Made by a program: the position numbers and the translations under genes. A DNA stretch of 64,000 nt, taken from an uncultured Verrucomicrobiota bacterium. Lineage in GTDB: Bacteria > Verrucomicrobiota > Verrucomicrobiia > CAZIPW01. The notes beneath the pieces are model-generated. The model was not told where the DNA came from. It worked only from the letters and a program-made list of their open reading frames with translations, and made no database searches. Of this stretch, positions 1 to 64,000 are shown piece by piece. Numbering within the stretch: position 1 is the first letter of the stretch; each line of letters starts with the position of its first letter. The stretch lies in the NCBI GenBank assembly GCA_964541675.1, contig CAZIPW010000001.1, positions 1,447 to 65,446 of the forward strand. The letters are read 5' to 3'.

Positions 1-326
1 GCTTTGGCGGATTGGCCTACGGGGGAGGTGGAGGACTGTTTGGGGGCCATAATGTGCCAAAAGAGCGTATGGTTGAAGTGTCCGCCCGCGTTATTGCGGA
101 CGGCAGTCTGCGCTTCGCTTGGAATCTTGTGAAGGCTGAAGAGAAGCTCCTCCATTTCCATGTCGGCAAAGGGGAGCGCGGCCTCTTCGGACAACGCCTT
201 GTTGAGATTGTCCACATAAGCCTGGTGGTGCTTGGTGTGGTGAATCTCCATGGTCTTGGCGTCGATGTGGGGCTCTAGCGCGTCATAAGAGTAAGGGAGA
301 ATGGGTAATTTATGAATTTTGGCCAT
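1..326 (-). CDS. sodA: Fe/Mn superoxide dismutase, 5' part (runs off the window)
   Basis: Manual translation from ATG 326: [44 protein letters not shown]...[14 protein letters not shown], the classic SOD N-terminus. Confidence 0.93.
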
Positions 327-399
327 AAATATATCTTTTGGTTGGGTTAAGTGTGGCTGATAGCCTCCAAGAGTCAAGCCGGGAAATGCGGGGCAAAAT

Positions 400-2115
400 C
401 TACATCCTCTTTACTGTTTTGAGTCCCAGCAGATGAAGGCCGGTCTCCAGTACAAGGAGCGTCTTTTGAGCGAGCAGGAGCCTGCGATTCTGAATCTCCG
501 CCGGTTGCCCCTGAATGTGATCGGTATTGTAGAAGGCGCTGAAGGCCCCCGAAAGCTCGTAGAGATAGGTGGCAATGTAGTGGGGCCTCATATCGCTACT
601 GGCCAATTCAACAATAGTCGGCATCTGGATGAGCTTTTTGGCCAGGGCCATCTCATTGGGGGTCTCAAAGCTGGAGGCCGCATGGATTTCTTCTGCGGGC
701 GAACGTCCCAGCTTTTCAAACAGGCTGTAGATGCGGGCGACCGCGTAAAGCAGGTACGGGGCGGTGTTGCCGTCAAAGGAGAGCATTTTGTTCCAATCAA
801 ATACGTAATCGCTTGTGCGGTTCTGCGAGATGTCGGCATAACGGATTGCTCCTATGCCAATGACTTCCGCGAGTTTTTTCTTTTCCTCCGGGGGAAGCTC
901 TGGGCTCTTCTCTGCCACCACCTTGGTTGCTCTGGCAATGGCTTCTCCAAAGAGCTCATAAAGCTTGATCGACTCGCCGCCTCTGGTTTTAAAGGGTTTT
1001 CCATCGCTTCCCAATACGGCACCGTGCTGGATGTGATGGAACTGGGGGAGACGATATCCCTTGCCCTTGAACCATTTCTGGGTAGTAATCCAGAGCTGTT
1101 CGAAGTGATCAGATTGTCGGGCGTCGGTTACGATATAGATGTTGTGGTAGTCGAGCACCTCAACACGATAAATCATAGTGGCCAAATCGGTGGATCCGTA
1201 ATTGGCGGCTCCGTCGCTTTTTCTGATGATGAAAGGCTGTTCCTTGAAACGCGGGTGCTCGGGGTGAAAAACAACTAGTGCGCCATCGTCCAACTTGGCA
1301 ATTCCGAGTTCCGTGAGTTCCTTATAGACCCTCTCCAGTTTGTCATTGTAGAAGCTCTCTCCCAGATGGGTGTCGTAGCTGATTCCGTATATCTCGTGAA
1401 CCTCCTTCATGGCCGCCATATTGGCCGCTAGGATCTTCTTCCAGAGCGCCATGTTCTCCGGATCTCCCGCCTGCATTTTGGCAGTTTCGGCGCGGACGGC
1501 ATCCTGTATTGTGGGATCATCTTTTGCCTCGGCATTGGCCTTTTTGTACAGCTCCTCAATGATGGCCAGGGAACGAGGGTCGTTCTCATCAAAGGTTGTC
1601 TTGGTTTTCTTGAGCGCGTAGATGATGTACCCGAAGGTCGTTCCCCAGTCTCCGATATGGTTGTCCTTGTGAAGTTTTGCCCCGCAGAACTCCATCAGCC
1701 GACAAAGGACATCACCAAGGTTATGTGTCCTAAAATGCCCCACGTGCATATGTTTGCCGACATTGGGGCTTCCGAAATCAATCAGAATTTTTTCTCCTTG
1801 GAGATTTTTGGGTGAGAGATCGGCGGAGATTCGGATGTTTTCGAGGGTTTCCACCAGCGCCACCGGTGTGTAGCTGAAATTGACAAATCCCGGCCCGGCA
1901 ATGCTGGTTGTAATCTTCTTCTTGTCGATCTCAAGGGCGTCCACAAGCTTCTGCGCCACCTCGCGCGGATTCATGCCGTGGCTTTTGGCGTAGGCCAGGG
2001 CTCCGTTGAGCTGCAGGTCGCCAAACTTGGGCTCGGCGAGCTTCAGAGACGTGAAAAATGTTTCGTCGAAGCCCGCTTTCTTGACAGCGGCGGCTATTGT
2101 CTCGGCAAGATTCAT
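400..2115 (-). CDS. argS: Arginine--tRNA ligase
   Basis: [24 protein letters not shown] (HIGH-like), [14 protein letters not shown] motifs; start chosen 6 nt after a TAGGAT -10 box. Confidence 0.97.
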
Positions 2116-2195
2116 GCGCACATCCTACTACCGCATCCTCCATTTCTCAATCGATTTCTGATTGCCCGTGATCCCCAAACAATATCCAATAGGAT

Positions 2196-2882
2196 ATGGC
2201 AGAATCGGGACGCCTTATTCTCATCTCGACTCCTCTGGGGAATCTGGGGGAGTTTCCCTCGCGCGCGGTGGAAGTCTTGAAGGGCGCAAACAGGATATAC
2301 TGTGAGAATACCCCAAAAGCTCTGAAGCTCTTCAATTATTTTGCGATAGAGGGCAAGGGTCTGCGGGTGATACACGAGGCCAACGAGGCCCAATCTTCGG
2401 AACGCGTGGCATTGGAAGTGGCAGGAGGAGCCGTGGTTGCTTATTTGAGCGAGGCCGGAGTGCCTGGAATATGCGATCCGGGCTTTCGGCTGGTGCGCGA
2501 ATGCCGCAAACGCGGCCTCAGGGTGGAGGCGGTTGGGGTTCCCTCCGCCTTCCTCAACGCGATTGTTATTAGCGGGTTGCCAACCGATTCTTTTGCCTTC
2601 GGCGGGTTTCCTCCGCCCAAGTCAGTCGGTCGGGGAAAGTTCTTCGCGCAATATTGCCAAGGGGAGAGTACCTTTGTCTTTTACGAGTCCTGCCACAGGC
2701 TTTTGAAATCAATGGAAGATTTGCGGTCGGTGGTGGGTGAGAATCGTTTTGTGTGCTTGGCTGGGGAGCTGACCAAGCTGCACGAGTCTGTCCAGACCGC
2801 CCCCCTGGGTGAAATAAAATTGCCGGCCGATCCCAAAGGCGAATGGGTTGTTTGTGTGGCCAAAAAAGGCTATATGCTATAG
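2196..2882 (+). CDS. rsmI: 16S rRNA (cytidine1402-2'-O)-methyltransferase
   Basis: LILISTPLGNLGE, SEAGVPGICDPG, FYESCHRL, GELTKLHE motifs. Confidence 0.93.
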   Translation: MAESGRLILISTPLGNLGEFPSRAVEVLKGANRIYCENTPKALKLFNYFAIEGKGLRVIHEANEAQSSERVALEVAGGAVVAYLSEAGVPGICDPGFRLVRECRKRGLRVEAVGVPSAFLNAIVISGLPTDSFAFGGFPPPKSVGRGKFFAQYCQGESTFVFYESCHRLLKSMEDLRSVVGENRFVCLAGELTKLHESVQTAPLGEIKLPADPKGEWVVCVAKKGYML

Positions 2883-3073
2883 TCTATCGTTGGATGTTTA
2901 CAGAGGGGTCTTTTTGTTGCTAAAAACGCACAGACTTTCTGGCATATACCTGTTTTACTGTCGAGAGGCTGGCCCCAACATGACTCCGCAACTGCCATAA
3001 ACAGTTTTCGTGTGGTTACAATGTGTGTGGGTGTACTGGGAGGAGTTGGGTAACTCATGCCTTAATGATGGCG

Positions 3074-3997
3074 CTAAAATGGACCCTTGTCAAACAGGTT
3101 CTTGAATACCTTCATGTCCTTCGGTATCGGGGCAACGATCTCCATTTTTTTATTAAGGAATGGATGTTCAAAAATAGCCTTGTGCGCGTGCAGGAGGATG
3201 CGTCCATCATAGGTTCCCCTGTAGCCGTAAGAAGTATCTCCAAGAACCGGATACCCCAAGTGCGACAGGTGCACCCTGGCTTGATGGGTGCGCCCGGTGT
3301 GCAGATGGCACTTTAAGAGCGCGATGCCGTGTTCTTCGTCCAGTGCCAACCTATCCCAATCGGTGCGGGCCTCTTTCCCGCCTTCCGAGATGCACATTCT
3401 CATCGGGTTGCGCGGCGAGCGTCCAATCGGTTCATTGACGGAACCGGCCAGCAGATCGGGGCATCCGCGGACGATGGCCAGATATTCCTTCTGTATCTGG
3501 CGTTTGGCAAAGATCTCCTTGAGAGCCTGAAAACTCTTCTCGGTCTTGGCTATCAGCAGTACGCCGGTAGTCTCTTTATCAAGCCTGTGGACAATGCAGG
3601 GCCGGTCCGGAGTGCCTATCTTTCGGGACTTCTCGCCCAGGTAGGCCAGAATGCCGTGCGCGATGGTGGTCTGTTCGTCGTCCTGCGAGACTGGATGTAC
3701 CGCGATCCCGGGGGCTTTGTTGATGGCTAAAATTGTTTTGTCCTCGTAGAGCACATTGAAAGGCACCTTGCGGGCATCGAGAGGCCTGGAGAGAGTGTCG
3801 GGATGAGGAAACTCAAAAACCTCTCCGGGGGTAGCCGTGTGGCTTTTGGGAATGGGATCTCCTTCCAGCATGACCTGTTCGTTCTCAAACAACTTCTGGA
3901 GTTTTGTGCGGCTGACCGCAGGGAACGCCAAAGCAATGATCTTGTCGGCGCGAAGATCCTTCTGTTCGGGGCTGACGGTTATTGAAACAAGAGGCAT
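3074..3997 (-). CDS. rluD: RluA-family pseudouridine synthase (RluD-like, with S4 domain)
   Basis: IVHRLDKETTGVLL catalytic motif, GRTHQARVH, LGDTSYG. Confidence 0.9.
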   Translation of the reverse strand: MPLVSITVSPEQKDLRADKIIALAFPAVSRTKLQKLFENEQVMLEGDPIPKSHTATPGEVFEFPHPDTLSRPLDARKVPFNVLYEDKTILAINKAPGIAVHPVSQDDEQTTIAHGILAYLGEKSRKIGTPDRPCIVHRLDKETTGVLLIAKTEKSFQALKEIFAKRQIQKEYLAIVRGCPDLLAGSVNEPIGRSPRNPMRMCISEGGKEARTDWDRLALDEEHGIALLKCHLHTGRTHQARVHLSHLGYPVLGDTSYGYRGTYDGRILLHAHKAIFEHPFLNKKMEIVAPIPKDMKVFKNLFDKGPF

Positions 3998-3999
3998 TC

Positions 4000-4383
4000 C
4001 TATTCTTTCCAGTCAAGAACCTTGTTTTTGACCTGATAGGCCACCCCAAGTGTCAGGAGCCCGATGAAGATGATGCCAGAGGCAAGCAAATTGTGCCCGG
4101 CGGCGGCAGCAGCCTTGAAGGACATCGCCCAGGGAATCAGAAAAGCCAGGGTTATGTCTATGAGAATGAAAAGAAGCGCTGCCTTGTAGAACCAGAGAGG
4201 GAAAGGCCCGATATCACCGGGGGTAGTTTGGATGCCACACTCGTAGGGAGTATCTTTGGTTTTTTGGGAATGACCGCGCTGTCCCAACAAATAACTGACG
4301 GTTGGAATAAGAAGAGCCAGAGCCGTGGCGAAGACAAATTGGACAGCTATCTGGAGCATGACAGCATTATGACCTTGGGACAT
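4000..4383 (-). CDS. nuoA: NADH-quinone oxidoreductase subunit A (divergent, solitary)
   Basis: Three TM segments, PYECG loop, FY..ALLFILID...FLIPWA, C-terminal LDW; start uncertain (4383 or 4428). Confidence 0.85.
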   Translation of the reverse strand: MSQGHNAVMLQIAVQFVFATALALLIPTVSYLLGQRGHSQKTKDTPYECGIQTTPGDIGPFPLWFYKAALLFILIDITLAFLIPWAMSFKAAAAAGHNLLASGIIFIGLLTLGVAYQVKNKVLDWKE

Positions 4384-4445
4384 CCTTTTGGCCAGTTCAT
4401 TTTTGGCTGTACGAGTGGCGTTCAGCACAATAGACTGTCGTTCTT

Positions 4446-5786
4446 ATGAAAATCTGCTGTATAGGCGCTGGTTATGTAGGTGGACCGACCATGGCCGTAA
4501 TGGCTTTGAAGAACCCAAAAGATACCTTTACGGTTGTGGATGTCAATGCCGACAGGATCGCGGACTGGAACAGCGATCGGCTTCCGGTCTATGAGCCGGG
4601 ACTCAAGGAGGTGGTTGAGTCCTGTCGTGGCAAAAATCTCTTTTTCAGCACGGATACGGAGAAGGCGATCATTGCCGCTGACATCATATTCATGAGCGTC
4701 AACACCCCGACGAAGACCTACGGCGTCGGAGCGGGCAAGGCGGCGGATCTGAAGTATGTTGAGCTGTGCGCGCGCAAGATCTCCGAGGTCTCCACGGGGC
4801 ACAAGATTGTGGTGGAGAAAAGCACACTGCCCGTAAGGACTGCTGAAAGCATCAGGCGTATTTTAAGCGCCGGGCCCAACGCGGGTAATTTTCAGGTGCT
4901 TAGCAATCCCGAGTTTATGGCTGAAGGAACAGCGGTGCAGGATCTCCTTGAGCCGGACAGGGTCCTGATAGGAGGGGATACGACTCCCGAGGGACGCGCC
5001 GCGGTTGACAAGGTGGCCAAGATCTACGCTGCATGGGTGCCCGCCGACAGGATACTGAAGACGAATCTGTGGTCCAGCGAGCTGAGCAAGCTGGCCGCCA
5101 ATGCATTTCTAGCCCAGCGCGTCAGCTCAATCAACGCGCTTTCGGCTTTGTGCGAGGCCACGGGAGCGGATATCGATGAAGTGGCGCGTGCGGTCGGCCG
5201 CGACAGTCGCATAGGACCCAAGTTCTTGAAGGCCAGCATTGGCTTTGGCGGCTCCTGCTTCCAGAAGGATATTCTGAATCTGGTATATCTGTGTGAGCAC
5301 TTTGGGCTCAAAGAGGTTGCCGAGTATTGGGAGCAGGTGATACGTCTCAACGATTACCAGAGAAAGCGTCTGTCCCAAAAGATCCTGACCAAACTCTTTG
5401 ATACCCTGAGCGGCAAGAAAATAGCGCTTTTGGGATTTGCCTTTAAGAAAGACACCAATGATACACGCGAGTCCCCTGCCATATATCTGGCCAGGGATCT
5501 AGCCTCCGAACAGGCCGAGGTGGTTGTCTATGACCCGAAGGTGGAGCCTGAGAAGATACTTTCGCTGTGCCCCAACGCGTCAGTGGCGCTCTCGCCGTAC
5601 CGCGCAACCGATGGGGCCCACGCGATTGTGATATGCACCGAATGGGATGAGTTCAAAACTCTCGATTACAAAAAGATATTCGCGGGGATGCCCCGGCCGG
5701 CTTTCATCTTTGATGGCAGGAATATCCTGGATCTGGAAGCCCTTCGCAAGATCGGCTTTGAAACGCAGGGGGTAGGCAAGGGATAG
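4446..5786 (+). CDS. ugd: UDP-glucose 6-dehydrogenase
   Basis: [48 protein letters not shown]. Confidence 0.97.
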
Positions 5787-5833
5787 CCATCTGGCGTATT
5801 TGACAATCTGCCGTATTGTGTCCTGATATAGCC

Positions 5834-6334
5834 ATGTCGTACAATGTCATCATCCGGGGGTCGGCTGGCGTGGGAAAGACCAGCATTGCCAAAAGACTGG
5901 CTGGACTCATAAGCGGCTATCATATTTCTTTCGATGAGATTATGCGCCTGCACAAGCTTGACAGGGTTTCGCCGGAAGATGGCTGTATCCCACTTGATAA
6001 TTTTATCCGTGGCAACGAGTTTGCGCTTGGCAGTGTGTCCGGACTCAATGCTTTCTCAATTCCCGTGATCTTTGACGGATGTTTCTACCACAAAGAGCAG
6101 CTGGATCATCTCTTAAAGAGACTGGACGGGACGATCTATGTATTTTCCCTGGTTGCGCCCGTGGAAGAGTGCGTGGCACGCGATAGTGGGCGTTCGGATC
6201 CGATTGGCGAGGAGTCAGTCCGGGCGGTTCACAGCCTGACCTCCGCTTTTGAGGTCGGCAGGGTGATCAATACCCTTCAAAAAACGGTCGACTCGGTTGT
6301 ACACGAGATGCTGGGGCTAATTGGAAAACGATAA
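5834..6334 (+). CDS. Small P-loop NTPase / nucleotide-kinase-like (AAA_33-type) protein
   Basis: Walker A GSAGVGKT, VIFDG, CVARDSGR. Confidence 0.75.
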   Translation: MSYNVIIRGSAGVGKTSIAKRLAGLISGYHISFDEIMRLHKLDRVSPEDGCIPLDNFIRGNEFALGSVSGLNAFSIPVIFDGCFYHKEQLDHLLKRLDGTIYVFSLVAPVEECVARDSGRSDPIGEESVRAVHSLTSAFEVGRVINTLQKTVDSVVHEMLGLIGKR

Positions 6335-7129
6335 CAGTTTCTGCCAGAGCTCCGTATGTATCTCCTCCGCCCGCGCGGTTGGCTTGATTTTGCCGGAAGC
6401 GACAAGCTCCTGGAACCATCCGGCGCTCCGCGGGTCGGCTTCGGCGGCCTTCCTGAGCTGTTTGCGGCGATTGAGAAACAAGCTCCGTACCAGCCGTTGG
6501 ACTTCCGGAGGGAAGATGACGGGATTTTCCCTGAGGGTGTAGTGGACAATGACGGAGTCCACGGCGGGTGGCGGGAAGAAGCATTTTCGTCCCACATAGT
6601 GAGCGATGCCTCCCTCATAGGCCGACTGTAGGAAGATCGAGATGGCGGAGAAAGCCTTGCCTGAGCTGGCCGAATAACGCTCGGCAAGCTCGCGCTGGAC
6701 CATAAGTGTCATGGAACGGGGAAGTCCCCAAAGGAATCTCTCCAACAGTGGGGTGGCGACAGAGTAGGGGAGATTGGCGACAATCTTATAGTCGCGCCCG
6801 AAAGCTGCATAATCGACCTGGGTGGCGTCTTCACTGATGATCTTGAACTGCCCTGATTTGAGGTTTCCTGCGAAGGTGTCCTCCAGATACGGCAGCAGAT
6901 GCGTATCGCGCTCAATGGATGTCAACTTTGCCCCGGTGGCCAGGAGAGCAGAGGTGAGAGTCCCCAGCCCCGGGCCGATCTCGACAACGTTTTCGCCGGG
7001 CTTGAGCTGCGCGATCGCGACCGACTTCTCGACGATATTCTTATCCACGAGAAAGTTCTGCCCGAACGATTTGTTGGGATTGTGCCCGAGCTTTTTGAGC
7101 GTGTCGAGGGTCTCTTTTAATGTTAGCAT
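6317..7129 (-). CDS. rsmA: 16S rRNA adenine dimethyltransferase
   Basis: KSFGQNFL, VVEIGPGLG, VANLPY, FFPPPAVDS. Confidence 0.95.
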   Translation of the reverse strand: MLTLKETLDTLKKLGHNPNKSFGQNFLVDKNIVEKSVAIAQLKPGENVVEIGPGLGTLTSALLATGAKLTSIERDTHLLPYLEDTFAGNLKSGQFKIISEDATQVDYAAFGRDYKIVANLPYSVATPLLERFLWGLPRSMTLMVQRELAERYSASSGKAFSAISIFLQSAYEGGIAHYVGRKCFFPPPAVDSVIVHYTLRENPVIFPPEVQRLVRSLFLNRRKQLRKAAEADPRSAGWFQELVASGKIKPTARAEEIHTELWQKLLSFSN

Positions 7130-7135
7130 TGCCTT

Positions 7136-8257
7136 GTGCGCTTTGAGCTTACCAAAACCGACGACAAAACCCAAGCCCGCGCTGGAGTGATGACTCTTCC
7201 CCACGGGGAAGTCAAAACCCCTGTCTTTATGCCGGTGGGAACCCAGGGGACGGTCAAGGGGTGCCTGCCGGACGCGCTTGAGAAGATGGACGTACAGATT
7301 TTATTGGGGAATACCTATCATCTGCTTCTGCGTCCGGGGACCGAGCGGCTCGAGAATCTTGGGGGCCTCCATAAATTCATGGGCTGGAATCGTCCGATTC
7401 TTACCGATAGTGGCGGCTTTCAGGTCTTTTCACTGGCCAAGCTCGTCAAAATTGACAGAGATGGGGTCAATTTTCAAAGCCATCTGGATGGTCATCAGAT
7501 GCGGCTGACTCCGGAAAGCGTAATGCTGGCGCAGCGCCAGATCGGAAGCGATATTGGCATGGTGCTGGATGTCTGCCCTCCGGGGAAAGCGGAAGAACCC
7601 GAGGTTGCCGAGGCTGTGAGAACAACCATTGAGTGGGCGCGGACGGCTCGAATGGTTAAAGAAAGACCGGCGAATGTCTTTGGTATTGTGCAAGGCGGGC
7701 GGTTTCCCCATCTACGTGAGAAGTGCGCAGGGGAACTCATAAAGCTGGACTTTGACGGCTACGCGATAGGGGGAGTGGCGGTGGGAGAGCCCGAGGAGGA
7801 TATCCTCGCGCAGACGCGCCTGACAGCTCCACTGCTTCCTGCCGATAAACCCCGTTACGCGATGGGAATTGGAGAACCAACTCAGCTCTTGGAGATGATC
7901 TCGCATGGAGTTGATATGTTTGACTGCGTCATTCCCACCCGCGAGGCCAGACACGGGATAGCCTATACGAATTTGGGCAGGCTCAACTTGAAAAACGAAA
8001 AATACAAGGAGGATCTCTCGCCGCTTGATCCCAACGTGATTTCTCCCGCCAGCTCTTTCTCCCGCGCTTATATTCGCCACTTAATCGTGAGCGATGAGCT
8101 TTTGGGGCTGATACTGCTGAGCTATCACAACATCGCCTTCTTTATGGGACTGATGAAGAAAGCGCGTGCAGCGATTATTGACGGAACTTTCTCAGAGTGG
8201 AAGAATGCTTGGATAAAAGGCTTTTGCGCTAGGCCACCTGAGGCACAAAGCACTTAA
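7136..8257 (+). CDS. tgt: tRNA-guanine transglycosylase
   Basis: TPVFMPVGT, TDSGGFQVFSL, GIVQGG, DMFDCVIPTR; C-terminal Zn-binding Cys residues not obvious. Confidence 0.97.
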   Translation: MRFELTKTDDKTQARAGVMTLPHGEVKTPVFMPVGTQGTVKGCLPDALEKMDVQILLGNTYHLLLRPGTERLENLGGLHKFMGWNRPILTDSGGFQVFSLAKLVKIDRDGVNFQSHLDGHQMRLTPESVMLAQRQIGSDIGMVLDVCPPGKAEEPEVAEAVRTTIEWARTARMVKERPANVFGIVQGGRFPHLREKCAGELIKLDFDGYAIGGVAVGEPEEDILAQTRLTAPLLPADKPRYAMGIGEPTQLLEMISHGVDMFDCVIPTREARHGIAYTNLGRLNLKNEKYKEDLSPLDPNVISPASSFSRAYIRHLIVSDELLGLILLSYHNIAFFMGLMKKARAAIIDGTFSEWKNAWIKGFCARPPEAQST

Positions 8258-9002
8258 GACGCCTTAGTTCCTGCTGCAAGGCTTTGGGCTGCATACCGGC
8301 TTGGTCTTGTACCCCAAGAACCCTTGAGATAAAACTTCTTGAAATGGTACTAACAACAGCGCACGCGCCGCCTGCATACAGGGTTTGTGCGTTGTCTGTT
8401 GTATTTAGAACCCCGATGGCGTGCATACCTGCATTTCTTAGCGCCAGAATGCCTTTGGCTGTGTCTTCTATGCCCACAACCTCGTCGGGACTGATATTCC
8501 TTTGCAAAGCGGCATTCAAACGTTCGAGCCCTTTGTTGAAAAGCGCCGGGTCGGGTTTGGACGGCAATTTATCTGAGGCTGTTGCCATGATACTTAAATG
8601 ACGCATCAGTCTTGGGTGTCCGCGAAAATACTGTTGGACTTCTTCCCTTTCAGATCCGGTGGCCAGAAACATTGGTATTTTCCGCTGCCCCAGGCATTGC
8701 ACAAGACCAGCCACATACGGATAGATTTTGGGAGGATTTGTCTCCATCCGCGTTTTCATTTCAGATTCTTTCTCCTTTACTAAACCCTCCAAGTAAATTT
8801 CGCGTAAGCCCTGCCAACCAGTTATTTCACTAAAAAACCTTGTGTCGTCATAACTGATAAGACCCTTTGATACATATGTTCCCCAATCAATGGCCGGTAA
8901 ATTGTGTCGCGAGAGTACGGCGTTAAACGCGTCAAAGTGCGTTTGGTCGGAATCTACGAGCGTTCCGTCAACGTCAAAGGCAATGGCTTTAATGAGTCCC
9001 AT
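8229..9002 (-). CDS. HAD-family phosphatase
   Basis: FDVDGTLVDS motif I, SKPDP, GIEDT..G motifs. Confidence 0.85.
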   Translation of the reverse strand: MGLIKAIAFDVDGTLVDSDQTHFDAFNAVLSRHNLPAIDWGTYVSKGLISYDDTRFFSEITGWQGLREIYLEGLVKEKESEMKTRMETNPPKIYPYVAGLVQCLGQRKIPMFLATGSEREEVQQYFRGHPRLMRHLSIMATASDKLPSKPDPALFNKGLERLNAALQRNISPDEVVGIEDTAKGILALRNAGMHAIGVLNTTDNAQTLYAGGACAVVSTISRSFISRVLGVQDQAGMQPKALQQELRRLKCFVPQVA

Positions 9003-9102
9003 ATAAAGGTACGATAATACAAGCGGATGCATGAAATATCAAGTTTTTAATACCGCTATAGATAAATTTGCCATGTTCAAAGAGATGTTCGATAATTGGG
9101 CC

Positions 9103-10035
9103 ATGCGTATTTTAGTCACCGGCGGAGCCGGGTTTCTGGGTTCGCATTTGTGCGAGCGGCTTCTGCGGGAAGGCCACAAAGTCACGGTTTTGGACAGCCT
9201 CCAGACGGGGAGCCTCCGGAATATCGCGCATCTGAAGAAAAACATGGCTTTTGAGTTCATCAAGGGAGACGTTACCGAACGTTACCAACTCAGTGCCGAC
9301 TGGATCTTCAATATGGCCTGTCCGGCCTCTCCGGTCCAATATCAGAAGAATCCCCTCAAGACAATTTCCACAAGCCTGCTGGGCATGGACAACGCCTGCC
9401 GCTGCGCGATACAGAATGGCGGCAGGGTACTGCAGGCATCCACCAGCGAGATCTATGGTGATCCGACAGTCCATCCCCAGCCGGAGAGCTATTGGGGACA
9501 CGTCAATACGCTCGGACCCCGCGCCTGCTATGACGAGGGCAAGCGCGCATCGGAGACGCTCTGCATGGAGTACAACCGCCAACTGGGACTTGATGTAAGG
9601 ATCGCGCGGATCTTCAACACCTATGGTCCCCGCATGGCGCTCGATGATGGCAGGGTGGTCTCCAATTTTATCATACAAGCCCTCAAAAACAGACCCATTA
9701 CCGTCTATGGCCAGGGCCGGCAGACGCGTTCATTCTGTTATGTCGACGATTTGATAGAGGGAATTCTGCGCATGATGAAACAGAAAAAGACGGTCGGACC
9801 GGTCAATATCGGGAATCCCGGTGAATTCACGATCCTGGAGCTGGCCGAGGCGGTCTTGGAGCTGACGAAGAGCCGCTCGAAGATCATCTTCAAGCCCCTG
9901 CCTGCCGACGATCCCCGCCAGAGATGTCCCGATATCAGTCTGGCCAGGAAAGTTCTCGGAGGTTGGAGGCCGAAGGTTCAGCTGAGGGAGGGTCTGGAAA
10001 AGACCATAGCGTATTTCAAGGGCGTGCTAAGGTAG
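9103..10035 (+). CDS. UDP-glucuronate decarboxylase (UDP-xylose synthase), SDR family
   Basis: [54 protein letters not shown]. Confidence 0.92.
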
Positions 10036-10039
10036 CCTT

Positions 10040-10060
10040 GCCATCGGTTTCAATCGGTGG
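10040..10060. repeat. REP-like hairpin GCCATCGG-TTTCAA-TCGGTGG
   Basis: 20/21 identical to the reverse complement of 18732-18752; lies just after a stop codon. Confidence 0.7.
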
Positions 10061-10068
10061 TGACGGTT

Positions 10069-10671
10069 TTACTCGCTCTTCAATGTTGGTTCAAAGACGC
10101 GTTCCATCTTTCCTTTTTCAAGCTTGATCACCTCGCTGTTGCCGAATATCCCCCTCGGGCGGATCGGTTCATTCAAGAGATCGAAGGATTGCAGAAACTC
10201 CAGAATAAACGCGGTTCCCGATCCCCCGTGCAGGACAATCAGGGTGGGAGAGGGACTCTCCGGCAGCTTTTCGTCAATGAAGGCGCGCAGCCGCGTACGC
10301 AACATCCCGGCCGATTCACCCCCCGGATGCGCCAGATCGGGATGCTTCGCGAGGTTCCTCACCGAGAATGTCTCTCCCATCTCTTTGAAGGGAACGCCCT
10401 CGTATATCCCGCAATGGATCTCCCTTAGCCGCCCGTCAAACTCCACGGGTATGCCCGGAAGATACAAGGCCTCAAGGGTCTTGCGGGTGCGGCCCTGTGG
10501 CGAGCAGAAGATCCTTTTTATGCCTTTGTCCCTTAAAAAGATTCCGGCCTGCCTTGATTGTTCATAGCCCTCGGGGAGCAGATTGCTCTCAAAACCGGCT
10601 CCGGCGACTATCTCGTCCCGGTTGGCATCGGTGAAGCCGTGGCGAATGAGGTAGAGGACAGGGTAGGTCAT
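10069..10671 (-). CDS. Histidine phosphatase family protein
   Basis: LYLIRHG, FCSPQGRTRKT, LREIHCGIYEG, GGES, VLHGG. Confidence 0.88.
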   Translation of the reverse strand: MTYPVLYLIRHGFTDANRDEIVAGAGFESNLLPEGYEQSRQAGIFLRDKGIKRIFCSPQGRTRKTLEALYLPGIPVEFDGRLREIHCGIYEGVPFKEMGETFSVRNLAKHPDLAHPGGESAGMLRTRLRAFIDEKLPESPSPTLIVLHGGSGTAFILEFLQSFDLLNEPIRPRGIFGNSEVIKLEKGKMERVFEPTLKSE

Positions 10672-11231
10672 TCCTCCTCCTGCCAGCGCGGCGAAAGGCT
10701 GTTTTCAATCCCCATGTGATCCAGAACGCGTCCCACGACGCTGTCAAAAACGGCGGTGAGGTTCTGCGGTCTATGGTAGAAAGACGGATTGGCCGGCAGA
10801 ATCGTGGCACCCGTGAGCAGGAGCAGCTCGAAGTTTCTGACGTGTACCAGGCTCAAGGGGGTTTCCCTCGGGAGAAGGATGAGCTTCTTTTTCTCCTTCA
10901 AGGTCACGTCTGCAGCCCGCAGAAGCAGATCGGAGCTGATGCCGTGGGCGATCCGCCCGAGAGTACCCATTGTGCAGGGAATGACAACCATCGCGTCCGC
11001 GGGATTCGAGCCACTCGCGAAGGGGGCGTTCATGCTTTTGATGTTGTGAACGGTTGCTTTGGCAGGAATTTTGAGTCCGCCTGGGATCTCTTCGCTTAAA
11101 ACCGCCTGCGCGTAATTGCTCAGAATAACGTGCAGCTCGTGCCTGGCGGTATCGAGGTTATCGAGCAGCCGCTGCGCGTACATACTTCCGCTTGCTCCCG
11201 TGATGGCCACGACAATCTTCATGGAAGTCAT
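10668..11231 (-). CDS. ubiX: Flavin prenyltransferase
   Basis: VAITGASG, ASGS, PCTMGTL, LLRAADV.LKE, PRETP, PSFY. Confidence 0.95.
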   Translation of the reverse strand: MTSMKIVVAITGASGSMYAQRLLDNLDTARHELHVILSNYAQAVLSEEIPGGLKIPAKATVHNIKSMNAPFASGSNPADAMVVIPCTMGTLGRIAHGISSDLLLRAADVTLKEKKKLILLPRETPLSLVHVRNFELLLLTGATILPANPSFYHRPQNLTAVFDSVVGRVLDHMGIENSLSPRWQEEE

Positions 11232-11264
11232 TATGAACCAAGAAGTGCTTTTAGCGATTCCAAA

Positions 11265-11933
11265 CTACCTGCCATTACTGATGGGTGAATGCTCATCAGC
11301 GGGACAGAATCCAGGCATCCAGCGGCCGTTTTTCGCGGTCAGATATTCAAGGGCAAGCTCCGGATTCCTCGGACGATTTGGAAGGAGGCGGTAGACGCAA
11401 CAGTTGGGGACTCCAATGGAAAAGCCGCTGGTGTATTCGAGGTTAAAGTACCTTATGAAGAGTGAGCGAAAAGCCCCGATCGAACTGCAAAACGCCAGTT
11501 TGCCTCCTTTGGCAGAGGCAATTATGGGGAAGGCGTAATTACCAATTCTCTGCATCACACGGCCGTGCGATTCTCCACCCTGGGGCGCGTAATTGCGGTC
11601 GGTTCGCACCTTCACAAAGGCTTCGACGATCCGGGGATCGGCAAATGGCAGTCCTTCATAGTCTCCCCAGCGACACTCTATAATTTCAGGCGCCATGACT
11701 AGACGGCCTCCCACTCCGGTCCAACTGATTGTCTGCCGGGCGCGTTGAAGCGGAGCGCAATAGACCGCCTGGTATACGGAATCTTCTCCAACGCGTGCCA
11801 ATAGGCCTTTGAGCGCCATGCAAGCCTTGATGCCTCGTTGGCTTAAGGGAGTGTCCCTATCACCTCCGCAAATGACATGATCGTCATTATCCCTCGTGGG
11901 CGCATGACGGTATAAATCAACGAAAGTCTCCAT
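11265..11933 (-). CDS. Histidine phosphatase family protein (divergent)
   Basis: LYRHAPT, DTPLS..G, CAPLQRARQT, ECRWGDYEG, GGES. Confidence 0.75.
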   Translation of the reverse strand: METFVDLYRHAPTRDNDDHVICGGDRDTPLSQRGIKACMALKGLLARVGEDSVYQAVYCAPLQRARQTISWTGVGGRLVMAPEIIECRWGDYEGLPFADPRIVEAFVKVRTDRNYAPQGGESHGRVMQRIGNYAFPIIASAKGGKLAFCSSIGAFRSLFIRYFNLEYTSGFSIGVPNCCVYRLLPNRPRNPELALEYLTAKNGRWMPGFCPADEHSPISNGR

Positions 11934-12053
11934 AAAAGTCAGCTCGACTGAAAGAAATGTATTTTACAGCCCAATTATAAAAAGAGTCAATAGTGTAATT
12001 ATGCTCGCTATATTCGTTTGCTGCCATGACCCTCTATAGGTCGGCCAAAACAA

Positions 12054-14501
12054 CTACAGCGTATCCCTTAAAATCTCCCGCGGTTTTGCGCCCTCTCCCT
12101 GTCCCACCACTCCGCGGGCCTCCAGTTCCTCCATGATTCTGGCCGCGCGGTTGTATCCCCAGCCGAGCTTGCGCTGCAGCATACTGGTGGAGGCGCGCTG
12201 GGTACTTTTGAGCACCTCCAGCGCCCTGGAAAGATCCGCTTCGTCCACCTCTCCGGAAAGCCCTACGCTGCCGCCTTCCTCCTCATTGGCCTCGGCCTCC
12301 GCCTGGTCGAGTCTGGCGATGAAGGCATCATCAAAGCGGGGTTCGCCGTTGACCTTGAGAGCGTCGACAATTTTTCCGATCTCCTCGTCGGTGATAAAGG
12401 CGCCCTGGGCGCGCACCATCTGAAAGGCACCCGGAGGGGTAAAGAGCATATCGCCCCGCCCTATCAGCATATCGGCCCCTCCATAGTCGAGGATGGTGCG
12501 GGAGTCGACCTTGCTGGCCACCTTGAAGGCTATGCGGGAGGGTAGGTTCGCCTTGATGAGTCCGGTGATGACGTTTACGGAGGGGCGCTGGGTGGCGATG
12601 ATCAGGTGTATGCCCGCCGCTCTTGCCAGCTGCGAGAGCCTGACGACGGAGTTCTCCACGTCGGCGGGGGCGGCCATCATCAGATCGGCCAGCTCGTCAA
12701 TGACAGCCACAATGTAGGGCAGGTGATCGGGAATTTCGATGGGAGCCTCGGTGGCGCTGCTTTCTGCCACGCTGGCGATGGCGGCGCGTTCCTCAGGGGA
12801 GCTCTCGGCCTTGAGCGCCTGGGCTTCAGCCTCGCGGTCGCGCGCGCGTTTGGCGTTGAAGCCGGCCAGATTGCGGACACCCGTTTTGGCGAAGATCTGG
12901 TAGCGGTGTTCCATCTCGGCGATCAGGTATTTGAGGGCGGCCGGAACCTTCTTGGCGGAGGTGACAACCGGAATGAGCATATGCGGGAGCGTGTTGTAGA
13001 TCTGCATCTCCACGATCTTGGGATCGACCATTACGAAGCGCAGATCGTCGGGCGTAAAGCGGTACACCAGAGAGGCGACGATCGAGTTGATGGAGACGGT
13101 CTTTCCGCTTCCGGTGGCGCCCGCGATCAGCAGATGCGGCATCCGAGTCAGGTCGGCGATGAGGGGCTTGCCGCTGGTTTCCTTGCCCAGCGCGATCGGG
13201 ATCTCCGCGGTGGAGTTGGCCCAGTCGGCGCTTTCAAGTATGTCGCGCAAAAGAACCTGCTCCGGATTCTTGTTGGGAAGCTCCACTCCCACGCAGCCCT
13301 TGCCAGGGACGGGAGCCAGCACGCGCACCGACTGGGATTTGAGGCCCAGCTGGAGGTTTCTTTCCAGATTGACGATCTTCTCCACGCGCACTCCCGCGGC
13401 GGGGGTGACGTCGTAGCGCGTGACGACAGGCCCCGTGTGGATCTCTCCGGGGGTCACCTTGACTCCAAATTCCGAAAGGATGCGCACCAGGGCGGCGGCG
13501 GTCTCCTGATGGCCTTCACTGACCTGCGTCTTGTCGAGCCTGACGGGCAGTCCCAGAATGTCAATCGGCGGCAGTTGGAAGCCGTTGCGGCGGCGGGGCA
13601 GTTGGGCGCGGGCTTTGGCCACGCGGCTGCCGGGCACCACCTTCAAATTGGTGATCTCAACGGTTCCTTCCGTGGCGGAATCCTTCTGAGTGTTTTTTCC
13701 TCTTTTGACTTTGGCCAGAATATCCACCTGGGAGAAATCCTCTTTCTTGTGCTTTTTGCTAAAGAGTTCCTTTACGGTGTCGGTCAGCTTCTTGCGGCTT
13801 TTCCTGGGAGCCTCTTCGGTCTGTGCGGCTCCCTGCGGGACCTCAGCGGTTTCCGGCTCTGCCGGAGAGGATTCCGGAGGGGGCGTCATGATCGACTGGA
13901 AATGCCTGTGGGTCATGGCCCAGAGCTTTTGCAGTTCATCGGTGAAAAGAAGCGTCGTGCCGCCGCCGAAGAGGAGCAGCATGATGATCGTGCTGCCAAA
14001 GCCACCCAGAAATTGCAGCAGGAAGACGTGGTAGAAGAGGACTCCCACCTGTCCGCCCATGCCTCCCGGGAAGAAATCATAGTTGATCGATTTGGCCGGA
14101 AGGATCTTGGTCTCGAAGAGATTGAGCCAGGCGGCCGCGGAGATCAGGCACAGCGCCATCGCCCACAGGCGCGATTTGTCGACGCGAAGCGCCTGGCCGG
14201 AGAACATCAGATAGCTTAGCCACCCCAGATACAGGGGCGCCAGATAGGCGGCCATGCCCAGAAACCACAGCGACCAGAAAGCCAGAATGACACCCAGTCC
14301 TCCCATCGGATTTTCGGGACGCTCGGGGATCTGCAAAGAGTCGGCGTTGCTGACCGGAAGGGTGCTGTGCCACCAGCTCTGTTCGGGGCGGAAACCCACC
14401 AGCGCCACAAATATAAAAAGCGCCCACACTCCCAGCAAAAGACCCAGCCAGGGCCGGTGGGTCTTCTTTTGGGGGGCTTCCAATTTCAAAATTTCATCCA
14501 T
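12054..14501 (-). CDS. ftsK: DNA translocase FtsK
   Basis: N-terminal TM region, GPVVTRY, HLLIAGATGSGKT, DELADLM, ATQRPS, gamma domain STSMLQRKL..GYNRAARI. Confidence 0.97.
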   Translation of the reverse strand: MDEILKLEAPQKKTHRPWLGLLLGVWALFIFVALVGFRPEQSWWHSTLPVSNADSLQIPERPENPMGGLGVILAFWSLWFLGMAAYLAPLYLGWLSYLMFSGQALRVDKSRLWAMALCLISAAAWLNLFETKILPAKSINYDFFPGGMGGQVGVLFYHVFLLQFLGGFGSTIIMLLLFGGGTTLLFTDELQKLWAMTHRHFQSIMTPPPESSPAEPETAEVPQGAAQTEEAPRKSRKKLTDTVKELFSKKHKKEDFSQVDILAKVKRGKNTQKDSATEGTVEITNLKVVPGSRVAKARAQLPRRRNGFQLPPIDILGLPVRLDKTQVSEGHQETAAALVRILSEFGVKVTPGEIHTGPVVTRYDVTPAAGVRVEKIVNLERNLQLGLKSQSVRVLAPVPGKGCVGVELPNKNPEQVLLRDILESADWANSTAEIPIALGKETSGKPLIADLTRMPHLLIAGATGSGKTVSINSIVASLVYRFTPDDLRFVMVDPKIVEMQIYNTLPHMLIPVVTSAKKVPAALKYLIAEMEHRYQIFAKTGVRNLAGFNAKRARDREAEAQALKAESSPEERAAIASVAESSATEAPIEIPDHLPYIVAVIDELADLMMAAPADVENSVVRLSQLARAAGIHLIIATQRPSVNVITGLIKANLPSRIAFKVASKVDSRTILDYGGADMLIGRGDMLFTPPGAFQMVRAQGAFITDEEIGKIVDALKVNGEPRFDDAFIARLDQAEAEANEEEGGSVGLSGEVDEADLSRALEVLKSTQRASTSMLQRKLGWGYNRAARIMEELEARGVVGQGEGAKPREILRDTL

Positions 14502-14517
14502 AAGTAAAAACGCTAGC

Positions 14518-14557
14518 CCCTTTTTAATTTGATTTCAAGCAAAAGAGGGGATATTTT
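14518..14557. promoter_or_regulatory. 40-bp direct repeat, copy 1; overlapping divergent promoters
   Basis: Identical to 15297-15336. Plus strand TTGATT-17-TATTTT. Minus strand TTGAAA-17-TAGCGT (the -10 lies just outside the repeat), 8 nt before the ftsK ATG. Confidence 0.75.
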
Positions 14558-14596
14558 TAACAAATGGAGCCTTGTCTCCCGGTAAGCCTTCTCGTG

Positions 14597-14680
14597 CCCA
14601 CCATTAAAATGGATGGGCTTTGGGTCTTTCAGACGTGGCGTCGTTTTCCTCTCCCGATAAATCGGGCTCGCCGCGACGCT
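14597..14680. repeat. 84-bp inverted repeat (REP cluster), left of transposase
   Basis: 81/84 identical to the reverse complement of 15185-15268; internal hairpins CCCGA-TAAA-TCGGG and CCCACCAT..ATGGATGGG. Confidence 0.92.
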
Positions 14681-15131
14681 ACGCCAAAAGATCCTTTTCG
14701 CCAAACGATACTCCGTGGCTTTTGAGCAGATGTTTAAGTTCTGTCAGATAATCCTGCGTCTTGTGATGTTCCTTCTGTCTTTGAATGTACCCGCGGACTA
14801 CTTCGATTTGAGAGGGACTCACAGAAAAGCTCGCAAAGCCATCCTGCCACGAGAAACCAAGAGAGTCGGGATATTCCTTTTTGAACCAAACAGAAGAAGC
14901 TCCCTTGACGCGTTTGGCAAAAACAGAACCTGTCATCTGCCCAGGACGACGCACCAGAATATGCACGTGATCTTCAATGCCTCCGATCTCAAGGATAGGA
15001 GCTTTAACTCTATCAGCTATGCCTTGTATGTATCTATGGCATTTCTTCTGGCAATCACCGTTGAGCCACGGGTAGCGATTCCTGGTGGAAAATACCACAT
15101 GAAAATACTCACCAAACAAGCTGTGGCTCAT
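14679..15131 (-). mobile_element. tnpA: IS200/IS605-family HUH (Y1) transposase, RAYT-like
   Basis: YFHVVFSTRNR, EDHVH (HUH), KRVKGASS, WQDGFASFSVS, YIQRQKEHH (catalytic Tyr); flanked by REP-like inverted repeats, no TnpB. Confidence 0.9.
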
Positions 15132-15184
15132 AGGGGTTCTATAGGGTCTTTTGGGCTGTCGGGCAATCCAGAAACACGCCCATA

Positions 15185-15268
15185 AGCGTCGCGGCGAGCC
15201 CGATTTATCGGGAGAGGAAAGCGCCGCCACGTCTGAAAGACCCAAAGCCCATCCATTTCAATGGTGGG
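15185..15268. repeat. 84-bp inverted repeat (REP cluster), right of transposase
   Basis: Partner of 14597-14680. Confidence 0.92.
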
Positions 15269-15296
15269 TATGCAGGGAAGGGAAAGAACCCTGATT

Positions 15297-15336
15297 CCCT
15301 TTTTAATTTGATTTCAAGCAAAAGAGGGGATATTTT
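15297..15336 (+). promoter_or_regulatory. 40-bp direct repeat, copy 2; promoter of the HD-domain gene
   Basis: TTGATT-17-TATTTT, 6 nt before ATG 15343. Confidence 0.75.
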
Positions 15337-15342
15337 GTCTGG

Positions 15343-16014
15343 ATGGCGGCTTCCCCAACGACCACGCCGACAAAGAGCGACTTTATTACCTCTCTGATGG
15401 GTTTTTACGCGGTAGCCGAGAAGCTCAAATGCGCCGAGCGCGATCCCCTGCTTTCCAATGGCAAACTTGAAAGCGTGGCCTCGCACTGCTGGATGATGGG
15501 GCTTATGGCGATGCTGCTTATTCCCAAAATGCAGACGCCAGTTAATTTGGAGAAAGTCTTCAAGCTTATCGCTGTGCACGATCTGGCCGAGGCGAAGACC
15601 GGAGATCTGCCGCTCTACAAGGCGACCTTGAACCCTGCTACCAAGACGCAGAAGACTCAGGACGAAGACCGCGTGATGGGGGAGATCCAGCGGATGCTGC
15701 CGGAGGGCATGGAAGACCTGCATCAACTGTGGCGCGAGTACGAGGCAAATGCCACGCCGGAGGCGAAATTCGTGAAGGGACTGGACAAACTGGAGGCCAC
15801 ATTGCAGTCTCTGGTCTATCCTGATATCCGCTACTGGGCTGAGAGGTACGACGAGGTCTATTACAGCATCGTCCTGCAGGGCTGGAAGGACAAATACTAC
15901 GCCCACGAGCCGGTTCTAATGGAGCTCGCGGATGCCCTCAAAGAACTGACGGCTTCCAAGATGCGCGAGGCGGGGCTTGATCCGGAGAAGTATAGGAAGG
16001 CTCAGGCGCACTAA
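15343..16014 (+). CDS. HD-domain hydrolase (HD_3 / 5'-deoxynucleotidase-like)
   Basis: LESVASHCW, AVHDLAEAKTGD, LWREYE, AKFVKGLDKLE. Confidence 0.88.
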   Translation: MAASPTTTPTKSDFITSLMGFYAVAEKLKCAERDPLLSNGKLESVASHCWMMGLMAMLLIPKMQTPVNLEKVFKLIAVHDLAEAKTGDLPLYKATLNPATKTQKTQDEDRVMGEIQRMLPEGMEDLHQLWREYEANATPEAKFVKGLDKLEATLQSLVYPDIRYWAERYDEVYYSIVLQGWKDKYYAHEPVLMELADALKELTASKMREAGLDPEKYRKAQAH

Positions 16015-16042
16015 GAGGCCACTACTTCCTATCGGCGGATCT

Positions 16043-17158
16043 TCACTTGATCTTCACCCGCGCTGCGCCGTGCAGCTCCACCACGCTTGGCTCGGCGATG
16101 ATCCAGTTGTCCTGGGTGACGGTGGTTCTACCCTGCGCGCCCTCAAAGACCGGATGATCGTGGAAATACTGTGCCACTTCGGCGCCTGTGGCCACCCTGT
16201 GGAGTTTCTGATAGAGCGCTTCGTAAGTCCTGATGAGAAGCGCGGCATTGTCATAGAAGTATCCGGCTCCTATATCCGGATGGTAGCCCCATCTTTTGAC
16301 AAAATGCCCTTCAAACTCGTTTCCGGGAGCGTCTCCAGCCACCTCCCAGCTGCCTTCAAATTCCTTCTTCATGGTGGAATCAAACCAGATCTCCATGCCC
16401 GCCAGAGGAATTCCCACTTTGTATTCGCGGTACTGTTTCAGAAAAACGTCCAGCGATGGCGGCCAGCTCAATATCATGACAAGATCCGGTTTCCTGTCCG
16501 TCACCTTGGCAATGAGCGTATGGAAATCTTTTTCCCCCTGATTGAAAAACTCATCAAAGACCAACTCCATGCCATGCTCCGCGATCACCCTCCTGAGTTC
16601 TTTTTCCATCAAGGTTTCACCGCCCCCTTGTTCTCCCACAAAGGCAATCTTTCTGTAACCACGGCTTTTGGCCTCCTTTAGAAAGGTTGCGACAAACTTT
16701 TCTACGGGGGGATAGTGCACAAAGGCCAACTGCGAACGAAACTTCTGTAGATCCCAGCTCATGCCGATATGTATCACTCCTTTGGGCTGGGTCGTCGGGG
16801 TGACAACAAACCAGGCGTCCCACATGCTTAGTAGCGCGTTGACCCTATCCACTGACACCAGTTTTTGCGCCCCCAGCACATCGTACTTGGCTGAGCAGTC
16901 CTGGTCGTCCTCAAAGAGAAACTTGTAATCAAGCTGCGTTTTCCCAGAGTCCTCTTTGGCCATAAGGGCCGCGTCCCGAAAGCTGGTCCCGTAGGCGGCC
17001 AGATCACCGGTCAAGGGTAGAATGGCGCCAATTCTGACGGTTGGGCTGGCGCCGCGGGATGTTTCTGCTGAATGCAAACGGGTCTCCTTCATGTAGATGC
17101 CCGCAAGGATTGCCGCCACCACCAGAAGAACAACCGCCAAAATCAGATTACGCTTCAT
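16043..17158 (-). CDS. Orphan periplasmic binding protein, LivJ/type-1 PBP family
   Basis: N-terminal hydrophobic anchor, IGAILPLTGDLAAYG, FEDD, KLVSVDRV, GEKDFHTLIAK, F.GAQG. Confidence 0.85.
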   Translation of the reverse strand: MKRNLILAVVLLVVAAILAGIYMKETRLHSAETSRGASPTVRIGAILPLTGDLAAYGTSFRDAALMAKEDSGKTQLDYKFLFEDDQDCSAKYDVLGAQKLVSVDRVNALLSMWDAWFVVTPTTQPKGVIHIGMSWDLQKFRSQLAFVHYPPVEKFVATFLKEAKSRGYRKIAFVGEQGGGETLMEKELRRVIAEHGMELVFDEFFNQGEKDFHTLIAKVTDRKPDLVMILSWPPSLDVFLKQYREYKVGIPLAGMEIWFDSTMKKEFEGSWEVAGDAPGNEFEGHFVKRWGYHPDIGAGYFYDNAALLIRTYEALYQKLHRVATGAEVAQYFHDHPVFEGAQGRTTVTQDNWIIAEPSVVELHGAARVKIK

Positions 17159-17222
17159 AAACTCCTGAAGGGGGTTATAACAGGGTGGCTTTAAGTCCTC
17201 AAACAAAAAAACATATTCCAGT

Positions 17223-17269
17223 TTTCCTTCCCTCTATGGCTGGGGATGGGGGAGAAAGGGAAGGAAAAT
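17223..17269. repeat. 12-bp perfect inverted repeat in a divergent intergenic region
   Basis: TTTTCCTTCCCT ... AGGGAAGGAAAA; coordinates approximate. Confidence 0.5.
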
Positions 17270-17317
17270 GTCCCCCAAGCTTGATTTCGGGACGGCCTCT
17301 ATGTAAGATGGTCACCC

Positions 17318-18139
17318 ATGAATCTGACGCGTTCCACAGTCCAACCGACCCTTCAAAGCCAGAAAGGCGGCTGGCTGGGTTTTCTCGTATGGACTGCCGG
17401 GATCCTCGTGCTGCTCGTGCTTGTTCTGACCGTGGCTTGTGTCATCATCATTGATAGCGCCGGAGCCGAGGCATTGAGCGGCTATCTGACGCAAAAGACC
17501 GGATTCGCGGTTTCCTACGAGAGTTGCAAGATGGACGCCCTTGCCGGACGCGTCGAGGCAACAGGGCTTAAAATCGACAACCCAAAGGAGCTGGGAGGCG
17601 GCAACTTCCTGACGGCCGAGCAGCTTGTTTTCCAGATGGATCTTCTCTCGCTGGGAGGACCGCAGCCCCACATCAGGGAGTTGACGCTGCATCTGTCGCA
17701 GATAAGCGACGTGAGGACCCCGAAGGGTGATAACGCGCAGGTTTTCTATCAGAGATTGATGGGCTCGAAGGACGGCGGGAAGAAGATCGGTTCGGCTCCC
17801 GCTCCCACAAGTGGCGATTCGCGTCCCGCGAAGCTCCTTATAGACCACCTCAAACTTCAGGTGGACAGGGTGAACCTTGTCGACGCCACGCTCGGAGAGC
17901 CGCAAACAAGTTCCTATGAGCTGAACTTCAAATTTGAACGCTCAAACGTGACCGACGCGGAAGGCCTCAAAAGAGAGCTGGTAGCCGACTTTATGCGGCA
18001 GGGCTTTTTGAGCGGCGGAAGGAATTTTATCAAGATGACTCGCGGCTTGACGGGAGGCCTTTTGGACACCGGAACAGGATCCGTGGACGGCGCTCTCAAA
18101 GGGGCGCTCAAGGGCATCAAAAGCATTTTGGATGAGTAA
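17318..18139 (+). CDS. AsmA-family membrane-anchored protein
   Basis: N-terminal TM followed by LSGYLTQKTGF.V, GLKIDNP..LGG, the typical AsmA N-domain pattern. Confidence 0.65.
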   Translation: MNLTRSTVQPTLQSQKGGWLGFLVWTAGILVLLVLVLTVACVIIIDSAGAEALSGYLTQKTGFAVSYESCKMDALAGRVEATGLKIDNPKELGGGNFLTAEQLVFQMDLLSLGGPQPHIRELTLHLSQISDVRTPKGDNAQVFYQRLMGSKDGGKKIGSAPAPTSGDSRPAKLLIDHLKLQVDRVNLVDATLGEPQTSSYELNFKFERSNVTDAEGLKRELVADFMRQGFLSGGRNFIKMTRGLTGGLLDTGTGSVDGALKGALKGIKSILDE

Positions 18140-18689
18140 CATGAACGAGAAAAACAAAGAAAAAGAGGAGAAGCCCGTCGGGAAAACCGAAGCGGTGGAG
18201 CAGAAGGCCCCCGCGCGGGCGGATTCCGCCGACGCCTTGAAAGGAGAGCTGGAGGCGCTGAAAACAAACTATATGCGCGCCCTGGCCGATCTGGAGAACC
18301 AGAAGAAACGCCACGCGCGCGAGAAGGAGGAGTTTCTGCGTTACGGCAACTCTTCGCTGGTCTCCGCCATTCTGCCGATTGTCGACAACTTTGAAAGGGC
18401 TCTCAAGGCAGCCGAGGAGCACCATCCGGAGGCCAGGAGCCTTTTGGAGGGACTGGGCATGATCATCCCGCAACTCGATCAGGTGTTGAAGCTGCACGGG
18501 GTGGAGGCCATCACCCCAAAGGTAGGAGAGGGCTTTGACCCCAATCTGCACCAGTCGGTCGGCGAGGCGCCCTCGGCGGAGGTTCCGCATCACGCGGTTC
18601 TTTCCTGCCAGAGAAGCGGCTACCGCATAGCCGATCGTCTCCTGAGGCCGGCGATGGTGATGCTCTCAAGCGGAGCGGAGAAGAAATAA
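18132..18689 (+). CDS. grpE: Nucleotide exchange factor GrpE
   Basis: RALADLENQKKR, LPIVDNFERAL, FDPNLHQSV, GY.IADRLLRPAMV. Confidence 0.96.
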   Translation: MSNMNEKNKEKEEKPVGKTEAVEQKAPARADSADALKGELEALKTNYMRALADLENQKKRHAREKEEFLRYGNSSLVSAILPIVDNFERALKAAEEHHPEARSLLEGLGMIIPQLDQVLKLHGVEAITPKVGEGFDPNLHQSVGEAPSAEVPHHAVLSCQRSGYRIADRLLRPAMVMLSSGAEKK

Positions 18690-18731
18690 GAGGATGGCTC
18701 AATATGTTTTCCAGTTTGGGGCAGATCTTTA

Positions 18732-18752
18732 CCACCGGTTGAAACCGATGGC
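18732..18752. repeat. REP-like hairpin (partner of 10040-10060)
   Basis: CCACCGG-TTGAAA-CCGATGGC. Confidence 0.7.
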
Positions 18753-18773
18753 TAACATGGGAGGACTTTTCCC

Positions 18774-19082
18774 ATGATGAAACTCGTCCTGACCGCCTTC
18801 CAAAAGAGAACCGACGCGTTTGGTTTCGCGAAGAAGCTCCTGAAAGCGAAGCTGGCGGGGTGCTGCACGGCGCTTCCCGGGGCAGTCTCCCTCTACGAGT
18901 GGAAAGGCAGGCAGGTAAAGGCCGCGGAGACGCTTCTTCTTATCAAAACGACGGCGTCAAAACTCAATCGGCTGAAGGCTTTTTTTGAGAACGATCATCC
19001 CTATGAACTCCCCGAATTTCTTTGTTGGGACGCCGATGCCACTAAAGAGTTTGGCATATGGATGGAAAAGAATGTAAAATGA
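18774..19082 (+). CDS. cutA: Divalent-cation tolerance protein CutA
   Basis: KLAGC, SLYEWKG, ETLLLIKT, HPYELPE. Confidence 0.92.
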   Translation: MMKLVLTAFQKRTDAFGFAKKLLKAKLAGCCTALPGAVSLYEWKGRQVKAAETLLLIKTTASKLNRLKAFFENDHPYELPEFLCWDADATKEFGIWMEKNVK

Positions 19083-19131
19083 TTTCAGGATTCCATCCGA
19101 TGTCTGAGCAGCTCCCCGGTTTTAGATACAA

Positions 19132-19189
19132 CAACCCCGAAGCGGGTTGCATAGGTATAGCCCCGGGTTGCGGTGCTCTTTACCCGGGG
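19132..19189. repeat. Double hairpin, REP-like, upstream of dnaJ
   Basis: CAACCC-CGAAGC-GGGTTG followed by CCCCGGGT-N13-ACCCGGGG. Confidence 0.55.
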
Positions 19190-19226
19190 TGGAAGGTGGA
19201 TACGCTATACCAATATATAACATATT

Positions 19227-20354
19227 ATGGCTGAAGACTATTATCATTTGCTTGGAGTCGAAAAAACCGTCAACGCGGAGGAGCTCAAAAAGGCCTACCG
19301 CAAAAAGGCGATCCAGTATCACCCCGACAAGAACCCCGGCAACAAGGAAGCCGAGGAGATGTTCAAAAAGATCTCGCAGGCCTACGAGGTCCTCAGCGAT
19401 CCCGACAAGCGCGCCGCCTATGACCGTTACGGCGAAGCGGCCTTTCAGGGAGCGGCTGGAGCCGCGCGCGGCGGGGCAGGAGCGGGAGGGGCGGGCTACG
19501 GGAATTTCCATGACCCCTACGAGATCTTCCGCGAGGTCTTCGGCGGCATGGGAGGAGGAGGCACCGGTGGCATCTTTGAGGAATTTTTCAGTAGTGGCGG
19601 CTCAGGCCGCGGGGATGGAAGAGCGCGCGGAGCGGATCTGCGCTACGACATGGAGATCACGCTCGAAGAGGCCGCATTGGGAGCCGACAAAGAGATCTCC
19701 TTCCGGAGACTGGCACCCTGCGCGCGCTGTCACGGCAGCGGCGGAGAGCCCGGCAGCAAGGTGGTGAGATGCCCCACCTGTCATGGCCGCGGACAAGTGA
19801 CGGTCTCGCGCGGTTTCTTTCAGATGACCCAGATCTGTCCGCGCTGCTCGGGCTCCGGACAGGTGAACGAGAATCCCTGCCGCGAGTGCAAAGGCGAGGG
19901 ACGCACTCCCCAGCAGACGCGCGTGGCGGTGCATATTCCCGCGGGAGTCGATACCGGCAGCCGTCTGCGCTCCACGGGGCATGGCGAGGCGGGATTGTCC
20001 GGTGGAGAACCAGGGGATCTTTACGTGGTTATCTCCGTGGCGCCCCACAGGACTTTCACCCGCGAAGGCGACGACCTGCTTATCGAGATGCCGATTCCCT
20101 TTGCGGTGGCGGCCCTCGGCGGGGAGGTGGAGGTGCCGACGCTCAAGGCCAACGCTTCTTTGAAGATTCCCGTCGGCACCCAGTCCGGCACCACCTTCCG
20201 CGTGCGCGGGTACGGAGTAAGGAATCTGCGCTCGGGTCAGCCCGGTGACGAGCTGGTAACGGTGCATATAGAAGTGCCGAAGAATCTCTCGTCCAAGCAG
20301 AAGAAGCTGCTGGAGGAGTTTGACTCGGAGAACGAGAAACTAAGAAGGAAGTGA
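19227..20354 (+). CDS. dnaJ: Chaperone DnaJ
   Basis: J-domain HPD, G/F-rich linker, four CxxCxGxG repeats. Confidence 0.98.
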
Positions 20355-20448
20355 AAAGGGAGTAGATAATAGCTGTTTATAAAAGCCCCTGTGCTTGTCT
20401 CAATCCGCTTGAACATTCCTCCGGAATATCTATTGTCTTTTAATAGCC

Positions 20449-22128
20449 ATGCCAGACAAGCCCATCATCTCCATTTTCATAGACGGGAATGAAGTGAAGG
20501 TTCCCGCGGGCACCAATATCATAGAGGCGGCAAAAGCGGCCGGAGTCGAGATTCCCCACTACTGCTACCATCGCAACCTGAGCGTGGCCGGCAACTGCCG
20601 GATGTGCCTTATCGAGATGGGCATGGAGATGAAGGATCGCGCGACGGGACAGGTTGTCCTGGATGAGTCGGGCAAACCGAAGATACAGTGGCTGCCCAGA
20701 GCCCAGATCGCCTGCGCCACAAACGCCGCGCCCGGCCAGCATTTCAAAACGAACTCTCCCCTGGTAAAGGATAGCCGTAATGCCGTGCTGGAGTTTCTGC
20801 TCCTCAACCATCCTCTCGACTGCCCGATCTGCGATCAGGCCGGAGAGTGCAAACTGCAGGAGTACGCCGCCGATTACGGCAGGGGCGTCTCCCGCTTCAC
20901 CGAAGAGAAGAACCACAAGCCCAAACAGACCCGGCTGGGGCCGCGCGTGACGCTTGACGACGAGAGATGTATCCTTTGTGGTCGCTGCGTCCGCTTCTCC
21001 CGCGAAGTGGCCAGGGACGACTGCCTGGGCTTTGTGAACCGCGGCAGTTACTCGACCTTGAGCTGTTACCCGGGGCGGGAGCTCTCCCACAACTATTCGC
21101 TCAACACGGTTGACATCTGTCCGGTGGGAGCGCTGACCTCAACTGATTTTCGCTTCAAAATGCGCGTCTGGTTCCTCAAGGAAAGCCCGTCAATCTGCGA
21201 GGAGAGCTCGGTCGGTATCAATACGACGGTAGGCTCCCGCGAGGGCCGCATCTATCGTGTTACCCCGCGCCGTAATGACGCCGTCAACGACGCCTGGATG
21301 ACCGACAGCGGTCGGGAATTGTACAAGGCCGCGCAGTCCCCCGATCGTCTTGGGGCCGGAATCGACGTGGAAAAGACAGCGAGGGCCATACAGGAGAGAC
21401 TTGCGGACGGGAAAGGCCTGGCGATTGTCGGCAGCGCGAGAATGTCTTTGGAGGAGCAGTTCCTGCTCGCGCGGATTGCGGGGAGGCTTCATCCCGAGCG
21501 CCTTGATCTGGTAGCGCATCTGGGAGCTTCCGATGGGCTTCTCATCTCCGAGGATCGCACGCCCAATATGCGCGGGGCTTTTCTGACGGGCCTGATCGGA
21601 TCCTATCCGGCGGATAATCTGGAGGGACTGCGCGGGCAGATCGCTGCCGGGCGGATCAAGACCGTACTGGTGATCCGTGAGGATCTGGGCTCTTTGGGTC
21701 TCTCCCTGGAAGATCTGAAAAAAGTCTGTGTTATCGCGGGGGATTCCCATGTGACGCCCACGACCCTTTCTGCCGGGCTTGTGCAGCCGCTCGGGACGGT
21801 CTTTGAAAGAAGCGGCAGTTTCATCAACTGCCAGTGGCGAATCCAAAAGTTCTCGCAGGCTGTTCCGATGCCGAAGGGGGTCTCTAGCGACATTGCTTTC
21901 CTTGATGGGATTCTCCGAAATCTTGGAGAAAAACCGCTTCCGGCACCCACTCCCGAGGCGGTCTGGAAACTCATGGCGGAGAGCGTCCCGCAACTAAAGG
22001 GCCTCTCCTATGCGGCCATCCCCCCAACGGGGCTTGTCATCGACGGCTCGGCATGGGAGAACATATCTTTCCCTGAAATCACAAAGACTTTGCACTATGA
22101 ACCCAAACAAGCCGCTCATATCGCTTAG
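20449..22128 (+). CDS. nuoG: NADH-quinone oxidoreductase subunit G (short form)
   Basis: IPHYCYH, GNCRMCL, HPLDCPICDQAGECKLQEY, RCILCGRCVRF, DICPVGAL. Confidence 0.93.
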   Translation: MPDKPIISIFIDGNEVKVPAGTNIIEAAKAAGVEIPHYCYHRNLSVAGNCRMCLIEMGMEMKDRATGQVVLDESGKPKIQWLPRAQIACATNAAPGQHFKTNSPLVKDSRNAVLEFLLLNHPLDCPICDQAGECKLQEYAADYGRGVSRFTEEKNHKPKQTRLGPRVTLDDERCILCGRCVRFSREVARDDCLGFVNRGSYSTLSCYPGRELSHNYSLNTVDICPVGALTSTDFRFKMRVWFLKESPSICEESSVGINTTVGSREGRIYRVTPRRNDAVNDAWMTDSGRELYKAAQSPDRLGAGIDVEKTARAIQERLADGKGLAIVGSARMSLEEQFLLARIAGRLHPERLDLVAHLGASDGLLISEDRTPNMRGAFLTGLIGSYPADNLEGLRGQIAAGRIKTVLVIREDLGSLGLSLEDLKKVCVIAGDSHVTPTTLSAGLVQPLGTVFERSGSFINCQWRIQKFSQAVPMPKGVSSDIAFLDGILRNLGEKPLPAPTPEAVWKLMAESVPQLKGLSYAAIPPTGLVIDGSAWENISFPEITKTLHYEPKQAAHIA

Positions 22129-22384
22129 GAAGGACGAACTGCCTCTGCTGCCGCCGGTGCCGTGGGGCAGATACCGCCATTACAAGAAATCGGAGCATCT
22201 CTACGAGGTGGTGGGGCTCGCGTTGCACACGGAGACGCTCGATGTTACCGTCATTTACAAGAGGGTCGGTCCCGCATCCGAGCTGGGTGAGGGAGTTCTG
22301 TGGAGCCGCCCCTACAGTATGTTCATGGGGACGGTCGAATACGAAGGCAAAACAACAAAACGCTTTATAAAGGTGGGCGAATAA
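22097..22384 (+). CDS. DUF1653-like small protein
   Basis: GRYRHYK...YEVVGLALHTET...VIYK...LWSRP..MF...V...G....RF. Confidence 0.8.
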   Translation: MNPNKPLISLRKDELPLLPPVPWGRYRHYKKSEHLYEVVGLALHTETLDVTVIYKRVGPASELGEGVLWSRPYSMFMGTVEYEGKTTKRFIKVGE

Positions 22385-23421
22385 TGGAAGTCTTTTGGGC
22401 AGTCCTGAAAACCGTGTGTCTTGGCTTTTCTGTCATGGCGATGGCCGCCTACCTGGTCCTTTTCGAGCGCAAGGTCTGCTCTGCCATGCAGGGTCGATTG
22501 GGTCCCAATCGCGTCAAAGTTCCGCTGCTGGGCGACATCCCGTTTTTGGGAAGGTTCCTGACGCGCCTGGGCATTTTCCAGCCCTTCGCGGACATTCCCA
22601 AGCTGCTCTTCAAAGAGGAGATTGTTCCCGGGCACGTGCGTAAATTTTTCTACCATTTGGCACCGTGCCTTGTCTTTATTCCGGCTTATACTACGATGGT
22701 CGTGATTCCCTTCGGCCAGATGAGCGGGGCGCCTCTGGTGCTTTCCGATATCGACTTGGGAGCTTTCTTTGTCATGGCGGTCGCTTCGATGGGTGTCTAC
22801 GGGCTGGTACTTGCCGGCTGGGCCAGCAACAGCAAATATCCATATCTGGGTGGCATACGCGCAGCCGCGCAGCTGATCTCCTACGAACTTTCGATGGCTT
22901 TGGCGCTCCTCTCCTTGGGACTGTGGGCGGGGAACTTCAGTCTGGTGAAGATTGTCGCAGCCCAGTCGTCAAGCGGATGGTGGATCCTCCTGCAGCCGCT
23001 CACGGCACTGGTGTTTCTGGTGGCGCTCTTCGCGGAGACCAACCGCGCGCCCTTCGATATGCCGGAGTCGGAGTCCGATCTGGTGGGAGGGTACAACGTG
23101 GAATATGGCTCGCTGAAATTTGGTATGTTCTTTGTGGGAGAGTACACCAATATCATTGTCGGCTCCGCGGTTTTCGTCGATCTCTTCCTGGGGGGCTGGA
23201 CGCTGCCGGGAGTCCATTATCCGGCGGGAATATGGGGCGCGCTTGCCTCGGTGGCGGTCTTTTTGGCCAAGCTGGTGGTGATGCTCTTCCTCTTTGTCTG
23301 GGTGAGGTGGACCTTTCCCCGCTTCCGCTACGACCAGGTGATGAGGCTGGGCTGGAGTGTGCTTCTGCCGCTTTCGGCTGCCAATCTGATCCTGAACGCG
23401 GCTCTGGCGCTCATTAAATAG
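22384..23421 (+). CDS. nuoH: NADH-quinone oxidoreductase subunit H
   Basis: ERKV..AMQGRLGPNR, QPFADIPKL, AETNRAPFDMPESESDLVGGYNVEY, RFRYDQ. Confidence 0.96.
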   Translation: MEVFWAVLKTVCLGFSVMAMAAYLVLFERKVCSAMQGRLGPNRVKVPLLGDIPFLGRFLTRLGIFQPFADIPKLLFKEEIVPGHVRKFFYHLAPCLVFIPAYTTMVVIPFGQMSGAPLVLSDIDLGAFFVMAVASMGVYGLVLAGWASNSKYPYLGGIRAAAQLISYELSMALALLSLGLWAGNFSLVKIVAAQSSSGWWILLQPLTALVFLVALFAETNRAPFDMPESESDLVGGYNVEYGSLKFGMFFVGEYTNIIVGSAVFVDLFLGGWTLPGVHYPAGIWGALASVAVFLAKLVVMLFLFVWVRWTFPRFRYDQVMRLGWSVLLPLSAANLILNAALALIK

Positions 23422-23556
23422 AAAATATGGCGGATAATATCCCCGACCAGGTCAGAGAGATTTTGACAGGGTATTTCGGAAAGTAATAGGAACATCAAAT
23501 TCCATTGACCTGTCCACACGTCGCGTTAAGAATCCAGAATTCAACAAATTGTCATT

Positions 23557-24606
23557 ATGGAACAAATCAAGCGAGTTGTAGAAAAAGACACCCCTCTCAA
23601 AAAGGATGATCTGATCGTCATCACAGGAGCAGGTGGATTTATTGCCGGAAATCTGGCCCGGTATTTCACCAATAAAGGCTTTACCAACATCCGCGCGGTG
23701 GACAAGAAACCGCTCTACGAGTGGTATCTCCATACTCCGGGTGTTCAGAATCTTTGTATGGATGTGAGCCAAGAGGACAACTGTCGTCGCGTGTGCGAAG
23801 GGGCGGTGGAAGTCTACAATTTGGCCGCTGACATGGGTGGCATGGGCTTTATCGAGCGTTTCCGCATCGAGTGCCTGCGTTCGGTTCTCATCAATACCCA
23901 CATGGTCGAGTCCGCCTGCCGCGCGGGTGCCCGCCGCTATTTTTATTCCTCTTCCGCCTGCGTTTACAACATCTTGTTGCAGAAAGATCCCAATGTCCGC
24001 GCGCTCAAGGAATCTGATGCGTATCCGGCCATGTCCGAACGCGGCTACGGCTGGGAGAAGCTCGTTTCCGAGATGTTCTGCCAGGAGTACTGGTATGAGC
24101 GCGGCATGAAGACGCATATCGCCCGCTTCCACAATGTTTACGGTCCCAATGGCACATGGGATGGAGGCCGCGAAAAAGCGCCCGCCGCACTTTGCCGCAA
24201 AGTCATTCAAGCTATCGACACCGGCGACAAAGAGATCACCATCTGGGGTGACGGTTCCCAGACACGCAGCTTCATGTACATAGACGACTGCGTCAAGGGC
24301 ATCGACATGATTACCCATTGCGACGATCTCATCGCCACTCCCATCAACCTGGGATCAAGCGAACTCATCTCCATCAGCGCCCTGCTTTCAAAAATTGAGA
24401 AGATTGCCGGCGTCAAGCTCACCCGCCATCACGACCTCTCTGCCCCCAAGGGGGTCGCCGGCCGCAACTCGGACAACACTTTCATCCGGCAGGTGCTCCA
24501 ATGGGAACCCTCCACCACGCTCGATGATGGGTTGGCCGCCACCTACAAGTGGATCAAGAGCCAATATGACGCCCGCAAGGCCGGTAAGCGCGTGGGCATT
24601 GGCTGA
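23557..24606 (+). CDS. NAD-dependent epimerase, GDP-mannose 3,5-epimerase-like
   Basis: GAGGFIA, NLAADMGGMGFI, YSSSACVY, YGWEK, GGREKAPAALCRK, GRNSDN. Confidence 0.85.
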   Translation: MEQIKRVVEKDTPLKKDDLIVITGAGGFIAGNLARYFTNKGFTNIRAVDKKPLYEWYLHTPGVQNLCMDVSQEDNCRRVCEGAVEVYNLAADMGGMGFIERFRIECLRSVLINTHMVESACRAGARRYFYSSSACVYNILLQKDPNVRALKESDAYPAMSERGYGWEKLVSEMFCQEYWYERGMKTHIARFHNVYGPNGTWDGGREKAPAALCRKVIQAIDTGDKEITIWGDGSQTRSFMYIDDCVKGIDMITHCDDLIATPINLGSSELISISALLSKIEKIAGVKLTRHHDLSAPKGVAGRNSDNTFIRQVLQWEPSTTLDDGLAATYKWIKSQYDARKAGKRVGIG

Positions 24607-24674
24607 TCGCTCTGGATTCCCAATCCACAGACGACTTGAAAGTCCCTGTGGTTTTCTGTACCATATGACCCTCT

Positions 24675-27386
24675 ATGCCCGAGATTGCAAAAAACTATGA
24701 CTTTGCGACGCTGGAGCCATATTGGTATAACGAGTGGCTTCAAAAAGATGCGTTCAAACCCGTCGTCGGAAAGAAGCTGAATTTCCTTGAGCGCCTCATG
24801 GGCAAAAAAGAGGAGACCTATACCATAGTCATTCCTCCTCCCAATGTGACGGGAGTCCTGCACATGGGACACTTTCTGAACAATACCCTGCAGGACGTCC
24901 TGATTCGCCGCGCGCGTCTTGAAGGCAAAGCTGCCCTCTGGATTCCGGGGACCGATCACGCGGGGCTGGCCACGCAGGTCCAGGTGGAGCGCTCCCTGCG
25001 AAAAGAGGGCAAGACTAAGCACAATATGCCCCGTGAGGAGTTCATGCAGAGGATCCTTCAATGGTGCGAGCTAAATGGCGGTACGATCTTAAAGCAGCTC
25101 AAGCGCATGGGTTGCAGTTGCGATTGGAGCCGTACGGGTTACACGATGGATCCCGCCTACCATCGGGCGGTGCTGCACGCCTTCGTGAAGCTTTACGAGA
25201 AGGGCTATATTTATCGCGACTACCGCATGGTGAACTGGTGTCCAGTAAGCCTCACGGGACTGAGCGATGAGGAAGTCATCATGAAGGAGGAAGAGGGAAT
25301 CATGGTCCATATGAAGTACGAGCTGGTGGAGCATCCCGGCGAATTCATTGAGATAGAAACCACCCGTCCCGAGACAATCATGGGTGATACTGCCGTGGCA
25401 GTGCATCCCAAACATCCCAAGTACGCCAGATACATCGGCAAACACGTCTGGAGGCCGTTTCCAAAAGCACAGATCCCCGTGATAGGGGACGAGGCTATTG
25501 ACTTGAATTTTGGAACTGGTGTCCTAAAAGTGACCCCAGCACATGACAAGGTGGATTTTGATATGGGTAAACGTCACCAGCTACCCGTGATAAATGTTTT
25601 TAATCCGGATGCGTCTTTGAATGAAAATGCCGGTGAGAGATATAAAGGCATGACGCGTGAGAAGGCCCGCGAAGAGTCAATCAAACAACTCAAAGAAATT
25701 GGGCTCCTCATAGCCGTGAAGCCGTACAAGCACTCCGTGGGTTACTCCGAACGCGCGGGGGTGCCGATCGAGCCGCGCTTAAGCGTGCAGTGGTGGCTCA
25801 AATATCCTCATGTGGAAGAGGCCAAACAGGTGGTGCGCGGGGGTCTGATCAAATTTCATCCGGCCCGCTGGGAGAAAGTCTATTTCAACTGGCTCAATAA
25901 CATCCAGGACTGGTGTATCTCGCGCCAGGTGATCTGGGGCCAGCGGATTCCCGTGTGGTACAGGAAGGGCACAGACCGTGAGGATCCGAGGAACCGTCAC
26001 TGCAGCATCGATGGTCCCGCTGACAGGGAGAACTGGGAGCAGGATCCCGACGTGCTCGATACCTGGGCTTCCTCGTGGTTGTGGCCGCTGGCTACAATGG
26101 GCTGGCCTGATGAGGCTGCCATGAAAAAGGCCCAGCTGGACAGTTTTTATCCGACGTCGACCCTTGTCACAGGCCCCGATATCATCTTCTTCTGGGTTGC
26201 CCGAATGATTGTGGCGGGACTGGAATTCCGCAGCGGCGCTCTCAATGACAGGATTCCCTTCAAAGACGTGTACTTTACCAGCATGGTCCGCGACGCTGAA
26301 GGCCGCAAAATGAGCAAGAGTCTGGGCAACGGCGTGGATCCGCTGGCGCTCTTTGAACAGTACGGTGCCGACGGTTCGCGCTTCGGTATTGTCCGCAATG
26401 CCCCCACTGGTCAGGACATCGCCTTCAGCGAGGAAATGGTCGAGTTGGGACGAAACTTTTGTACCAAGTTATGGAACGCCTCGCGCTTCCGCCAGATGCA
26501 GGGAATCCGGGAGGCTCCGGCTAGCCTGGATGAACTGCTCTGCGGTATCTCTCCCGAAAAGCTCGACGCCTACGACCATTGGATACTCGCGCGGCTTGTT
26601 GAGACGACGCGTCTCGTGGAGAAATGCTTCGCGGGGTTCGATTTTGCCGCGATGGGCAACGGGCTGTACGCTTTCTTCTGGGGGGATTTCTGCGACTGGT
26701 ATGTGGAAGCCTCAAAAGCGCGTCTCAAGGATGAGACCCAGAAAGCCCATATCATCGCGATTCAGGACGTCGTTCTCCGTCAGACTCTGCAGCTATTGCA
26801 TCCGATTATTCCGCACATCACGGAGGAGCTGTGGAAGCAGATGTCTTTTGCGCCGGAGGGCAAGCTGATACAGCAGTCCCCCATCGTGGGTGCCGCAGAT
26901 CTGCAAAAGAGGCTCGTCGCGCGCGGTTTGAACTTCAAAGAATCCGCTTTTGTGAGCCAACTCGCGGAGCTGGTTGAGGCTGGACGTGCGCTCAAGGCCG
27001 ATGCTGGAATGAGCGCCAAGCGCGACGTGGATTTTGTCCTCAAAACCGAGTCCGCCGCATCCGTTGAGCCGCAGCTGGAGGTACTATGCCGCTTCTTGGG
27101 CGCCAAAAAAATCATCCTGACCACCCAAGACAAGGCCAACGCTCCAGCGCGCGTGACGCCACTTGGCACGATCTATCTGGATTTGACAAGCGCCGTTACC
27201 GCCGAGGACAAGGCCAAGTTAAAAAAGCAGTTGGAGGAGATTCAGAAAGCGATTGCGTCCGCGAAGGCCAAACTGGAGAACCCGGCTTTTACCGGCAAGG
27301 CTCCGGTAAGCGTTATTGACGGCGTGAGGGCTACAATGGAGACCAATGTCAAAAAAATGGCTGAGCTTGAGAGGCTGATCGGGTAG
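24675..27386 (+). CDS. valS: Valine--tRNA ligase
   Basis: PPPNVTGVLHMGH, DWCISRQ, DVLDTWASS, KMSKS, C-terminal coiled coil with F..KAP. Confidence 0.98.
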   Translation: MPEIAKNYDFATLEPYWYNEWLQKDAFKPVVGKKLNFLERLMGKKEETYTIVIPPPNVTGVLHMGHFLNNTLQDVLIRRARLEGKAALWIPGTDHAGLATQVQVERSLRKEGKTKHNMPREEFMQRILQWCELNGGTILKQLKRMGCSCDWSRTGYTMDPAYHRAVLHAFVKLYEKGYIYRDYRMVNWCPVSLTGLSDEEVIMKEEEGIMVHMKYELVEHPGEFIEIETTRPETIMGDTAVAVHPKHPKYARYIGKHVWRPFPKAQIPVIGDEAIDLNFGTGVLKVTPAHDKVDFDMGKRHQLPVINVFNPDASLNENAGERYKGMTREKAREESIKQLKEIGLLIAVKPYKHSVGYSERAGVPIEPRLSVQWWLKYPHVEEAKQVVRGGLIKFHPARWEKVYFNWLNNIQDWCISRQVIWGQRIPVWYRKGTDREDPRNRHCSIDGPADRENWEQDPDVLDTWASSWLWPLATMGWPDEAAMKKAQLDSFYPTSTLVTGPDIIFFWVARMIVAGLEFRSGALNDRIPFKDVYFTSMVRDAEGRKMSKSLGNGVDPLALFEQYGADGSRFGIVRNAPTGQDIAFSEEMVELGRNFCTKLWNASRFRQMQGIREAPASLDELLCGISPEKLDAYDHWILARLVETTRLVEKCFAGFDFAAMGNGLYAFFWGDFCDWYVEASKARLKDETQKAHIIAIQDVVLRQTLQLLHPIIPHITEELWKQMSFAPEGKLIQQSPIVGAADLQKRLVARGLNFKESAFVSQLAELVEAGRALKADAGMSAKRDVDFVLKTESAASVEPQLEVLCRFLGAKKIILTTQDKANAPARVTPLGTIYLDLTSAVTAEDKAKLKKQLEEIQKAIASAKAKLENPAFTGKAPVSVIDGVRATMETNVKKMAELERLIG

Positions 27387-27529
27387 GGAATGTATTGTTT
27401 CTTGCGGATGCCGAATTCCGTTCCAGTTTTCGTTTTTCCTCTTTTCAATTGCTCACTTTCAAACAATGGTTATACTTGTATATGTAGAATATATCTTTTT
27501 ACTCTATATGTTATCCAGGTCATCCCCGT

Positions 27530-28240
27530 ATGAAATATTCTCTGATTCTAGTTGGTTCTCATGATGGCAGTAAGACAGAATCCTTTGTAAAAGAAAGGGC
27601 CTGTCGTGGGAATGTTCTACTTGTTGAACCTGTTCCTTGGTTATTTGAAAAACTAAAAACAAGATATGCTGAAATAAAATCGATAGATCTGCTGAACGTT
27701 GCAATTACCGAGGAAGATGGTGAATTTACGTTTTATAGTCCGACCGATTCGGCCAATACCATTCAAGACTACGGTGACCAGCTGGGTTCTTTGAATCCGA
27801 ACCATGCCAAACTTCATGATGAAAGATTTTCGGACAAGATTGAAGCCATAAAGGTTCGTGGAATATGTTTTGAGACGCTTATAAAAACATTTGATATCGA
27901 TGCCGTTGAAATGCTCATGACTGACACGGAAGGTTATGACACGAGGATATTGTCAAAGTTTCCTTTCTTATACTTAAAGCCGGAAAAGATATTGTTCGAA
28001 CATAAACATAGCGATGGAGTTTACAATGTAGGGAGAAATCTATCTCAACTATTGGTTATACTTGAGACATTTGGGTATAAGATGACGATTATAGATGCCG
28101 AGAATACCATGGCTGTTCTGGAAAAAAGGCATCCGCTATCGAGGGGTGTGTGCGCGGTGGATTTACAGCCAAAGCGTCAGGGAATTGATCCGAAGAGGCT
28201 TCACTACTTTGACGATGTGATGGCGTGTAGTGTCCGATAG
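27530..28240 (+). CDS. FkbM-family methyltransferase (AT-rich, probably acquired)
   Basis: VGSHDG, VEPVP, NVAI, DTEGYD..IL, KPEKILFEH; visibly more AT-rich than valS. Confidence 0.85.
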   Translation: MKYSLILVGSHDGSKTESFVKERACRGNVLLVEPVPWLFEKLKTRYAEIKSIDLLNVAITEEDGEFTFYSPTDSANTIQDYGDQLGSLNPNHAKLHDERFSDKIEAIKVRGICFETLIKTFDIDAVEMLMTDTEGYDTRILSKFPFLYLKPEKILFEHKHSDGVYNVGRNLSQLLVILETFGYKMTIIDAENTMAVLEKRHPLSRGVCAVDLQPKRQGIDPKRLHYFDDVMACSVR

Positions 28241-28306
28241 GGCGTAAAGGCAGATATGGATGACAATGTCAAAAAAGTGGCCGAGCTGGAGCGGCTGATA
28301 GGGCAG
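28241..28306 (+). pseudogene. Diverged remnant of the valS 3' end
   Basis: GVKADMDDNVKKVAELERLIG vs valS GVRATMETNVKKMAELERLIG; 57/74 nt identical for 28241-28314 vs 27321-27394. Confidence 0.85.
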
Positions 28307-28338
28307 GGGGTGTATAATATAATATATTTATTAGTCAA

Positions 28339-28375
28339 TAATATTTACCGCCTTTAAAAAAGGAGCTACTGCAAC
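28339..28375 (+). CRISPR. Single CRISPR-like repeat, copy A (no tandem array)
   Basis: TAATATTTACCGCCTTTAAAAAAGGAGCTACTGCAAC, 37 bp, preceded by AT-rich sequence with TATAAT boxes; the inverted copy lies next to cas2. Confidence 0.65.
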
Positions 28376-28411
28376 CAAGTCTGGAGCCGTTGCATTTTGA
28401 CTAAAGTTCTG

Positions 28412-28624
28412 TCACTTGAAGCCGATATTGAAATGGCCGTGCGCCTGGAGCCGACTAATTGATGCTGTATGACGCTTTTGGACTATAATCTGCGGAAGGG
28501 GCCCTCCGCCGCCGCAAGCGACAAAAGCCTCAGCTTGGTCACATCTCACAAGATATACACCCTTGTCAATAAGCTTGCCTTCCGAAACCATCAGTCCTAC
28601 TATTACCAGTTGAGTAACCCACAC
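28412..28624 (-). CDS. Hypothetical 70-aa ORF inside the bracketed fragment
   Basis: ORF only; no motif recognised. Confidence 0.3.
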   Translation of the reverse strand: MWVTQLVIVGLMVSEGKLIDKGVYLVRCDQAEAFVACGGGGPLPQIIVQKRHTASISRLQAHGHFNIGFK

Positions 28625-28628
28625 CGTT

Positions 28629-28952
28629 ATGACAAGCGCAAGTTCTAAACTTTACCGAGGGTACCGCCTAAGCTCTCGTGCGCTCGTCGTGTCAGTCAAC
28701 GGAGTTCCACTACAAACCCGTCCTGATCTGCGGCCCGGCACAATCGCCGACTTCTTCGAATGTGGATACGTGGGAGCCGGTCCGCAACTGCTCGCGCTGG
28801 CGATCCTCGCTGATTTCCTGCACAACGATCGTATAGCCATTGAAAAATCTACTGCCTTTGAAAGAAATGTGATTTCACACCTTCCTAAGGACCGCTCATG
28901 GGCTCTAACATCACGTGACGTAGCTGACGCGCTAGTCTTGCTTGGCTCTTAG
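28629..28952 (+). CDS. DUF6166-like protein (mobile-element associated)
   Basis: Y.G.R...V.V.G.PL..R.DL....F.CGY.GAGPQLLALAILAD...D..A......F...VI..LP....W.LT pattern. Confidence 0.75.
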   Translation: MTSASSKLYRGYRLSSRALVVSVNGVPLQTRPDLRPGTIADFFECGYVGAGPQLLALAILADFLHNDRIAIEKSTAFERNVISHLPKDRSWALTSRDVADALVLLGS

Positions 28953-29767
28953 CTCGGACGCGCTGTGATTGCCGCTAGCTCGCGGCGTCGGTTTTTTAGC
29001 ACGACAATTTTCGAATCATAGGGAGACCGCGAAAGTATATCCACACTCGACAATAACTCGTTCTCATTACCCAGAATAACCTGTAACATCGCCTGACGAT
29101 AGGTTAACTCTTCCATAAGCCGCTTTTGGACATTATCAGAAATGTCCAGCAATTTGGTATCACACAACCGAATCTCAGTCAGACCAGGAACTCGCTCGTG
29201 GTGGTGAATAGGCTTAAATGTTTGCAGAGCCAGAAGGCTCTCAGTCACAAGCTCTGAGGCCCTCTCTACTTCATCGCGTGGTGCCCTCGCAATCTCATCA
29301 GGAGTCGCCTGCTCCTGCGTCAATAACAGACTCCGTGTACAGTACTCACGGACAACTTTATCAACCTGTGCCTTCGCAAAATGCGCTTCGCAGTCCCAAA
29401 GGCATGTCCAAATACGAGGAAAAACCCCTGCCACTATTAAGACAACACAAGCGGCAACTATGACGGGCAGATCCCATCCGCAACCAAAATACGAGTGAAA
29501 ACATATGTAAGGGACAGCCACCACCGCAAGTGTGCCTACATACAAGGTCCTGGCGCGATCTCGGTGAGCGGCCTCGTTCGATTCACGCCATTTTTCTTCC
29601 AGAAAAGCGCCATTTGTATCGAGAATGTGCTCCACCATCTTTGCCCCTAACCATACCAACGTTATTACTAAGGCGCCACTCGTATGATTCTCGGCCGAGA
29701 TAATCCAGTCCGCTATAACCCCACTAAGAAAGCAAAGCGCGATAAAAGTGGGAAAGGCCACCAACAC
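28949..29767 (-). CDS. Hypothetical membrane protein, probably 5'-truncated
   Basis: About four hydrophobic segments then a helical soluble domain. The frame stays open upstream of the GTG across the repeat junction (..TYRIGWDVLVAF). Its stop overlaps the DUF6166 stop by 4 bp. Confidence 0.65.
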   Translation of the reverse strand: MLVAFPTFIALCFLSGVIADWIISAENHTSGALVITLVWLGAKMVEHILDTNGAFLEEKWRESNEAAHRDRARTLYVGTLAVVAVPYICFHSYFGCGWDLPVIVAACVVLIVAGVFPRIWTCLWDCEAHFAKAQVDKVVREYCTRSLLLTQEQATPDEIARAPRDEVERASELVTESLLALQTFKPIHHHERVPGLTEIRLCDTKLLDISDNVQKRLMEELTYRQAMLQVILGNENELLSSVDILSRSPYDSKIVVLKNRRRELAAITARPS

Positions 29768-29786
29768 GTCCCAGCCGATACGGTAA

Positions 29787-29823
29787 GTTGCAGTAGCTCC
29801 TTTTTTAAAGGCGGTAAATAATA
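29787..29823 (-). CRISPR. Single CRISPR-like repeat, copy B (inverted relative to A)
   Basis: Minus strand TATTATTTACCGCCTTTAAAAAAGGAGCTACTGCAAC, 36/37 identical to copy A, 29 bp downstream of the cas2 stop. Confidence 0.65.
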
Positions 29824-29852
29824 CTATATATTAAGACTCGTCATAACAACAA

Positions 29853-30164
29853 CTAAGATGCTTGGACTAATTCAAACGAGAGGGGTTGCTTGGTTAGTTT
29901 TTCAACCAATGGTGAGGGGAGTGTACTCTCTTCCACACAGGATTTACACAAATACACGCAAAAAAATCTGTCCGTCTTGCGCGTAAGCAGGCTTTTCAAT
30001 TTCGACTCAAATTTTGTTCTTTCTTTGGCGTATAACTTTCCGATGAATACGCGGTGGGATAACTGCATAAGCCCGTAGTCTCTGCACCATACTCTTGCCC
30101 TGTTGAGACACCTCCGGTTACGTGTCTCCCATCCAATCAGGACAAAGAAGGGGAAATTATTCAT
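29853..30164 (-). CDS. cas2: CRISPR-associated Cas2 (divergent)
   Basis: Overlaps the cas1 stop by 8 bp; 103 aa; VLIGWET...RARVWCRDYGLMQLSHRVFIGKL...DRFFCVYLCKSC matches the Cas2 layout (YD replaced by WE). Confidence 0.8.
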   Translation of the reverse strand: MNNFPFFVLIGWETRNRRCLNRARVWCRDYGLMQLSHRVFIGKLYAKERTKFESKLKSLLTRKTDRFFCVYLCKSCVEESTLPSPLVEKLTKQPLSFELVQAS

Positions 30165-31167
30165 GGGAGGAAAGCAAATCGACGACGTCAAAGGCTTTAT
30201 ACCGGGTTTCCCTACCAATAAAATAACGCGCCAAAAAACGAATTTGTTCTTCAATAATCCGTTTTAGAGAGCATCTCTTCTTCTTCCACTGAGCATTGGC
30301 ATTTAGATTCTTGAAGACAGCCTCGACGACAATGCCTTTGCCTGCCGCCGAAAGCTGATTTTGACCTTCTTTGTTTTGCTCAAAGAATTCCGATTTGACG
30401 CGTTTATCGGCAAAAATAGGAAACAGGGCGGCATCAACAATAGGCACGCGAAACTCTTCCACAAGGTCGCAGACAAGAGCAGGTTTGCCATACCGTTCGG
30501 TGTGGTACAGGCCAACGTACGGGTCAAGTCCCACATAAAGGCACGCGCGTTCGACTTCATTGTACAGTATCCCGTAACCGTAGTTAAGCATACTATTGTA
30601 TTTGTCATGTCCCTGTGGCGCTCGTCCGGGGAACCGGCACAATTTTTTCAGACAGCTGAAATATCGATCAGCGATATAGCCCTCCATGCCCAAGAGCTGT
30701 TCTTTGCCCTTATCGCTGACGGACAAAAAATCAATCGAATCAAAGATTGTCTGGGCTTGAAGCAGCTCCACGGAGAAATCCCTCTTGTATTGATAGCCCA
30801 GATAACGAATATAGCTGATTTGGTTCGCGCATTTGCCTTGGACCAACACTTTTGCGAGATCGAATGATTTCTCGTGGCTGTTCGAGATTTCCAATTGGGA
30901 CTTCCTAATACTGGCCAGTCCCTTCGGTTCGCTGGAAAAAAATCGCCCCATTGGTCTGCCAAAAGCGCCGAGATATACAATATCGACATCGTGGGCAAGA
31001 GCCAATTGAACTGCGTGCGTGGTCAGGGACGCCGGGCGTAGGATGACTATCTTGTCCAGTCGACGAATGGGATATTCCTTCTTCTCCTTTATATCGGGAA
31101 ACGAGAGGGCGATGCGTTCGCCCGTGGTGCCAATCTTAGTACCGTAAGTGTCTATAAGTAAGTCCAT
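30157..31167 (-). CDS. cas1: CRISPR-associated endonuclease Cas1
   Basis: QLLGMEG...YF, NSMLNYGYGILY, GLDPYVGLYH, LVCDLVEEFRVPIVD; catalytic E/H/E present. Confidence 0.96.
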   Translation of the reverse strand: MDLLIDTYGTKIGTTGERIALSFPDIKEKKEYPIRRLDKIVILRPASLTTHAVQLALAHDVDIVYLGAFGRPMGRFFSSEPKGLASIRKSQLEISNSHEKSFDLAKVLVQGKCANQISYIRYLGYQYKRDFSVELLQAQTIFDSIDFLSVSDKGKEQLLGMEGYIADRYFSCLKKLCRFPGRAPQGHDKYNSMLNYGYGILYNEVERACLYVGLDPYVGLYHTERYGKPALVCDLVEEFRVPIVDAALFPIFADKRVKSEFFEQNKEGQNQLSAAGKGIVVEAVFKNLNANAQWKKKRCSLKRIIEEQIRFLARYFIGRETRYKAFDVVDLLSSHE

Positions 31168-31315
31168 AAGTTTAATACGTGAGAACTATAAGGTAACATA
31201 TACCTAACAGTAAGTAAAGGACAAAAACTCGTTTGCAATGCACTGATACAAATTTTTCCAAGATCTCTTGCTCAGAACAAAGTGCGTTCACCGATCGAGC
31301 CCCCTCCCAAATTTC

Positions 31316-31480
31316 TGCTATAATACCGCCTGACTGAAAAATTGTTCTCTGACATTTTATTTCTCCACGACAAGCGCTGGAGAACCGTATCGGGGAAAGT
31401 ACGCCACGTCCCATCCAAGAATGTCCACGCCCCGATATAATTAAGCAATAAAGCACTAATCTTCACTGTAAAACAGTGAG
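31316..31480 (+). ncRNA. Putative small structured RNA divergent from cas1
   Basis: Extended -10 TG-C-TATAAT (31316-31324), 8-bp stem TATCGGGG/CCCCGATA (31388-95/31430-37), terminal hairpin TCACTG-TAAAA-CAGTGA (31463-79). No expression evidence. Confidence 0.3.
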
Positions 31481-31512
31481 ATAGCAGTGATGATAAGGCA
31501 ATATCGGTATCC

Positions 31513-32085
31513 TTATGAAATGATCTTATTGTCTGCCCTATTTTTCCACTCCGGGAACCACAGCTTGATCTCTTCCTCCGCCTCCGCGGCATTTCCGGAT
31601 GAGTGCACCAGATTGTACAGCCCCCGATACTCCATGTTCGCCGATACCGCCGTCTCGATGCAGTAGTCCCCGCGGATCGTGCCCGGTGCAGCCTCGGCTG
31701 GAACCGTCGGCCCCGTGATGCGCCGGACATTCTTGATGGCAGACGTCCCGCTCCAAATCATGGCAACCACGGGCCCCATCATGATATAATCGACAAGCCA
31801 CTGGCGGATCTTCGCCCCCATCTTCTCGGGCTCCTCGCTGCCAAAGACCTTCATGATTTCACCCTGTTTTCCGACTTCGGTAAAATTGCGGACTGCTATG
31901 TTGCCGATGCGGCTCATCAGCTCCGGGGTGGCTGGGTAATGTTTCTCAACCAGTTCCCTGGTGGCGCTCATCATCTTCATAGCCTCCAATTTCAGACCGA
32001 TTCTCTCAAGCCGGGAAACGATTTCTCCGACCAGCGCGCGTTTAACCCCATCGGGCTTTACCATCACAAAGCTTCTCTCTGCCAT
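31513..32085 (-). CDS. ndk: Nucleoside diphosphate kinase with a long internal insertion
   Basis: ERSFVMVKPDGV, GPVVAMIW, PGTIRGD, NLVHSS (phospho-His). Confidence 0.93.
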   Translation of the reverse strand: MAERSFVMVKPDGVKRALVGEIVSRLERIGLKLEAMKMMSATRELVEKHYPATPELMSRIGNIAVRNFTEVGKQGEIMKVFGSEEPEKMGAKIRQWLVDYIMMGPVVAMIWSGTSAIKNVRRITGPTVPAEAAPGTIRGDYCIETAVSANMEYRGLYNLVHSSGNAAEAEEEIKLWFPEWKNRADNKIIS

Positions 32086-32199
32086 AAATGGATCAAACAT
32101 ACCAATCAGGCCATATACTGTCAAGTTAGGCTTGAAGAGGAGAGGGTTCTGTCTCAAGCTAGAAGCGGAGCTTATCCCTCAAAGCTTCCGTTTACACGT

Positions 32200-33948
32200 G
32201 TGACTACCCCCGCCCAAGAGCTGCAGTTCAAAGGCATTCCCGCTTCGGCTGGGGTGGCGAATGCGTCGGCCTTTGTCTTGACGCAGGAAGAGGTGGCCGT
32301 CCCCAGCTACCAGATAGCCCCTGCACAGGTAAATAGCGAGATTGCGCGTTTCGAACAGGCTATTATGGAGACGCGTCGGCAGCTGTTGGGACTGCGGGCT
32401 GAACTCACCAGACGTGTGGGAGAGTCGAGCGGAGCGATCTTTGACGCGCATCTATTGGTCCTTGAAGACCGCGCCATCATAGAGGAGACCCTCGGCTTTA
32501 TGAAAGAAAGCCGTTGCAACGTGGAACAGGCCTTCTACACGGTTGCCAAAAGATACATCGATGCCTTTCTGAAAGTGGAGGATACCTTTATCCAGGAGAG
32601 GGTGGCAGACATCAAGGACGTCTCCCGCAGGCTCATACACAATCTGCTGGGGAAGAATCTACCGCTGACCTACCGGATGGAGACGCCGTCGATACTTGTG
32701 GCGCGTGATATCAGCCCCAGCGAGGCCGCGCTCCTGGAGTCCGGCAAGGTCATGGCGGTTGTCACCGAGTTTGGGGGGCGCACGGGACACGCCTCAATCA
32801 TTGCCCGGGCTCTGGGGGTTCCCGCCGTTGTTGGCGCGCGCGGCATTTTGGGAGCGGTCAAGACCGGTGTGCCGCTTCTGGTGAACGGCGGGCTTGGCGA
32901 GGCCTTTATCTATCCTTCGGAAACCACCTTAAGCGCGCATGGCCGTGATAGCGGCGTGTGGGTACGTCTGCGCGAAAACTGGAAATCGTCAGCCAAAGAA
33001 CGGGCAAAGACGCGCGATGGCGTCTGCCTGGAGGTCCAGGCCAACGTGGAGTCTCCCGATGAAGCGCCCGCGGCTCTGGATTGCGGGGCGGAGGGGATCG
33101 GTCTTTTCCGCACCGAGTATATGTTCCTGCGCCAGGAAAAATTTCCCGAAGAGGAGTTCCAGACGCTCTCCTATGGAAAATTGCTGGAGGCCTTCTCCGG
33201 CAGAACCGTGACCATCCGCACGCTCGATCTGGGCGGGGATAAAAAGCTGGGCAAATATTTCGATCGCAATGAGAAAAATCCCTTCATGGGCTACCGCGCC
33301 ATCCGTTTTTGCCTGGAGAACCGCACGCTCTTCAAGGCGCAGTTGCGCGCACTTCTCCGCGCGAGCGTGCGCGGAAATCTCCGCATCATGTTCCCGATGA
33401 TCAGCGGGGTGGGGGAGCTTCTGGAGGCCATCAACGTCTTGGACGAGGCCAAAAGAGAACTCTCCGGACTGGGCATTTCGTACGCCAGGAATATTCCCAT
33501 TGGCGCCATGATAGAGGTTCCCTCCGCGGCGCTGACGCTGGATCAGATTGCCCGGCACTGCAGTTTTGTGAGCATCGGCACGAACGATTTGATCCAGTAT
33601 CTGCTGGCCTGCGACCGGGTGAATGACAGGATCGCCTATCTGTACGAGCCCTCCCATTTGGCAGTCGTGCGGACCCTCAAGCAGATCATCGATACGGCGA
33701 GGTCCAGAAAACTGGAGGTATCTCTCTGCGGTGAGGTGGCCAGCGACGGCGTATACCTGCCGATGCTTGTCGGCCTGGGTTTGCGCAAGCTCAGTTTGAA
33801 CTTCCGCAGCATCCCCGAGATCAAACATCTTGCCAGGCAGCTCAAAGTCCGCGATTGCGAGAGGATGGTCGGCGAATTTCTAAGGAACCCCCAACGCAGC
33901 CTGCTTGAGACCCTGCGTCCCAAATATGGCGAATTGGTGAAGAGCTAA
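32200..33948 (+). CDS. ptsI: PTS enzyme I (PEP-protein phosphotransferase)
   Basis: GIPASAG, GGRTGHASI (phospho-His), GIGLFRTEY, RTLDLGGDK, SIGTNDLIQY, CGE; start approximate. Confidence 0.93.
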   Translation: MTTPAQELQFKGIPASAGVANASAFVLTQEEVAVPSYQIAPAQVNSEIARFEQAIMETRRQLLGLRAELTRRVGESSGAIFDAHLLVLEDRAIIEETLGFMKESRCNVEQAFYTVAKRYIDAFLKVEDTFIQERVADIKDVSRRLIHNLLGKNLPLTYRMETPSILVARDISPSEAALLESGKVMAVVTEFGGRTGHASIIARALGVPAVVGARGILGAVKTGVPLLVNGGLGEAFIYPSETTLSAHGRDSGVWVRLRENWKSSAKERAKTRDGVCLEVQANVESPDEAPAALDCGAEGIGLFRTEYMFLRQEKFPEEEFQTLSYGKLLEAFSGRTVTIRTLDLGGDKKLGKYFDRNEKNPFMGYRAIRFCLENRTLFKAQLRALLRASVRGNLRIMFPMISGVGELLEAINVLDEAKRELSGLGISYARNIPIGAMIEVPSAALTLDQIARHCSFVSIGTNDLIQYLLACDRVNDRIAYLYEPSHLAVVRTLKQIIDTARSRKLEVSLCGEVASDGVYLPMLVGLGLRKLSLNFRSIPEIKHLARQLKVRDCERMVGEFLRNPQRSLLETLRPKYGELVKS

Positions 33949-35144
33949 TGATCTAGCAACTCCCGGATCCACTTCCCGTGCGGTCCAGAGAGCGGAATTT
34001 GCGCGAGCTTCCTTTTGCCTATCCAACGCAGCCTCTTGCCGCCTGAGGCGGCTTGTCCTGTCCCGACCCGATGGATAATCTCCGTGATTTTGTATTTGGT
34101 GATGCCGCGGTGTTTTCTTAAAAGCTCTTTGCCCGGCCTCCTGACGCCGAGCGCTTCAAGCGTCGGCAGCTCCCAAAGCCCGTATAAATTTCCTGTCGCG
34201 GCCGATCTTCCCGGGTGACTTTGCTGCAACAGGATTTTGTCCCCGTCGTATATCCAAGCCCGCCTGACGATCTTTTCCTCGGTCTTCCTCGGCTCAAAGC
34301 GCGGGAGTTTTTCCGCGATCCGCAGCGCGTGTCCCCTGCATAGGCCTTTCATGGGGCAGCTTGCACAGGACGGATTTGCCTTGGTGCATACCAGCGCGCC
34401 GAATTCCATCATGGCCTCGTTGTGAAGTGCGGGATGTTTTTGATTCAGAAGTTGATCGGCATTCTCCTGAAACTCCGGCATTGCCGCGCTTGAGCTTTTA
34501 AATGGCTTGTCTATCCCCAGTAGCCGCGAAATGACCCGCACTATATTTCCATCTACGCAGGCCACAGGAACATCAAAGGCCAGGCTTGCGATGCTGCGCG
34601 CGCTGTATTTGCCGATTCCCGGCAGCGCGTCAAGATCCTCCACGTCCCGCGGCAATTCCCCGTGGCGTTCCTTCATCACGGCCTGCGCGAGTTTCTTTAG
34701 ATTTCTGGCGCGCGTGTAGTACCCCATTCCCTGCCAGGCTTTCAGAACCTTCTCTAAGGGGGCTTTTGCGAGGGCATCAAAGGTCGGGAAGAGTCTCATC
34801 CAGTTGTCGTAGTATTTTAGAACTGTATTTACCTGTGTTTGTTGCAACATGACTTCGCTGACGACAACGGAATAAGGATCGCGTTTAACAGTATCGGACA
34901 GACTGTCAGCGTATGCCCTTTGCATAGCACCCACCCCCCTTTCCCCCTCCCTCTGGGCGGGGGTGTTGGACGGGGGCCTGCGGCCCCCTGTGTGCCCCAC
35001 TGTACCTTGAAGACTCCTTGCGGTTGGGGCGGGTAGGGGGTGGTGGGTGCACCCCGATCCCGTTCTCCACGGCAACGCCCTTTTATTTGCCGCGAACCAT
35101 TTTAGCAGCCTTTTTTTAAATTCTCCTGTATTGAACTCTTTCAT
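33945..35144 (-). CDS. mutY: A/G-specific adenine glycosylase with a ~55-codon in-frame palindromic insertion
   Basis: LPWR...DPY..VSEVMLQQT, LPGIGKY, VDGNIVRV, Fe-S motif C-X6-C-X2-C-X5-C. Confidence 0.95.
   Translation of the reverse strand: MKEFNTGEFKKRLLKWFAANKRALPWRTGSGCTHHPLPAPTARSLQGTVGHTGGRRPPSNTPAQREGERGVGAMQRAYADSLSDTVKRDPYSVVVSEVMLQQTQVNTVLKYYDNWMRLFPTFDALAKAPLEKVLKAWQGMGYYTRARNLKKLAQAVMKERHGELPRDVEDLDALPGIGKYSARSIASLAFDVPVACVDGNIVRVISRLLGIDKPFKSSSAAMPEFQENADQLLNQKHPALHNEAMMEFGALVCTKANPSCASCPMKGLCRGHALRIAEKLPRFEPRKTEEKIVRRAWIYDGDKILLQQSHPGRSAATGNLYGLWELPTLEALGVRRPGKELLRKHRGITKYKITEIIHRVGTGQAASGGKRLRWIGKRKLAQIPLSGPHGKWIRELLDH
34927..35050. repeat. GC-rich palindromic element inside mutY
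   Basis: Arms GCACCCACC (34927-35) and GGTGGGTGC (35042-50) with further C-run/G-run pairing and an internal GGGGGCC-TGC-GGCCCCC hairpin. Confidence 0.8.
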
Positions 35145-35168
35145 CTTACCTGCCATATTTTCCCTCAA

Positions 35169-36110
35169 ATGAATTTCAAAGGCAAGAGATCCTCCGATGA
35201 AGCCGACGCTGGACCCAAACCGCAGACTCTCTACACCCTGAAAATTACCCCTGAACAGGCCGCCAAGCTAAAGGCCGCGCTCGAAAAACGTCTCTGGTAC
35301 GAGAAGGCCGTTCCCTACGCGCGCTTTTCCTACGAGGGCAACAAGGTCCAGGTAACAGCCTACGAGAGCGGCAAGCTGGTGGTGCAGGGCAAAAATACCG
35401 AGGAGTTTGTCCAAAACATTCTCGAACCGGAGGTGACGGGCGAGGCGCTCCTGGGTTACGATGACGTTCATCACCCCGAATGGTACGAGCTGCACGCCGG
35501 TTGCGATGAGGCGGGGAAGGGCGATGTCTTTGGCCCTCTGGTAACGGCTAGTGTGGTGGCTGGCGGCGATCAGGTAAGGGAGTTCATAAAGGTCGGCATC
35601 CGCGACAGCAAGAGGATCTCCGATGGCGAGATCATGAAGCTCGAAAAGATCATCCGCGGGATGAAGGGAGTGGCCGTGGCGACAGCCGCCTGTTCAATGG
35701 AGAAATACAACGAGCTGATGGGCAAGCCCGGGGCGAATCTCAACAGGCTGCTTTCGTGGCTGCATTCGCGCTCTCTGGGGGATGCCTTGAGCGAAAGAGA
35801 TGCCCCGTGGGGACTCCTCGACCAGTATGCCAAGCGCGACAACGTGGACGAGTATTTAAAGCGTCCGGATTTTGAGTTAAGGCGCCGGACGAAGGCCGAG
35901 AGCGATCCGGTGGTGGCGGCGGCTTCAGTCGTGGCTCGCGCGGGGTTCCTGCGGGGGATGCGGAATTTGTCGGAAAAGGCCGGGGAGAGGCTCATGAAGG
36001 GCGCGAGCTTTGAGGCCCAGAAGCAGTTTGCCAAACTGCGCGAGAAACTTGGTCCCGAAGCGATGTCCCAATACGCCAAGCTGCATTTCAAGCTGAAGGG
36101 GATAATGTAA
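35169..36110 (+). CDS. rnhC: Ribonuclease HIII
   Basis: TBP-like N-domain (YESGKLVVQG), GCDEAGKGDVFGPL, IRDSK, VAAASVVAR. Confidence 0.93.
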   Translation: MNFKGKRSSDEADAGPKPQTLYTLKITPEQAAKLKAALEKRLWYEKAVPYARFSYEGNKVQVTAYESGKLVVQGKNTEEFVQNILEPEVTGEALLGYDDVHHPEWYELHAGCDEAGKGDVFGPLVTASVVAGGDQVREFIKVGIRDSKRISDGEIMKLEKIIRGMKGVAVATAACSMEKYNELMGKPGANLNRLLSWLHSRSLGDALSERDAPWGLLDQYAKRDNVDEYLKRPDFELRRRTKAESDPVVAAASVVARAGFLRGMRNLSEKAGERLMKGASFEAQKQFAKLREKLGPEAMSQYAKLHFKLKGIM

Positions 36111-36177
36111 TTTATATAACCCCACTTCCTTCTGGCCTTTTCCCCGGCAATCACCTAGACTGGGGCTTTCTACCACT

Positions 36178-37677
36178 ATGAGCGCGCCCTCCCCAAAACC
36201 CGCCACCGCCATCTCGCCAACCCGCGCGGAAAACTTTCCGGAATGGTATCAGCAGGTCGTGCGCGCCGCCGACATGGCGGACAACTCCGATGTGCGCGGC
36301 TGCATGGTGATCAAGCCCTGGGGCTATGGTGTCTGGGAACTGATCCAGCGTGAGCTGGATCGCCAGATCAAGCTGACAGGCCACAAGAACGCCTACTTTC
36401 CGCTCTTCATTCCTCTCAATTACTTTACCCGCGAGGCCAAGCACGTCGAGGGTTTTGCCAAGGAGTGCGCGGTTGTCACCCATCACCGGCTCGTCTCCGA
36501 CGGCCAGGGTGGCCTCATTCCCGATCCCAAATCCAAGCTCGAAGAGCCCCTGGTGGTGCGCCCCACCTCCGAGACGATCATCGGGGCCTCTTTCTCCAAG
36601 TGGGTGCAGTCCTATCGCGACTTGCCTCTTCTCATCAACCAGTGGGCGAACGTCGTACGCTGGGAGATGCGCACGAGAATGTTCCTGCGCACGTCCGAGT
36701 TTCTCTGGCAGGAGGGGCACACCGCCCACGAAACTTCTCAGGAGGCTGTCACCGAGACAATGAAGATGCTGGAGGTGTATGTTGACTTTGCAAAAGAATT
36801 CCTGGCCGTTCCCATGATTCACGGTTCCAAGACGGAATCTGAGAGATTTGCTGGTGCAGTGGAGACCTACGCCATCGAGGCCATGTCCCAGGACAAGAAG
36901 GCCATACAGGCCGGCACCTCCCACTTTCTCGGACAGAACTTTGCCAAGGCCAATGAAATCAAATTCGTGGGCCGCGATAACAAAGAGGCCCACGCGTGGA
37001 CGACCAGTTGGGGTGTCTCCACCCGCCTGATCGGCACCATGATCATGGTTCACAGCGACGACAACGGCCTTATCCTGCCTCCTCCTGTGGCTCCCGCGCA
37101 GATTGCCATTCTGCCCATCCTGAGCAAGCCCGAAAGCCGCGAGAGCGTCCTCAAGGCCGCTCAAGAGCTTAAACACAAATTGGAGTCGCAGAGCACGTTT
37201 GGTTCGCCAATTCGCGTGGAGCTGGATACCCGCGATATCGGGGGCGGCACCAAGAACTGGGAGTGGATCAAAAAGGGCGTGCCCGTGCGTGTTGAGATCG
37301 GACCCCGCGACGTGGCAAGCGGCAACCTTGTCTACTCGATTCGCAGTGACGAGACAGGCGCAAAGAGTGCCTCCTCGCAGGCCGACTTTGTTGCGAATAT
37401 CTCCAGGACGCTTGTTTCCATCCGCGACGCGATGTATGCCAGGGCGCTGAAGTTTCAAACCGACAATACAAAGGAGGTCTCGACCCCTGAGGAGTTGGAG
37501 AAGTTCTTTGCTTGCGCCGAGAAGTCCGGCACGCCGGGCTTTGCGATCACCCCCTGGGAAGGCTTCGAAGGCCTGGAAGAAAAGATGAGAGAGAAGTTTG
37601 GCGTTACGGTTCGCTGTCATCCTTTGGATAAACAAATCAACGGCAAACAGGCGGCCATCTGGGCGCAGTCGTATTAA
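36178..37677 (+). CDS. proS: Proline--tRNA ligase (archaeal/eukaryotic type)
   Basis: VRGCMVIKPWG, RPTSET, FLRTSEFLWQEGHT, QAGTSHFLGQNF, SWGVSTRL. Confidence 0.97.
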   Translation: MSAPSPKPATAISPTRAENFPEWYQQVVRAADMADNSDVRGCMVIKPWGYGVWELIQRELDRQIKLTGHKNAYFPLFIPLNYFTREAKHVEGFAKECAVVTHHRLVSDGQGGLIPDPKSKLEEPLVVRPTSETIIGASFSKWVQSYRDLPLLINQWANVVRWEMRTRMFLRTSEFLWQEGHTAHETSQEAVTETMKMLEVYVDFAKEFLAVPMIHGSKTESERFAGAVETYAIEAMSQDKKAIQAGTSHFLGQNFAKANEIKFVGRDNKEAHAWTTSWGVSTRLIGTMIMVHSDDNGLILPPPVAPAQIAILPILSKPESRESVLKAAQELKHKLESQSTFGSPIRVELDTRDIGGGTKNWEWIKKGVPVRVEIGPRDVASGNLVYSIRSDETGAKSASSQADFVANISRTLVSIRDAMYARALKFQTDNTKEVSTPEELEKFFACAEKSGTPGFAITPWEGFEGLEEKMREKFGVTVRCHPLDKQINGKQAAIWAQSY

Positions 37678-37751
37678 GAGGAATCGGAACTGCCCGCCTC
37701 TGCCTTCGGACCACGGTGCAGCAACTTTTCTTCCATTCATGAAAGAAAATC

Positions 37752-37835
37752 TGGTAGGAGCTGGATTCGAACCAGCGAACCGCAGAGCGGAACTGATTTA
37801 CAGTCAGCGTCCTTTAGCCACTTGGATATCCTACC
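37752..37835 (-). tRNA. tRNA-Tyr(GTA)
   Basis: GGTAGGA/TCCTACC acceptor stem, anticodon arm with loop CTGTAAA, long variable arm, GGTTCGAATCC T-arm; CCA not encoded; upstream TTGCCA-18-TAGAAT. Confidence 0.96.
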
Positions 37836-37890
37836 GACTGAAGACGTTTATTCTAGCCAAGCAGCCGGTTGTCTGGCAAGCTCTTTAGTC

Positions 37891-38910
37891 ATGGCAGGGG
37901 AGCGTTCCATCATCTTGATACGCCGCGGGCTGGGTGGTCCGGGCGGGGCTGAGCGTGTCTTTGCCAAATACAAGGCAGCCCTGGAAGGCAACCGGCTGGT
38001 GATCACGGTCAGCGAGAAGGGACTCAAGTTTGGCCCCAGCTGGCTGAAGGCCATGCGCTTTGCCCGCCGGGCAGACCGCGAGATAGCCGCGCATCCGGAG
38101 GCGCTCTCGTTGAGCCTGGAGCGCGGCCCTTCGGCGGAGATCTTCCGTGCGGGCGACGGCGTCCACAAGCGTTATCGTCTTTTGGCAGGAATCTCCCTGA
38201 ATCTTTTTCACATGATCGCGCCCAAGTTGGACGAAAAGAGCTTCAAGGCGGCGAAGGTCATCATCGCCAATTCCGAGATGGTGCGCAAGGAGATCAGCCA
38301 GTATTATCCGACCTGCGCGCCGAAGATCCGCGTGGTGAGAAACGGCCTCGATATGAAAAAGTTCTCCCCCATCTTCCCCAAAGGCGAAGACCAGCAGGCC
38401 ACCCGTCGCCGCCTGAAGCTTCCCGAAGATGGCGAGCTGGTTCTCTTCATGGGGAACGGCTGGAAGCGCAAGGGCTTCAAACAGGCGTTCGAGATCGCGA
38501 AGCTCTCCGGTGCCCGTCTGGTGGTGGTGGGAAAAGGGAAGGGAAGACTCCCGCGGGGCGTTCTCCATGTCGGACAGGTCGACAATATGCCGGACTACTA
38601 CCGCGCCTGCGATGTCTTTGTCCTGCCGACTCTCTATGATCCGTGCAGCAGTTCGGTGATGGAGGCGCTTGCGTGCGGGATCCGGGTGGTTACGACTCGT
38701 CAGAATGGCGCCGCGGAGCTCATCCGCCACGGACAAACCGGCTTTATCCTCTCCGCGCAGGACAAGGATCTTGTCGAGGCGGCAGCCTGGCTTGATAATC
38801 CGCCGCCGCTGACCCCTGAGGAGATCTCGCGGACGGTGGGTGGCTTTACGGTGGAAAAGGAGATCGCGGCGCTCCGGGAGATCTTCAGGGAAGTGGAGAA
38901 GGGGAAGTAA
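37891..38910 (+). CDS. Glycosyltransferase family 4 (LPS core type)
   Basis: GGAER, IANSEMV, NG.D, KRKG, DVFVLPTLYDP, MEALACG. Confidence 0.88.
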   Translation: MAGERSIILIRRGLGGPGGAERVFAKYKAALEGNRLVITVSEKGLKFGPSWLKAMRFARRADREIAAHPEALSLSLERGPSAEIFRAGDGVHKRYRLLAGISLNLFHMIAPKLDEKSFKAAKVIIANSEMVRKEISQYYPTCAPKIRVVRNGLDMKKFSPIFPKGEDQQATRRRLKLPEDGELVLFMGNGWKRKGFKQAFEIAKLSGARLVVVGKGKGRLPRGVLHVGQVDNMPDYYRACDVFVLPTLYDPCSSSVMEALACGIRVVTTRQNGAAELIRHGQTGFILSAQDKDLVEAAAWLDNPPPLTPEEISRTVGGFTVEKEIAALREIFREVEKGK

Positions 38911-38912
38911 AT

Positions 38913-39323
38913 ATGGAAGATTTTACGGGTGTTATTATTGAAGAATCGCTGAAGGATCTCTCAATCTTAAAAAGCTTTGAGATTACTGCCACCCGGGTAA
39001 AGGCTATGGAGCCTGGTAACAAACAACCGTGGCTGAAGCAGTGGACTCTGCATACAGTAAAAGTTCCGGCGGAGCGGGCCAAATTACTGACGGAAGAGCT
39101 TAGACCACAGCTCATTGAAAGGGTGTTGTATAAGGGAGCTTGGCGCAGGGATAATTGGTATGCCGATTGGAGAAATGCCACTCATCATTATATTATTTTC
39201 CCTCAAAAGATATTCTATGTGGATCGTCATAGGAAAGAGGAATATGATGAGGCCTCTACTTATGGTATTTCAATAGGTATTCCACCGCAACAAGTTGATT
39301 TTAGACAGAATGTTCTTTCATAA
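38913..39323 (+). CDS. Hypothetical protein (AT-rich)
   Basis: Clean 136-aa ORF abutting its neighbours: GVIIEESL.D, PWLKQWTLHTV, WYADW.N..HHYIIF. Confidence 0.75.
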   Translation: MEDFTGVIIEESLKDLSILKSFEITATRVKAMEPGNKQPWLKQWTLHTVKVPAERAKLLTEELRPQLIERVLYKGAWRRDNWYADWRNATHHYIIFPQKIFYVDRHRKEEYDEASTYGISIGIPPQQVDFRQNVLS

Positions 39324-40102
39324 TGTCCTCCCTTCCCCCCATATCCGTCTGCCTGCTCGTGAAAAACGAGGCCGATCGTCTTGAGAGAAGCATAGCGCCC
39401 TTCATCGGGAAAGTCCCCGAGATCATCGCCTATGACAACGGTTCCACCGACGGTTCGCAGGAACTGCTCAAAAAAATGGGCGTGACCGTTTTTGAAGGTC
39501 CCTGGATGGGATTTTCCAGGAGCCGCAAGGCGCTTTGGAGCCTGGCAAGGCAGTCATGGATCCTCTGGCTGGATGCCGACGAGATCTTTCCTGAAGAGAC
39601 GGTGCGCGCCCTCGATGCCGTCGGTCTGATGAGGGAGGTCGGGGGCTACAGCGTCTGTCGCCAGGTCGTCTTTGAAGGCCGGCGCGTCCGTCATGGGGAC
39701 TGGTTCCCGGACTGGGTCTTGCGGGTTTTCCCAAAGGACGGCTATGCGATGGATGATCGGCAGGTTCACGAGTCGGTGTCGGTGACAGGACAAGTTTCTC
39801 CCCTGCCGGGTATCGTCGAGCACCATTCCTTCAGAGACTGGGAGGATCTGGAGAGGCGCAGTCGGCGTTACGCGGAGCTTTGGGCGCACCAGGCCTTGAG
39901 CGAAGGGGCAAGGCCACCTGCCGCCTGGCCCCGCGCGGTCTGGAAGTTCTTTCGCGGCTATTGTCTAAAATCAGGCTGGCTCGACGGCTCTCTTGGGTTT
40001 AGAATAGCCTTCCATAATGCAGGAGAAGTCTACAGTAAATACAAACTCCTCCAGGAGATTGCCCGAAATAAGGGTGGAAAGCCCCCAGTGGGACCAGTTT
40101 GA
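39323..40102 (+). CDS. Glycosyltransferase family 2
   Basis: KNEA, DNGSTDG, W.GFS, WILWLDADE, VHE. Confidence 0.9.
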   Translation: MSSLPPISVCLLVKNEADRLERSIAPFIGKVPEIIAYDNGSTDGSQELLKKMGVTVFEGPWMGFSRSRKALWSLARQSWILWLDADEIFPEETVRALDAVGLMREVGGYSVCRQVVFEGRRVRHGDWFPDWVLRVFPKDGYAMDDRQVHESVSVTGQVSPLPGIVEHHSFRDWEDLERRSRRYAELWAHQALSEGARPPAAWPRAVWKFFRGYCLKSGWLDGSLGFRIAFHNAGEVYSKYKLLQEIARNKGGKPPVGPV

Positions 40103-40898
40103 GCTGATCGACTCGGGGGACGGCCAGAAACTGGAGCGGTGGGGGAAAAAGATCTTCATCCGTCCCGAGCCCAAGGCCCTGTGGAGGAAATCCAATCCGG
40201 CGCTCTGGCAGAAGGCCGAGGCGGTCTGCGATGAGAACGAGAGATGGAACAAACCCTTCGAAAAGTTCTTTTTGGAACGAGAGGGGCTCAAGTTTGACCT
40301 GCACGCTTCACAGGAGTCCAAGCACATAGGACTCTTTCCAGAACAGGAGCCGCACTGGCGCGCTATCAAAAGTGCCATGAAGCCGGGGGATAATCTCCTC
40401 AATCTCTTCGCATATACGGGATCGGCGAGCCTCGTTGCCGCCCAAGCCGGCTGCAGGGTGACCCACGTAGACGCCAGCCGCCCTGCGGTTGAGTGGGCCC
40501 GAGAGAACGCAGGCTTGAGCGGGATGGAAAGCGCGCCCATCCGCTGGATTGTGGAGGACGCGATGACCTATCTGAGACGCGAGGAGAAGCGGGGCAATCG
40601 TTATGAGGCCATCCTTTTGGATCCGCCTTCTTTTGGCCGCGGACCGAAAGGCGAGCTGTGGAAGATAGAAAAAATTGCGGATTTGCTGGACGCCTGCGCG
40701 AAAGTGCTCAGCCCAAACCGCAGAATGTTGCTTTTGACCATGTACAATCTGGAGGCCTCGGCATTGACGCTTGATAGCCTCCTTAAAACTGATAGTCTTA
40801 AAGCCGGGGATATCGAGATCGGCGAGCTGGCCCTGAAGGAAAGCTCGGGCGGCCGGTATCTTCCCCTTTCTCTCTATGGACGAGCGCGTTGGCACTAA
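40059..40898 (+). CDS. Class I SAM-dependent methyltransferase (RlmI/RlmK-like)
   Basis: LIDSGDGQKLERWG, GLFPEQ, LNLFAYTG, VDAS, LDPPSFGRG; start approximate. Confidence 0.85.
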   Translation: MPEIRVESPQWDQFELIDSGDGQKLERWGKKIFIRPEPKALWRKSNPALWQKAEAVCDENERWNKPFEKFFLEREGLKFDLHASQESKHIGLFPEQEPHWRAIKSAMKPGDNLLNLFAYTGSASLVAAQAGCRVTHVDASRPAVEWARENAGLSGMESAPIRWIVEDAMTYLRREEKRGNRYEAILLDPPSFGRGPKGELWKIEKIADLLDACAKVLSPNRRMLLLTMYNLEASALTLDSLLKTDSLKAGDIEIGELALKESSGGRYLPLSLYGRARWH

Positions 40899-41355
40899 AA
40901 AGGATCCGCTGCAAAAGGCGAAAGGGATCATCATGCACCCTGACGGGATCCTACTGATGCATCGGATCAGGAAGGACGCGCAGGGCGGGGAGATCCAGTA
41001 CTACGTCTTTCCCGGAGGCGGCCGCGAGATTGGCGAGACGGTGGAGCAATGTCTGCAGCGGGAGATCTTTGAGGAGGCGGGCGTGCACGTCAAGGTGGGC
41101 AGGGAGTTTGCCCGTCTGAAGTTCGAAGTCAAAGAAGAATATTACATCCTCTGTGAATATCAAAGCGGGGTCGTTGGCAGTGGGGAAGGTCCGGAGTATT
41201 CGGAGGAGTGGATCAAACAGCGTGGGCTCTACATCGCCGAAGTGGTGCCCCTCTTCAAAGTTCCCCAGATAGATTTGAAACCCTACGCCATCAAAAGAAA
41301 GCTGGTGGAACATCTGGTCAAAGAAGGGAAGATCGATGCCGCGGGAAAGCCTTAG
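40876..41355 (+). CDS. NUDIX hydrolase
   Basis: FPGGGREIGETVEQCLQREIFEEAG Nudix box. Confidence 0.88.
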   Translation: MDERVGTKKDPLQKAKGIIMHPDGILLMHRIRKDAQGGEIQYYVFPGGGREIGETVEQCLQREIFEEAGVHVKVGREFARLKFEVKEEYYILCEYQSGVVGSGEGPEYSEEWIKQRGLYIAEVVPLFKVPQIDLKPYAIKRKLVEHLVKEGKIDAAGKP

Positions 41356-42292
41356 GGAGCATCTCATCATGCTCAGAAGCGCGGGGGTGCGGACGCTTTC
41401 GATTCCTCCGGAGCAGAGCAAAAGGTTGCGCGCGATTTTGGGTACTCCCGCAGAACAAGCGCCGTCGCAGCCGGATTCTTCCACCCACCCCTTGCCCCGC
41501 CCTCAGGGCGGGGTGAATATTATTGGGGCTGGTGCCCCTGTACCCCCTTTGGGGTCGGTAAGATCTTTTTCCACCTCCAGGTCAAAGGCCGTCCAGCGTA
41601 CCCCAGAATCCACCATGCTCTCCGCCAAAATAGATATTACCGCCATAGAAGCTCTCCCCTTGCCCTCAGGCGACAAGAAGAGCCAGTGGGCGTGGCTTCG
41701 CGACAGGGTGCTCAACGATCCGGAAGTCAAAAGCCACGTGCGTGCGGGCGTCCAACCTGTTTTTGGCGTGGGGAACATTGATAGCCCGATTTTCTTTTGC
41801 GGAGAAGCCCCCGGAGCCGAGGAAGAGCAGCAGGGCGAACCCTTTGTGGGCAGAGCGGGACAGCTCTTAACGAAAATAATAGAGGCTATGGGCGTCAAAC
41901 GCTCCGATGTCTATATCGCCAACATATTGAACTGGCGTCCCGAGAAGGATGATATGACTTCCGGCAATCGCCCGCCGACCATTCAGGAGATGGCCAAGTG
42001 CATTCCCTTCCTCAAGGCACAGGTAAATGTCATAAAGCCGCAGGTTATCGTGGCGCTGGGAGCGACGGCCTGCACGGGGCTTCTGGGGGAGGATCCCGAC
42101 CGCCGGATGGGGGATGTGAGGGGGAAATTCTTTGAATTCAACGGGACGCCTGTCATGGTGACCTATCACCCCTCCTATCTGCTGCGCAACAATACCAACG
42201 CCGCCAAAAGGGTGGTCTGGGAGGACTTCTTGCTGGTGATGCGCAGGGTTGGGATGCCTGTTACCCCGGCGCAAGAGAAGTATTTTCTGTAG
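41336..42292 (+). CDS. udg: Uracil-DNA glycosylase family 4 with a long N-terminal extension
   Basis: VFGVG, GEAPG.EE..QGEPFVGRAGQLL, RPP...E..C, TYHPSYLLR. Confidence 0.92.
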   Translation: MPRESLREHLIMLRSAGVRTLSIPPEQSKRLRAILGTPAEQAPSQPDSSTHPLPRPQGGVNIIGAGAPVPPLGSVRSFSTSRSKAVQRTPESTMLSAKIDITAIEALPLPSGDKKSQWAWLRDRVLNDPEVKSHVRAGVQPVFGVGNIDSPIFFCGEAPGAEEEQQGEPFVGRAGQLLTKIIEAMGVKRSDVYIANILNWRPEKDDMTSGNRPPTIQEMAKCIPFLKAQVNVIKPQVIVALGATACTGLLGEDPDRRMGDVRGKFFEFNGTPVMVTYHPSYLLRNNTNAAKRVVWEDFLLVMRRVGMPVTPAQEKYFL

Positions 42293-42301
42293 GCCTTGCA
42301 T

Positions 42302-42502
42302 ACCCACCATTAAAATGGCGGGCTGATCCCAGCTTACGCTGGGTTGCGTCACTATCCGTGCTCTTCGGGCCCGCCGCGACGCCGGACAATCCCGAAACAT
42401 TATTAAAACGTTAGCGTCGCGGCGAGCCCGACTTGTCGGGAGAGGAAAGCGCCGCAATGTCTGAAAGACCCATCGCCTCGGATTGAAATCCGAGGCGATG
42501 GG
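42302..42502. repeat. Transposase-free REPIN-like element related to the tnpA flanks
   Basis: 42413-42472 is 56/60 identical to 15185-15244; 42303-42319 CCCACCATTAAAATGG matches 14597; perfect 15-bp stem at 42469-42502. Confidence 0.88.
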
Positions 42503-42564
42503 CTCAGATTTAGTCAACCGATTCTACTCTCGACCTGATGGCCTTCAAACGTTAGAACCGACCT

Positions 42565-43155
42565 ATGCCGCACAAATTTGCCCTCCTTGTCATTGACGCC
42601 CAGAAGTGCTACACCGATAAGTCCTCGGAGCTCTACTGCCCAGACTGCCGGGGAACGATCAGCCGGATCAACTCCATCGTAAAGGCGTTCGAGAAAAAGC
42701 ACCTGCCCGTATTCTATATCCGGCATATTCACAAGAAGAACGGCTCCGATTTGGGTCGGATGTTCGACTACATGGGAGAGGCTGCCGCGGACTTTAATTT
42801 CAAGGAAGGCTCTGCCGAGATTGGGTACGACAAGGGCTTGTATCTGCCCAAAGCGCGTATTGAGGTCAGGAAAAACCGCTACTCATCTTTTGTTGGGACA
42901 GGGCTGGACGCGAAGCTCAGGAAGCTTCACGTTGATACCGTGGCCATCACGGGATTTATGACCAACTTCTGCTGCGAGTCGGCCGCCCGTGACGCGCATG
43001 ACCTGGACTATTTCGTGGACTTCGTCATCGACGCGACGGGAACCCCCGGGACGCAGACGATGAACGAAAAACAGGTGAGAAAAGCAGTTGCGGATTTCAT
43101 GGGACTGGGATTTGCGCGGGTCAAGAGTACGAAAGAGTTTCTGAGGCTGGCTTAG
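42565..43155 (+). CDS. Isochorismatase-family cysteine hydrolase
   Basis: ALLVIDAQ, KNRYSSF.GT.L, GFMTNFCCESAARDA. Confidence 0.9.
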   Translation: MPHKFALLVIDAQKCYTDKSSELYCPDCRGTISRINSIVKAFEKKHLPVFYIRHIHKKNGSDLGRMFDYMGEAAADFNFKEGSAEIGYDKGLYLPKARIEVRKNRYSSFVGTGLDAKLRKLHVDTVAITGFMTNFCCESAARDAHDLDYFVDFVIDATGTPGTQTMNEKQVRKAVADFMGLGFARVKSTKEFLRLA

Positions 43156-43292
43156 CCTAACCCCTGTTTCCTTTTTTCTCCCCCCAAGGAGCCGAAAAGT
43201 AAACACATGGTTTAAGAAGGAGAGTACCGCAGGCTGCAATCCCCGGACTGATCCAGCCTTCGCACAAGGCTATGGCGGACTATGACTCCGGT

Positions 43293-43330
43293 GCTACACC
43301 CGTATCGTCCGGGCAGGCCGGACTTGTCTG
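43293..43330 (-). repeat. REP-like repeat left of pal
   Basis: Reverse complement is 32/38 identical to 44234-44271. Confidence 0.75.
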
Positions 43331-43550
43331 ACAACTCTCAAAGATATTCTGGCTCTCACGCCAGTCTCTCGTGGTTTAACAGACCAGTCCTGTTTATCAG
43401 GACGATCCGAAGAATAGCCCCGTACTTTAGTGCGGGGGTGGGGAATACCGTTTACTTCTTTCTACCCCCGGGTAGCTGAAAAGTAAACGGATTTTACAAG
43501 GGGAACATCCCCTTGACTCGCCAGGCGTTTCGTCATTAGACTCTAGCCAT

Positions 43551-44117
43551 ATGCGCAACACTCTTTTTGTGCTCTCGATTGCCACCCTGGCCCTGCTGAC
43601 GGCAGGCTGCCAACACCGCCAGACCCCCTCCGCCTCCGACACGGTTCTGCGCTCCTCCTACAGTGACTCCGCCGCCGGCGACAACGCGACAGGGAATGCC
43701 GTTAACGGCGACAGTTTGGCCGCCCAGGGGCTGCAGTCCCGCGACAGCAACTTCGGCGCGATCGATGACGCCAACCTTGAGCGCGGGGTGCTTCCCTCCG
43801 TCTTTTTCGATTTTGACCGCGCCACCATCAAGGCCTCCGAGAGAGCCAAGCTCCAGCAGGCTTCCGAGTATCTGAAGACCAATTCCACCCGCAAGGTTCT
43901 CATCGAGGGGCATTGCGACTGGAGGGGCACCGCCGAGTATAACCTCGGTCTGGGTGACCGCCGCGCCAAAGCCGCCAAAGAGTACCTGCAGAGCCTGGGC
44001 GTGGAGGAGTCCCGCATCGGCACGGTCTCCAAAGGCGACCTGGAGGCCACCAAACACGGCTCCGAGGAACAGATGTCCCAGGATCGCCGCGACGACCTGT
44101 TGCTCCTGAAGCAATAG
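43551..44117 (+). CDS. pal: OmpA/Pal-family lipoprotein
   Basis: Lipobox LTAGC, VFFDFD, IEGHCDWRGTAEYNLGLGDRRA, SKG. Confidence 0.9.
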   Translation: MRNTLFVLSIATLALLTAGCQHRQTPSASDTVLRSSYSDSAAGDNATGNAVNGDSLAAQGLQSRDSNFGAIDDANLERGVLPSVFFDFDRATIKASERAKLQQASEYLKTNSTRKVLIEGHCDWRGTAEYNLGLGDRRAKAAKEYLQSLGVEESRIGTVSKGDLEATKHGSEEQMSQDRRDDLLLLKQ

Positions 44118-44176
44118 GCCTTTCGCCACGGACTGAACTCCGTGGCTATTGCCCGGATCGTCCCGACGAGCGGGAC
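44111..44176. repeat. REP-like hairpins at the pal stop
   Basis: GCCACGGA-CTGAAC-TCCGTGGC and GTCCCG-ACGAG-CGGGAC. Confidence 0.65.
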
Positions 44177-44233
44177 TGGTTTGTTTTTCCTCCAAAGAAT
44201 ACTTGGCCAGACCATATGTCCTTCAATGTCTAC

Positions 44234-44291
44234 CAGACAAGTCCGGTTTACCCGGACGGTTCGAGTGTAGCCACGTACTTCAGTGCGTGGC
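44234..44291 (+). repeat. REP with GTAG tetranucleotide, right of pal
   Basis: GTCCGG-TTTAC-CCGGAC then GTAG-CCACG-TACTTCAGTG-CGTGG. Confidence 0.75.
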
Positions 44292-44341
44292 GTGAGCAGT
44301 TAGTGCTTGCTATCTGGGATAACTAATACTAAAAATTTGCC

Positions 44342-46279
44342 ATGCCTGCGACGGTAGCCGATATCTCCAAACTGAAGGAATCCATCCGTCAGAGCTTCCG
44401 CAAGGCCTGCCTTAAAAGGCTTGAGGGGCAGGAGGCCGACGCCATCAGGATTCTGCAGGAGGAACTGCCCCCGAAAGTGCGGGAATGGAAGAGCGTGGAC
44501 GAGAACGCTTCCGGTTCCATAGAGACTCTTTTGGCCGACGAGTTGGCCCGCACAGAGAGCGCCCACTGGGTTGTCCGCGAGCTGGAGGCCCGACAGTCCC
44601 TGCTGGTGGCCAAGCTGGAGCTCGACCTCAACGCGCTCAGGGAGAAGCTTTCTGATGGCTCACGTCAGGCCATAACAGTCCACGAGGCGCACGTACTCCA
44701 CGGCAGAACCTCTCAGGAGATATCAGAGCGGCTCCGCTCCGGGCTATTGGAGGCTTTCTCCTCTCATACGGGTAACCTCCAGGAGCTGCCGTCGAAGGCC
44801 GAACTCGATCTGCAGATAGATCAGGTGCGGGCGGGCATCAAGAACGGGGCGGACGGTATTGTCGGAAAAATTGCCACAACCGAGGTGATAGAGGAACTTC
44901 TCCGCGAGAATGTGGAGCCCCTTGAAACGAGGATTGGCGCCAGAGTGGAGAGTGCAAGCGTGCGTGTGGTCAGCGAGATTGCCGATAAGTTGCAGATCGC
45001 CGTGGCAAACGCGCTGGAAAGCAACAAAGGAGCGCTCAAGGATTTGCCCTCAAAAGCGGAGCTGGATCAGCAGATAGAAAAGGTTCGCGGCGGGGTTCAG
45101 GGTGCCATAGAGGGGATCGTGGCCCGCGTGGTGACGACCGAGATAGTGGAGGAGCTTTTGCGCGCCAGGCTGCTTGAACTTTCTGACAAAATAACACGCA
45201 CAGTAGCGGACGAATCCACGGTGCTGCGGCAGGGCTATACGGACGCCGTTGCCAGACTTGGACAGCTTTTTGCCGAGGAACTTTCCGGCTACGAGGCGCG
45301 TGAGATCCGCAAATGGGCTGATCGTCAGAGCGTATGGACGCGCCTCCAGGAGAGCTCCATCAAGAAGAGCGATCTGGACGCGGCCCTGTGGCAGGCGCAG
45401 AACTCCATCGGAGACCGCATTGAGGGACAACTGCATTCGGTGGACGGGCTGTCGGCCGAAGTGAAGAATATTCTTGAGGAGAAACTGCAGAAGCTCGTTA
45501 CGGCTGAGGCTTTTGAGGAGAGGCTGATGACCTCCTCCACCATGCTGCATGACGCCCTCAGCAAGTCGCAGCAGGAGGCGATGGGCTCCCTGCAGGGCCT
45601 GCTGGAGAGGCGCTTGACGGACGCCACGGCGCAGATATACCAGCGGGTCAGCTCTCTTGTCTCCTTTGCTGACTGGGAGCGCATTACGCGCGAAACAAAC
45701 GCCAAACTCTCCAAAGAGATGGCGTCGTGTATTTCCGAAGGCGTAGGCAAGATAGGGGAGGAGTCCGCAAGGATCATCGAACGGCTTGAAGCCTCCCAAT
45801 CCGGCCGCGCCCAGGCTACGATGGTACAGTTGCAGGCAATCCGCGAGGCTATCGACAAGCAGGACAAGGGATCCCTGCAGGTGTCGCTTCTTGAAAACCT
45901 TCGTGCCTTCAGCGAGCGGATCGCCACCATGATGATAGAGACCTCCGCCCGCCAGGAGCAGGCGGCGGCGGCGTTCCAAAAGGATCAGACCGACGCGCAG
46001 ACGCAGACTTTGGGTATGCTCTTGTCGCAACAGCAGAATTTTCTTGCGGCCCAGGAGGCGGTCAATGGGCAGATCCGCAAGACGCTGGAGGAGATCTGCG
46101 CCCGTCAGGCCTCTTTGGAGAACGATCTGCGCTCCATTTCGGCCTCGATCGACAACCGTATGCGCGACCAGTTGCATCTGCATCAGGCCGAGATGAAGGC
46201 GCTCGGTCACAAGTTGGAAGAGGAGCTTTCCCAGGCCGTGGGCAAGAGGCTCAAGAATATGAAGATCACCACCGAATAG
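44342..46279 (+). CDS. Large alpha-helical/coiled-coil hypothetical protein with an internal 86-aa-spaced repeat
   Basis: LPSKAELD.QI..VR.G......GIV....TTE..EELLR occurs twice, 258 nt apart (44786 and 45044). Confidence 0.8.
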   Translation: MPATVADISKLKESIRQSFRKACLKRLEGQEADAIRILQEELPPKVREWKSVDENASGSIETLLADELARTESAHWVVRELEARQSLLVAKLELDLNALREKLSDGSRQAITVHEAHVLHGRTSQEISERLRSGLLEAFSSHTGNLQELPSKAELDLQIDQVRAGIKNGADGIVGKIATTEVIEELLRENVEPLETRIGARVESASVRVVSEIADKLQIAVANALESNKGALKDLPSKAELDQQIEKVRGGVQGAIEGIVARVVTTEIVEELLRARLLELSDKITRTVADESTVLRQGYTDAVARLGQLFAEELSGYEAREIRKWADRQSVWTRLQESSIKKSDLDAALWQAQNSIGDRIEGQLHSVDGLSAEVKNILEEKLQKLVTAEAFEERLMTSSTMLHDALSKSQQEAMGSLQGLLERRLTDATAQIYQRVSSLVSFADWERITRETNAKLSKEMASCISEGVGKIGEESARIIERLEASQSGRAQATMVQLQAIREAIDKQDKGSLQVSLLENLRAFSERIATMMIETSARQEQAAAAFQKDQTDAQTQTLGMLLSQQQNFLAAQEAVNGQIRKTLEEICARQASLENDLRSISASIDNRMRDQLHLHQAEMKALGHKLEEELSQAVGKRLKNMKITTE

Positions 46280-46289
46280 GTGTTTTTTT

Positions 46290-47393
46290 ATGAGGAGACT
46301 GGTTATAGGCGTACTGGCGTTGGTCACAGTACTGGGAGTATGTGGAGCGCAGGACAAGGAGGCAGTGAAGATAGGCGGTATCTTTAGCATCTCGGGAGAC
46401 TGTTCGGTAAGCGGCGACCAATTTTGTGATGGAGCGTTGCTAAGGCTGAAAGAACAAAACTCCAGGCAATCGCTATTCGACTACAAGATGATTGTCGAGG
46501 ATGATGCCGGAACCCAGATGCGCTCGGTACTGGCCTATCATAAGCTGGTGAGCGTCGATAAATGTGATGTTATTTTTGATATTTGGGCCGGTCCGGGGGC
46601 TGCAATCGCTCCTCTGGCGGCAAAAGATAGACGTCTGGTTATTAATTCCAGTTGGTTTGCCAAAATAGCAGACGACCCGTTGGCCTTTATTCATTGCACG
46701 CAACCCGTTTCCCAGGCAGAGCTGATGGCCCGGACTCTCAATGGCTTGGGAGTCAAGCGGGTGGCTGTAATGTATTTCTACCAGCAGGGGGCGATTGCTG
46801 GGGCGGAAGCCTTTGCCAATCGAGCCAGACGTTTGGGTATGGAAACAAAGGAATTGTATTTTAATCCGGGAGAAATTGACTTTAGAGGGCATTTGTTAAA
46901 GTTTCACGACTTTAATCCCGATGCGTATATGCTGATTACGCTTAATCCTGAGTTTGAAATATTGCTGTCCAGAATAAAACAGAGCGGCTTCAAGGGAATC
47001 GTGACTTCTATAGAGGGCTTTACGTATCTGGATAAGCTGGATAAGTACAGCGGATATTTCTTTGTTGAAGGCAATCAACCCACCGATGAATTCAAGAAAA
47101 GGTATTTGGCTGAGGCGGGTAAGGCAACGGCAGGGTACGTTGGTAACGGTTACGATATGATGGATTTGGTCATCTATGCCTACGAGACAGCCGGAGCCAA
47201 GCTCCACCGCAAGCCAACGACCGCCGAAGCTGCCGAAGTACTGCGACATCTGAAGGATTATCCTGGCGCGATAGGGCCGCTGACGATGGGGTCAAACCGT
47301 GTGATACAGTCCCAAGCGGTACTCAAATACATCGAGAACGGCAAGGCAGTCCCTGTGACGATAGAAGAGTTAAAAAAGAAGCTCCAAAAATGA
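46290..47393 (+). CDS. Orphan periplasmic binding protein, LivJ/type-1 PBP family
   Basis: Signal peptide, IGGIFSISGD, VEDD, KLVSVDK, NPGEIDFR, YPGAIG. Confidence 0.85.
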   Translation: MRRLVIGVLALVTVLGVCGAQDKEAVKIGGIFSISGDCSVSGDQFCDGALLRLKEQNSRQSLFDYKMIVEDDAGTQMRSVLAYHKLVSVDKCDVIFDIWAGPGAAIAPLAAKDRRLVINSSWFAKIADDPLAFIHCTQPVSQAELMARTLNGLGVKRVAVMYFYQQGAIAGAEAFANRARRLGMETKELYFNPGEIDFRGHLLKFHDFNPDAYMLITLNPEFEILLSRIKQSGFKGIVTSIEGFTYLDKLDKYSGYFFVEGNQPTDEFKKRYLAEAGKATAGYVGNGYDMMDLVIYAYETAGAKLHRKPTTAEAAEVLRHLKDYPGAIGPLTMGSNRVIQSQAVLKYIENGKAVPVTIEELKKKLQK

Positions 47394-47962
47394 AACTCGC
47401 CATTACAGGCATGATCGCCTCCGGCAAGAGCGAAATATTGAAGGAATTCTCCCGCCTGGGCTGGCTGACGCTTAGCTCCGACGAGCTGGCGCGCCAAGCT
47501 GCTGGAACGTCCCATGCCCAGGAATATCTAAGAGAGCATTTCGGGGGAGATGTGCCCTCCAGAGAAGAGCTCAGGGGGCGTTTTCTTGAGAGCGCGGAGT
47601 TTCGCGGAGGCTGGCTGGATATACTCCATCCCATCATCAATCAGTCCTGGTGCGCGTTCCTGGCCCAGAATGACTCCGCCTGCGCGGTGGTCGAGATTCC
47701 GCTGCTTTTTGAGAAAAAGCTTGAAAAGAACTTCGACAGGGTCGTAGTATGTTCCTGTAACATTCAGTTGGCTCTCTTGCGCTGGGAAGCGAGGGGAGGC
47801 CGGAAAGAAGAATACGAGGCCCTTGCGGGTCTTCTAATGCCACTGGAATCAAAGCTCAAGCGCGCTGATTTTATTGTCGAGAACGACTCCACTCTTCCAA
47901 CTCTTCAAAACGCGGTTCAACTGATACACACCCAACTTTTAAATCAGTCCCAATATGTCTGA
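47390..47962 (+). CDS. coaE: Dephospho-CoA kinase
   Basis: [29 protein letters not shown]. Confidence 0.9.
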
Positions 47963-49982
47963 CGAAGAATCTTCAAGAAACGCCGCTGGCGGGGAAGCTC
48001 CCGCGCCCAAACGCAAAATAAGGGCCCCCAGAAAGCCCAGAGCTGCTGCCGAAGGGAAAGAGCCCAAGCAGCAGCGCATCGAGATGACCGAAGCCGCTCT
48101 GCCTCCCGTCGAGGAGTGGAGCCCATCCGCGGAGTCCGCTGCAGCCAAGCCCCGTCATGGCCGTGGCAGAAGGGAGCCCCGCAGCGAGAGCCATTCAGAA
48201 GAGGGCTCTGCCAGCGTTTCGTCCCCACGCGAGGAATTTGTTCCCCATGAGGCCTCCCCGTCGGAGATGCCCCCAGAGAATCATGCCACACCTGTTGAGA
48301 GTTCCGAAGGGGCGCCTGCTACCGAAGAAGGTGCCACCCCACGGGAGAATGTGCCGGAAGAGGGCTATCAGCAGAATCCAGCCCAGCAGGGCCAGCAGCA
48401 GGGCGGCTTTGGCCGCTGGAGAGATCGCCGTGGGAATAACAGATTTAACAACCGTGGCAATGGCCGCTTTGGGCATGGCCGCTTTGACCGCCAGCATGGG
48501 CGGGATTTCCGAAATGGCGGCAATCAGCCCAACCGCATGAACGGCGGAAACAATCGTCCCCAACCGGAGCAAAGAAGTGCCCAGCCCGTGGCCGAAGTCC
48601 AGCCTACTTATAACTTTTCGGAGCCGTTCCCCCAGTGGGATATTTTGGGCAACCTTCAGGCCCTTGAGGACAAGGCCCTCGAACTGGTGAAGAGCGAGCA
48701 GATCTTCAATTATAATGAGCTTTTGGGGCTTGGTATTGCCGAGCTGGAGGCCAAAGCCAAAGAATTGGGAGTGGTCATGGAAGGCCGCCCGCAGCGCGAG
48801 GTGATTCTCTCAAAGATCCTCGATAACACCTGCCAGAAGGGACTCGCCATTATAGCGGAAGGCGTCATAGACCGTGTTGGCGACGAGCCGGTTCTTGTTT
48901 TTGGCGTCGAGAACTACCGGCTTAAATCCGTCTCGCCCTATCTGCCTCCCGTTTTCCTGGAGCGTTACAACCTCAAGCGCGGCACTACGCTCAAGGTGCA
49001 ACTGCACCCGGCTCGGCTGGCGGAAGCCGGCCAGCCGCCTGAGAGCCGTATGCCGATTGTACTCAAGATATTGACGATCGAAGGCGGTTCTCCCGAGGCC
49101 AATCTGGCCGTGACTCCTTTTGAAGAGCTTACCCCCTACTATCCGACGAAGCGCATTCTTCTGGAGACCCATCCCGACGTGAAATGGGACAATTTCTCGA
49201 TGAGAATCGTGGATCTGTTGACCCCGATTGGTTTTGGCCAGCGCGGTCTTATCGTGGCGCCTCCGCGCACCGGCAAAACGATCCTGCTGCAGGGAATCGC
49301 GAACGCCATTGCCGAGAACCATCCGGACGCGCATCTGATGGTGCTTCTGGTTGACGAGCGCCCCGAGGAAGTTACCGATTTCAAGCGCCAGATCAAGGGT
49401 GAAGTCATCAGTTCCACCTTTGACGAAACGGCACAGAGCCACACGCACGCGGCCGAGGTCGTCATTGAGCGCGCGCGCAGGCTTGTTGAGCGCGGCAAAC
49501 ACGTCGTTATCCTTTTGGACTCCATTACGAGGCTGGCCAGGGCCTACAATGCCCTTACCGGCAACTCCGGCAAGATCATGTCGGGAGGCGTGGAGAGTAA
49601 CGCCCTGCAAAAACCCAAGAGGTTCTTTGGCTCGGCCCGAAACATCGAAAATGGTGGCAGCCTGACGATCCTGGGTACGGCACTGATCGATACCGGCAGC
49701 AAGATGGACGAGGTGATCTTTGAAGAGTTCAAAGGAACAGGCAACATGGAGCTGCACTTGGACAGGGGGCTGGTCGACAAAAGACTCTTCCCGGCGATCG
49801 CCCTCGACAAGTCCGGCACCCGCAAGGAGGAACTTCTTTATCATCCAGACGAATTGATAAAGATCTACGGCCTGCGCCGCGCCATGAAGGGTGTAACGCC
49901 TCTGGAAGCCATGGAAATGCTCTTGCAGCGTGCCAAAAAGACCCGCACGAATATCGAGTTTCTGATGGGATTAAGTAGGTAA
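47955..49982 (+). CDS. rho: Transcription termination factor Rho with a long low-complexity N-terminus
   Basis: [53 protein letters not shown]. Confidence 0.97.
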
Positions 49983-50024
49983 GTAAAGAGTTGACTTAAT
50001 GGTATTATTTTGTAGGCTAGGCTC

Positions 50025-50603
50025 ATGAGTTTGGATCCAGTTCGAATCCTGCTTAGCGAGCATCTTGGCCATACCTGTCCTGTATTATTCCAGGTTAAGG
50101 GTGGCAGAAATGAAAAAGAACGGCGCCGTATCTGTCGTTTTCTAAATAGTTTTATTGACCGAAAGTATACCGTAAGGTTTCGACGAGCCGCTGGCCCAAG
50201 ATCAATTGTACCAACCAACCTGCGGGTTGCTGACCCCAAGCGTATTTTAAAATTGGCGTGTGTGTGGGCAAACTATATAGAAGGTCGGATCAACCCCAAA
50301 ATATCGGGGACAGATTTGGTCGTGGTTAATCACTCCCGTGAGCGGGAGATCTGCGAGTTTAGCAAGAGCCCCGAGGGTTTGTCGCTAAATTTGGTTGATG
50401 TTTATAAAGAGGCCAAACGTCGGGCTATTGCCTATGCGAATTTGGGAACTGTAACGCAAGAAGAAACAGATGCTGCAGTGGAACTTTTAGCCAGAATATG
50501 GACGCGCGGGAAGTCTCTCAAGCGCGCTTATATGAGTGATTCTGCAAAAATGAGGCAACTAAGGGATGTGCATATAAGGGATAGTTTCTCGTTACGCTGG
50601 TAA
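50025..50603 (+). CDS. Hypothetical protein
   Basis: 192-aa ORF with its own TTGACT-16-TAGGCT promoter 6 nt before the ATG. Confidence 0.7.
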   Translation: MSLDPVRILLSEHLGHTCPVLFQVKGGRNEKERRRICRFLNSFIDRKYTVRFRRAAGPRSIVPTNLRVADPKRILKLACVWANYIEGRINPKISGTDLVVVNHSREREICEFSKSPEGLSLNLVDVYKEAKRRAIAYANLGTVTQEETDAAVELLARIWTRGKSLKRAYMSDSAKMRQLRDVHIRDSFSLRW

Positions 50604-50626
50604 ATTTCACCTAGCTGTGCTAGATT

Positions 50627-51607
50627 ATGTCATCGTCTATGCGTATCCTCTTCATGGGTTCCGACCCGATAGCCCTGCCCCTTCTTGAGTTTCTCAATTC
50701 CAAGTCGGAGCGGCTGGTCGTTGTTTCAGGAGTTGATAAGCCTGTGGGGCGTGGCCAGAAGGTTATCCCCAATGAAATCAGCTCCTGGGCGCTTGCCCAT
50801 AATGTGGAGCTCATGCGTCCCCAGAGGCTGGATGATGCCTTTCACCAATCAATAGAAGCACTCTCTCCCGATATGATCTTTGTCATGGCCTACGGGAAAA
50901 TATTGAAGGAGAGTCTTATCAATTTGCCGCGTTTGGGTACCTGGAACCTCCATGCCTCGGCGCTTCCCAAATTGCGGGGAGCATCCCCCATAGAGACCGC
51001 CATAGCCATTGGCCTCCCTGAGACTGCGGTGGAACTGATGAAGATGGCTTTGGCGATGGATGTCGGCCCTGTGGGTGCCAGCATCGCTGTCCCGATAGGC
51101 CAGAAGAATTCCGCCGAACTGCGCGAAGAAATAGGCAGGATCTCCAGAACGCTTGTGGAAAAGAATTGGTCGGCGCTTGCCGCTGGCGATATCCTGACGG
51201 TGACGCAGGATGAAACGCAAGCCACCTACTGCCGGATCCTCAAAAAAGAGGACGGCTGGTTGGATCCCAATGAACCCGCGGAAGTCCTATGCAACCACGT
51301 CAGGGCCTTCTCGGAATGGCCGGGCAGCGCCTTTATCTACGCGGGCGAACGGTTAAAGGTGTACGCGGCTAGGGCAATTTCTGACGGTTCCAGCCGGCCT
51401 CCAGGTACAGTTCTGGAGTCGGGAGAGCGTCTCGTTGTCGCGGTGGGGAAGGGGAGTCTGGAGATCCTTTCGCTGCAACGTCCTGGCGGCAAACGTCTGG
51501 CCGCCCGGGAGTTTCTCCTGGGATATCCCATTCCTGTTGGCGAAAAGTTTTTTGGACAGCCTCTGCGCCCGCTGGTGGACTCGAAGCCGTTCCCGAGGGG
51601 ATTTTAA
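50627..51607 (+). CDS. fmt: Methionyl-tRNA formyltransferase
   Basis: RILFMGS, DKPVGRG, VMAYGKIL, NLHASALP..RGASPI, LQRPGGK. Confidence 0.95.
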   Translation: MSSSMRILFMGSDPIALPLLEFLNSKSERLVVVSGVDKPVGRGQKVIPNEISSWALAHNVELMRPQRLDDAFHQSIEALSPDMIFVMAYGKILKESLINLPRLGTWNLHASALPKLRGASPIETAIAIGLPETAVELMKMALAMDVGPVGASIAVPIGQKNSAELREEIGRISRTLVEKNWSALAAGDILTVTQDETQATYCRILKKEDGWLDPNEPAEVLCNHVRAFSEWPGSAFIYAGERLKVYAARAISDGSSRPPGTVLESGERLVVAVGKGSLEILSLQRPGGKRLAAREFLLGYPIPVGEKFFGQPLRPLVDSKPFPRGF

Positions 51608-51660
51608 GCTGGATAAAGCTCCTTTCCGGCAAGCGCCAATCCACGCGAGAGGACAATCTT

Positions 51661-52014
51661 GTGGGAGTTGCCGTACTCCCGACAGATGCCCACCCGGTCC
51701 GCGTCAGCCTCTTCACCACACAGCCTCACGACCAGGCTGATGATCTTGCGTTGATGGTCGGGATGAATACGATTAAGAGCCGTTTGCAGTCCTGTATGGC
51801 AGACCGTATCGGCGGCGACAGGGTCATCGTCGTATGTGCCATCGGGAAGAGCGTCTATTACCAACCCATCTTGAGATTGCCTCTGAAACCGGAATCCTTG
51901 CTCCTGCAACTGATCAACCAATCTTGTGCCTCGTACCTCTTTATGATTCACCAGAACCCATATCAGCAACCCAAAGAAAGGATGGGGATTGTCTGGACGC
52001 CCAAGAAACCCTGA
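51661..52014 (+). CDS. Possible hypothetical protein
   Basis: Fills the fmt-NUDIX gap on the same strand; start uncertain, no motif recognised. Confidence 0.35.
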   Translation: MGVAVLPTDAHPVRVSLFTTQPHDQADDLALMVGMNTIKSRLQSCMADRIGGDRVIVVCAIGKSVYYQPILRLPLKPESLLLQLINQSCASYLFMIHQNPYQQPKERMGIVWTPKKP

Positions 52015-52123
52015 AGAAGGTTCTCGCATCAGGGAGGCAAGGTAGCCGCATTCTTCCATTTGTCAAATTATCGGATCCTTTTTCAATTGCGCCCCATGAT
52101 GGATTGGGCTACAAACGCTCTTC

Positions 52124-52552
52124 ATGAAACCGGGCGTTGATTGCATTGGTGTTGGTTGCGGAGCGGTCGTGGTGAACGCGAAAAATGAAATTCTACTGGT
52201 AAAAAGATCAATCAACTCTGGTGAAGACCCAGGCACGTGGTCGCGTCCCGGCGGGAAGGTGGAGTTTGGAGAACGAATAGAAGCTGCCGTGGAGCGTGAG
52301 GTCGAGGAAGAAGTCGGAATAAAGGTGAGGGCGATGAGGCTTTTGAATGTTACCCAGTATATAGAGAACGGGAAACACTGGATATCTTTTGGCTATCTGG
52401 TGGAACACCTTGTCGGTACTCCTGTCAACAAAGAGCCGGACAAACATGACGCGGTCGGATGGTTCGCGCTGGGTGGGCTGCCGGAGGACGTGAATGAATA
52501 TACCCTGAATGCCATAAGGGCGTACAAGGAAAGCCTTGCCAAGAGGGACTAA
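52124..52552 (+). CDS. NUDIX hydrolase
   Basis: [24 protein letters not shown] Nudix box, N.EP.KH....WF. Confidence 0.9.
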
Positions 52553-52598
52553 AAATACGCTTGCCCTCCGGGGCCGGTCTATTTTAGACTGGTCGTCT

Positions 52599-52799
52599 AT
52601 GCCAAAGCACAAGACCAGAAAGGCCATCATGGCCCGTTTCAAGATTACCGGTTCGGGCAAAGCCATGCGCCGCACTCCTGGCCGCCGCCATCTTCTGCGC
52701 TACAAGAGCCGCCGCGGGCTGAACAGATCCGGCAGCGACAAGGCCGCGCACAGCTCTGTTGTGGCCTATCTGAAGCTTTGCGATCCCAAAGCCTTCTAA
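52599..52799 (+). CDS. rpmI: 50S ribosomal protein L35
   Basis: MPKHKTRKA...RFKITGSGK...HLL; upstream of rplT. Confidence 0.92.
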
Positions 52800-52865
52800 C
52801 TTTTTGATGTCCGTGGGTGACTTGATAGGCGACCCGCGGCGTCCCAATACCAACATAATAAAAAC

Positions 52866-53219
52866 ATGCCCAAAGCCAGCAACATACAAGCCACGCGTAA
52901 GCGTCACACGCGGACCCTCAAGGCCGCAGCCGGATATTTCGGCGATCGCTCGCGCCTTTACAAACACGCCAAGACGGCCGTTATACGTGCCGGCCAGTAC
53001 GCCTACCGCGATCGCCGCAAGCGCAAGAGCACTTTCAAGCAGTTGTGGGCCACCCGCATCAATATAGCGGTCCGCGCCGAGGGGATCACCTACAGCCGTT
53101 TTATGGAGCGTATCCGCAAGGCGGGCATTCAACTCAACCGCAAGCAGCTTTCCGAGTTGGCCATCAACGATCCAGTTGCTTTCAAGGCTCTGGTGGCCCA
53201 GTTCAAGACTGCAAAATAG
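52866..53219 (+). CDS. rplT: 50S ribosomal protein L20
   Basis: YAYRDRRKRKS.F..LW..RIN, YSRF, LNRK.LSELA. Confidence 0.96.
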   Translation: MPKASNIQATRKRHTRTLKAAAGYFGDRSRLYKHAKTAVIRAGQYAYRDRRKRKSTFKQLWATRINIAVRAEGITYSRFMERIRKAGIQLNRKQLSELAINDPVAFKALVAQFKTAK

Positions 53220-53234
53220 TCTGTACCTTTAGAG

Positions 53235-53264
53235 AACCCGCCACTTTGAAATGGCGGGTTTTTT
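53235..53264 (+). terminator. Intrinsic terminator after rplT (REP-like loop)
   Basis: AACCCGCCA-CTTTGAAA-TGGCGGGTT then a T-run. Confidence 0.8.
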
Positions 53265-53285
53265 GTGCCAAAGCCAGAGGCCGCG

Positions 53286-54365
53286 TTATTCTTTTACGTC
53301 TACGATCTTATCGCCTTCGACCTTTACCAGCTTATATCCTGTCTCGATGGAACCGTTGGCGGTCATTCTTCCCGGGCCCACGACTAGGTTTGGCAGTTCG
53401 CGAGGTTCTTTAAGTTTGACTAAGAGTTCTTCGTGAGTGGGCACTCTGCCGAGTTTCTTGTATAATTCCTCAGCGGATTGGATATAGAGCTTCATCAGAT
53501 CGTAGGCATGCCCGGCTCGAATAAGGGGCGTATGGCCAAAACGTTTATTGAATCTCTCTAGAAAGTCCGATCGCACCCACGTGTCCGAAAAATACTCAAT
53601 GCCCTGCGCGTACTTGAGGGAGTCTTTTTGAAATGTGGTAAAATATCCGGTGATTGGAATATGGATGTCAAGCTCCTGTTTCTGCCGGAAGAAGATATCA
53701 AGCTCAGGAGAGGTAATGGGTGCCCAGATCATATCAGGCTTGGAGTTCTTGATTTTGAGCCAATAGACTCGAAAGTCACGTTCCCCAGGATTTGTGTATT
53801 CATTAAAGACCACCTCAATGTTGGCCTTTCTGATGAGAGGCAGTGCATAATCTACCAGTCTGACCCAGCCTTCAGCTCGCTGGGGCGCAATGGCGAGCCG
53901 TTTGACGCCGTGTTTCAAAAAATACTCAATGTTTTGCCTGGCATTGTCCTGATAGGAGGCTCCGTGGACAACACACCACTTGGATTTCTCATTGTAGGAG
54001 TGATCCCAGCCGGTGTTCATATGAATGATACCTGCCTTATTCGCCCACGGCATGACGGCAGTCGCTCCCTGAGCCCATAGGCTCCATATACAGTCTACCT
54101 TGTCGAGGGTTGTCAATTTGATCGCGGACGCGTTGGAAAGTCGGGGTATCAGTTGATCGTCTTCAAATATAAGTTTGTAATCTATTTTTGTGGCACCGTA
54201 TTCATCCAAGGCTAATGTTGCTCCATCCCGTATATCTTGTCCCATGAAGGCACAATCCCCCGTCATGGGAACTACAAACCCCACCTTAAGAACAGGCCTA
54301 GTCTCTGTTGCGAGCAACGGCCATGTAGCCAAGATTAAGATTGTCAGAAGAACGAATTTTCTCAT
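53286..54365 (-). CDS. Orphan periplasmic binding protein, LivJ/type-1 PBP family
   Basis: Signal peptide, VGFVVPMTGD, FEDD, KL.TLDKV, NPGERDFR. Confidence 0.85.
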   Translation of the reverse strand: MRKFVLLTILILATWPLLATETRPVLKVGFVVPMTGDCAFMGQDIRDGATLALDEYGATKIDYKLIFEDDQLIPRLSNASAIKLTTLDKVDCIWSLWAQGATAVMPWANKAGIIHMNTGWDHSYNEKSKWCVVHGASYQDNARQNIEYFLKHGVKRLAIAPQRAEGWVRLVDYALPLIRKANIEVVFNEYTNPGERDFRVYWLKIKNSKPDMIWAPITSPELDIFFRQKQELDIHIPITGYFTTFQKDSLKYAQGIEYFSDTWVRSDFLERFNKRFGHTPLIRAGHAYDLMKLYIQSAEELYKKLGRVPTHEELLVKLKEPRELPNLVVGPGRMTANGSIETGYKLVKVEGDKIVDVKE

Positions 54366-54429
54366 GTACTCGATCCTTACAGCAGCAGAAGGAGAAAGTC
54401 AATGATGGCCGTATGAACGGGAATGTCTC

Positions 54430-55989
54430 TTATTTCCCCATCAGAGCGTATTCCATCGAGTCAACCAGCGCCTCCAAACTCGCCTCGATGATATTGGCGC
54501 TGACTCCGACAGTCCCCCACTCACGTTGGCCGTCCGAAGAGGTGATGAGTACCCGCGTTTTGGCGGATGTCCCGCTATTGCCGTTGATGATACGCACTTT
54601 GTAGTCGGTTAGAGAGACTTTCTGCAATGAAGGGAAGAACTTCGAGAGCGCCAGGCGCAAGGCCCCGTCGAGCGCGTTAACCGGGCCGTCCCCCTCGGCA
54701 ACGGTATGCGCGATCTTCTCTCCCACGCGCACGCGGATGGTTGCCTCGCAAATAGACTCCTTTTTGTCGTGCCTGATCGATGCGTGATAGGTCTCGACAA
54801 AGAAACTTGGCTCGGATTTCTTCAAGGTCTGTCCAATCATCAGCGCCAAGGAGCCCTCCGCGGCCTCGTATTCATAGCCCTGCGCCTCGCGCTCCTTGAC
54901 TTTCGTCGCGATCTCCCGCGCGTGGATGGAATCCGGCTCCAGTCTGAATCCAAGCTCTTTGGACTTCATGAGAATGTTGGTGCGGCCAGACATCTCGCTG
55001 ACCAGCACGCGCCTGACGTTCCCCACGCTCTCGGGACTGATGTGCTCGTAGCTGCGCGATATTTTTTCGATGGCATGGACGTGCATACCCCCCTTGTGGG
55101 CAAAAGCCGACTGGCCAACCCAGGGAGCTCGCGGGTCGTGCCGGATATTGGCCACCTCGTCCACAAATTCGGAAAGGTCCTTCAACTTGGGCATGGAAGC
55201 CTTTGGTACCGCAGAAATCCCCATCTTTAGTTGCAGAATCGGTATCAAGCTGATCAGATTGCAGTTCCCGGTGCGTTCACCAAAGCCGTTGATGGTGCCC
55301 TGCACTTGGGTGGCTCCGGCTTTCACTGCGGCGATGGCATTGGCCACTCCCAGACCGCAATCGTTATGGGTATGGATGCCCAGCGGACAGTTCAGCCTTG
55401 CTTTTGCTGCCGCGGTGGTCGCCGCTATCTCCCCTGGCAGGCGCCCGCCGTTCGTGTCGCAAAGGACGATGCAGTCGGCCCCTGCCTTCTGAGCGGCCTG
55501 CCAGGTGGCCACGGCATACTCGGGTTCGTCGGCGAATCCGTCAAAGCTGTGTTCGGCGTCGTAGATCACGGTCTTCCCGTGGTCTTTAAGATACCTGATG
55601 GTGTCGCTTATCATGCTGAGATTCTCCTCTGGTTTGACGCGCAGCACCTCCATCACGTGCAGCAGCCACGTCTTGCCAACAATGGTGACAGCGGGGGTAT
55701 CGGCCTCCAATATCAGCCTCATCAGTTCGTCATGCTCCACGGACATCCCTTTGCGTCGGGTCATACTGAAAGAGGAAATCAGGGCATTCTTCCACTTCTT
55801 TTTGGCAGCCTGTTTGAAGAATTCCATATCTTTTGGGCTGCTGCCTGGCCAGCCTCCCTCAATGTATCGCACGCCAAACGCGTCCAGCCTCTCGGCGATG
55901 CGCAGTTTGTCGGCAGCCGAGAGATTGATGCCTTCCGCCTGCGCGCCATCACGCAGAGTGGTGTCATATATCTCCACAGGGAAACTCAT
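54430..55989 (-). CDS. cimA: Citramalate synthase
   Basis: YDTTLRDGAQAEG, EGGWPGS, DAEHSFDG, HTHND, GERTGN, AHKGGMH, LeuA-type regulatory domain. Confidence 0.92.
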   Translation of the reverse strand: MSFPVEIYDTTLRDGAQAEGINLSAADKLRIAERLDAFGVRYIEGGWPGSSPKDMEFFKQAAKKKWKNALISSFSMTRRKGMSVEHDELMRLILEADTPAVTIVGKTWLLHVMEVLRVKPEENLSMISDTIRYLKDHGKTVIYDAEHSFDGFADEPEYAVATWQAAQKAGADCIVLCDTNGGRLPGEIAATTAAAKARLNCPLGIHTHNDCGLGVANAIAAVKAGATQVQGTINGFGERTGNCNLISLIPILQLKMGISAVPKASMPKLKDLSEFVDEVANIRHDPRAPWVGQSAFAHKGGMHVHAIEKISRSYEHISPESVGNVRRVLVSEMSGRTNILMKSKELGFRLEPDSIHAREIATKVKEREAQGYEYEAAEGSLALMIGQTLKKSEPSFFVETYHASIRHDKKESICEATIRVRVGEKIAHTVAEGDGPVNALDGALRLALSKFFPSLQKVSLTDYKVRIINGNSGTSAKTRVLITSSDGQREWGTVGVSANIIEASLEALVDSMEYALMGK

Positions 55990-56059
55990 ATGGTAGCTGG
56001 CCTTTATATGACATTTCTTCTTGCCGAGCAAGCTCCCATCAGGCAGGATAAAGGCTTGT

Positions 56060-57106
56060 ATGTTACCGGAGGATCTCGACCATATACTGAAGGAAGCCCA
56101 GAACGGCTTTGCCAGGGTGTCGAGTCGTCCGGAGTGGGAGGTTTTCAAGGCGACGGTCATGGGTCCAAAGGGGCGCTTAACAGTCGCCTCCAAAGGTCTG
56201 GCCGATGTTCCCAAGGTGGAAAAACCTGCCATTGGCAAGAAGCTCAATGAGATCAAAAAGGCTGTGGAGGCCTGCAGCGATGAGGCTCTAAAGCGCGTGG
56301 AATCCCTGGCTGCGCTCGCGACCTTGGGCTCGGCCATTGATCCTACGCTGCCGTCGCCCGTGATTATCACAGGCTCACGGCATCCGATTAGCCAGGTTTT
56401 TGACCGGGTGGTGGACATTTTTGCCAGAGCCGGATTTACTGTGCGTCTTCCGACAGAACTTGAGACCGAGTGGTACTGCTTCGACGCTCTCAATAGCCCG
56501 GCCAATCATCCTTCGCGCGATATGCAGGATACCTATTATATGCCTTTTGGCCTGTCGGTGGGAAGCGCCCCCGCGCACGATGAGAAGGATCGCTATCTGC
56601 TGGGGACTCAAACCTCCACTGCGCAGATACGCACTATGCTCAAGGAGAAGCCTCCCGTCCGCATTCTGGCTCCCGGGCGTTGTTTCCGCCGCGATGATGC
56701 CGATGCCGGACATAGCTCCAATTTTCACCAGATCGAGGGTCTTTACGTTGACAGGGATGTGAGCCTCAGGGACTTCAAGTCCTGTTTGGATTATTTTATC
56801 CGGGAGCTGTTTGGCCCCCAGGCAAAAACGCGTCTGCGCCCCAGTTACTTCTCATTTGTGGAGCCTGGTTTTGAGCTGGATGTCATGACGCCCAATCTGG
56901 GAAGGCTCTCGAATAGATGGTTCGAGCTGATGGGTTGCGGGATGGTGCATCCGGCGGTTCTCGAAAATGTCGGAATAGACCCCGATGGATTCTCCGGTTA
57001 CGCCTTTGGAATGGGAGTGGAGCGCATCGCGATGATTCTGCAGGGCGTCGATGATATCCGCTACTACTACCAGAATGACACGCGGCTCTTAAAACAACTG
57101 GCATAA
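56060..57106 (+). CDS. pheS: Phenylalanine--tRNA ligase alpha subunit
   Basis: HPSRDMQDTY, FHQIEGL, RPSYFSFVEP, GCGMVHP, AFGMGVER. Confidence 0.97.
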   Translation: MLPEDLDHILKEAQNGFARVSSRPEWEVFKATVMGPKGRLTVASKGLADVPKVEKPAIGKKLNEIKKAVEACSDEALKRVESLAALATLGSAIDPTLPSPVIITGSRHPISQVFDRVVDIFARAGFTVRLPTELETEWYCFDALNSPANHPSRDMQDTYYMPFGLSVGSAPAHDEKDRYLLGTQTSTAQIRTMLKEKPPVRILAPGRCFRRDDADAGHSSNFHQIEGLYVDRDVSLRDFKSCLDYFIRELFGPQAKTRLRPSYFSFVEPGFELDVMTPNLGRLSNRWFELMGCGMVHPAVLENVGIDPDGFSGYAFGMGVERIAMILQGVDDIRYYYQNDTRLLKQLA

Positions 57107-57108
57107 CA

Positions 57109-59523
57109 ATGAAGATTTCCTACCAGTGGTTGAAGAGATTTCTGGACTTTAAGCAAAGCCCGGAGGAAGTTGCCGATGCCGTGACGCGGCTGGGCCTTGA
57201 AGTGGAAGAAATCCAAAAGCTTGGCATTGCGCCCAATCCGCTTCTGGTAGTAGGAGAAATCCTTTCGCGCGACAGGCACCCCAATGCCGACAAGCTTTCC
57301 GTTTGCAAGGTCAACGTGGGTCAAAAAGAGCCACTACAGATTGTCTGCGGGGCTCCCAACTGTAATCCGTCCAACCGCGTGCCAGTGGCATTGGTGGGCT
57401 GCAAGCTTCTCGATGGCGATAAATTCTTTGAGATCAAAGCGGCCAAGCTTCGTGGCGTTGAAAGCCAGGGAATGCTGTGCGCCGAGGACGAAATAGGATT
57501 GGGGAAAAGTCATGAAGGGCTAATGCTTTTGGCCGATAATGCCAGGATTGGCGCGCCCCTGCACGAGGTTCTTCCAAGCGATACGGTCTTTGAGATCAAG
57601 GCCACTCCCAATCGCCCCGATGCGCTTTCCCATTGGGGAATTATCCGCGATCTGGCGGCCAAATGGGGTGTCAAAGCCAGGCGTCCGGCCGGACCGTCAA
57701 TCAAAGAAACCAGATCTCTGGCGGATTTCAAGGGAATCAGCGTTGAGAACTCTGCTGACTGTCCGCATTATTGCGCCTATCTTATAAAAGGAGTGAAGGT
57801 CGGCCCCAGCCCGGAGTGGCTGCAGGAGCTTATAAAGTCAGTTGGGCTGCGCCCCATCTCGAACATTGTCGATATTACAAACTTTATCTGTCTGGGCTTT
57901 GGTCAGCCGCTTCACGCCTTCGATTACAAAAAGATCGAAGGGCACCAGATCAGAGTGCGCCGCGCCGCTGTCGGTGAGAAGTTGGCAACCCTTGATGGCA
58001 AGCTCCGTCAGCTGGACGGGGATGTACTGGTGATCGCCGACGCGGTGAAACCTCTTGTAATAGCCGGCATCATGGGAGGATCTAACTCGGAAGTGGACGG
58101 CGCCACAACCGATATTCTTCTTGAGTCCGCGCAGTTCAACCAGACCCTCATCCGCAAGACTTCCCGCAGGCTGATTCTTGGTTCCGACAGCTCTTATCGC
58201 TATGAACGCGGTATAGATCCGTTGGGCCTGCAGCTCTCTGCGGAGCTGGCGGTCAAAATGATCCTCGATCTCGCCGGTGGAAAACTCCTGGATGTCTGTG
58301 TGGCGGGAAGTGCGCCTTACAGGCCCCTGTCGCTTGATCTTACCCGCGAATTTATTGTCAAGCAACTAGGTTTTGATGTCAGCGGAGAGAAAATTGTCAG
58401 AGCCCTCACCGCGTTTGGCTTTGTTCTCAAAAAGAAAGGCCGCGATTCCTGGCAGGTTGGGGTGCCCAGCTTCCGTTTGGACGTCTCGCGCCCCGTGGAT
58501 CTGGTGGAGGAGGTTCTGCGTTTTGAGGGCGTTGATAGCATTCCTGAGGCTCCTCTGGTACTGCCCGCCAATGAATCGAAGGACGCGGGGCTGTACGCGG
58601 CTGTCCGCAAGATCAGCCACGCGCTTGTCGCCCAGGGCTACAATGAATGCGTGCATTACACCATGCGTGGGAAATCAGAGACCGAGCGCTTGGCGGGGGA
58701 GACTTCCGCCAGGCTTCACGCGATTGAAAATCCGCTCTCGGCCGATATGGCGTACCTGCGTTATAGTCTTGTGCCGGGTCTGATAGGGGCGTTGGAGCTG
58801 AATCGTTCGCGCGGGAATGCCCCCGCCCCACTTTTCGAGGCCGGGCGCGTTTTCCGCGTGGTGGATGGCAAACTCAATGAGTTTCAGAGCATTTCCTTTG
58901 TGGAAGTCATTTCCCCGGCAGCGCAGGCCTGGAGAAAAATGCCGATTCCCGATTTCTTCTCGGCCAAGTCCCGTGTGGAGGGCCTTCTGCGGCTCGTTCA
59001 TCTGGGACTTGCCCCGTGGGCGCGTTTGGATGGTGACGCGCTCTTCCAGCCCATGCACTCGGCGACTGCCCGTGGCAATGGCATGAGCATCAGCGCCGGA
59101 GTGGTCAATTTGGAGATCGTCAAACAATCCGGGTTTGACGGCATTGTGCTGGCCGGGGAGATGCTCATTGAAATCGGCGCCTTCGACAAGGAATCCCCGC
59201 AAAAGCGTTATAGCGCCTTCTCGACATTCCCCCCGACCCGCCGAGATGTGGCGATGGTTGTGGATGGAGGGACGTCAGCCGGAAAGGTTGTAGGAGATGT
59301 CAGAAAACTTGCGCTTGAAGCCGTTGCCAAAAAGTTCGATCTTGAATCGGCGGAGCTCTTTGATCTTTACCAGGGCCAGGGTATTCCCGAAGGACACAAA
59401 AGCATGGCTATCGCCCTTACTTTCCGATCAATAGAGAGAACTCTTACCGACGAGGAGGTTAACGTTGTTTTCGGTACGCTACTTGCTAAACTAAGGGAGG
59501 CGGGATATAACATCCGCGGTTAA
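57109..59523 (+). CDS. pheT: Phenylalanine--tRNA ligase beta subunit
   Basis: HPNADKL, IVCGAPN, TPNRPD, GQPLHAFD, S.RYERG, RDVA, KSMA....FRS..RTLTD. Confidence 0.97.
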   Translation: MKISYQWLKRFLDFKQSPEEVADAVTRLGLEVEEIQKLGIAPNPLLVVGEILSRDRHPNADKLSVCKVNVGQKEPLQIVCGAPNCNPSNRVPVALVGCKLLDGDKFFEIKAAKLRGVESQGMLCAEDEIGLGKSHEGLMLLADNARIGAPLHEVLPSDTVFEIKATPNRPDALSHWGIIRDLAAKWGVKARRPAGPSIKETRSLADFKGISVENSADCPHYCAYLIKGVKVGPSPEWLQELIKSVGLRPISNIVDITNFICLGFGQPLHAFDYKKIEGHQIRVRRAAVGEKLATLDGKLRQLDGDVLVIADAVKPLVIAGIMGGSNSEVDGATTDILLESAQFNQTLIRKTSRRLILGSDSSYRYERGIDPLGLQLSAELAVKMILDLAGGKLLDVCVAGSAPYRPLSLDLTREFIVKQLGFDVSGEKIVRALTAFGFVLKKKGRDSWQVGVPSFRLDVSRPVDLVEEVLRFEGVDSIPEAPLVLPANESKDAGLYAAVRKISHALVAQGYNECVHYTMRGKSETERLAGETSARLHAIENPLSADMAYLRYSLVPGLIGALELNRSRGNAPAPLFEAGRVFRVVDGKLNEFQSISFVEVISPAAQAWRKMPIPDFFSAKSRVEGLLRLVHLGLAPWARLDGDALFQPMHSATARGNGMSISAGVVNLEIVKQSGFDGIVLAGEMLIEIGAFDKESPQKRYSAFSTFPPTRRDVAMVVDGGTSAGKVVGDVRKLALEAVAKKFDLESAELFDLYQGQGIPEGHKSMAIALTFRSIERTLTDEEVNVVFGTLLAKLREAGYNIRG

Positions 59524-59529
59524 TTTTAT

Positions 59530-59820
59530 ATGTCCACAACAGCCATTAACATCAAACATCTGAAGATGCTTGCCAGACTGGACCTGACTCCCGAAGAGGA
59601 GGAGAAGTTCGCCAGACAGCTTGGCGATGTCCTCGAATACTTCAAGGAGCTCGACAAAGTGGATGTGGCCAATATTGAGCCGACCTCGCACGCTTTCCCC
59701 CTCGAAAACGTCTGGCAGGAAGATGAGGCCAAGCCTGGCTTTACTGTTGAAGAAGCGCTCAGGAATGCACCCAAGAAGCGCGCGAACGAATTTGTGGTGC
59801 CCAGGGTGGTGGAGGAATAA
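59530..59820 (+). CDS. gatC: Asp/Glu-tRNA amidotransferase subunit C
   Basis: LARL, QL..VLEY, VANIEPTSH, NAP, F.VPRVVE. Confidence 0.95.
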   Translation: MSTTAINIKHLKMLARLDLTPEEEEKFARQLGDVLEYFKELDKVDVANIEPTSHAFPLENVWQEDEAKPGFTVEEALRNAPKKRANEFVVPRVVEE

Positions 59821-59823
59821 TTT

Positions 59824-61284
59824 ATGGAGCTTTTATACGCGACTGTTTCCGAGCTCTCCGAGATGCTCTCTTCCAAGAAGATTACTTCCGTGGAGCTGAT
59901 GAAGGCGTATCTCAATCGGATCAAGACGGTGGATCCCAAAGTTGAGGCTTTCCTTTCCTACAATGAGGCCGATGCGCTTGCACAAGCAAAGGCTTCCGAT
60001 GAAAGGCGTGCTTCCGGCAAGACGCTGGGACCGCTGGATGGAATTCCTGTGGGCATCAAGGATGTGATTGCTGTCAAAGATCAGTCGCTTACGTGTGCCA
60101 GCAAGATTCTGGAGCCCTACGTCTCCCCCTATGACGCGACGGTTATCGCAAGACTACGCGCGCAGGGGGCCATTATCTTTGGACGTCTTAATATGGACGA
60201 ATTCGCGATGGGCTCTTCCACAGAGAACTCGGCTTTCAAGGTGACCAAAAATCCCTGGGACGTCTCCAGAATACCCGGTGGTTCGTCAGGGGGTTCCGCC
60301 GCCGCTCTTGCCGCGGGCGAGCTGCCTCTGGCGCTGGGCTCCGACACGGGTGGCTCTATTCGTCAGCCAGCTGCCCTCTGCGGCGTGGTTGGCCTTAAAC
60401 CGACCTATGGTCTGGTTTCGCGCTATGGACTGGCTGCCTATGCCTCTTCATTGGATCAGATCGGCCCCTTTGGACGTACGGTGGAAGACGTGGCTATTCT
60501 CCTTCAGACTCTGGCGGGACACGATAGCGAGTATGATTCCACCAGCTATCCCGCCAAGATTCCGGATTATCGCGCCTCTCTCAAAAATCGGGGCCCTTTC
60601 AAGCTGGGTGTTCCCAGAGAGTATTTTGGAGAGGGACTCGACCCAGAGGTCAAAACAGGTGTAATGGCTGCAATAGATTTCTATAAGAAGCAGGGACATG
60701 AGATCTGCGAGGTCTCTCTGCCTCACACGGGTCTGGCCATACCGGTATACTATATTATTGCCACGGCGGAGGCTTCTTCCAATTTGGCACGCTATGATGG
60801 TGTGCGCTATGGGCATCGCTCCGAAAAGGCCACAGACGCGCTGGATCTTTACTACAAGACTCGCGCGGAAGGTTTTGGCGCTGAGGTGAAAAGGCGTATT
60901 ATTCTGGGTACCTATGTGCTCTCCTCTGGCTATTACGATGCCTATTACCTGAAGGCTCAAAAGGTGCGTACACTCATCCGCAACGATTTCATGGATGCTT
61001 TCAGAAAGGTGGATGCCATTATCGGGCCGACTTCTCCCACGGCAGCCTTCAAGGTTGGTGAAAAGACAGACGATCCTATTTCCATGTATTTGGCCGACAT
61101 CTATACAATCTGCGTGAATCTGGCGGGGCTGCCAGGAATCTCAATTCCCTGTGGCTTTACCAAAAGCAATCTTCCCGTTGGTCTTCAGCTCATTGGTCAG
61201 CCCTATCAGGAGGACAGGCTCCTTGCCATCGCCAACAAATTTGACGAGGCCCACAAGTTCGGCCTCAAACAACCCACCCTTTAA
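59824..61284 (+). CDS. gatA: Asp/Glu-tRNA amidotransferase subunit A
   Basis: [48 protein letters not shown]. Confidence 0.97.
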
Positions 61285-61292
61285 ATAACTCC

Positions 61293-62753
61293 ATGTCCAA
61301 CTACGAAGCAGTCATCGGTCTAGAGGTTCACGTTGAGTTGAAAACGAACTCCAAGATGTTTACGCGGGCAGCGAATGCCTACGGTATGCCCGTGAATACC
61401 CTGACCAATCCGGTGGTGCTGGCTCTCCCCGGAGCTCTCCCCGTCATGAATCGGGAGGCGATCGAGAAATGCGTGAAGGTCGGTCTTATCTTTGGCTGTC
61501 AGATAGCGGAAGTCTGCAAATGGGACCGCAAAAACTACTTCTATCCCGATCTGCCCAAGGCTTACCAGATCAGCCAGTATGACAAGCCCCTCTGTTTGGG
61601 AGGAGGCGTCGAGATCGAGATGCCCGGCCCGGCCCGCAATATCCAGGGCGCGCATCGCGTGGTCGCGTTAACCCGCATTCATTTGGAGGAGGATGTGGGC
61701 AAGTCCACTCATATTGGGGCGGAGAGCCTGATTGATTTTAATCGCGCGGGGGTTCCTCTCATTGAAATCGTCAGCGAACCGGATATGCACAGTCCCGAAG
61801 AGGCCTTCGCCTACCTGACCGCCCTCAGAATGCATCTGCTCTACGCGGGGATCAGCGACTGCGATATGGAGAAGGGACAGTTGCGCTGCGATGCCAACAT
61901 CTCCGTGCGCCCGGTCGGCGAAACCAAACTGGGCACCAAGGTTGAGCTTAAAAACCTTAACTCGATTACCGGCGTTAAAAACGGCCTGGAATACGAGATC
62001 AAGCGCCAGATTCAGGCGAAGGAGAGGGGAGAGTCCATTCCCCAGGAGACCCGCCGCTGGGATGCTTCCAAGGGGGTTACCTTTAGTATGAGAAGCAAGG
62101 AGCAGGCGCATGACTACCGCTATTTTCCGGATCCAGATCTGATGCCTGTACGCATACCTGCCGAGGTCAAGAATCGCCTGGCAACCCAGATTCCCGAAAT
62201 GCCATGGAAAAAACAGGAACGTTACCAGAAGGAACTAGGGTTGCCCTATACGCAGACGGCAGTGCTGGTCCCCGATCAGGAGCTTTGCGCGTATTTTGAA
62301 AAGGCTGTGGCTGTTTATCCCAAGAACCCAAAGGGGATTGGAAACTTTGTGGCCAATGATCTGCTCCGCGAGCGTTCCGCGGGCGTCTCCGATGGCATGA
62401 TTTTGCTCTCAGAGGTGAAGATTACCCCCGAAGCCATCGCCGATCTCGTTAAAATAATCGACGTGGGGGCAGTCAGCAGCCAGAATGCCAAGGCGGTCTT
62501 TACGGAAATGTTCCAGACGGGAGCTTCTCCCGCGTCCATTATAGAGGCCAGGGGCTTCAAGGTTTCCACCGATACTGGTGCCGTCGAGAAGTTGGTACGC
62601 GAGTCCATCGAGAAAAATCCAGAGGCGGTTGCCCAGTACAAGGCAGGCAAACAGGGCGCCATCAATGTCATGAAGGGTTATGTGATGAAGCAGAGCAAAG
62701 GTTCCGCCTCACCGGCTGTCATTGACGAGCTCTTGAAAAAACTCTTGTCGTAA
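61293..62753 (+). CDS. gatB: Asp/Glu-tRNA amidotransferase subunit B
   Basis: IGLEVHVEL, RKNYFYPDLPK.YQISQY, HLEEDVGK, NRAG.PLIEIV, DYRYFPDPDL. Confidence 0.97.
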   Translation: MSNYEAVIGLEVHVELKTNSKMFTRAANAYGMPVNTLTNPVVLALPGALPVMNREAIEKCVKVGLIFGCQIAEVCKWDRKNYFYPDLPKAYQISQYDKPLCLGGGVEIEMPGPARNIQGAHRVVALTRIHLEEDVGKSTHIGAESLIDFNRAGVPLIEIVSEPDMHSPEEAFAYLTALRMHLLYAGISDCDMEKGQLRCDANISVRPVGETKLGTKVELKNLNSITGVKNGLEYEIKRQIQAKERGESIPQETRRWDASKGVTFSMRSKEQAHDYRYFPDPDLMPVRIPAEVKNRLATQIPEMPWKKQERYQKELGLPYTQTAVLVPDQELCAYFEKAVAVYPKNPKGIGNFVANDLLRERSAGVSDGMILLSEVKITPEAIADLVKIIDVGAVSSQNAKAVFTEMFQTGASPASIIEARGFKVSTDTGAVEKLVRESIEKNPEAVAQYKAGKQGAINVMKGYVMKQSKGSASPAVIDELLKKLLS

Positions 62754-62811
62754 TTGCGGATTGATTGCCAACCCATATGGCGGGCGCTATAATGCGAGCG
62801 TGGCAGGAACT

Positions 62812-63219
62812 ATGCGGGCACGTTGTTGGAGTACAATCAAGAAGGCTTTTACCCTTCTGGAGCTTACCATGGCGGTCGCTATTGTGGCGGTATTGGTCGT
62901 GTGCGTCTGGTTCTATTCAGCCAATTATGGTGTCTTTGGACAGAGTACCGTTGACAGCTACAGTTTGAAGACCCTCAATGACGCGTTGGAATTATATAAG
63001 ATGTACGGAGGAATGCAGGTGGCGGACACGCTTGGCGGGCCGAATGGTTCCAGCAAGATGACGAATGTTATCAATGCGCTGAAAAGCGGGATCACCATTC
63101 AGGGGAAGAATGTTCCTTTCATCAACCCAGGTGCAACACTGAATCTTTCCGGAATCTCGGGGAGCGGTCTGGGAGCGAATTTTATCTTTAGCGGTTATAC
63201 CAGCAAGGTGTCGCACTAG
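62812..63219 (+). CDS. Type IV pilin / pseudopilin-like protein
   Basis: KKA-FTLLEL...hydrophobic N-methyl-Phe motif (Ala rather than Gly at -1); promoter TTGCCA-17-TATAAT upstream. Confidence 0.75.
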   Translation: MRARCWSTIKKAFTLLELTMAVAIVAVLVVCVWFYSANYGVFGQSTVDSYSLKTLNDALELYKMYGGMQVADTLGGPNGSSKMTNVINALKSGITIQGKNVPFINPGATLNLSGISGSGLGANFIFSGYTSKVSH

Positions 63220-63316
63220 ATGGAGTTACTCCGTCTGGATTTGCAGGAGCTTTTTTGTTTAAGTGTTGGAATCGGTGCCTTGACGTTTCCCCTGCAACCG
63301 ATAGAATTATGGTACC

Positions 63317-63733
63317 GTGGCCAGAGATTTTTCAGAGGTGATTGATGATATTCTGCGTGATGACCCGCGCTATGCCAGGAACGCATATTATTTTGTCCGT
63401 CGCGCGCTTCACTATACGGTCAAGACCATCACCGAGAAGGCCAAACGTTCGGTCCAGCACATTTCCGGGGTACAGCTTCTCGAGGGATTCCGGACTTACA
63501 CGTTGGAGGAATTTGGCCCGATGGCGATGACCGTGCTTGAAAGCTGGGGAATCCGTGAAACAATGGATGTGGGTGCGATTATCTTCAATCTGGTTGAGCA
63601 TGGAGTGCTGGGCAAGACAGAGAAGGACTCCATTGAAGATTTCAAAGATGTCTACGATTTTCCTGAGGTCTTTGAGAAACCATTCCTCCCGAAAAAACGC
63701 CGCAAGACGCAGCTTCCCAAGATGGAGAAGTAG
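63317..63733 (+). CDS. Minf_1886-family hypothetical protein
   Basis: DPRY...AY.FV..AL..T......HISG..LLEGFR...LEEFGPMA..VL..WGI....DVG.IIFNLV..G.L.....DS.EDF, recognised from memory as a PVC-typical family. Confidence 0.8.
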   Translation: MARDFSEVIDDILRDDPRYARNAYYFVRRALHYTVKTITEKAKRSVQHISGVQLLEGFRTYTLEEFGPMAMTVLESWGIRETMDVGAIIFNLVEHGVLGKTEKDSIEDFKDVYDFPEVFEKPFLPKKRRKTQLPKMEK

Positions 63734-63737
63734 GGGA

Positions 63738-64000
63738 CTATCTGTCCGACCAATGATAGCCCAAGAACTCCGTGTTTTTATTGAGGCTTTTGTATACCTG
63801 CTGTTTTATGTAGTTCTTGCTTTTGCCAGTCTGCGCTGCCACATATTCGGTCAGTTTTGTCATTCCAGCGAACTCGGCTACCAGCCGTCCAGAACTGTCT
63901 TTGCAAAAAAGTCTTCTGTTGGCATCCCGCTGCACCACGAAACTTGGCTTGTGATAGATTCTCACGCCACTAGTACTCACCGAGGATACCGTGGAGCTTC
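63738..64000 (-). CDS. Hypothetical protein, 3' part (start outside the window)
   Basis: Frame stays open from 63738 to the window edge. Confidence 0.45.
   Translation of the reverse strand, partial: SSTVSSVSTSGVRIYHKPSFVVQRDANRRLFCKDSSGRLVAEFAGMTKLTEYVAAQTGKSKNYIKQQVYKSLNKNTEFLGYHWSDR

What the first reader, a model, noticed from the sequence alone, without database searches (positions are those of the whole stretch)
28339..31167. Effector-less cas1-cas2 next to two INVERTED CRISPR-like repeats that bracket a 1.4-kb foreign fragment
Seen: a 37-bp sequence (TA[A/T]TATTTACCGCCTTTAAAAAAGGAGCTACTGCAAC) occurs at 28339-28375 (+) and 29787-29823 (-), 36/37 identical, and I found it nowhere else in the window. 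Each copy has AT-rich, leader-like DNA on its outer side and points inward, with 1411 bp between them. Copy B is 29 bp downstream of cas2. There is no tandem array, cas4 or effector gene in the window. Established: CRISPR repeats of this length ending in TGCAAC occur in type V-F-like systems; normal Cas1-Cas2 integration gives DIRECT repeats around ~30-40 bp spacers; casposon terminal inverted repeats are proposed ancestors of CRISPR repeats. Inference: either (a) a Cas1-Cas2 module capturing or mobilising gene-sized DNA between inverted repeats, like a non-autonomous mini-casposon or giant spacer; (b) two convergent leader-repeat units joined by an aberrant double integration; or (c) the wreck of two opposed arrays after recombination. 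Option (a) would be an undescribed use of the adaptation machinery.
Basis: partly seen in the sequence, partly recalled or inferred. Interest (0 to 1): 0.9.

Follow-up and report, generated by a model that had tools for sequence, protein, structure and literature searches.

The report
Effector-less cas1-cas2 with kilobase-sized spacers
The two inverted 37-bp repeats beside cas1-cas2 are real, and they belong to an apparently undescribed family of CRISPR-derived Cas1-Cas2 modules, mostly in ultra-small CPR bacteria, whose repeats are separated by kilobase-sized pieces of unrelated DNA instead of 35-bp spacers and which have no effector gene nearby.

Summary
The 37-mer occurs only at 28339-28375(+) and 29787-29823(-), 36/37 identical. 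Copy B lies 29 nt after cas2. The window has no array, cas4 or effector. Three other assemblies carry the identical island.

The Cas1 (catalytic columns conserved) belongs to a tight clade, 54-81% identical, mostly from CPR/Patescibacteria. The window's host is a Verrucomicrobiota bacterium. Conventional Cas1 is at most about 40% identical. The nearest conventional loci are type V-F-like: Cas12f, Cas1, Cas2, Cas4 and normal 37-nt arrays ending ATGCAAC.

In 35 clade loci, cas2 is followed within 2-38 nt by a conserved GGCT motif and a 37-nt repeat. Loci hold 1-8 virtually identical copies, separated by 140-4242 bp (median 1.4 kb). The inserts are unrelated DNA whose genes are often cut at the repeat border. 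No Cas12f or Cas4 lies within about 10 kb.

So the "giant spacer" reading is supported for the family. The rule is direct repeats, though: 75 of 76 copies. The window is an atypical, probably decaying member. Its repeat lacks the 5' palindrome arm and the leader motif, and its distal copy is inverted.

I found no description of this family in the literature I could search. The integration mechanism is inferred, not shown.

The parts
30157..31167 (-). cas1, 336 aa. Belongs to the long-insert Cas1 clade; catalytic columns conserved.
   Evidence: Pfam Cas_Cas1 4.6e-65 and TIGR00287 9e-70, with no subtype model reaching its cut-off. E162, H222, D234 and E237 are invariant in a 32-sequence clade alignment. 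Best solved structure is 4N06, a CRISPR Cas1, at 9.5e-30; casposase 6OPM scores 4e-18. Against the nearest relative L005, pN is 0.11 and pS 0.84.
29853..30164 (-). cas2, 103 aa, divergent. It overlaps the cas1 stop.
   Evidence: Pfam CRISPR_Cas2 1.7e-4, below the cut-off. It is 28-49% identical to the gene that follows cas1 in every clade locus. The clade profile matches the V-F-like Cas2 profile by hhalign at 97.7%, E 1.5e-12, with a shared CxxC. The canonical N-terminal YDI is replaced by GWET.
29824..29852 (-). 29-nt AT-rich linker between the cas2 stop and repeat B, in the leader position. It lacks the family's GGCT leader motif.
   Evidence: Sequence read. In the family, the first repeat lies 2-38 nt after cas2 and is preceded by (G)GCT in 22-23 of 25 unique loci.
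29787..29823 (-). Repeat copy B, cas2-proximal, in the same orientation as the family's first repeat: TATTATTTACCGCCTTTAAAAAAGGAGCTACTGCAAC.
   Evidence: It aligns without gaps to the family repeats, but only the 3' half is shared (AAAAAGG...TGCAAC). The terminal palindrome is missing: fold z-score -0.4, against -2.4 to -3.1 for family repeats.
28376..29786 (.). 1411-bp insert (the 'giant spacer'). GC is 0.505, against 0.552 for the host and 0.468 for the cas genes.
   Evidence: The length falls in the family's modal class of 1250-1500 bp, which holds 11 of 39 inserts. It has no other copy in the window or in any fetched locus apart from the same population. Its ORFs are unrelated to Cas1 and Cas2.
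28949..29767 (-). ORF of 272 aa inside the insert. It looks like a membrane protein at its N-terminus and has no known relatives.
   Evidence: No Pfam or NCBIfam hit. The only hit among 5.8 billion proteins is itself. Its reading frame stays open through repeat B up to a TAA at 29831-29833 (read), so 5' truncation at the border cannot be excluded.
28629..28952 (+). Complete DUF6166 gene, 107 aa, inside the insert, convergent with the 272-aa ORF.
   Evidence: Pfam DUF6166 3.3e-17, covering profile positions 1-91 of 93. A terminator-like hairpin follows at 28970-28987. No relative in viral contigs.
28339..28375 (+). Repeat copy A, distal and inverted relative to copy B: TAATATTTACCGCCTTTAAAAAAGGAGCTACTGCAAC.
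   Evidence: It matches copy B at 36 of 37 positions.
28295..28323 (+). Best sigma-70-like promoter match in the island (CTGATA-17-TATAAT, 10/12). It sits just outside repeat A and points into the insert towards DUF6166.
   Evidence: This is only a consensus match, and the total number of sites is not above the shuffled expectation.
28241..28315 (+). Relic copy of the 3' end of valS, 77% identical to 27321-27395. It lies 23 nt from the outer end of repeat A.
   Evidence: family D1. It still reads in frame as ...NVKKVAELERLIG.
27530..28240 (+). FkbM-family methyltransferase gene. With GC about 0.39 it is the lowest-GC part of the island, and it lies between the two valS 3'-end copies.
   Evidence: Pfam Methyltransf_21 6.7e-11 and TIGR01444 3.3e-12. 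GC profile.
31168..31512 (-). AT-rich region upstream of cas1, up to ndk. This is the right edge of the low-GC island (about 27396-31512), which sits between valS and ndk.
   Evidence: GC is 0.42-0.48 here, against 0.55-0.60 in the flanking housekeeping genes. Gene tables.

Best explanation
The locus is a horizontally acquired member of a CRISPR-derived, effector-less Cas1-Cas2 family that stores kilobase-sized DNA fragments between copies of its 37-nt repeat.

Shown: the family descends from a type V-F-like adaptation module and has neither Cas12f nor Cas4 nearby. Each locus has cas1-cas2, then a short leader ending in GGCT, then a 37-nt repeat. Loci hold from one repeat (empty) to eight. Copies within a locus are identical in all but three instances, which differ at one base. 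They are separated by 0.14-4.2 kb of mutually unrelated DNA whose genes are often cut at the repeat border.

Inferred: Cas1-Cas2 joins the two 3' ends of long linear DNA to the two borders of the leader-proximal repeat. Gap repair then duplicates the repeat, exactly as in CRISPR adaptation, but without a length ruler, Cas4 trimming or PAM selection. With no effector, the array is a DNA-capture record, and possibly a route for gene acquisition, rather than a guide-RNA library.

In this window the 1411-bp DNA between the 37-mers is one such captured fragment. The inverted distal repeat is secondary. It most likely arose from capture of DNA that itself carried a repeat, or from a later rearrangement. 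This copy in a Verrucomicrobiota host is probably decaying: its repeat lacks the 5' palindrome arm and its leader lacks GGCT.
For: Clade and origin. Cas1 relatives are 54-81% identical, then identity drops to 40% or less. The clade is monophyletic on a long branch in a neighbour-joining tree, with the window nested among CPR sequences. The nearest conventional loci (L096, L104 and others, Cas1 35-38% identical) carry Cas12f-like proteins of 591-617 aa, Cas2, Cas4 and ordinary arrays of 37-nt repeats GTTGCACA...ATGCAAC with 35-40-nt spacers.

No effector. tblastn with those Cas12f and Cas4 proteins finds nothing in clade loci or the window. The gene tables of L005-L007, L170-L177 and L180 show no effector.

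Arrays. Across 35 loci there are 76 repeats, 75 of them direct, and 39 inserts of 140-4242 bp with a median of 1379 bp. Repeats are identical within a locus apart from three copies with one mismatch each, and differ between loci. The GGCT motif precedes only the first repeat, in 22-23 of 25 unique loci, and is absent before 40 internal repeats. Eighteen loci show only one repeat; some of these contigs end at the repeat, others have kilobases of flank beyond it.

Inserts are unrelated fragments. There is no similarity between them. Border-truncated genes include an ndk fragment, a kinase lacking its N-lobe, dnaX missing its 5' end, and an N-terminal FAD-monooxygenase fragment abutting a TraG-like C-terminal fragment. 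Deleting the repeat does not restore ORFs. Insert GC is variable.

The enzymes are maintained. dN/dS is 0.06 for cas1 and 0.24-0.46 for cas2.

Activity. Within one MAG, 99.8-100% identical cas1-cas2-repeat units carry entirely different inserts.

Window. The repeat shares the family's 3' half and length. The insert length falls in the modal class. The island is low-GC inside a 0.55-GC Verrucomicrobiota genome. One relative, L006, has the same arrangement of a proximal repeat, a 1.4-kb insert and an inverted repeat. L035 shows that cas/array DNA itself can sit between repeats.
Against: No integration event has been observed. Strains that share a Cas1 show the same arrays, so turnover is inferred only from paralogous copies.

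Only about 10 kb of flank was inspected. An effector or a short-spacer array with the same repeat elsewhere in these genomes cannot be excluded.

Canonical Cas1-Cas2 integration cannot by itself produce an inverted repeat, so the window's key feature needs an extra, unproven step.

The window's repeat lacks the family's 5' arm and leader motif. Its nearest relative, L005 (81%), has no recognisable repeat at all. The insert here may therefore never have been integrated by this Cas1-Cas2.

The insert holds one complete gene (DUF6166) and an ORF that may also be complete, so it looks less like a random fragment than many relatives' inserts.

The origin of the insert is unknown, because the 272-aa ORF has no relatives.

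The peak of insert lengths near 1.4 kb is unexplained.
Confidence: 0.6

Rival explanations
1. Mini-casposon or transposon. The 1485-bp unit 28339-29823, bounded by inverted 37-mers, is a non-autonomous mobile element moved in trans by the adjacent Cas1(-Cas2), which recognises the repeat as a terminal inverted repeat.
For: The pair is inverted at 36/37 identity and sits next to an intact Cas1. L006 has one comparable inverted pair around 1.4 kb. In FCPU426 and 'proteobacterium' MAGs, a 1504-bp cas1-cas2-repeat unit with sharp ends sits at four or more loci, so something in this family is mobile.
Against: No target-site duplication flanks the pair, and the similarity does not extend beyond 37 nt (6/11 matches outside). 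No second copy was found in the window, in genome, metagenome or viral collections, or in any locus. The ends conserved across the family (TGCAAC) face inward, not outward as transposon termini would. In relatives 75 of 76 repeats are direct. The Cas1 is closer to CRISPR Cas1 than to casposase. There is no family B polymerase in the island.
Confidence: 0.12
2. Rearrangement wreck. The inverted copy is what is left of a second, opposed module or array, or of an inverted segmental duplication. The DNA between the copies was never 'captured', and the locus no longer works.
For: The repeat is degenerate in its 5' half and the leader motif is absent. The neighbourhood is clearly rearranged: there is a valS 3'-end relic 23 nt from copy A and a low-GC FkbM gene insertion. 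Several genomes carry multiple modules and truncated cas1 pieces next to repeats (L034, L035, L037, L038). The nearest relative L005 has lost the repeat.
Against: There is no trace of a second cas2 or cas1 beyond copy A; that DNA is a valS relic. The two copies are 36/37 identical, so the duplication is recent relative to the divergence of the repeat itself. Cas1 keeps its catalytic residues and shows long-term purifying selection. The insert length matches the family's modal class.
Confidence: 0.2
3. Invertible DNA switch. The inverted 37-mers are recombination sites, and the 1.4-kb segment flips to change expression of DUF6166 or the 272-aa ORF.
For: Inverted repeats flank a segment with two convergent genes. 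The best promoter-like site lies just outside copy A and points inward. One short-read contig breaks at the repeat.
Against: All three long assemblies show the same orientation. No invertase or recombinase gene is in the island. The repeat clearly belongs to a cas2-linked repeat family that is otherwise direct. A contig break at a repeated 37-mer is expected in a short-k-mer assembly anyway.
Confidence: 0.04
4. Family-level alternative. The 37-mers are scars or MITE-like insertions that spread into resident DNA next to cas2, so the 'spacers' are ordinary host sequence.
For: Insert genes are mostly cellular rather than viral. One insert is a copy of the genome's own cas1-cas2, and another shares 191 nt with the same MAG.
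Against: Removing the repeat does not rejoin genes: the median open arm is about 25 codons, against about 59 at control points, and unrelated truncated genes abut the repeats. Repeat copies are exact 37-mers with no leader remnants. Repeats are confined to the cas2-distal side and are co-oriented. Insert GC departs from the host's.
Confidence: 0.04

Closest known systems
Type V-F-like (Cas12f) CRISPR-Cas adaptation module and array
   Same: These have the closest conventional Cas1 (35-38% identity) and Cas2 (hhalign E 1.5e-12, shared CxxC). The repeat is 37 nt with related termini (GTTGCACA...ATGCAAC against CCTGCACA...TGTGCAAC) and a terminal palindrome. The first repeat is anchored to a leader.
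   Different: There is no Cas12f and no Cas4 within about 10 kb. Spacers are 140-4242 bp instead of 35-40 nt and irregular in length. Spacer content is cellular gene fragments. The Cas1 clade sits on a long separate branch.
Stand-alone adaptation modules (cas1-cas2 without effector genes), noted in surveys of CRISPR-Cas evolution (PMC6452270, PMC5704561)
   Same: cas1-cas2 without an effector, arising by loss of effector genes from a known subtype.
   Different: The described cases are scattered inside conventional subtype branches and are treated as remnants, or as serving arrays in trans. Here there is a large, conserved clade under purifying selection (more than 120 clusters at 90% identity; dN/dS 0.06) with its own repeat and kilobase inserts. 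I found no mention of such arrays.
Casposons (Cas1-casposase transposons)
   Same: A Cas1-family integrase inserting kilobase-scale DNA without a ruler. In the window, inverted repeats bound the insert. A 1.5-kb cas1-cas2-repeat unit is multi-copy in some genomes.
   Different: There is no family B polymerase and no target-site duplication. Cas2 is present. The Cas1 is nearer to CRISPR Cas1 than to casposase (4N06 at 9.5e-30 against 6OPM at 4e-18). Family repeats are direct and duplicated in situ, and the inserts have no conserved ends.
Integrons (IntI, attI and attC cassette arrays)
   Same: A dedicated integrase gene next to a one-sided, co-oriented array of kilobase-sized inserts separated by short palindromic sites. 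The array may serve as a reservoir of acquired genes.
   Different: The integrase is Cas1-Cas2, not a tyrosine recombinase. The sites are virtually identical within a locus, which implies they are duplicated from the locus rather than carried in by each cassette. Inserts are often truncated gene fragments rather than promoterless complete ORFs.

Membership tests
CRISPR-Cas adaptation module (Cas1-Cas2) | Cas1 fold and sequence family, with the catalytic Glu, His and Asp/Glu residues | tested here: met
   Pfam Cas_Cas1 4.6e-65 and TIGR00287 9e-70. E162, H222, D234 and E237 are invariant in the clade alignment. The protein aligns end to end with A. fulgidus Cas1 4N06.
CRISPR-Cas adaptation module (Cas1-Cas2) | Cas2 encoded next to cas1 | tested here: met
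   Weak alone (Pfam 1.7e-4, below the cut-off). The clade profile matches V-F-like Cas2 by hhalign at 97.7%, E 1.5e-12. The gene is present after cas1 in all clade loci.
CRISPR array | Tandem direct repeats regularly interspaced by short spacers of about 25-50 bp | tested here: not met
   The window has two copies, inverted and 1411 bp apart, and no tandem array. Relatives have direct repeats, but the spacers are 140-4242 bp and irregular.
CRISPR array | Repeats identical within a locus, with a conserved leader-repeat junction at the first repeat only | tested here: met
   Met for the family: repeats are identical within loci apart from three copies with one mismatch each, and GGCT precedes only the first repeat. 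The window itself has a 36/37 pair but lacks GGCT.
Type V-F CRISPR-Cas | Cas12f (small RuvC/TNB effector) in the locus | tested here: not met
   tblastn with two Cas12f-like proteins from the nearest conventional loci finds nothing in the window or in clade loci. PADLOC and Pfam scans of 43 window ORFs find only Cas1.
Type V-F CRISPR-Cas | Cas4 in the adaptation module | tested here: not met
   Cas4 hits occur only in conventional loci (L040 and above), and none in clade loci or the window.
Type V-F CRISPR-Cas | Repeat of about 37 nt with GTTGCA...TGCAAC termini | tested here: inconclusive
   The length and the 3' terminus TGCAAC are shared. The 5' arm is present in family repeats but absent in the window's repeat.
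Casposon | Cas1 of the casposase clades | tested here: not met
   CRISPR Cas1 structures score better than casposase (9.5e-30 against 4e-18). In the tree the clade sits next to V-F-like Cas1. No full phylogeny including casposases was made.
Casposon | Family B DNA polymerase and other cargo between terminal inverted repeats | tested here: not met
   The insert encodes only DUF6166 and an ORF with no relatives. No polymerase family appears among the 25 window Pfam families listed (one search shows only the first 25 of 74), and the island's own ORFs show none.
Casposon | Target-site duplication flanking the terminal inverted repeats | tested here: not met
   The outer flanks ATATTTATTAGTCAA and CTATATATTAAGACT show no duplication beyond AT-richness (read).
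Integron | IntI tyrosine recombinase with attI, and attC sites specific to each cassette | tested here: not met
   There is no recombinase in the island. The sites are virtually identical within a locus rather than cassette-specific.
Long-insert Cas1-Cas2 arrays (the family defined here) | Cas1 of the 54-81% clade, cas2, and a cognate 37-nt repeat within 40 nt of the cas2 stop | tested here: met
   Window Cas1 is 81-54% identical to clade members and nested in the clade. The repeat lies 29 nt after cas2 and shares the family's 3' half.
Long-insert Cas1-Cas2 arrays (the family defined here) | Direct orientation of repeats, terminal palindrome in the repeat, and the GGCT leader motif | tested here: not met
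   The window's distal copy is inverted. Its repeat has no palindrome and no GGCT before it. It is therefore an atypical or degenerate member.
Long-insert Cas1-Cas2 arrays (the family defined here) | Cas1-Cas2 actually integrates kilobase DNA with repeat duplication | not testable with these tools
   This needs biochemistry or time-series and long-read population data.

The most novel reading that the evidence does not exclude
This clade of Cas1-Cas2 is a natural integrase for kilobase-sized DNA. It is a CRISPR adaptation module that lost Cas4 and Cas12f and now writes long, unmeasured pieces of environmental, host or self DNA into a leader-anchored repeat, duplicating the repeat each time. 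That would give ultra-small CPR bacteria, and occasional recipients such as this Verrucomicrobiota genome, an integron-like capture platform for genes and gene fragments. It would also be a living intermediate between casposon-type integration and ruler-based spacer acquisition.
Probability: 0.45. Interest if true: 0.93.

Novelty: new variant of a known kind. Interest (0 to 1): 0.8.

Why it matters
Every characterised Cas1-Cas2 measures its substrate and inserts about 30-40 bp. Casposases insert whole transposons. A conserved clade under purifying selection, with CRISPR-type repeats and a leader but inserts of 0.14-4.2 kb and no effector, would have three consequences.

1. It would show that adaptation machinery can work on its own as a DNA-capture system.
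2. It would make the proposed path from casposon to CRISPR testable with living intermediates.
3. It would suggest a route of gene acquisition in CPR bacteria, which take up foreign DNA and largely lack CRISPR immunity.

A site-specific integrase for kilobase DNA that needs no guide and duplicates its own target site would also interest tool builders. The window itself matters mainly as the entry point, and as evidence that the module moves between phyla.

Tried and rejected
**Exact-pattern scans.** A 24-mer and a 21-mer from the repeat were searched in genome, metagenome and viral collections and gave no hits. The window's variant repeat was therefore not seen anywhere outside its own population.

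**Misassembly.** Rejected: three independent assemblies are identical.

**Insert as a degenerate or inverted cas1-cas2 copy.** Rejected by hhalign, with probabilities below 1%.

**Origin of the insert.** The 272-aa ORF has no homologue among 5.8 billion proteins. DUF6166 has no viral relative. The origin is undetermined.

**Empty site in relatives of the host.** The valS neighbourhoods of the 70% and 67% ValRS relatives are not syntenic, so they tell nothing.

**Taxon names from cluster look-up.** None returned. The host was inferred from ValRS hits instead.

**PAM or end motif at insert borders.** None found.

**Phage origin of inserts.** PHROG and Pfam hits are cellular or accessory genes, with no virion genes. 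The clade Cas1 is absent from viral contigs, phages and plasmids.

**Strain-level array turnover.** Contigs sharing Cas1 P0011, P0031 or P0060 carry the same arrays where sequence was available.

**A conserved left-end motif upstream of cas1 across the clade.** None found, only ordinary promoters and, in several loci, a tRNA gene.

**A long ORF spanning a repeat-deleted junction (L021, position 16001).** This turned out to be two unrelated fragments that happen to be in phase.

**Literature.** Eight searches, with follow-up reading of six of the papers found, turned up stand-alone adaptation modules but nothing on kilobase spacers.

Full report
**1. The observation**

With up to three mismatches allowed, the 37-mer TA[A/T]TATTTACCGCCTTTAAAAAAGGAGCTACTGCAAC matches only at 28339-28375(+) and 29787-29823(-). 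None of 100 shuffles gave a match. The copies are 36/37 identical and 1411 nt apart, and in both the ...TGCAAC end faces the insert. The tool's 48-nt extension adds only 6/11 matches in AT-rich DNA, so the unit is 37 nt.

cas1 is 30157-31167(-), with Pfam Cas_Cas1 at 4.6e-65 and TIGR00287 at 9e-70. No subtype-specific model reaches its cut-off. The next gene, 29853-30164(-), is a weak Cas2 on its own (1.7e-4). Copy B begins 29 nt after its stop codon.

The window has no tandem array and no Rfam CRISPR repeat family. It has no Cas12f or Cas4. Among 43 long ORFs, Cas1 is the only cas family and the rest are housekeeping genes.

The 4.2-kb island is 100% identical in three other independent assemblies. 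A fourth, short-k-mer contig ends inside repeat B. This is not a misassembly.

**2. Genomic setting**

The island (about 27396-31512) has GC 0.36-0.50 and lies between valS and ndk in a genome of GC about 0.55. The best named ValRS relatives are Verrucomicrobiota/Opitutales at about 57% identity, so the host is a deep-branching Verrucomicrobiota bacterium. The samples are peat metagenomes.

The insert (GC 0.505) encodes a complete DUF6166 protein (profile positions 1-91 of 93) and a convergent 272-aa ORF. That ORF has no homologue among 5.8 billion proteins. Neither ORF is related to Cas1 or Cas2.

**3. Relatives change the picture**

The window's Cas1 has more than 120 relatives (clusters at 90% identity) that are 53-81% identical. 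The named ones are Patescibacteria/CPR. In a scan of one genome per species, identity falls from 54-75% straight to 33% or less. A metagenome scan adds a few sequences at 40-47% and a group at 35-38%.

In a neighbour-joining tree the clade is monophyletic on a long branch. The window and its 81% relative L005 are sisters nested among CPR sequences. L005's host has GC 0.55 and its cas genes 0.47, like the window. That pattern points to transfer out of CPR.

The 35-38% group consists of ordinary type V-F-like loci. They carry a Cas12f-like protein of 591-617 aa (Cas12f1-like TNB and RuvC domains), Cas1, Cas2 and Cas4. They also have normal arrays of 37-nt repeats (GTTACACA/GTTGCACA...ATGCAAC) with 35-40-nt spacers.

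The clade's Cas2 is a true Cas2. Its profile matches the V-F-like Cas2 profile at 97.7% probability, E 1.5e-12, with the same CxxC. The N-terminal YDI is replaced by GWET.

**4. The family's array**

An HMM built from 14 relatives' repeats finds 76 repeats in 35 non-redundant clade loci. The first repeat starts 2-38 nt after the cas2 stop. It is preceded by (G)GCT in 22-23 of 25 unique loci. That motif is absent before 40 internal repeats, which makes it a classic leader-repeat junction.

Copies within a locus are identical, apart from three copies that differ at one base. They differ between loci. The consensus is CCTGCACAnnnnnGTCGCAAAAAGGAnATTGTGCAAC, with a terminal palindrome TGCACA/TGTGCA (84% of cells paired; fold z-scores -2.4 to -3.1).

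Loci hold from one to eight repeats. Eighteen show only one; some of those contigs stop at the repeat.

The striking point is the spacing. The 39 inserts measure 140-4242 bp with a median of 1379, and 11 fall between 1250 and 1500 bp. Of the 76 copies, 75 are direct. The one inverted copy is in L006, which has the same layout as the window: proximal repeat, 1365 bp, inverted repeat.

The pattern appears in short-read and long-read assemblies from unrelated projects, including a closed 876-kb chromosome (L011, OY969557.1).

**5. What the inserts are**

They are 87% ORF-covered and unrelated to one another. Pfam and PHROG hits are cellular or accessory genes: methyltransferases, outer-membrane barrels, dnaX, IS200 transposase, dehydrogenases, dCTP deaminase, polyprenyl synthase, MazF and a kinase. 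There are no virion genes.

Many genes are cut at the repeat border:
- an ndk fragment;
- a Ser/Thr kinase starting at subdomain VIII;
- dnaX lacking about 18 codons;
- an MFS transporter;
- an NHL-repeat protein;
- an RHS C-terminal piece.

Deleting a repeat does not rejoin reading frames. The median open arm is about 25 codons, against about 59 at control points inside inserts. The one long apparent read-through is an N-terminal FAD-monooxygenase fragment abutting a TraG-like C-terminal fragment.

Insert GC is more variable than the host flank and usually lower. No border motif or PAM is visible.

The inserts are therefore separate kilobase-sized DNA fragments. They are neither tidy cassettes nor resident DNA pierced by repeats.

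**6. Signs that the module is alive**

Between diverged copies, dN/dS is 0.06 for cas1 and 0.24-0.46 for cas2. All catalytic columns are invariant.

In one MAG (MFD05512.bin.1.167), a 1504-bp unit is 99.8-100% identical at several loci that carry entirely different inserts. The unit is 102 bp of upstream sequence, cas1, cas2 and the repeat. In the same MAG, one 'insert' is a 100% copy of the genome's own cas1(95-333)-cas2. This shows that cas/array DNA can itself end up between repeats.

No effector or cas4 lies within about 10 kb of any clade locus. No clade member is found on viral contigs, phages or plasmids.

**7. Mechanism (inferred)**

Five features are the footprints of CRISPR-type integration, in which staggered attacks at the two repeat borders are followed by gap repair that duplicates the repeat:
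- a leader-anchored first repeat;
- exact in-situ duplication of a locus-specific repeat;
- one-sided, co-oriented growth from one repeat upwards;
- unrelated inserts;
- a conserved Cas1-Cas2.

What differs is the substrate. It is long, unmeasured DNA, which fits the loss of Cas4 and resembles casposase chemistry. Without an effector, the array cannot guide interference by any known route. It acts as a capture record and possibly as a way to acquire genes.

None of this chemistry has been observed. Strains sharing a Cas1 had the same arrays.

**8. The window within the family**

It shares the clade Cas1, cas2, a repeat 29 nt after cas2 with the family's length and 3' half (AAAAAGG...TGCAAC), and an insert in the modal length class.

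It differs in three ways. The repeat's 5' half is an unrelated AT-rich sequence with no palindrome. GGCT is missing. The distal copy is inverted. A 76% relative (L178) still has the canonical repeat, and the 81% relative L005 has none.

I read the window as a transferred, probably decaying member holding one captured fragment.

Canonical integration cannot invert a repeat. The simplest routes are capture of a fragment that carried a repeat, as the L035 insert suggests is possible, or a later rearrangement. The neighbourhood is visibly rearranged (section 10). This step is the weakest part of the account.

**9. Rivals**

- **Mini-casposon.** Disfavoured. There is no target-site duplication, no other copy and no polymerase. 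The conserved ends face inward, the family rule is direct repeats, and the Cas1 is nearer to CRISPR Cas1 than to casposase.
- **Wreck of opposed modules.** Possible at about 0.2, but there is no second cas remnant.
- **Invertible switch.** Unlikely. All assemblies show one orientation and there is no recombinase.
- **Repeats as scars in resident DNA.** Contradicted.

**10. Side observations**

A 75-nt, 77%-identical copy of the valS 3' end (28241-28315) lies 23 nt outside repeat A. A low-GC FkbM methyltransferase gene sits exactly between it and the real valS end. This looks like homology-anchored insertion of foreign DNA.

The peak of insert lengths near 1.4 kb is close to the length of the cas1-cas2 unit itself (1467 bp plus the repeat) and is unexplained. 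Several CPR loci sit directly after a tRNA gene.

**11. Novelty**

Stand-alone adaptation modules are known (PMC6452270, PMC5704561). Eight full-text searches, with follow-up reading of six of the papers found, turned up no description of a Cas1-Cas2 clade with kilobase spacers. One of the papers read was the 2025 CRISPR-Cas classification, PMC12669027.

I rate it a new variant of a known kind. It becomes a new kind of system if long-DNA integration is demonstrated.

Noticed in passing
window 27321-27395 and 28241-28315, with 27396-28240 between them: The last 66 nt of valS plus 9 nt after its stop are duplicated at 77% identity. A low-GC (0.39) FkbM methyltransferase gene fills exactly the space between the copies. 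The relic lies 23 nt from repeat A. It looks like homology-anchored insertion of foreign DNA, or an old integration at the valS 3' end.
   Followed up: partly
L013, L014, L029 (one MAG), L023 and L015; about 9899-11402 in each: A 1504-bp unit (102 bp upstream, cas1, cas2, repeat) with sharp ends (TGTCCACGACGGGGACCC... to ...GTGTGCAAC) is 97-100% identical at different genomic sites in FCPU426 and 'uncultured proteobacterium' long-read MAGs. There is no obvious target-site duplication or inverted end. The module itself seems mobile by an unknown route.
   Followed up: partly
L035 9966-11120: A 5'-truncated cas1 (residues 95-333) plus cas2, 100% identical to the same genome's intact copies, sits between two repeats like a spacer. 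Other truncated cas1 pieces lie near repeats in L034, L037 and L038.
   Followed up: partly
39 inserts across clade loci (L006-L037): Insert lengths peak at 1.25-1.5 kb (11 of 39; median 1379 bp), close to the cas1-cas2 unit's own length. Smaller groups lie near 0.65 kb and 2.2-2.5 kb. No ruler or substrate source explains this.
   Followed up: no
L011 19058-19443: One insert in a closed 876-kb CPR chromosome is a fragment of a nucleoside diphosphate kinase gene lacking its N-terminus. Its GC is 0.55, against 0.37-0.48 for the neighbouring inserts. By coincidence, ndk is also the gene flanking the island in the window.
   Followed up: no
L007, L011 and L019, within 100 bp upstream of cas1; L031, a little further upstream: In several CPR genomes the module starts directly after a tRNA gene, a common landing site for integrated elements.
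   Followed up: no
window, ORFs not identified (PADLOC scan of 43 ORFs): PADLOC reported strong single-ORF hits to SspH (8e-54), mad2/mad8 and a type II nicking endonuclease somewhere in the window. I did not determine which ORFs these are, or whether they are housekeeping look-alikes.
   Followed up: no
L004 (Logan SRR6181340), which ends at the position equivalent to window 29791; also L008, L012, L020, L022, L090 and L091: Many short-read contigs of clade loci stop in or just after the first repeat. This is expected if the repeat is multi-copy or the array varies within the population.
   Followed up: no
window 28295-28323 (+) and 28970-28987 (+): The best promoter-like site in the island lies just outside repeat A and points into the insert. 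A terminator-like hairpin follows DUF6166. The captured gene could therefore be transcribed through the repeat.
   Followed up: no

Follow-up and report, generated by a model that had tools for sequence, protein, structure and literature searches.

According to the current view, a CRISPR integrase measures its substrate, and this measurement sets the length of the spacer. Intramolecular transposition, as known from IS10/Tn10 and Mu, yields inversions flanked by inverted target duplications, or a deletion circle. Stand-alone Cas1-Cas2 adaptation modules are described in one published account (PMC5704561). No description of kilobase spacers associated with Cas1-Cas2 was found in the literature, subscription journals being largely outside the search, nor did the literature searched describe an intramolecular Cas1-Cas2 reaction; for the clade of kilobase-insert Cas1-Cas2 modules discussed below, no publication was found. 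In the 64,000-nucleotide stretch of DNA analyzed here (the window), an effector-less cas1-cas2 module is accompanied by a 1411-bp segment that we regard, with a probability of roughly 0.6, as a kilobase-sized "spacer," that is, a contiguous and arbitrarily cut piece of foreign DNA held at the repeat of the module. This arrangement suggests that a Cas1-Cas2 integrase may be able to store gene-sized DNA instead of short snippets.

The module lies on the minus strand. Its cas1 gene (30157..31167; 336 aa), present as a single copy in the genome, matched Pfam Cas_Cas1 with an E value of 5e-65 and TIGR00287 with 235 bits against a cut-off of 71.7, and the Cas1 profile matched the CRISPR Cas1 structure 4n06 (E value, 1e-48) better than the casposase structure 6opm (E value, 9e-36). 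Residues E162, H222, D234, and E237, which we take to be the catalytic site on the basis of the Escherichia coli residues rather than a superposition, were invariant in 50/50 clade sequences. Judged by these matches, the protein is a true Cas1. The divergent cas2 gene (29853..30164; 103 aa from a conserved MNN start) reached 21.3 bits with Pfam CRISPR_Cas2 (E value, 3e-4), which is under the 23.8-bit cut-off. When its profile was compared with the PDB, the top five matches were all Cas2 (E values, 0.03 to 0.3). The AlphaFold model of the protein (pLDDT, 77) has the element order beta-alpha-beta-beta-alpha-beta, and its best Foldseek matches were Cas2 structures (2ivy with an E value of 4e-5, followed by 7f84 and 3oq2). 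Across the clade, C57, C103, and C106 are invariant in the Cas2 alignment, forming a C..CxxC pattern. The identity of cas2 is weak by sequence and, with the modeled structure taken into account, clear by fold. Neither Cas4 nor Cas6 was found. A genome-wide effector search that covered RAMP, Cas9, and cas3_core returned no match for the first two and only generic helicases below the cut-off for the third, and a k-mer scan of the genome, which is 94% complete, revealed no periodic array.

Annotation of the neighboring genes identified ndk, ptsI, and valS. The island is bordered on its left by the housekeeping gene valS, which encodes valyl-tRNA synthetase (24675..27386, plus strand; Pfam tRNA-synt_1 with an E value of 3e-117, Anticodon_1, and Val_tRNA-synt_C), while ndk lies on the right (31513..32157, minus strand; Pfam NDK with an E value of 1e-38). 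A 0.9-kb low-GC insertion at the 3' end of valS, with a GC content of 0.36 to 0.42, contains an FkbM-family methyltransferase gene (27530..28240, plus strand; Pfam Methyltransf_21 with an E value of 7e-11, NCBIfam fkbM_fam). Next to this gene is a relic of the valS 3' end (28241..28315, plus strand; direct repeat family D1), which is 77% identical to 27321-27395 and ends 23 nt from the distal repeat. The cas1-cas2 module between valS and ndk was probably acquired horizontally by the host.

Two copies of a repeat bracket the insert. The cas-proximal copy (29787..29823, minus strand) starts 29 nt past the cas2 stop, compared with gaps of 8 to 22 nt in relatives, and the distal copy (28339..28375, plus strand) is inverted with respect to it, so that both insert-facing ends read ..TGCAAC. 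With two copies only, inverted and 1411 nt apart, these repeats do not form a CRISPR array, in which direct repeats of about 24 to 40 nt alternate with unique spacers of about 25 to 45 nt. The arms as a whole (28328-28375 and 29787-29834) are 48 nt each and complementary at 88% of positions. They share a core of 32 perfectly matched nucleotides (28344-28375 in the distal arm), which occurs twice in the window, where shuffles predict zero, and twice in the whole genome. In the 37-nt register, which is the length of the clade repeat, the two copies are 36/37 identical. The 3' half of the cas-proximal repeat agrees with the clade consensus at 14/19 positions, and its 5' half is unlike the consensus. 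The hairpin of the clade repeat is absent (z-score of -0.4 versus -2 to -3 in relatives), and the clade nhmmer model did not detect the window repeat. A search of viral contigs with the pattern of the repeat 3' half returned nothing, as did an Rfam search of 27000-32000 at E values up to 1. A reading of the sequence alone (the sequence-only reading) had considered inward transcription from two leaders, which would yield double-stranded or antisense RNA against the donor element. Two such leaders were not supported. In a consensus scan, a single promoter-like site faced inward on the left (28295-28323) and no such site did so on the right, and the totals of 4 promoter and 2 terminator sites, compared with 2.5 and 2.2 in shuffles, gave no evidence of an excess.

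The insert (28376..29786, no strand assigned) is one contiguous fragment bounded by the repeat cores, and it occupies the position of a spacer, directly past the repeat that follows cas2. It is the only insert at the locus. One of its ends falls inside a membrane-protein gene and the other in noncoding DNA upstream of a DUF6166 gene. The GC content of the insert (0.47 to 0.55) is, as the sequence-only reading had stated, more balanced than that of its AT-rich flanks on the FkbM side (0.36 to 0.44) and the cas side (0.42 to 0.50); the housekeeping flanks are at 0.55 to 0.60. In relatives, GC content did not discriminate inserts from flanks.

The membrane-protein gene (28949..29785, minus strand) lacks about 30 first codons and has an intact C terminus, as judged by HMMER, alignment, and a family profile. 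Its open reading frame (28949-29767) begins with GTG and has no ATG before this codon. No stop interrupts this frame at the junction (29786/29787) or within the repeat, and the first is met at 29831-29833, in the AT-rich flank. An exhaustive HMMER search returned 21 nonself matches, of which 14, all 297 to 322 aa long, were aligned; the seven left out were a 177-aa fragment, three long multi-stretch proteins, and three proteins with E values of at least 3e-4. All 14 aligned homologues possess about 30 additional N-terminal residues, comprising the first hydrophobic helix and a conserved F..G motif. In the window protein, homology to these sequences sets in at Y16 of the stop-to-stop frame, which is the first residue encoded by the insert, and the family profile matched at model positions 27 to 302 of 304. 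The break in the gene thus lies exactly at the repeat junction. These results confirm the sequence-only reading in its description of a frame without an ATG running across the junction and in its claim that the gene was cut mid-sequence; the check it suggested, whether homologues extend N-terminally past 29786, came out positive. For the full-length homologue, the ESM Atlas gave an uninformative best score of 0.79 and a cluster look-up gave no names.

The DUF6166 gene (28629..28952, plus strand) is complete (Pfam PF19663; E value, 3e-17; profile positions 1 to 91 of 93) and is preceded by 253 nt of noncoding insert DNA. It converges on the membrane-protein frame with a 4-bp overlap, which had been taken as the packing of real neighbors. 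In agreement with this, the same convergent pair is kept in an unrelated metagenome contig (L093), the single locus recovered with a two-row membrane-protein alignment. There, the membrane protein is 43% identical to the product of L093:3900-4895, and the DUF6166 protein is 60% identical to that of the neighboring gene. The DUF6166 gene is a natural convergent neighbor of the membrane-protein gene. The pair is also foreign to the host, as a profile search found the membrane-protein family in 0/400 other genomes of the host phylum.

The sequence-only reading had further assumed a mobile-element donor and had placed DUF6166 proteins mostly in phages and ICE-like elements; neither assumption was supported. 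The neighbors of the pair in L093 are a histidine kinase and a response regulator, with no mobility gene, and the insert, in which no transposase was found, had zero DNA matches among phages and plasmids. A tblastn search with the DUF6166 protein hit 0 phage records and 42 plasmid records, 41 of them typed as nonmobilizable and most of those named being from haloarchaea; no PHROG match was obtained, and the context of the best plasmid match contained no membrane-protein partner. A mobile-element origin of the insert is therefore not shown. Word-indexed protein searches with both insert proteins returned only the window's own sequences, and neither these nor the DNA searches of phages and plasmids identified a donor. 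The insert DNA had no further copy in the host genome and none in 40 relatives. Run X4 contained three 151-nt pieces only, all within the insert and without differences, a weak hint at a donor apart from the host; as these represent two or three independent pieces at a depth of 2, they were not used as evidence.

The window Cas1 belongs to a clade found mostly in Patescibacteria, whereas the window host is not a member of this phylum. A contig scan with an alignment query yielded a sample of 32 clade loci (Cas1 identity, 51 to 75%), while the same scan with a single Cas1 protein as the query yielded no relative. The window Cas1 is 54 to 81% identical to clade members, the nearest being at 76 to 81%. 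A 37-nt repeat directly follows cas2 in 29 of the 32 loci and recurs, in two or more copies, in 14. The 27 clade inserts measure 144 to 4242 nt, with a median of 1340 nt, to which the 1411 nt of the window insert may be compared, and none is 60 nt or shorter. Several inserts end within protein domains at the repeat junction: a Pkinase domain from profile position 156 (L031), FAD_binding_3 covering positions 1 to 220 of 349 together with TrwB from position 214 (L039), and a Cas1 domain from position 106 (L054). In these relatives, the stretches flanking a repeat on its left and right are unrelated to each other, which rules out a simple insertion of repeats into native genes. Whole genes are also frequent in clade inserts, including isochorismatase, short-chain dehydrogenase, glyoxalase, and PemK toxin genes. 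An open frame of at least 100 codons was present at 42% of 77 junction sides versus 66% of 1040 random positions, an intermediate result that does not decide whether inserts are cut within genes. The possibility that the AAAGGA..GTG end of the repeat drives translation of inserts was rejected, as 4 of the 17 long open frames leaving the repeat (from 50 repeat copies examined) used the GTG frame, compared with about 5.7 by chance. Of 33 more distant Cas1 loci (identity of up to 40%), at least 11 carry ordinary arrays whose period is about 65 to 80 nt, and one of these has similar repeat ends.

Truncation at the junction and kilobase inserts throughout the clade together support the kilobase spacer as a kind. 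The claim of a spacer-like capture of a kilobase fragment with arbitrary ends accordingly stands with respect to the ends, the position, and the clade inserts, but not with respect to orientation: in the 29 repeat-bearing relatives, 56/56 repeat copies are direct and on the cas strand, making the window the exception. An inverted half-repeat motif in one relative (L044) falls within a coding region and seems to be coincidental. The locus differs from its clade in its non-Patescibacteria host, its half-consensus repeat, and its inverted distal copy.

Other histories of the locus were also weighed. It could be a relic, in which illegitimate recombination or deletion independent of Cas1 disarranged what was once an ordinary or direct kilobase array, the module perhaps being inert and the insert perhaps having arrived with it. 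A repeat half-divergent from the consensus and without the clade fold, the presence of one insert only, and the foreign composition of the island are consistent with such decay, and the separate insertion and valS 3'-end relic next door point to a recombination-prone spot. However, no frameshift interrupts cas1, cas2, or either insert ORF, the orientation of the flanks is kept, and the duplicated unit is exactly repeat-sized with 36/37 positions identical, as random rearrangement would rarely produce; we consider this history unlikely. That the arms are instead the terminal inverted repeats of a small nonautonomous transposon beside cas2, possibly mobilized by Cas1 in the manner of a casposon, is quite unlikely. 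The inverted repeat is perfect over 32 nt, and each core is immediately flanked on its outer side by TAATA, a 5-bp direct repeat resembling a target duplication, but TAATA is nearly palindromic and fits positions 1 to 5 of the 37-nt repeat equally well (4/5 complementary). Mobility is suggested by a relative genome in which a 1504-bp cas1-cas2-repeat unit is present at three sites with 99.8% identity, whereas the window genome contains only two arm copies around an insert that has no transposase and a gene cut by an arm. Furthermore, the cas-proximal arm sits at the repeat position of 29/32 relatives and carries the 3' half of the clade repeat, and cas1 lies outside the arms, unlike in casposons.

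The frequency of whole genes in the inserts of relatives, and the intact DUF6166 gene with its own upstream region, would also fit integron-like cassettes, with the repeats serving as sites of a site-specific recombinase and the inserts kept for their function. We give this a slim chance, as no tyrosine or serine recombinase was found beside the arrays in 10 annotated loci or in the window, many inserts start or end within genes or domains, and the open frames that exit the repeat show no excess of its terminal GTG frame (4/17). Finally, the inverted arrangement might stem from an assembly mis-join at the 32-nt repeat, which is highly improbable. Unitigs do break at the repeat, the insert forming its own repeat-bounded unitig of 1471 nt in the three runs checked, two of which may be the source, and its orientation between the arms cannot be read from them; Logan contigs break there as well and thus show neither insert orientation nor an empty-site or flipped allele. 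In all three runs, however, the valS-side unitig covers 28 to 32 nt of the inverted copy, the cas-side unitig reaches into the proximal copy, and the 34-nt node they share has about double depth (16.8 and 25.8 versus about 10). With each unitig used once, only two paths can be drawn, the assembled one and its counterpart with a flipped insert. The kilobase-spacer reading remains the one we favor, with the inverted orientation, the single insert, the missing donor match, the half-divergent repeat without the clade hairpin, the intermediate open-frame result at the junctions, and the TAATA flanks counting against it.

If this reading is correct, the Cas1-Cas2 of the clade would integrate DNA ends into the borders of the repeat without measuring fragment length, and duplication of the repeat would be equivalent to a target-site duplication of 37 bp. 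When a free fragment is integrated, direct repeats result, so the inverted distal copy did not come from ordinary spacer integration. The account we prefer, and can infer only tentatively, is that it arose from an intramolecular Cas1-Cas2 reaction. In this scheme, the chromosome would have broken within an insert that was then longer, at a point downstream of the repeat and about 1.4 kb from it, and the two borders of the module's own repeat would have been attacked, in crossed fashion, by the two 3'-OH ends of the break. The repeat and insert would thereby be inverted as a unit and gap filling would leave a new repeat copy on the leader side, giving the order leader, repeat, inverted insert, inverted repeat, and downstream DNA. 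The ..TGCAAC ends would then face the insert on both sides and the outer flanks would keep their orientation, matching the observed arrangement. The missing 5' part of the membrane-protein gene is not found beyond the distal repeat, so the scheme needs an additional loss of DNA at the break. A broader and more doubtful proposal is that the clade Cas1-Cas2 could be a length-blind integrase that also pastes the ends of a nearby chromosomal break into its repeat, with the window preserving the footprint of one such inversion in the form of an insert that has inverted repeats on both sides and one end at an intragenic break. Such an intramolecular reaction would be transposase-like, inverting or deleting adjacent DNA.

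If real, a natural lineage of Cas1-Cas2 enzymes inserting DNA of gene size at a single fixed site would change the picture of CRISPR integrases as enzymes that measure their substrate. It would also represent a route of gene acquisition for small-genome bacteria, here at work in an unrelated recipient host, and would make the clade Cas1-Cas2 a candidate for use in inserting long DNA site specifically. Were the inversion enzyme-made, CRISPR adaptation would be linked mechanistically to intramolecular transposition, which would bear on the proposed transposon origin of Cas1.

Compared with known systems, the locus resembles a canonical CRISPR adaptation module in its true Cas1 and Cas2, in the 37-nt repeat immediately downstream of cas2, in the duplication of this repeat around foreign DNA, and in the ordinary arrays of its distant relatives. 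It departs from that system in the size of the insert (1411 bp here and 144 to 4242 bp in the clade, versus about 30 to 40 bp), in having almost no leader and no effector, Cas4, or Cas6 found, and in the inversion of its second repeat. Casposons likewise combine a Cas1-family integrase with kilobase DNA, inverted repeats, and a short flanking direct repeat, and the multicopy cas1-cas2-repeat unit of one relative genome is reminiscent of them; however, the window cas1 is outside the inverted repeats, which in casposons enclose it and are accompanied by a target-site duplication, no polymerase B gene, a usual component of casposons, is among the annotated neighbors, and the repeats of clade relatives are direct rather than terminal inverted. 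As in integrons, which pair an IntI tyrosine recombinase with complete cassettes bounded by attC, an integrase gene stands beside gene-sized inserts arrayed between copies of a short structured repeat, but the enzyme is of another family, inserts are cut within genes, no tyrosine recombinase is among the annotated ORFs, and nothing points to selection for expression from the repeat. The chemistry proposed for the inversion, in which two 3'-OH ends of the same molecule would attack staggered target positions, is that of IS10/Tn10 and Mu, whereas the duplicated target would here be a 37-nt CRISPR-type repeat and the enzyme would be Cas1-Cas2.

In the window, the repeat of an intact Cas1-Cas2 pair adjoins a stretch of foreign DNA whose ends are arbitrary, an arrangement that recurs many times among relatives of the pair. 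The 1411-bp insert (28376-29786) encodes a DUF6166 protein and a membrane protein. As the sequence-only reading had described, the 272-aa membrane-protein ORF lacks an ATG, and its frame stays open across the junction and the repeat until a stop in the AT-rich flank. A word-indexed search with this protein matched the window's own protein alone; an exhaustive HMMER search of 1.84 billion representatives gave 21 non-self matches. Fourteen of these (297-322 aa) were aligned; the seven excluded were a fragment of 177 aa, three long multi-stretch proteins, and three matches whose E was ≥ 3e-4. Each of the 14 aligned homologues reaches N-terminally past the insert edge, as had been anticipated, by about 30 residues that include a conserved F..G motif. 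Their similarity to the window protein begins at its first insert-encoded residue, and the window covers positions 27-302 of the 304-position family profile. The gene therefore lacks roughly the first 90 nt of its coding sequence, the cut coinciding exactly with the repeat border, and its C-terminus is intact. The DUF6166 gene overlaps its end by 4 bp, again as first read, and is complete (profile positions 1-91 of 93). The DUF6166 gene starts 253 nt from the left arm, and no ORF in that interval crosses the junction; the left end of the insert therefore lies in non-coding DNA.

The same convergent gene pair is found on one metagenome contig, L093, where the membrane protein is 43% and the DUF6166 protein 60% identical to its window counterpart. 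There the two genes overlap by 26 bp and adjoin a histidine kinase and a response regulator. They are thus natural neighbors, and the insert represents a single contiguous piece of the donor. The membrane-protein family was absent from the 400 other genomes of the host phylum that were searched, and the insert DNA had no match in 40 relatives. A mobile-element donor had been proposed for the insert. The searches did not show one: the insert DNA matched nothing among phages and plasmids, and DUF6166 homologues occurred in no phage records and in 42 plasmid records, 41 of them typed non-mobilizable, with haloarchaeal genera prevailing among the names listed. The broader proposal of an arbitrary kilobase capture is supported in kind by the foreign DNA, its arbitrary ends and the pattern in the clade of kilobase-insert relatives.

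The insert neighbors a real adaptation module. The cas1 gene (30157-31167, minus strand) scores far above curated cut-offs and is the only cas1 in the genome; residues E162, H222, D234 and E237 of its product, which we take to be the active site by reference to E. coli Cas1, are conserved without exception in the 50 clade members aligned. The cas2-like ORF (29853-30164, counted from a conserved MNN start) is weak by sequence (Pfam E of 3e-4; PDB profile E of 0.03, with the five best all Cas2). Its predicted structure (pLDDT 77) has the order beta-alpha-beta-beta-alpha-beta, and in structural comparison it is closest to Cas2 proteins, first 2ivy (E of 4e-5) and then 7f84 and 3oq2. In the 94%-complete genome, no match over cut-off was found to the Cas3, RAMP and Cas9 families searched, and no periodic array was found. 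The best Cas1 match inside the host phylum is only 34% identical. In a large protein collection, Cas1 relatives at 53-81% identity that bear a name are mostly labeled Patescibacteria; unlike most of these, the genome of the window host is not of the Patescibacteria type.

The module occupies an island of low GC (0.36-0.50; insert, 0.47-0.55) with housekeeping genes on either side (0.55-0.60), among them valS (24675-27386, plus strand) and ndk (31513-32157, minus strand). The last 75 nt of valS are duplicated at 77% identity (27321-27395 and 28241-28315), and between the two copies lies a 0.9-kb segment of low GC that carries an FkbM methyltransferase gene (27530-28240, plus strand). The C-terminal peptide of the second copy, a relic, is still ValS-like, and the segment looks like an insertion into the valS 3' end that carried its own replacement end. 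The left arm lies between this relic and the insert, and the second arm between the insert and the cas2-like gene. A promoter-like site at 28295-28323 (plus strand; 10 of 12 consensus positions, TATAAT), in the relic and the AT-rich flank, is directed into the distal repeat, towards the DUF6166 gene. Two inward leaders had been suggested; promoter-like sites in the region did not exceed the count in shuffled sequences, and the suggestion finds no support; the antisense RNA that such leaders might yield stays hypothetical. Elsewhere in the host genome (G000), many dispersed 28-mers recur within contigs C14-C16, C26 and C27; these look like REP-like or palindromic intergenic repeats with no relation to the cas repeat.

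The two arms are 48 nt each and 88% complementary, with a perfect 32-nt core whose two copies in the window (none in shuffles) are also the only two in the 1.84-Mb genome. The distal copy is inverted, and the TGCAAC end of both copies points to the insert. In a 37-nt register the copies differ at a single position (36 of 37 identical), with similarity falling off outside, so that the duplicated unit is repeat-sized. One rival account is a small transposon whose arms derive from the repeat, with TAATA as its target duplication; another is a scrambled relic locus. On misassembly, a further rival, unitigs from three public wetland runs, two of them possibly the source, support both flank-repeat junctions, and a shared 34-nt node has about double depth; the unitigs leave the orientation of the insert between the arms unfixed. 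The window repeat resembles the clade consensus in its 3' half alone (14 of 19 positions, among them the A-run, GGA and TGCAAC), and lacks the clade hairpin (fold z-score, -0.4 versus -2 to -3).

Of the 65 loci found by a scan of one genome per species, 32 have a Cas1 of 51-75% identity. A 37-nt repeat begins 8-22 nt past cas2 in 29 of these 32 (nhmmer E < 1e-3); two others have weak partial matches, and in one the contig ends inside the repeat. At least two copies are present in 14 of the 32, and each of the 56 copies is on the same strand as the cas genes. The intervening segments, 27 in all, measure 144-4242 nt (median, 1340), none of them ≤60 nt. Among the 33 more distant loci (Cas1 ≤40% identity), at least 11 carry ordinary arrays whose period is about 65-80 nt, and in one of these, L060, the repeat ends resemble those of the clade. 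Pfam annotation of 149 ORFs in 10 clade loci revealed housekeeping flanks and no effector genes. Integron-like cassettes, also a rival explanation, are to be weighed with the content of these inserts, assorted genes of which several are cut at the repeat: a kinase domain beginning at profile position 156 (L031), and a FAD_binding_3 domain ending at 220 of 349 together with a TrwB fragment beginning at 214 (L039); the cas1 fragment of L054, described below, is a further case. Open frames of ≥100 codons abut the junction on 42% of 77 sides versus 66% of 1040 random flank positions, which is consistent with many cuts inside genes but is not decisive.

Several loci had further features. In an Adlerbacteria MAG (L045, 4758-12441), cas1-cas2, two repeats and a 4.2-kb insert interrupt a ribosomal-protein operon, with the L14 gene on one side and the S8 gene on the other. 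A 1504-bp unit, which begins about 70 nt before cas1, takes in cas1 and cas2 and ends exactly with the first repeat (5899-7402 of each locus), is 99.8% identical at three sites of one MAG (L033, L034 and L047) and 97-99% identical in two others (L042 and L035); with such sharp ends and unrelated flanks, the module must itself be multicopy or mobile. In L054 (5966-7120), a module piece 100% identical to the full copy, with cas1 from about codon 95 (profile position 106) plus cas2, lies insert-like between two repeats, and in L058 (6001-7507) cas1 ends after residue 134, with a repeat about 1 kb further on; it appears that modules undergo rearrangement or take up pieces of their own sequence. 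In L050, a 113-nt stretch is present at 93% identity, in opposite orientations, in two different inserts of a single array (7455-7566 and 8338-8449). Two Bathyarchaeia contigs with weak Cas1 matches carry inverted repeats of 30-33 nt that flank the Cas1 region at a spacing of 5-7.6 kb (L082, 1-30 and 4952-4981; L086, 616-648 and 8240-8272) and may be casposons.

As a mechanism, we infer that the integrase would join the 3'-OH ends of DNA of any length to both repeat borders, and that gap filling would then duplicate the repeat. These steps can give only direct copies; for the inverted copy a more speculative route is proposed. A double-strand break downstream of the repeat (R) would leave DNA between R and the break (D) and DNA beyond it (E). 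Both chromosomal 3' ends could then attack the two borders of R, on the leader side and on the insert side, each on a different strand and in the crossed sense. Two gap fillings would yield leader-R-rc(D)-rc(R)-E (rc, reverse complement). In this product R + D would be inverted and a new R would adjoin the leader; the inverted copies would each measure exactly one repeat length, with their TGCAAC ends directed to the insert, and the outer flanks would be unaltered. The uncrossed sense would instead produce a deletion and a circle. The crossed-sense product would match the window arrangement, provided that additional DNA had been lost beyond the break, since the absent 5' portion of the membrane-protein gene does not lie there. 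Intramolecular transposition is the analogue of this crossed-sense reaction.

Stand-alone adaptation modules have already been published (PMC5704561). In the full-text literature searched, which includes few subscription journals, we found no description of kilobase spacers or of intramolecular Cas1-Cas2 reactions. On the mechanism proposed here, the window locus would work like CRISPR adaptation, but it departs from the definition of a CRISPR array in both spacer length and repeat orientation.
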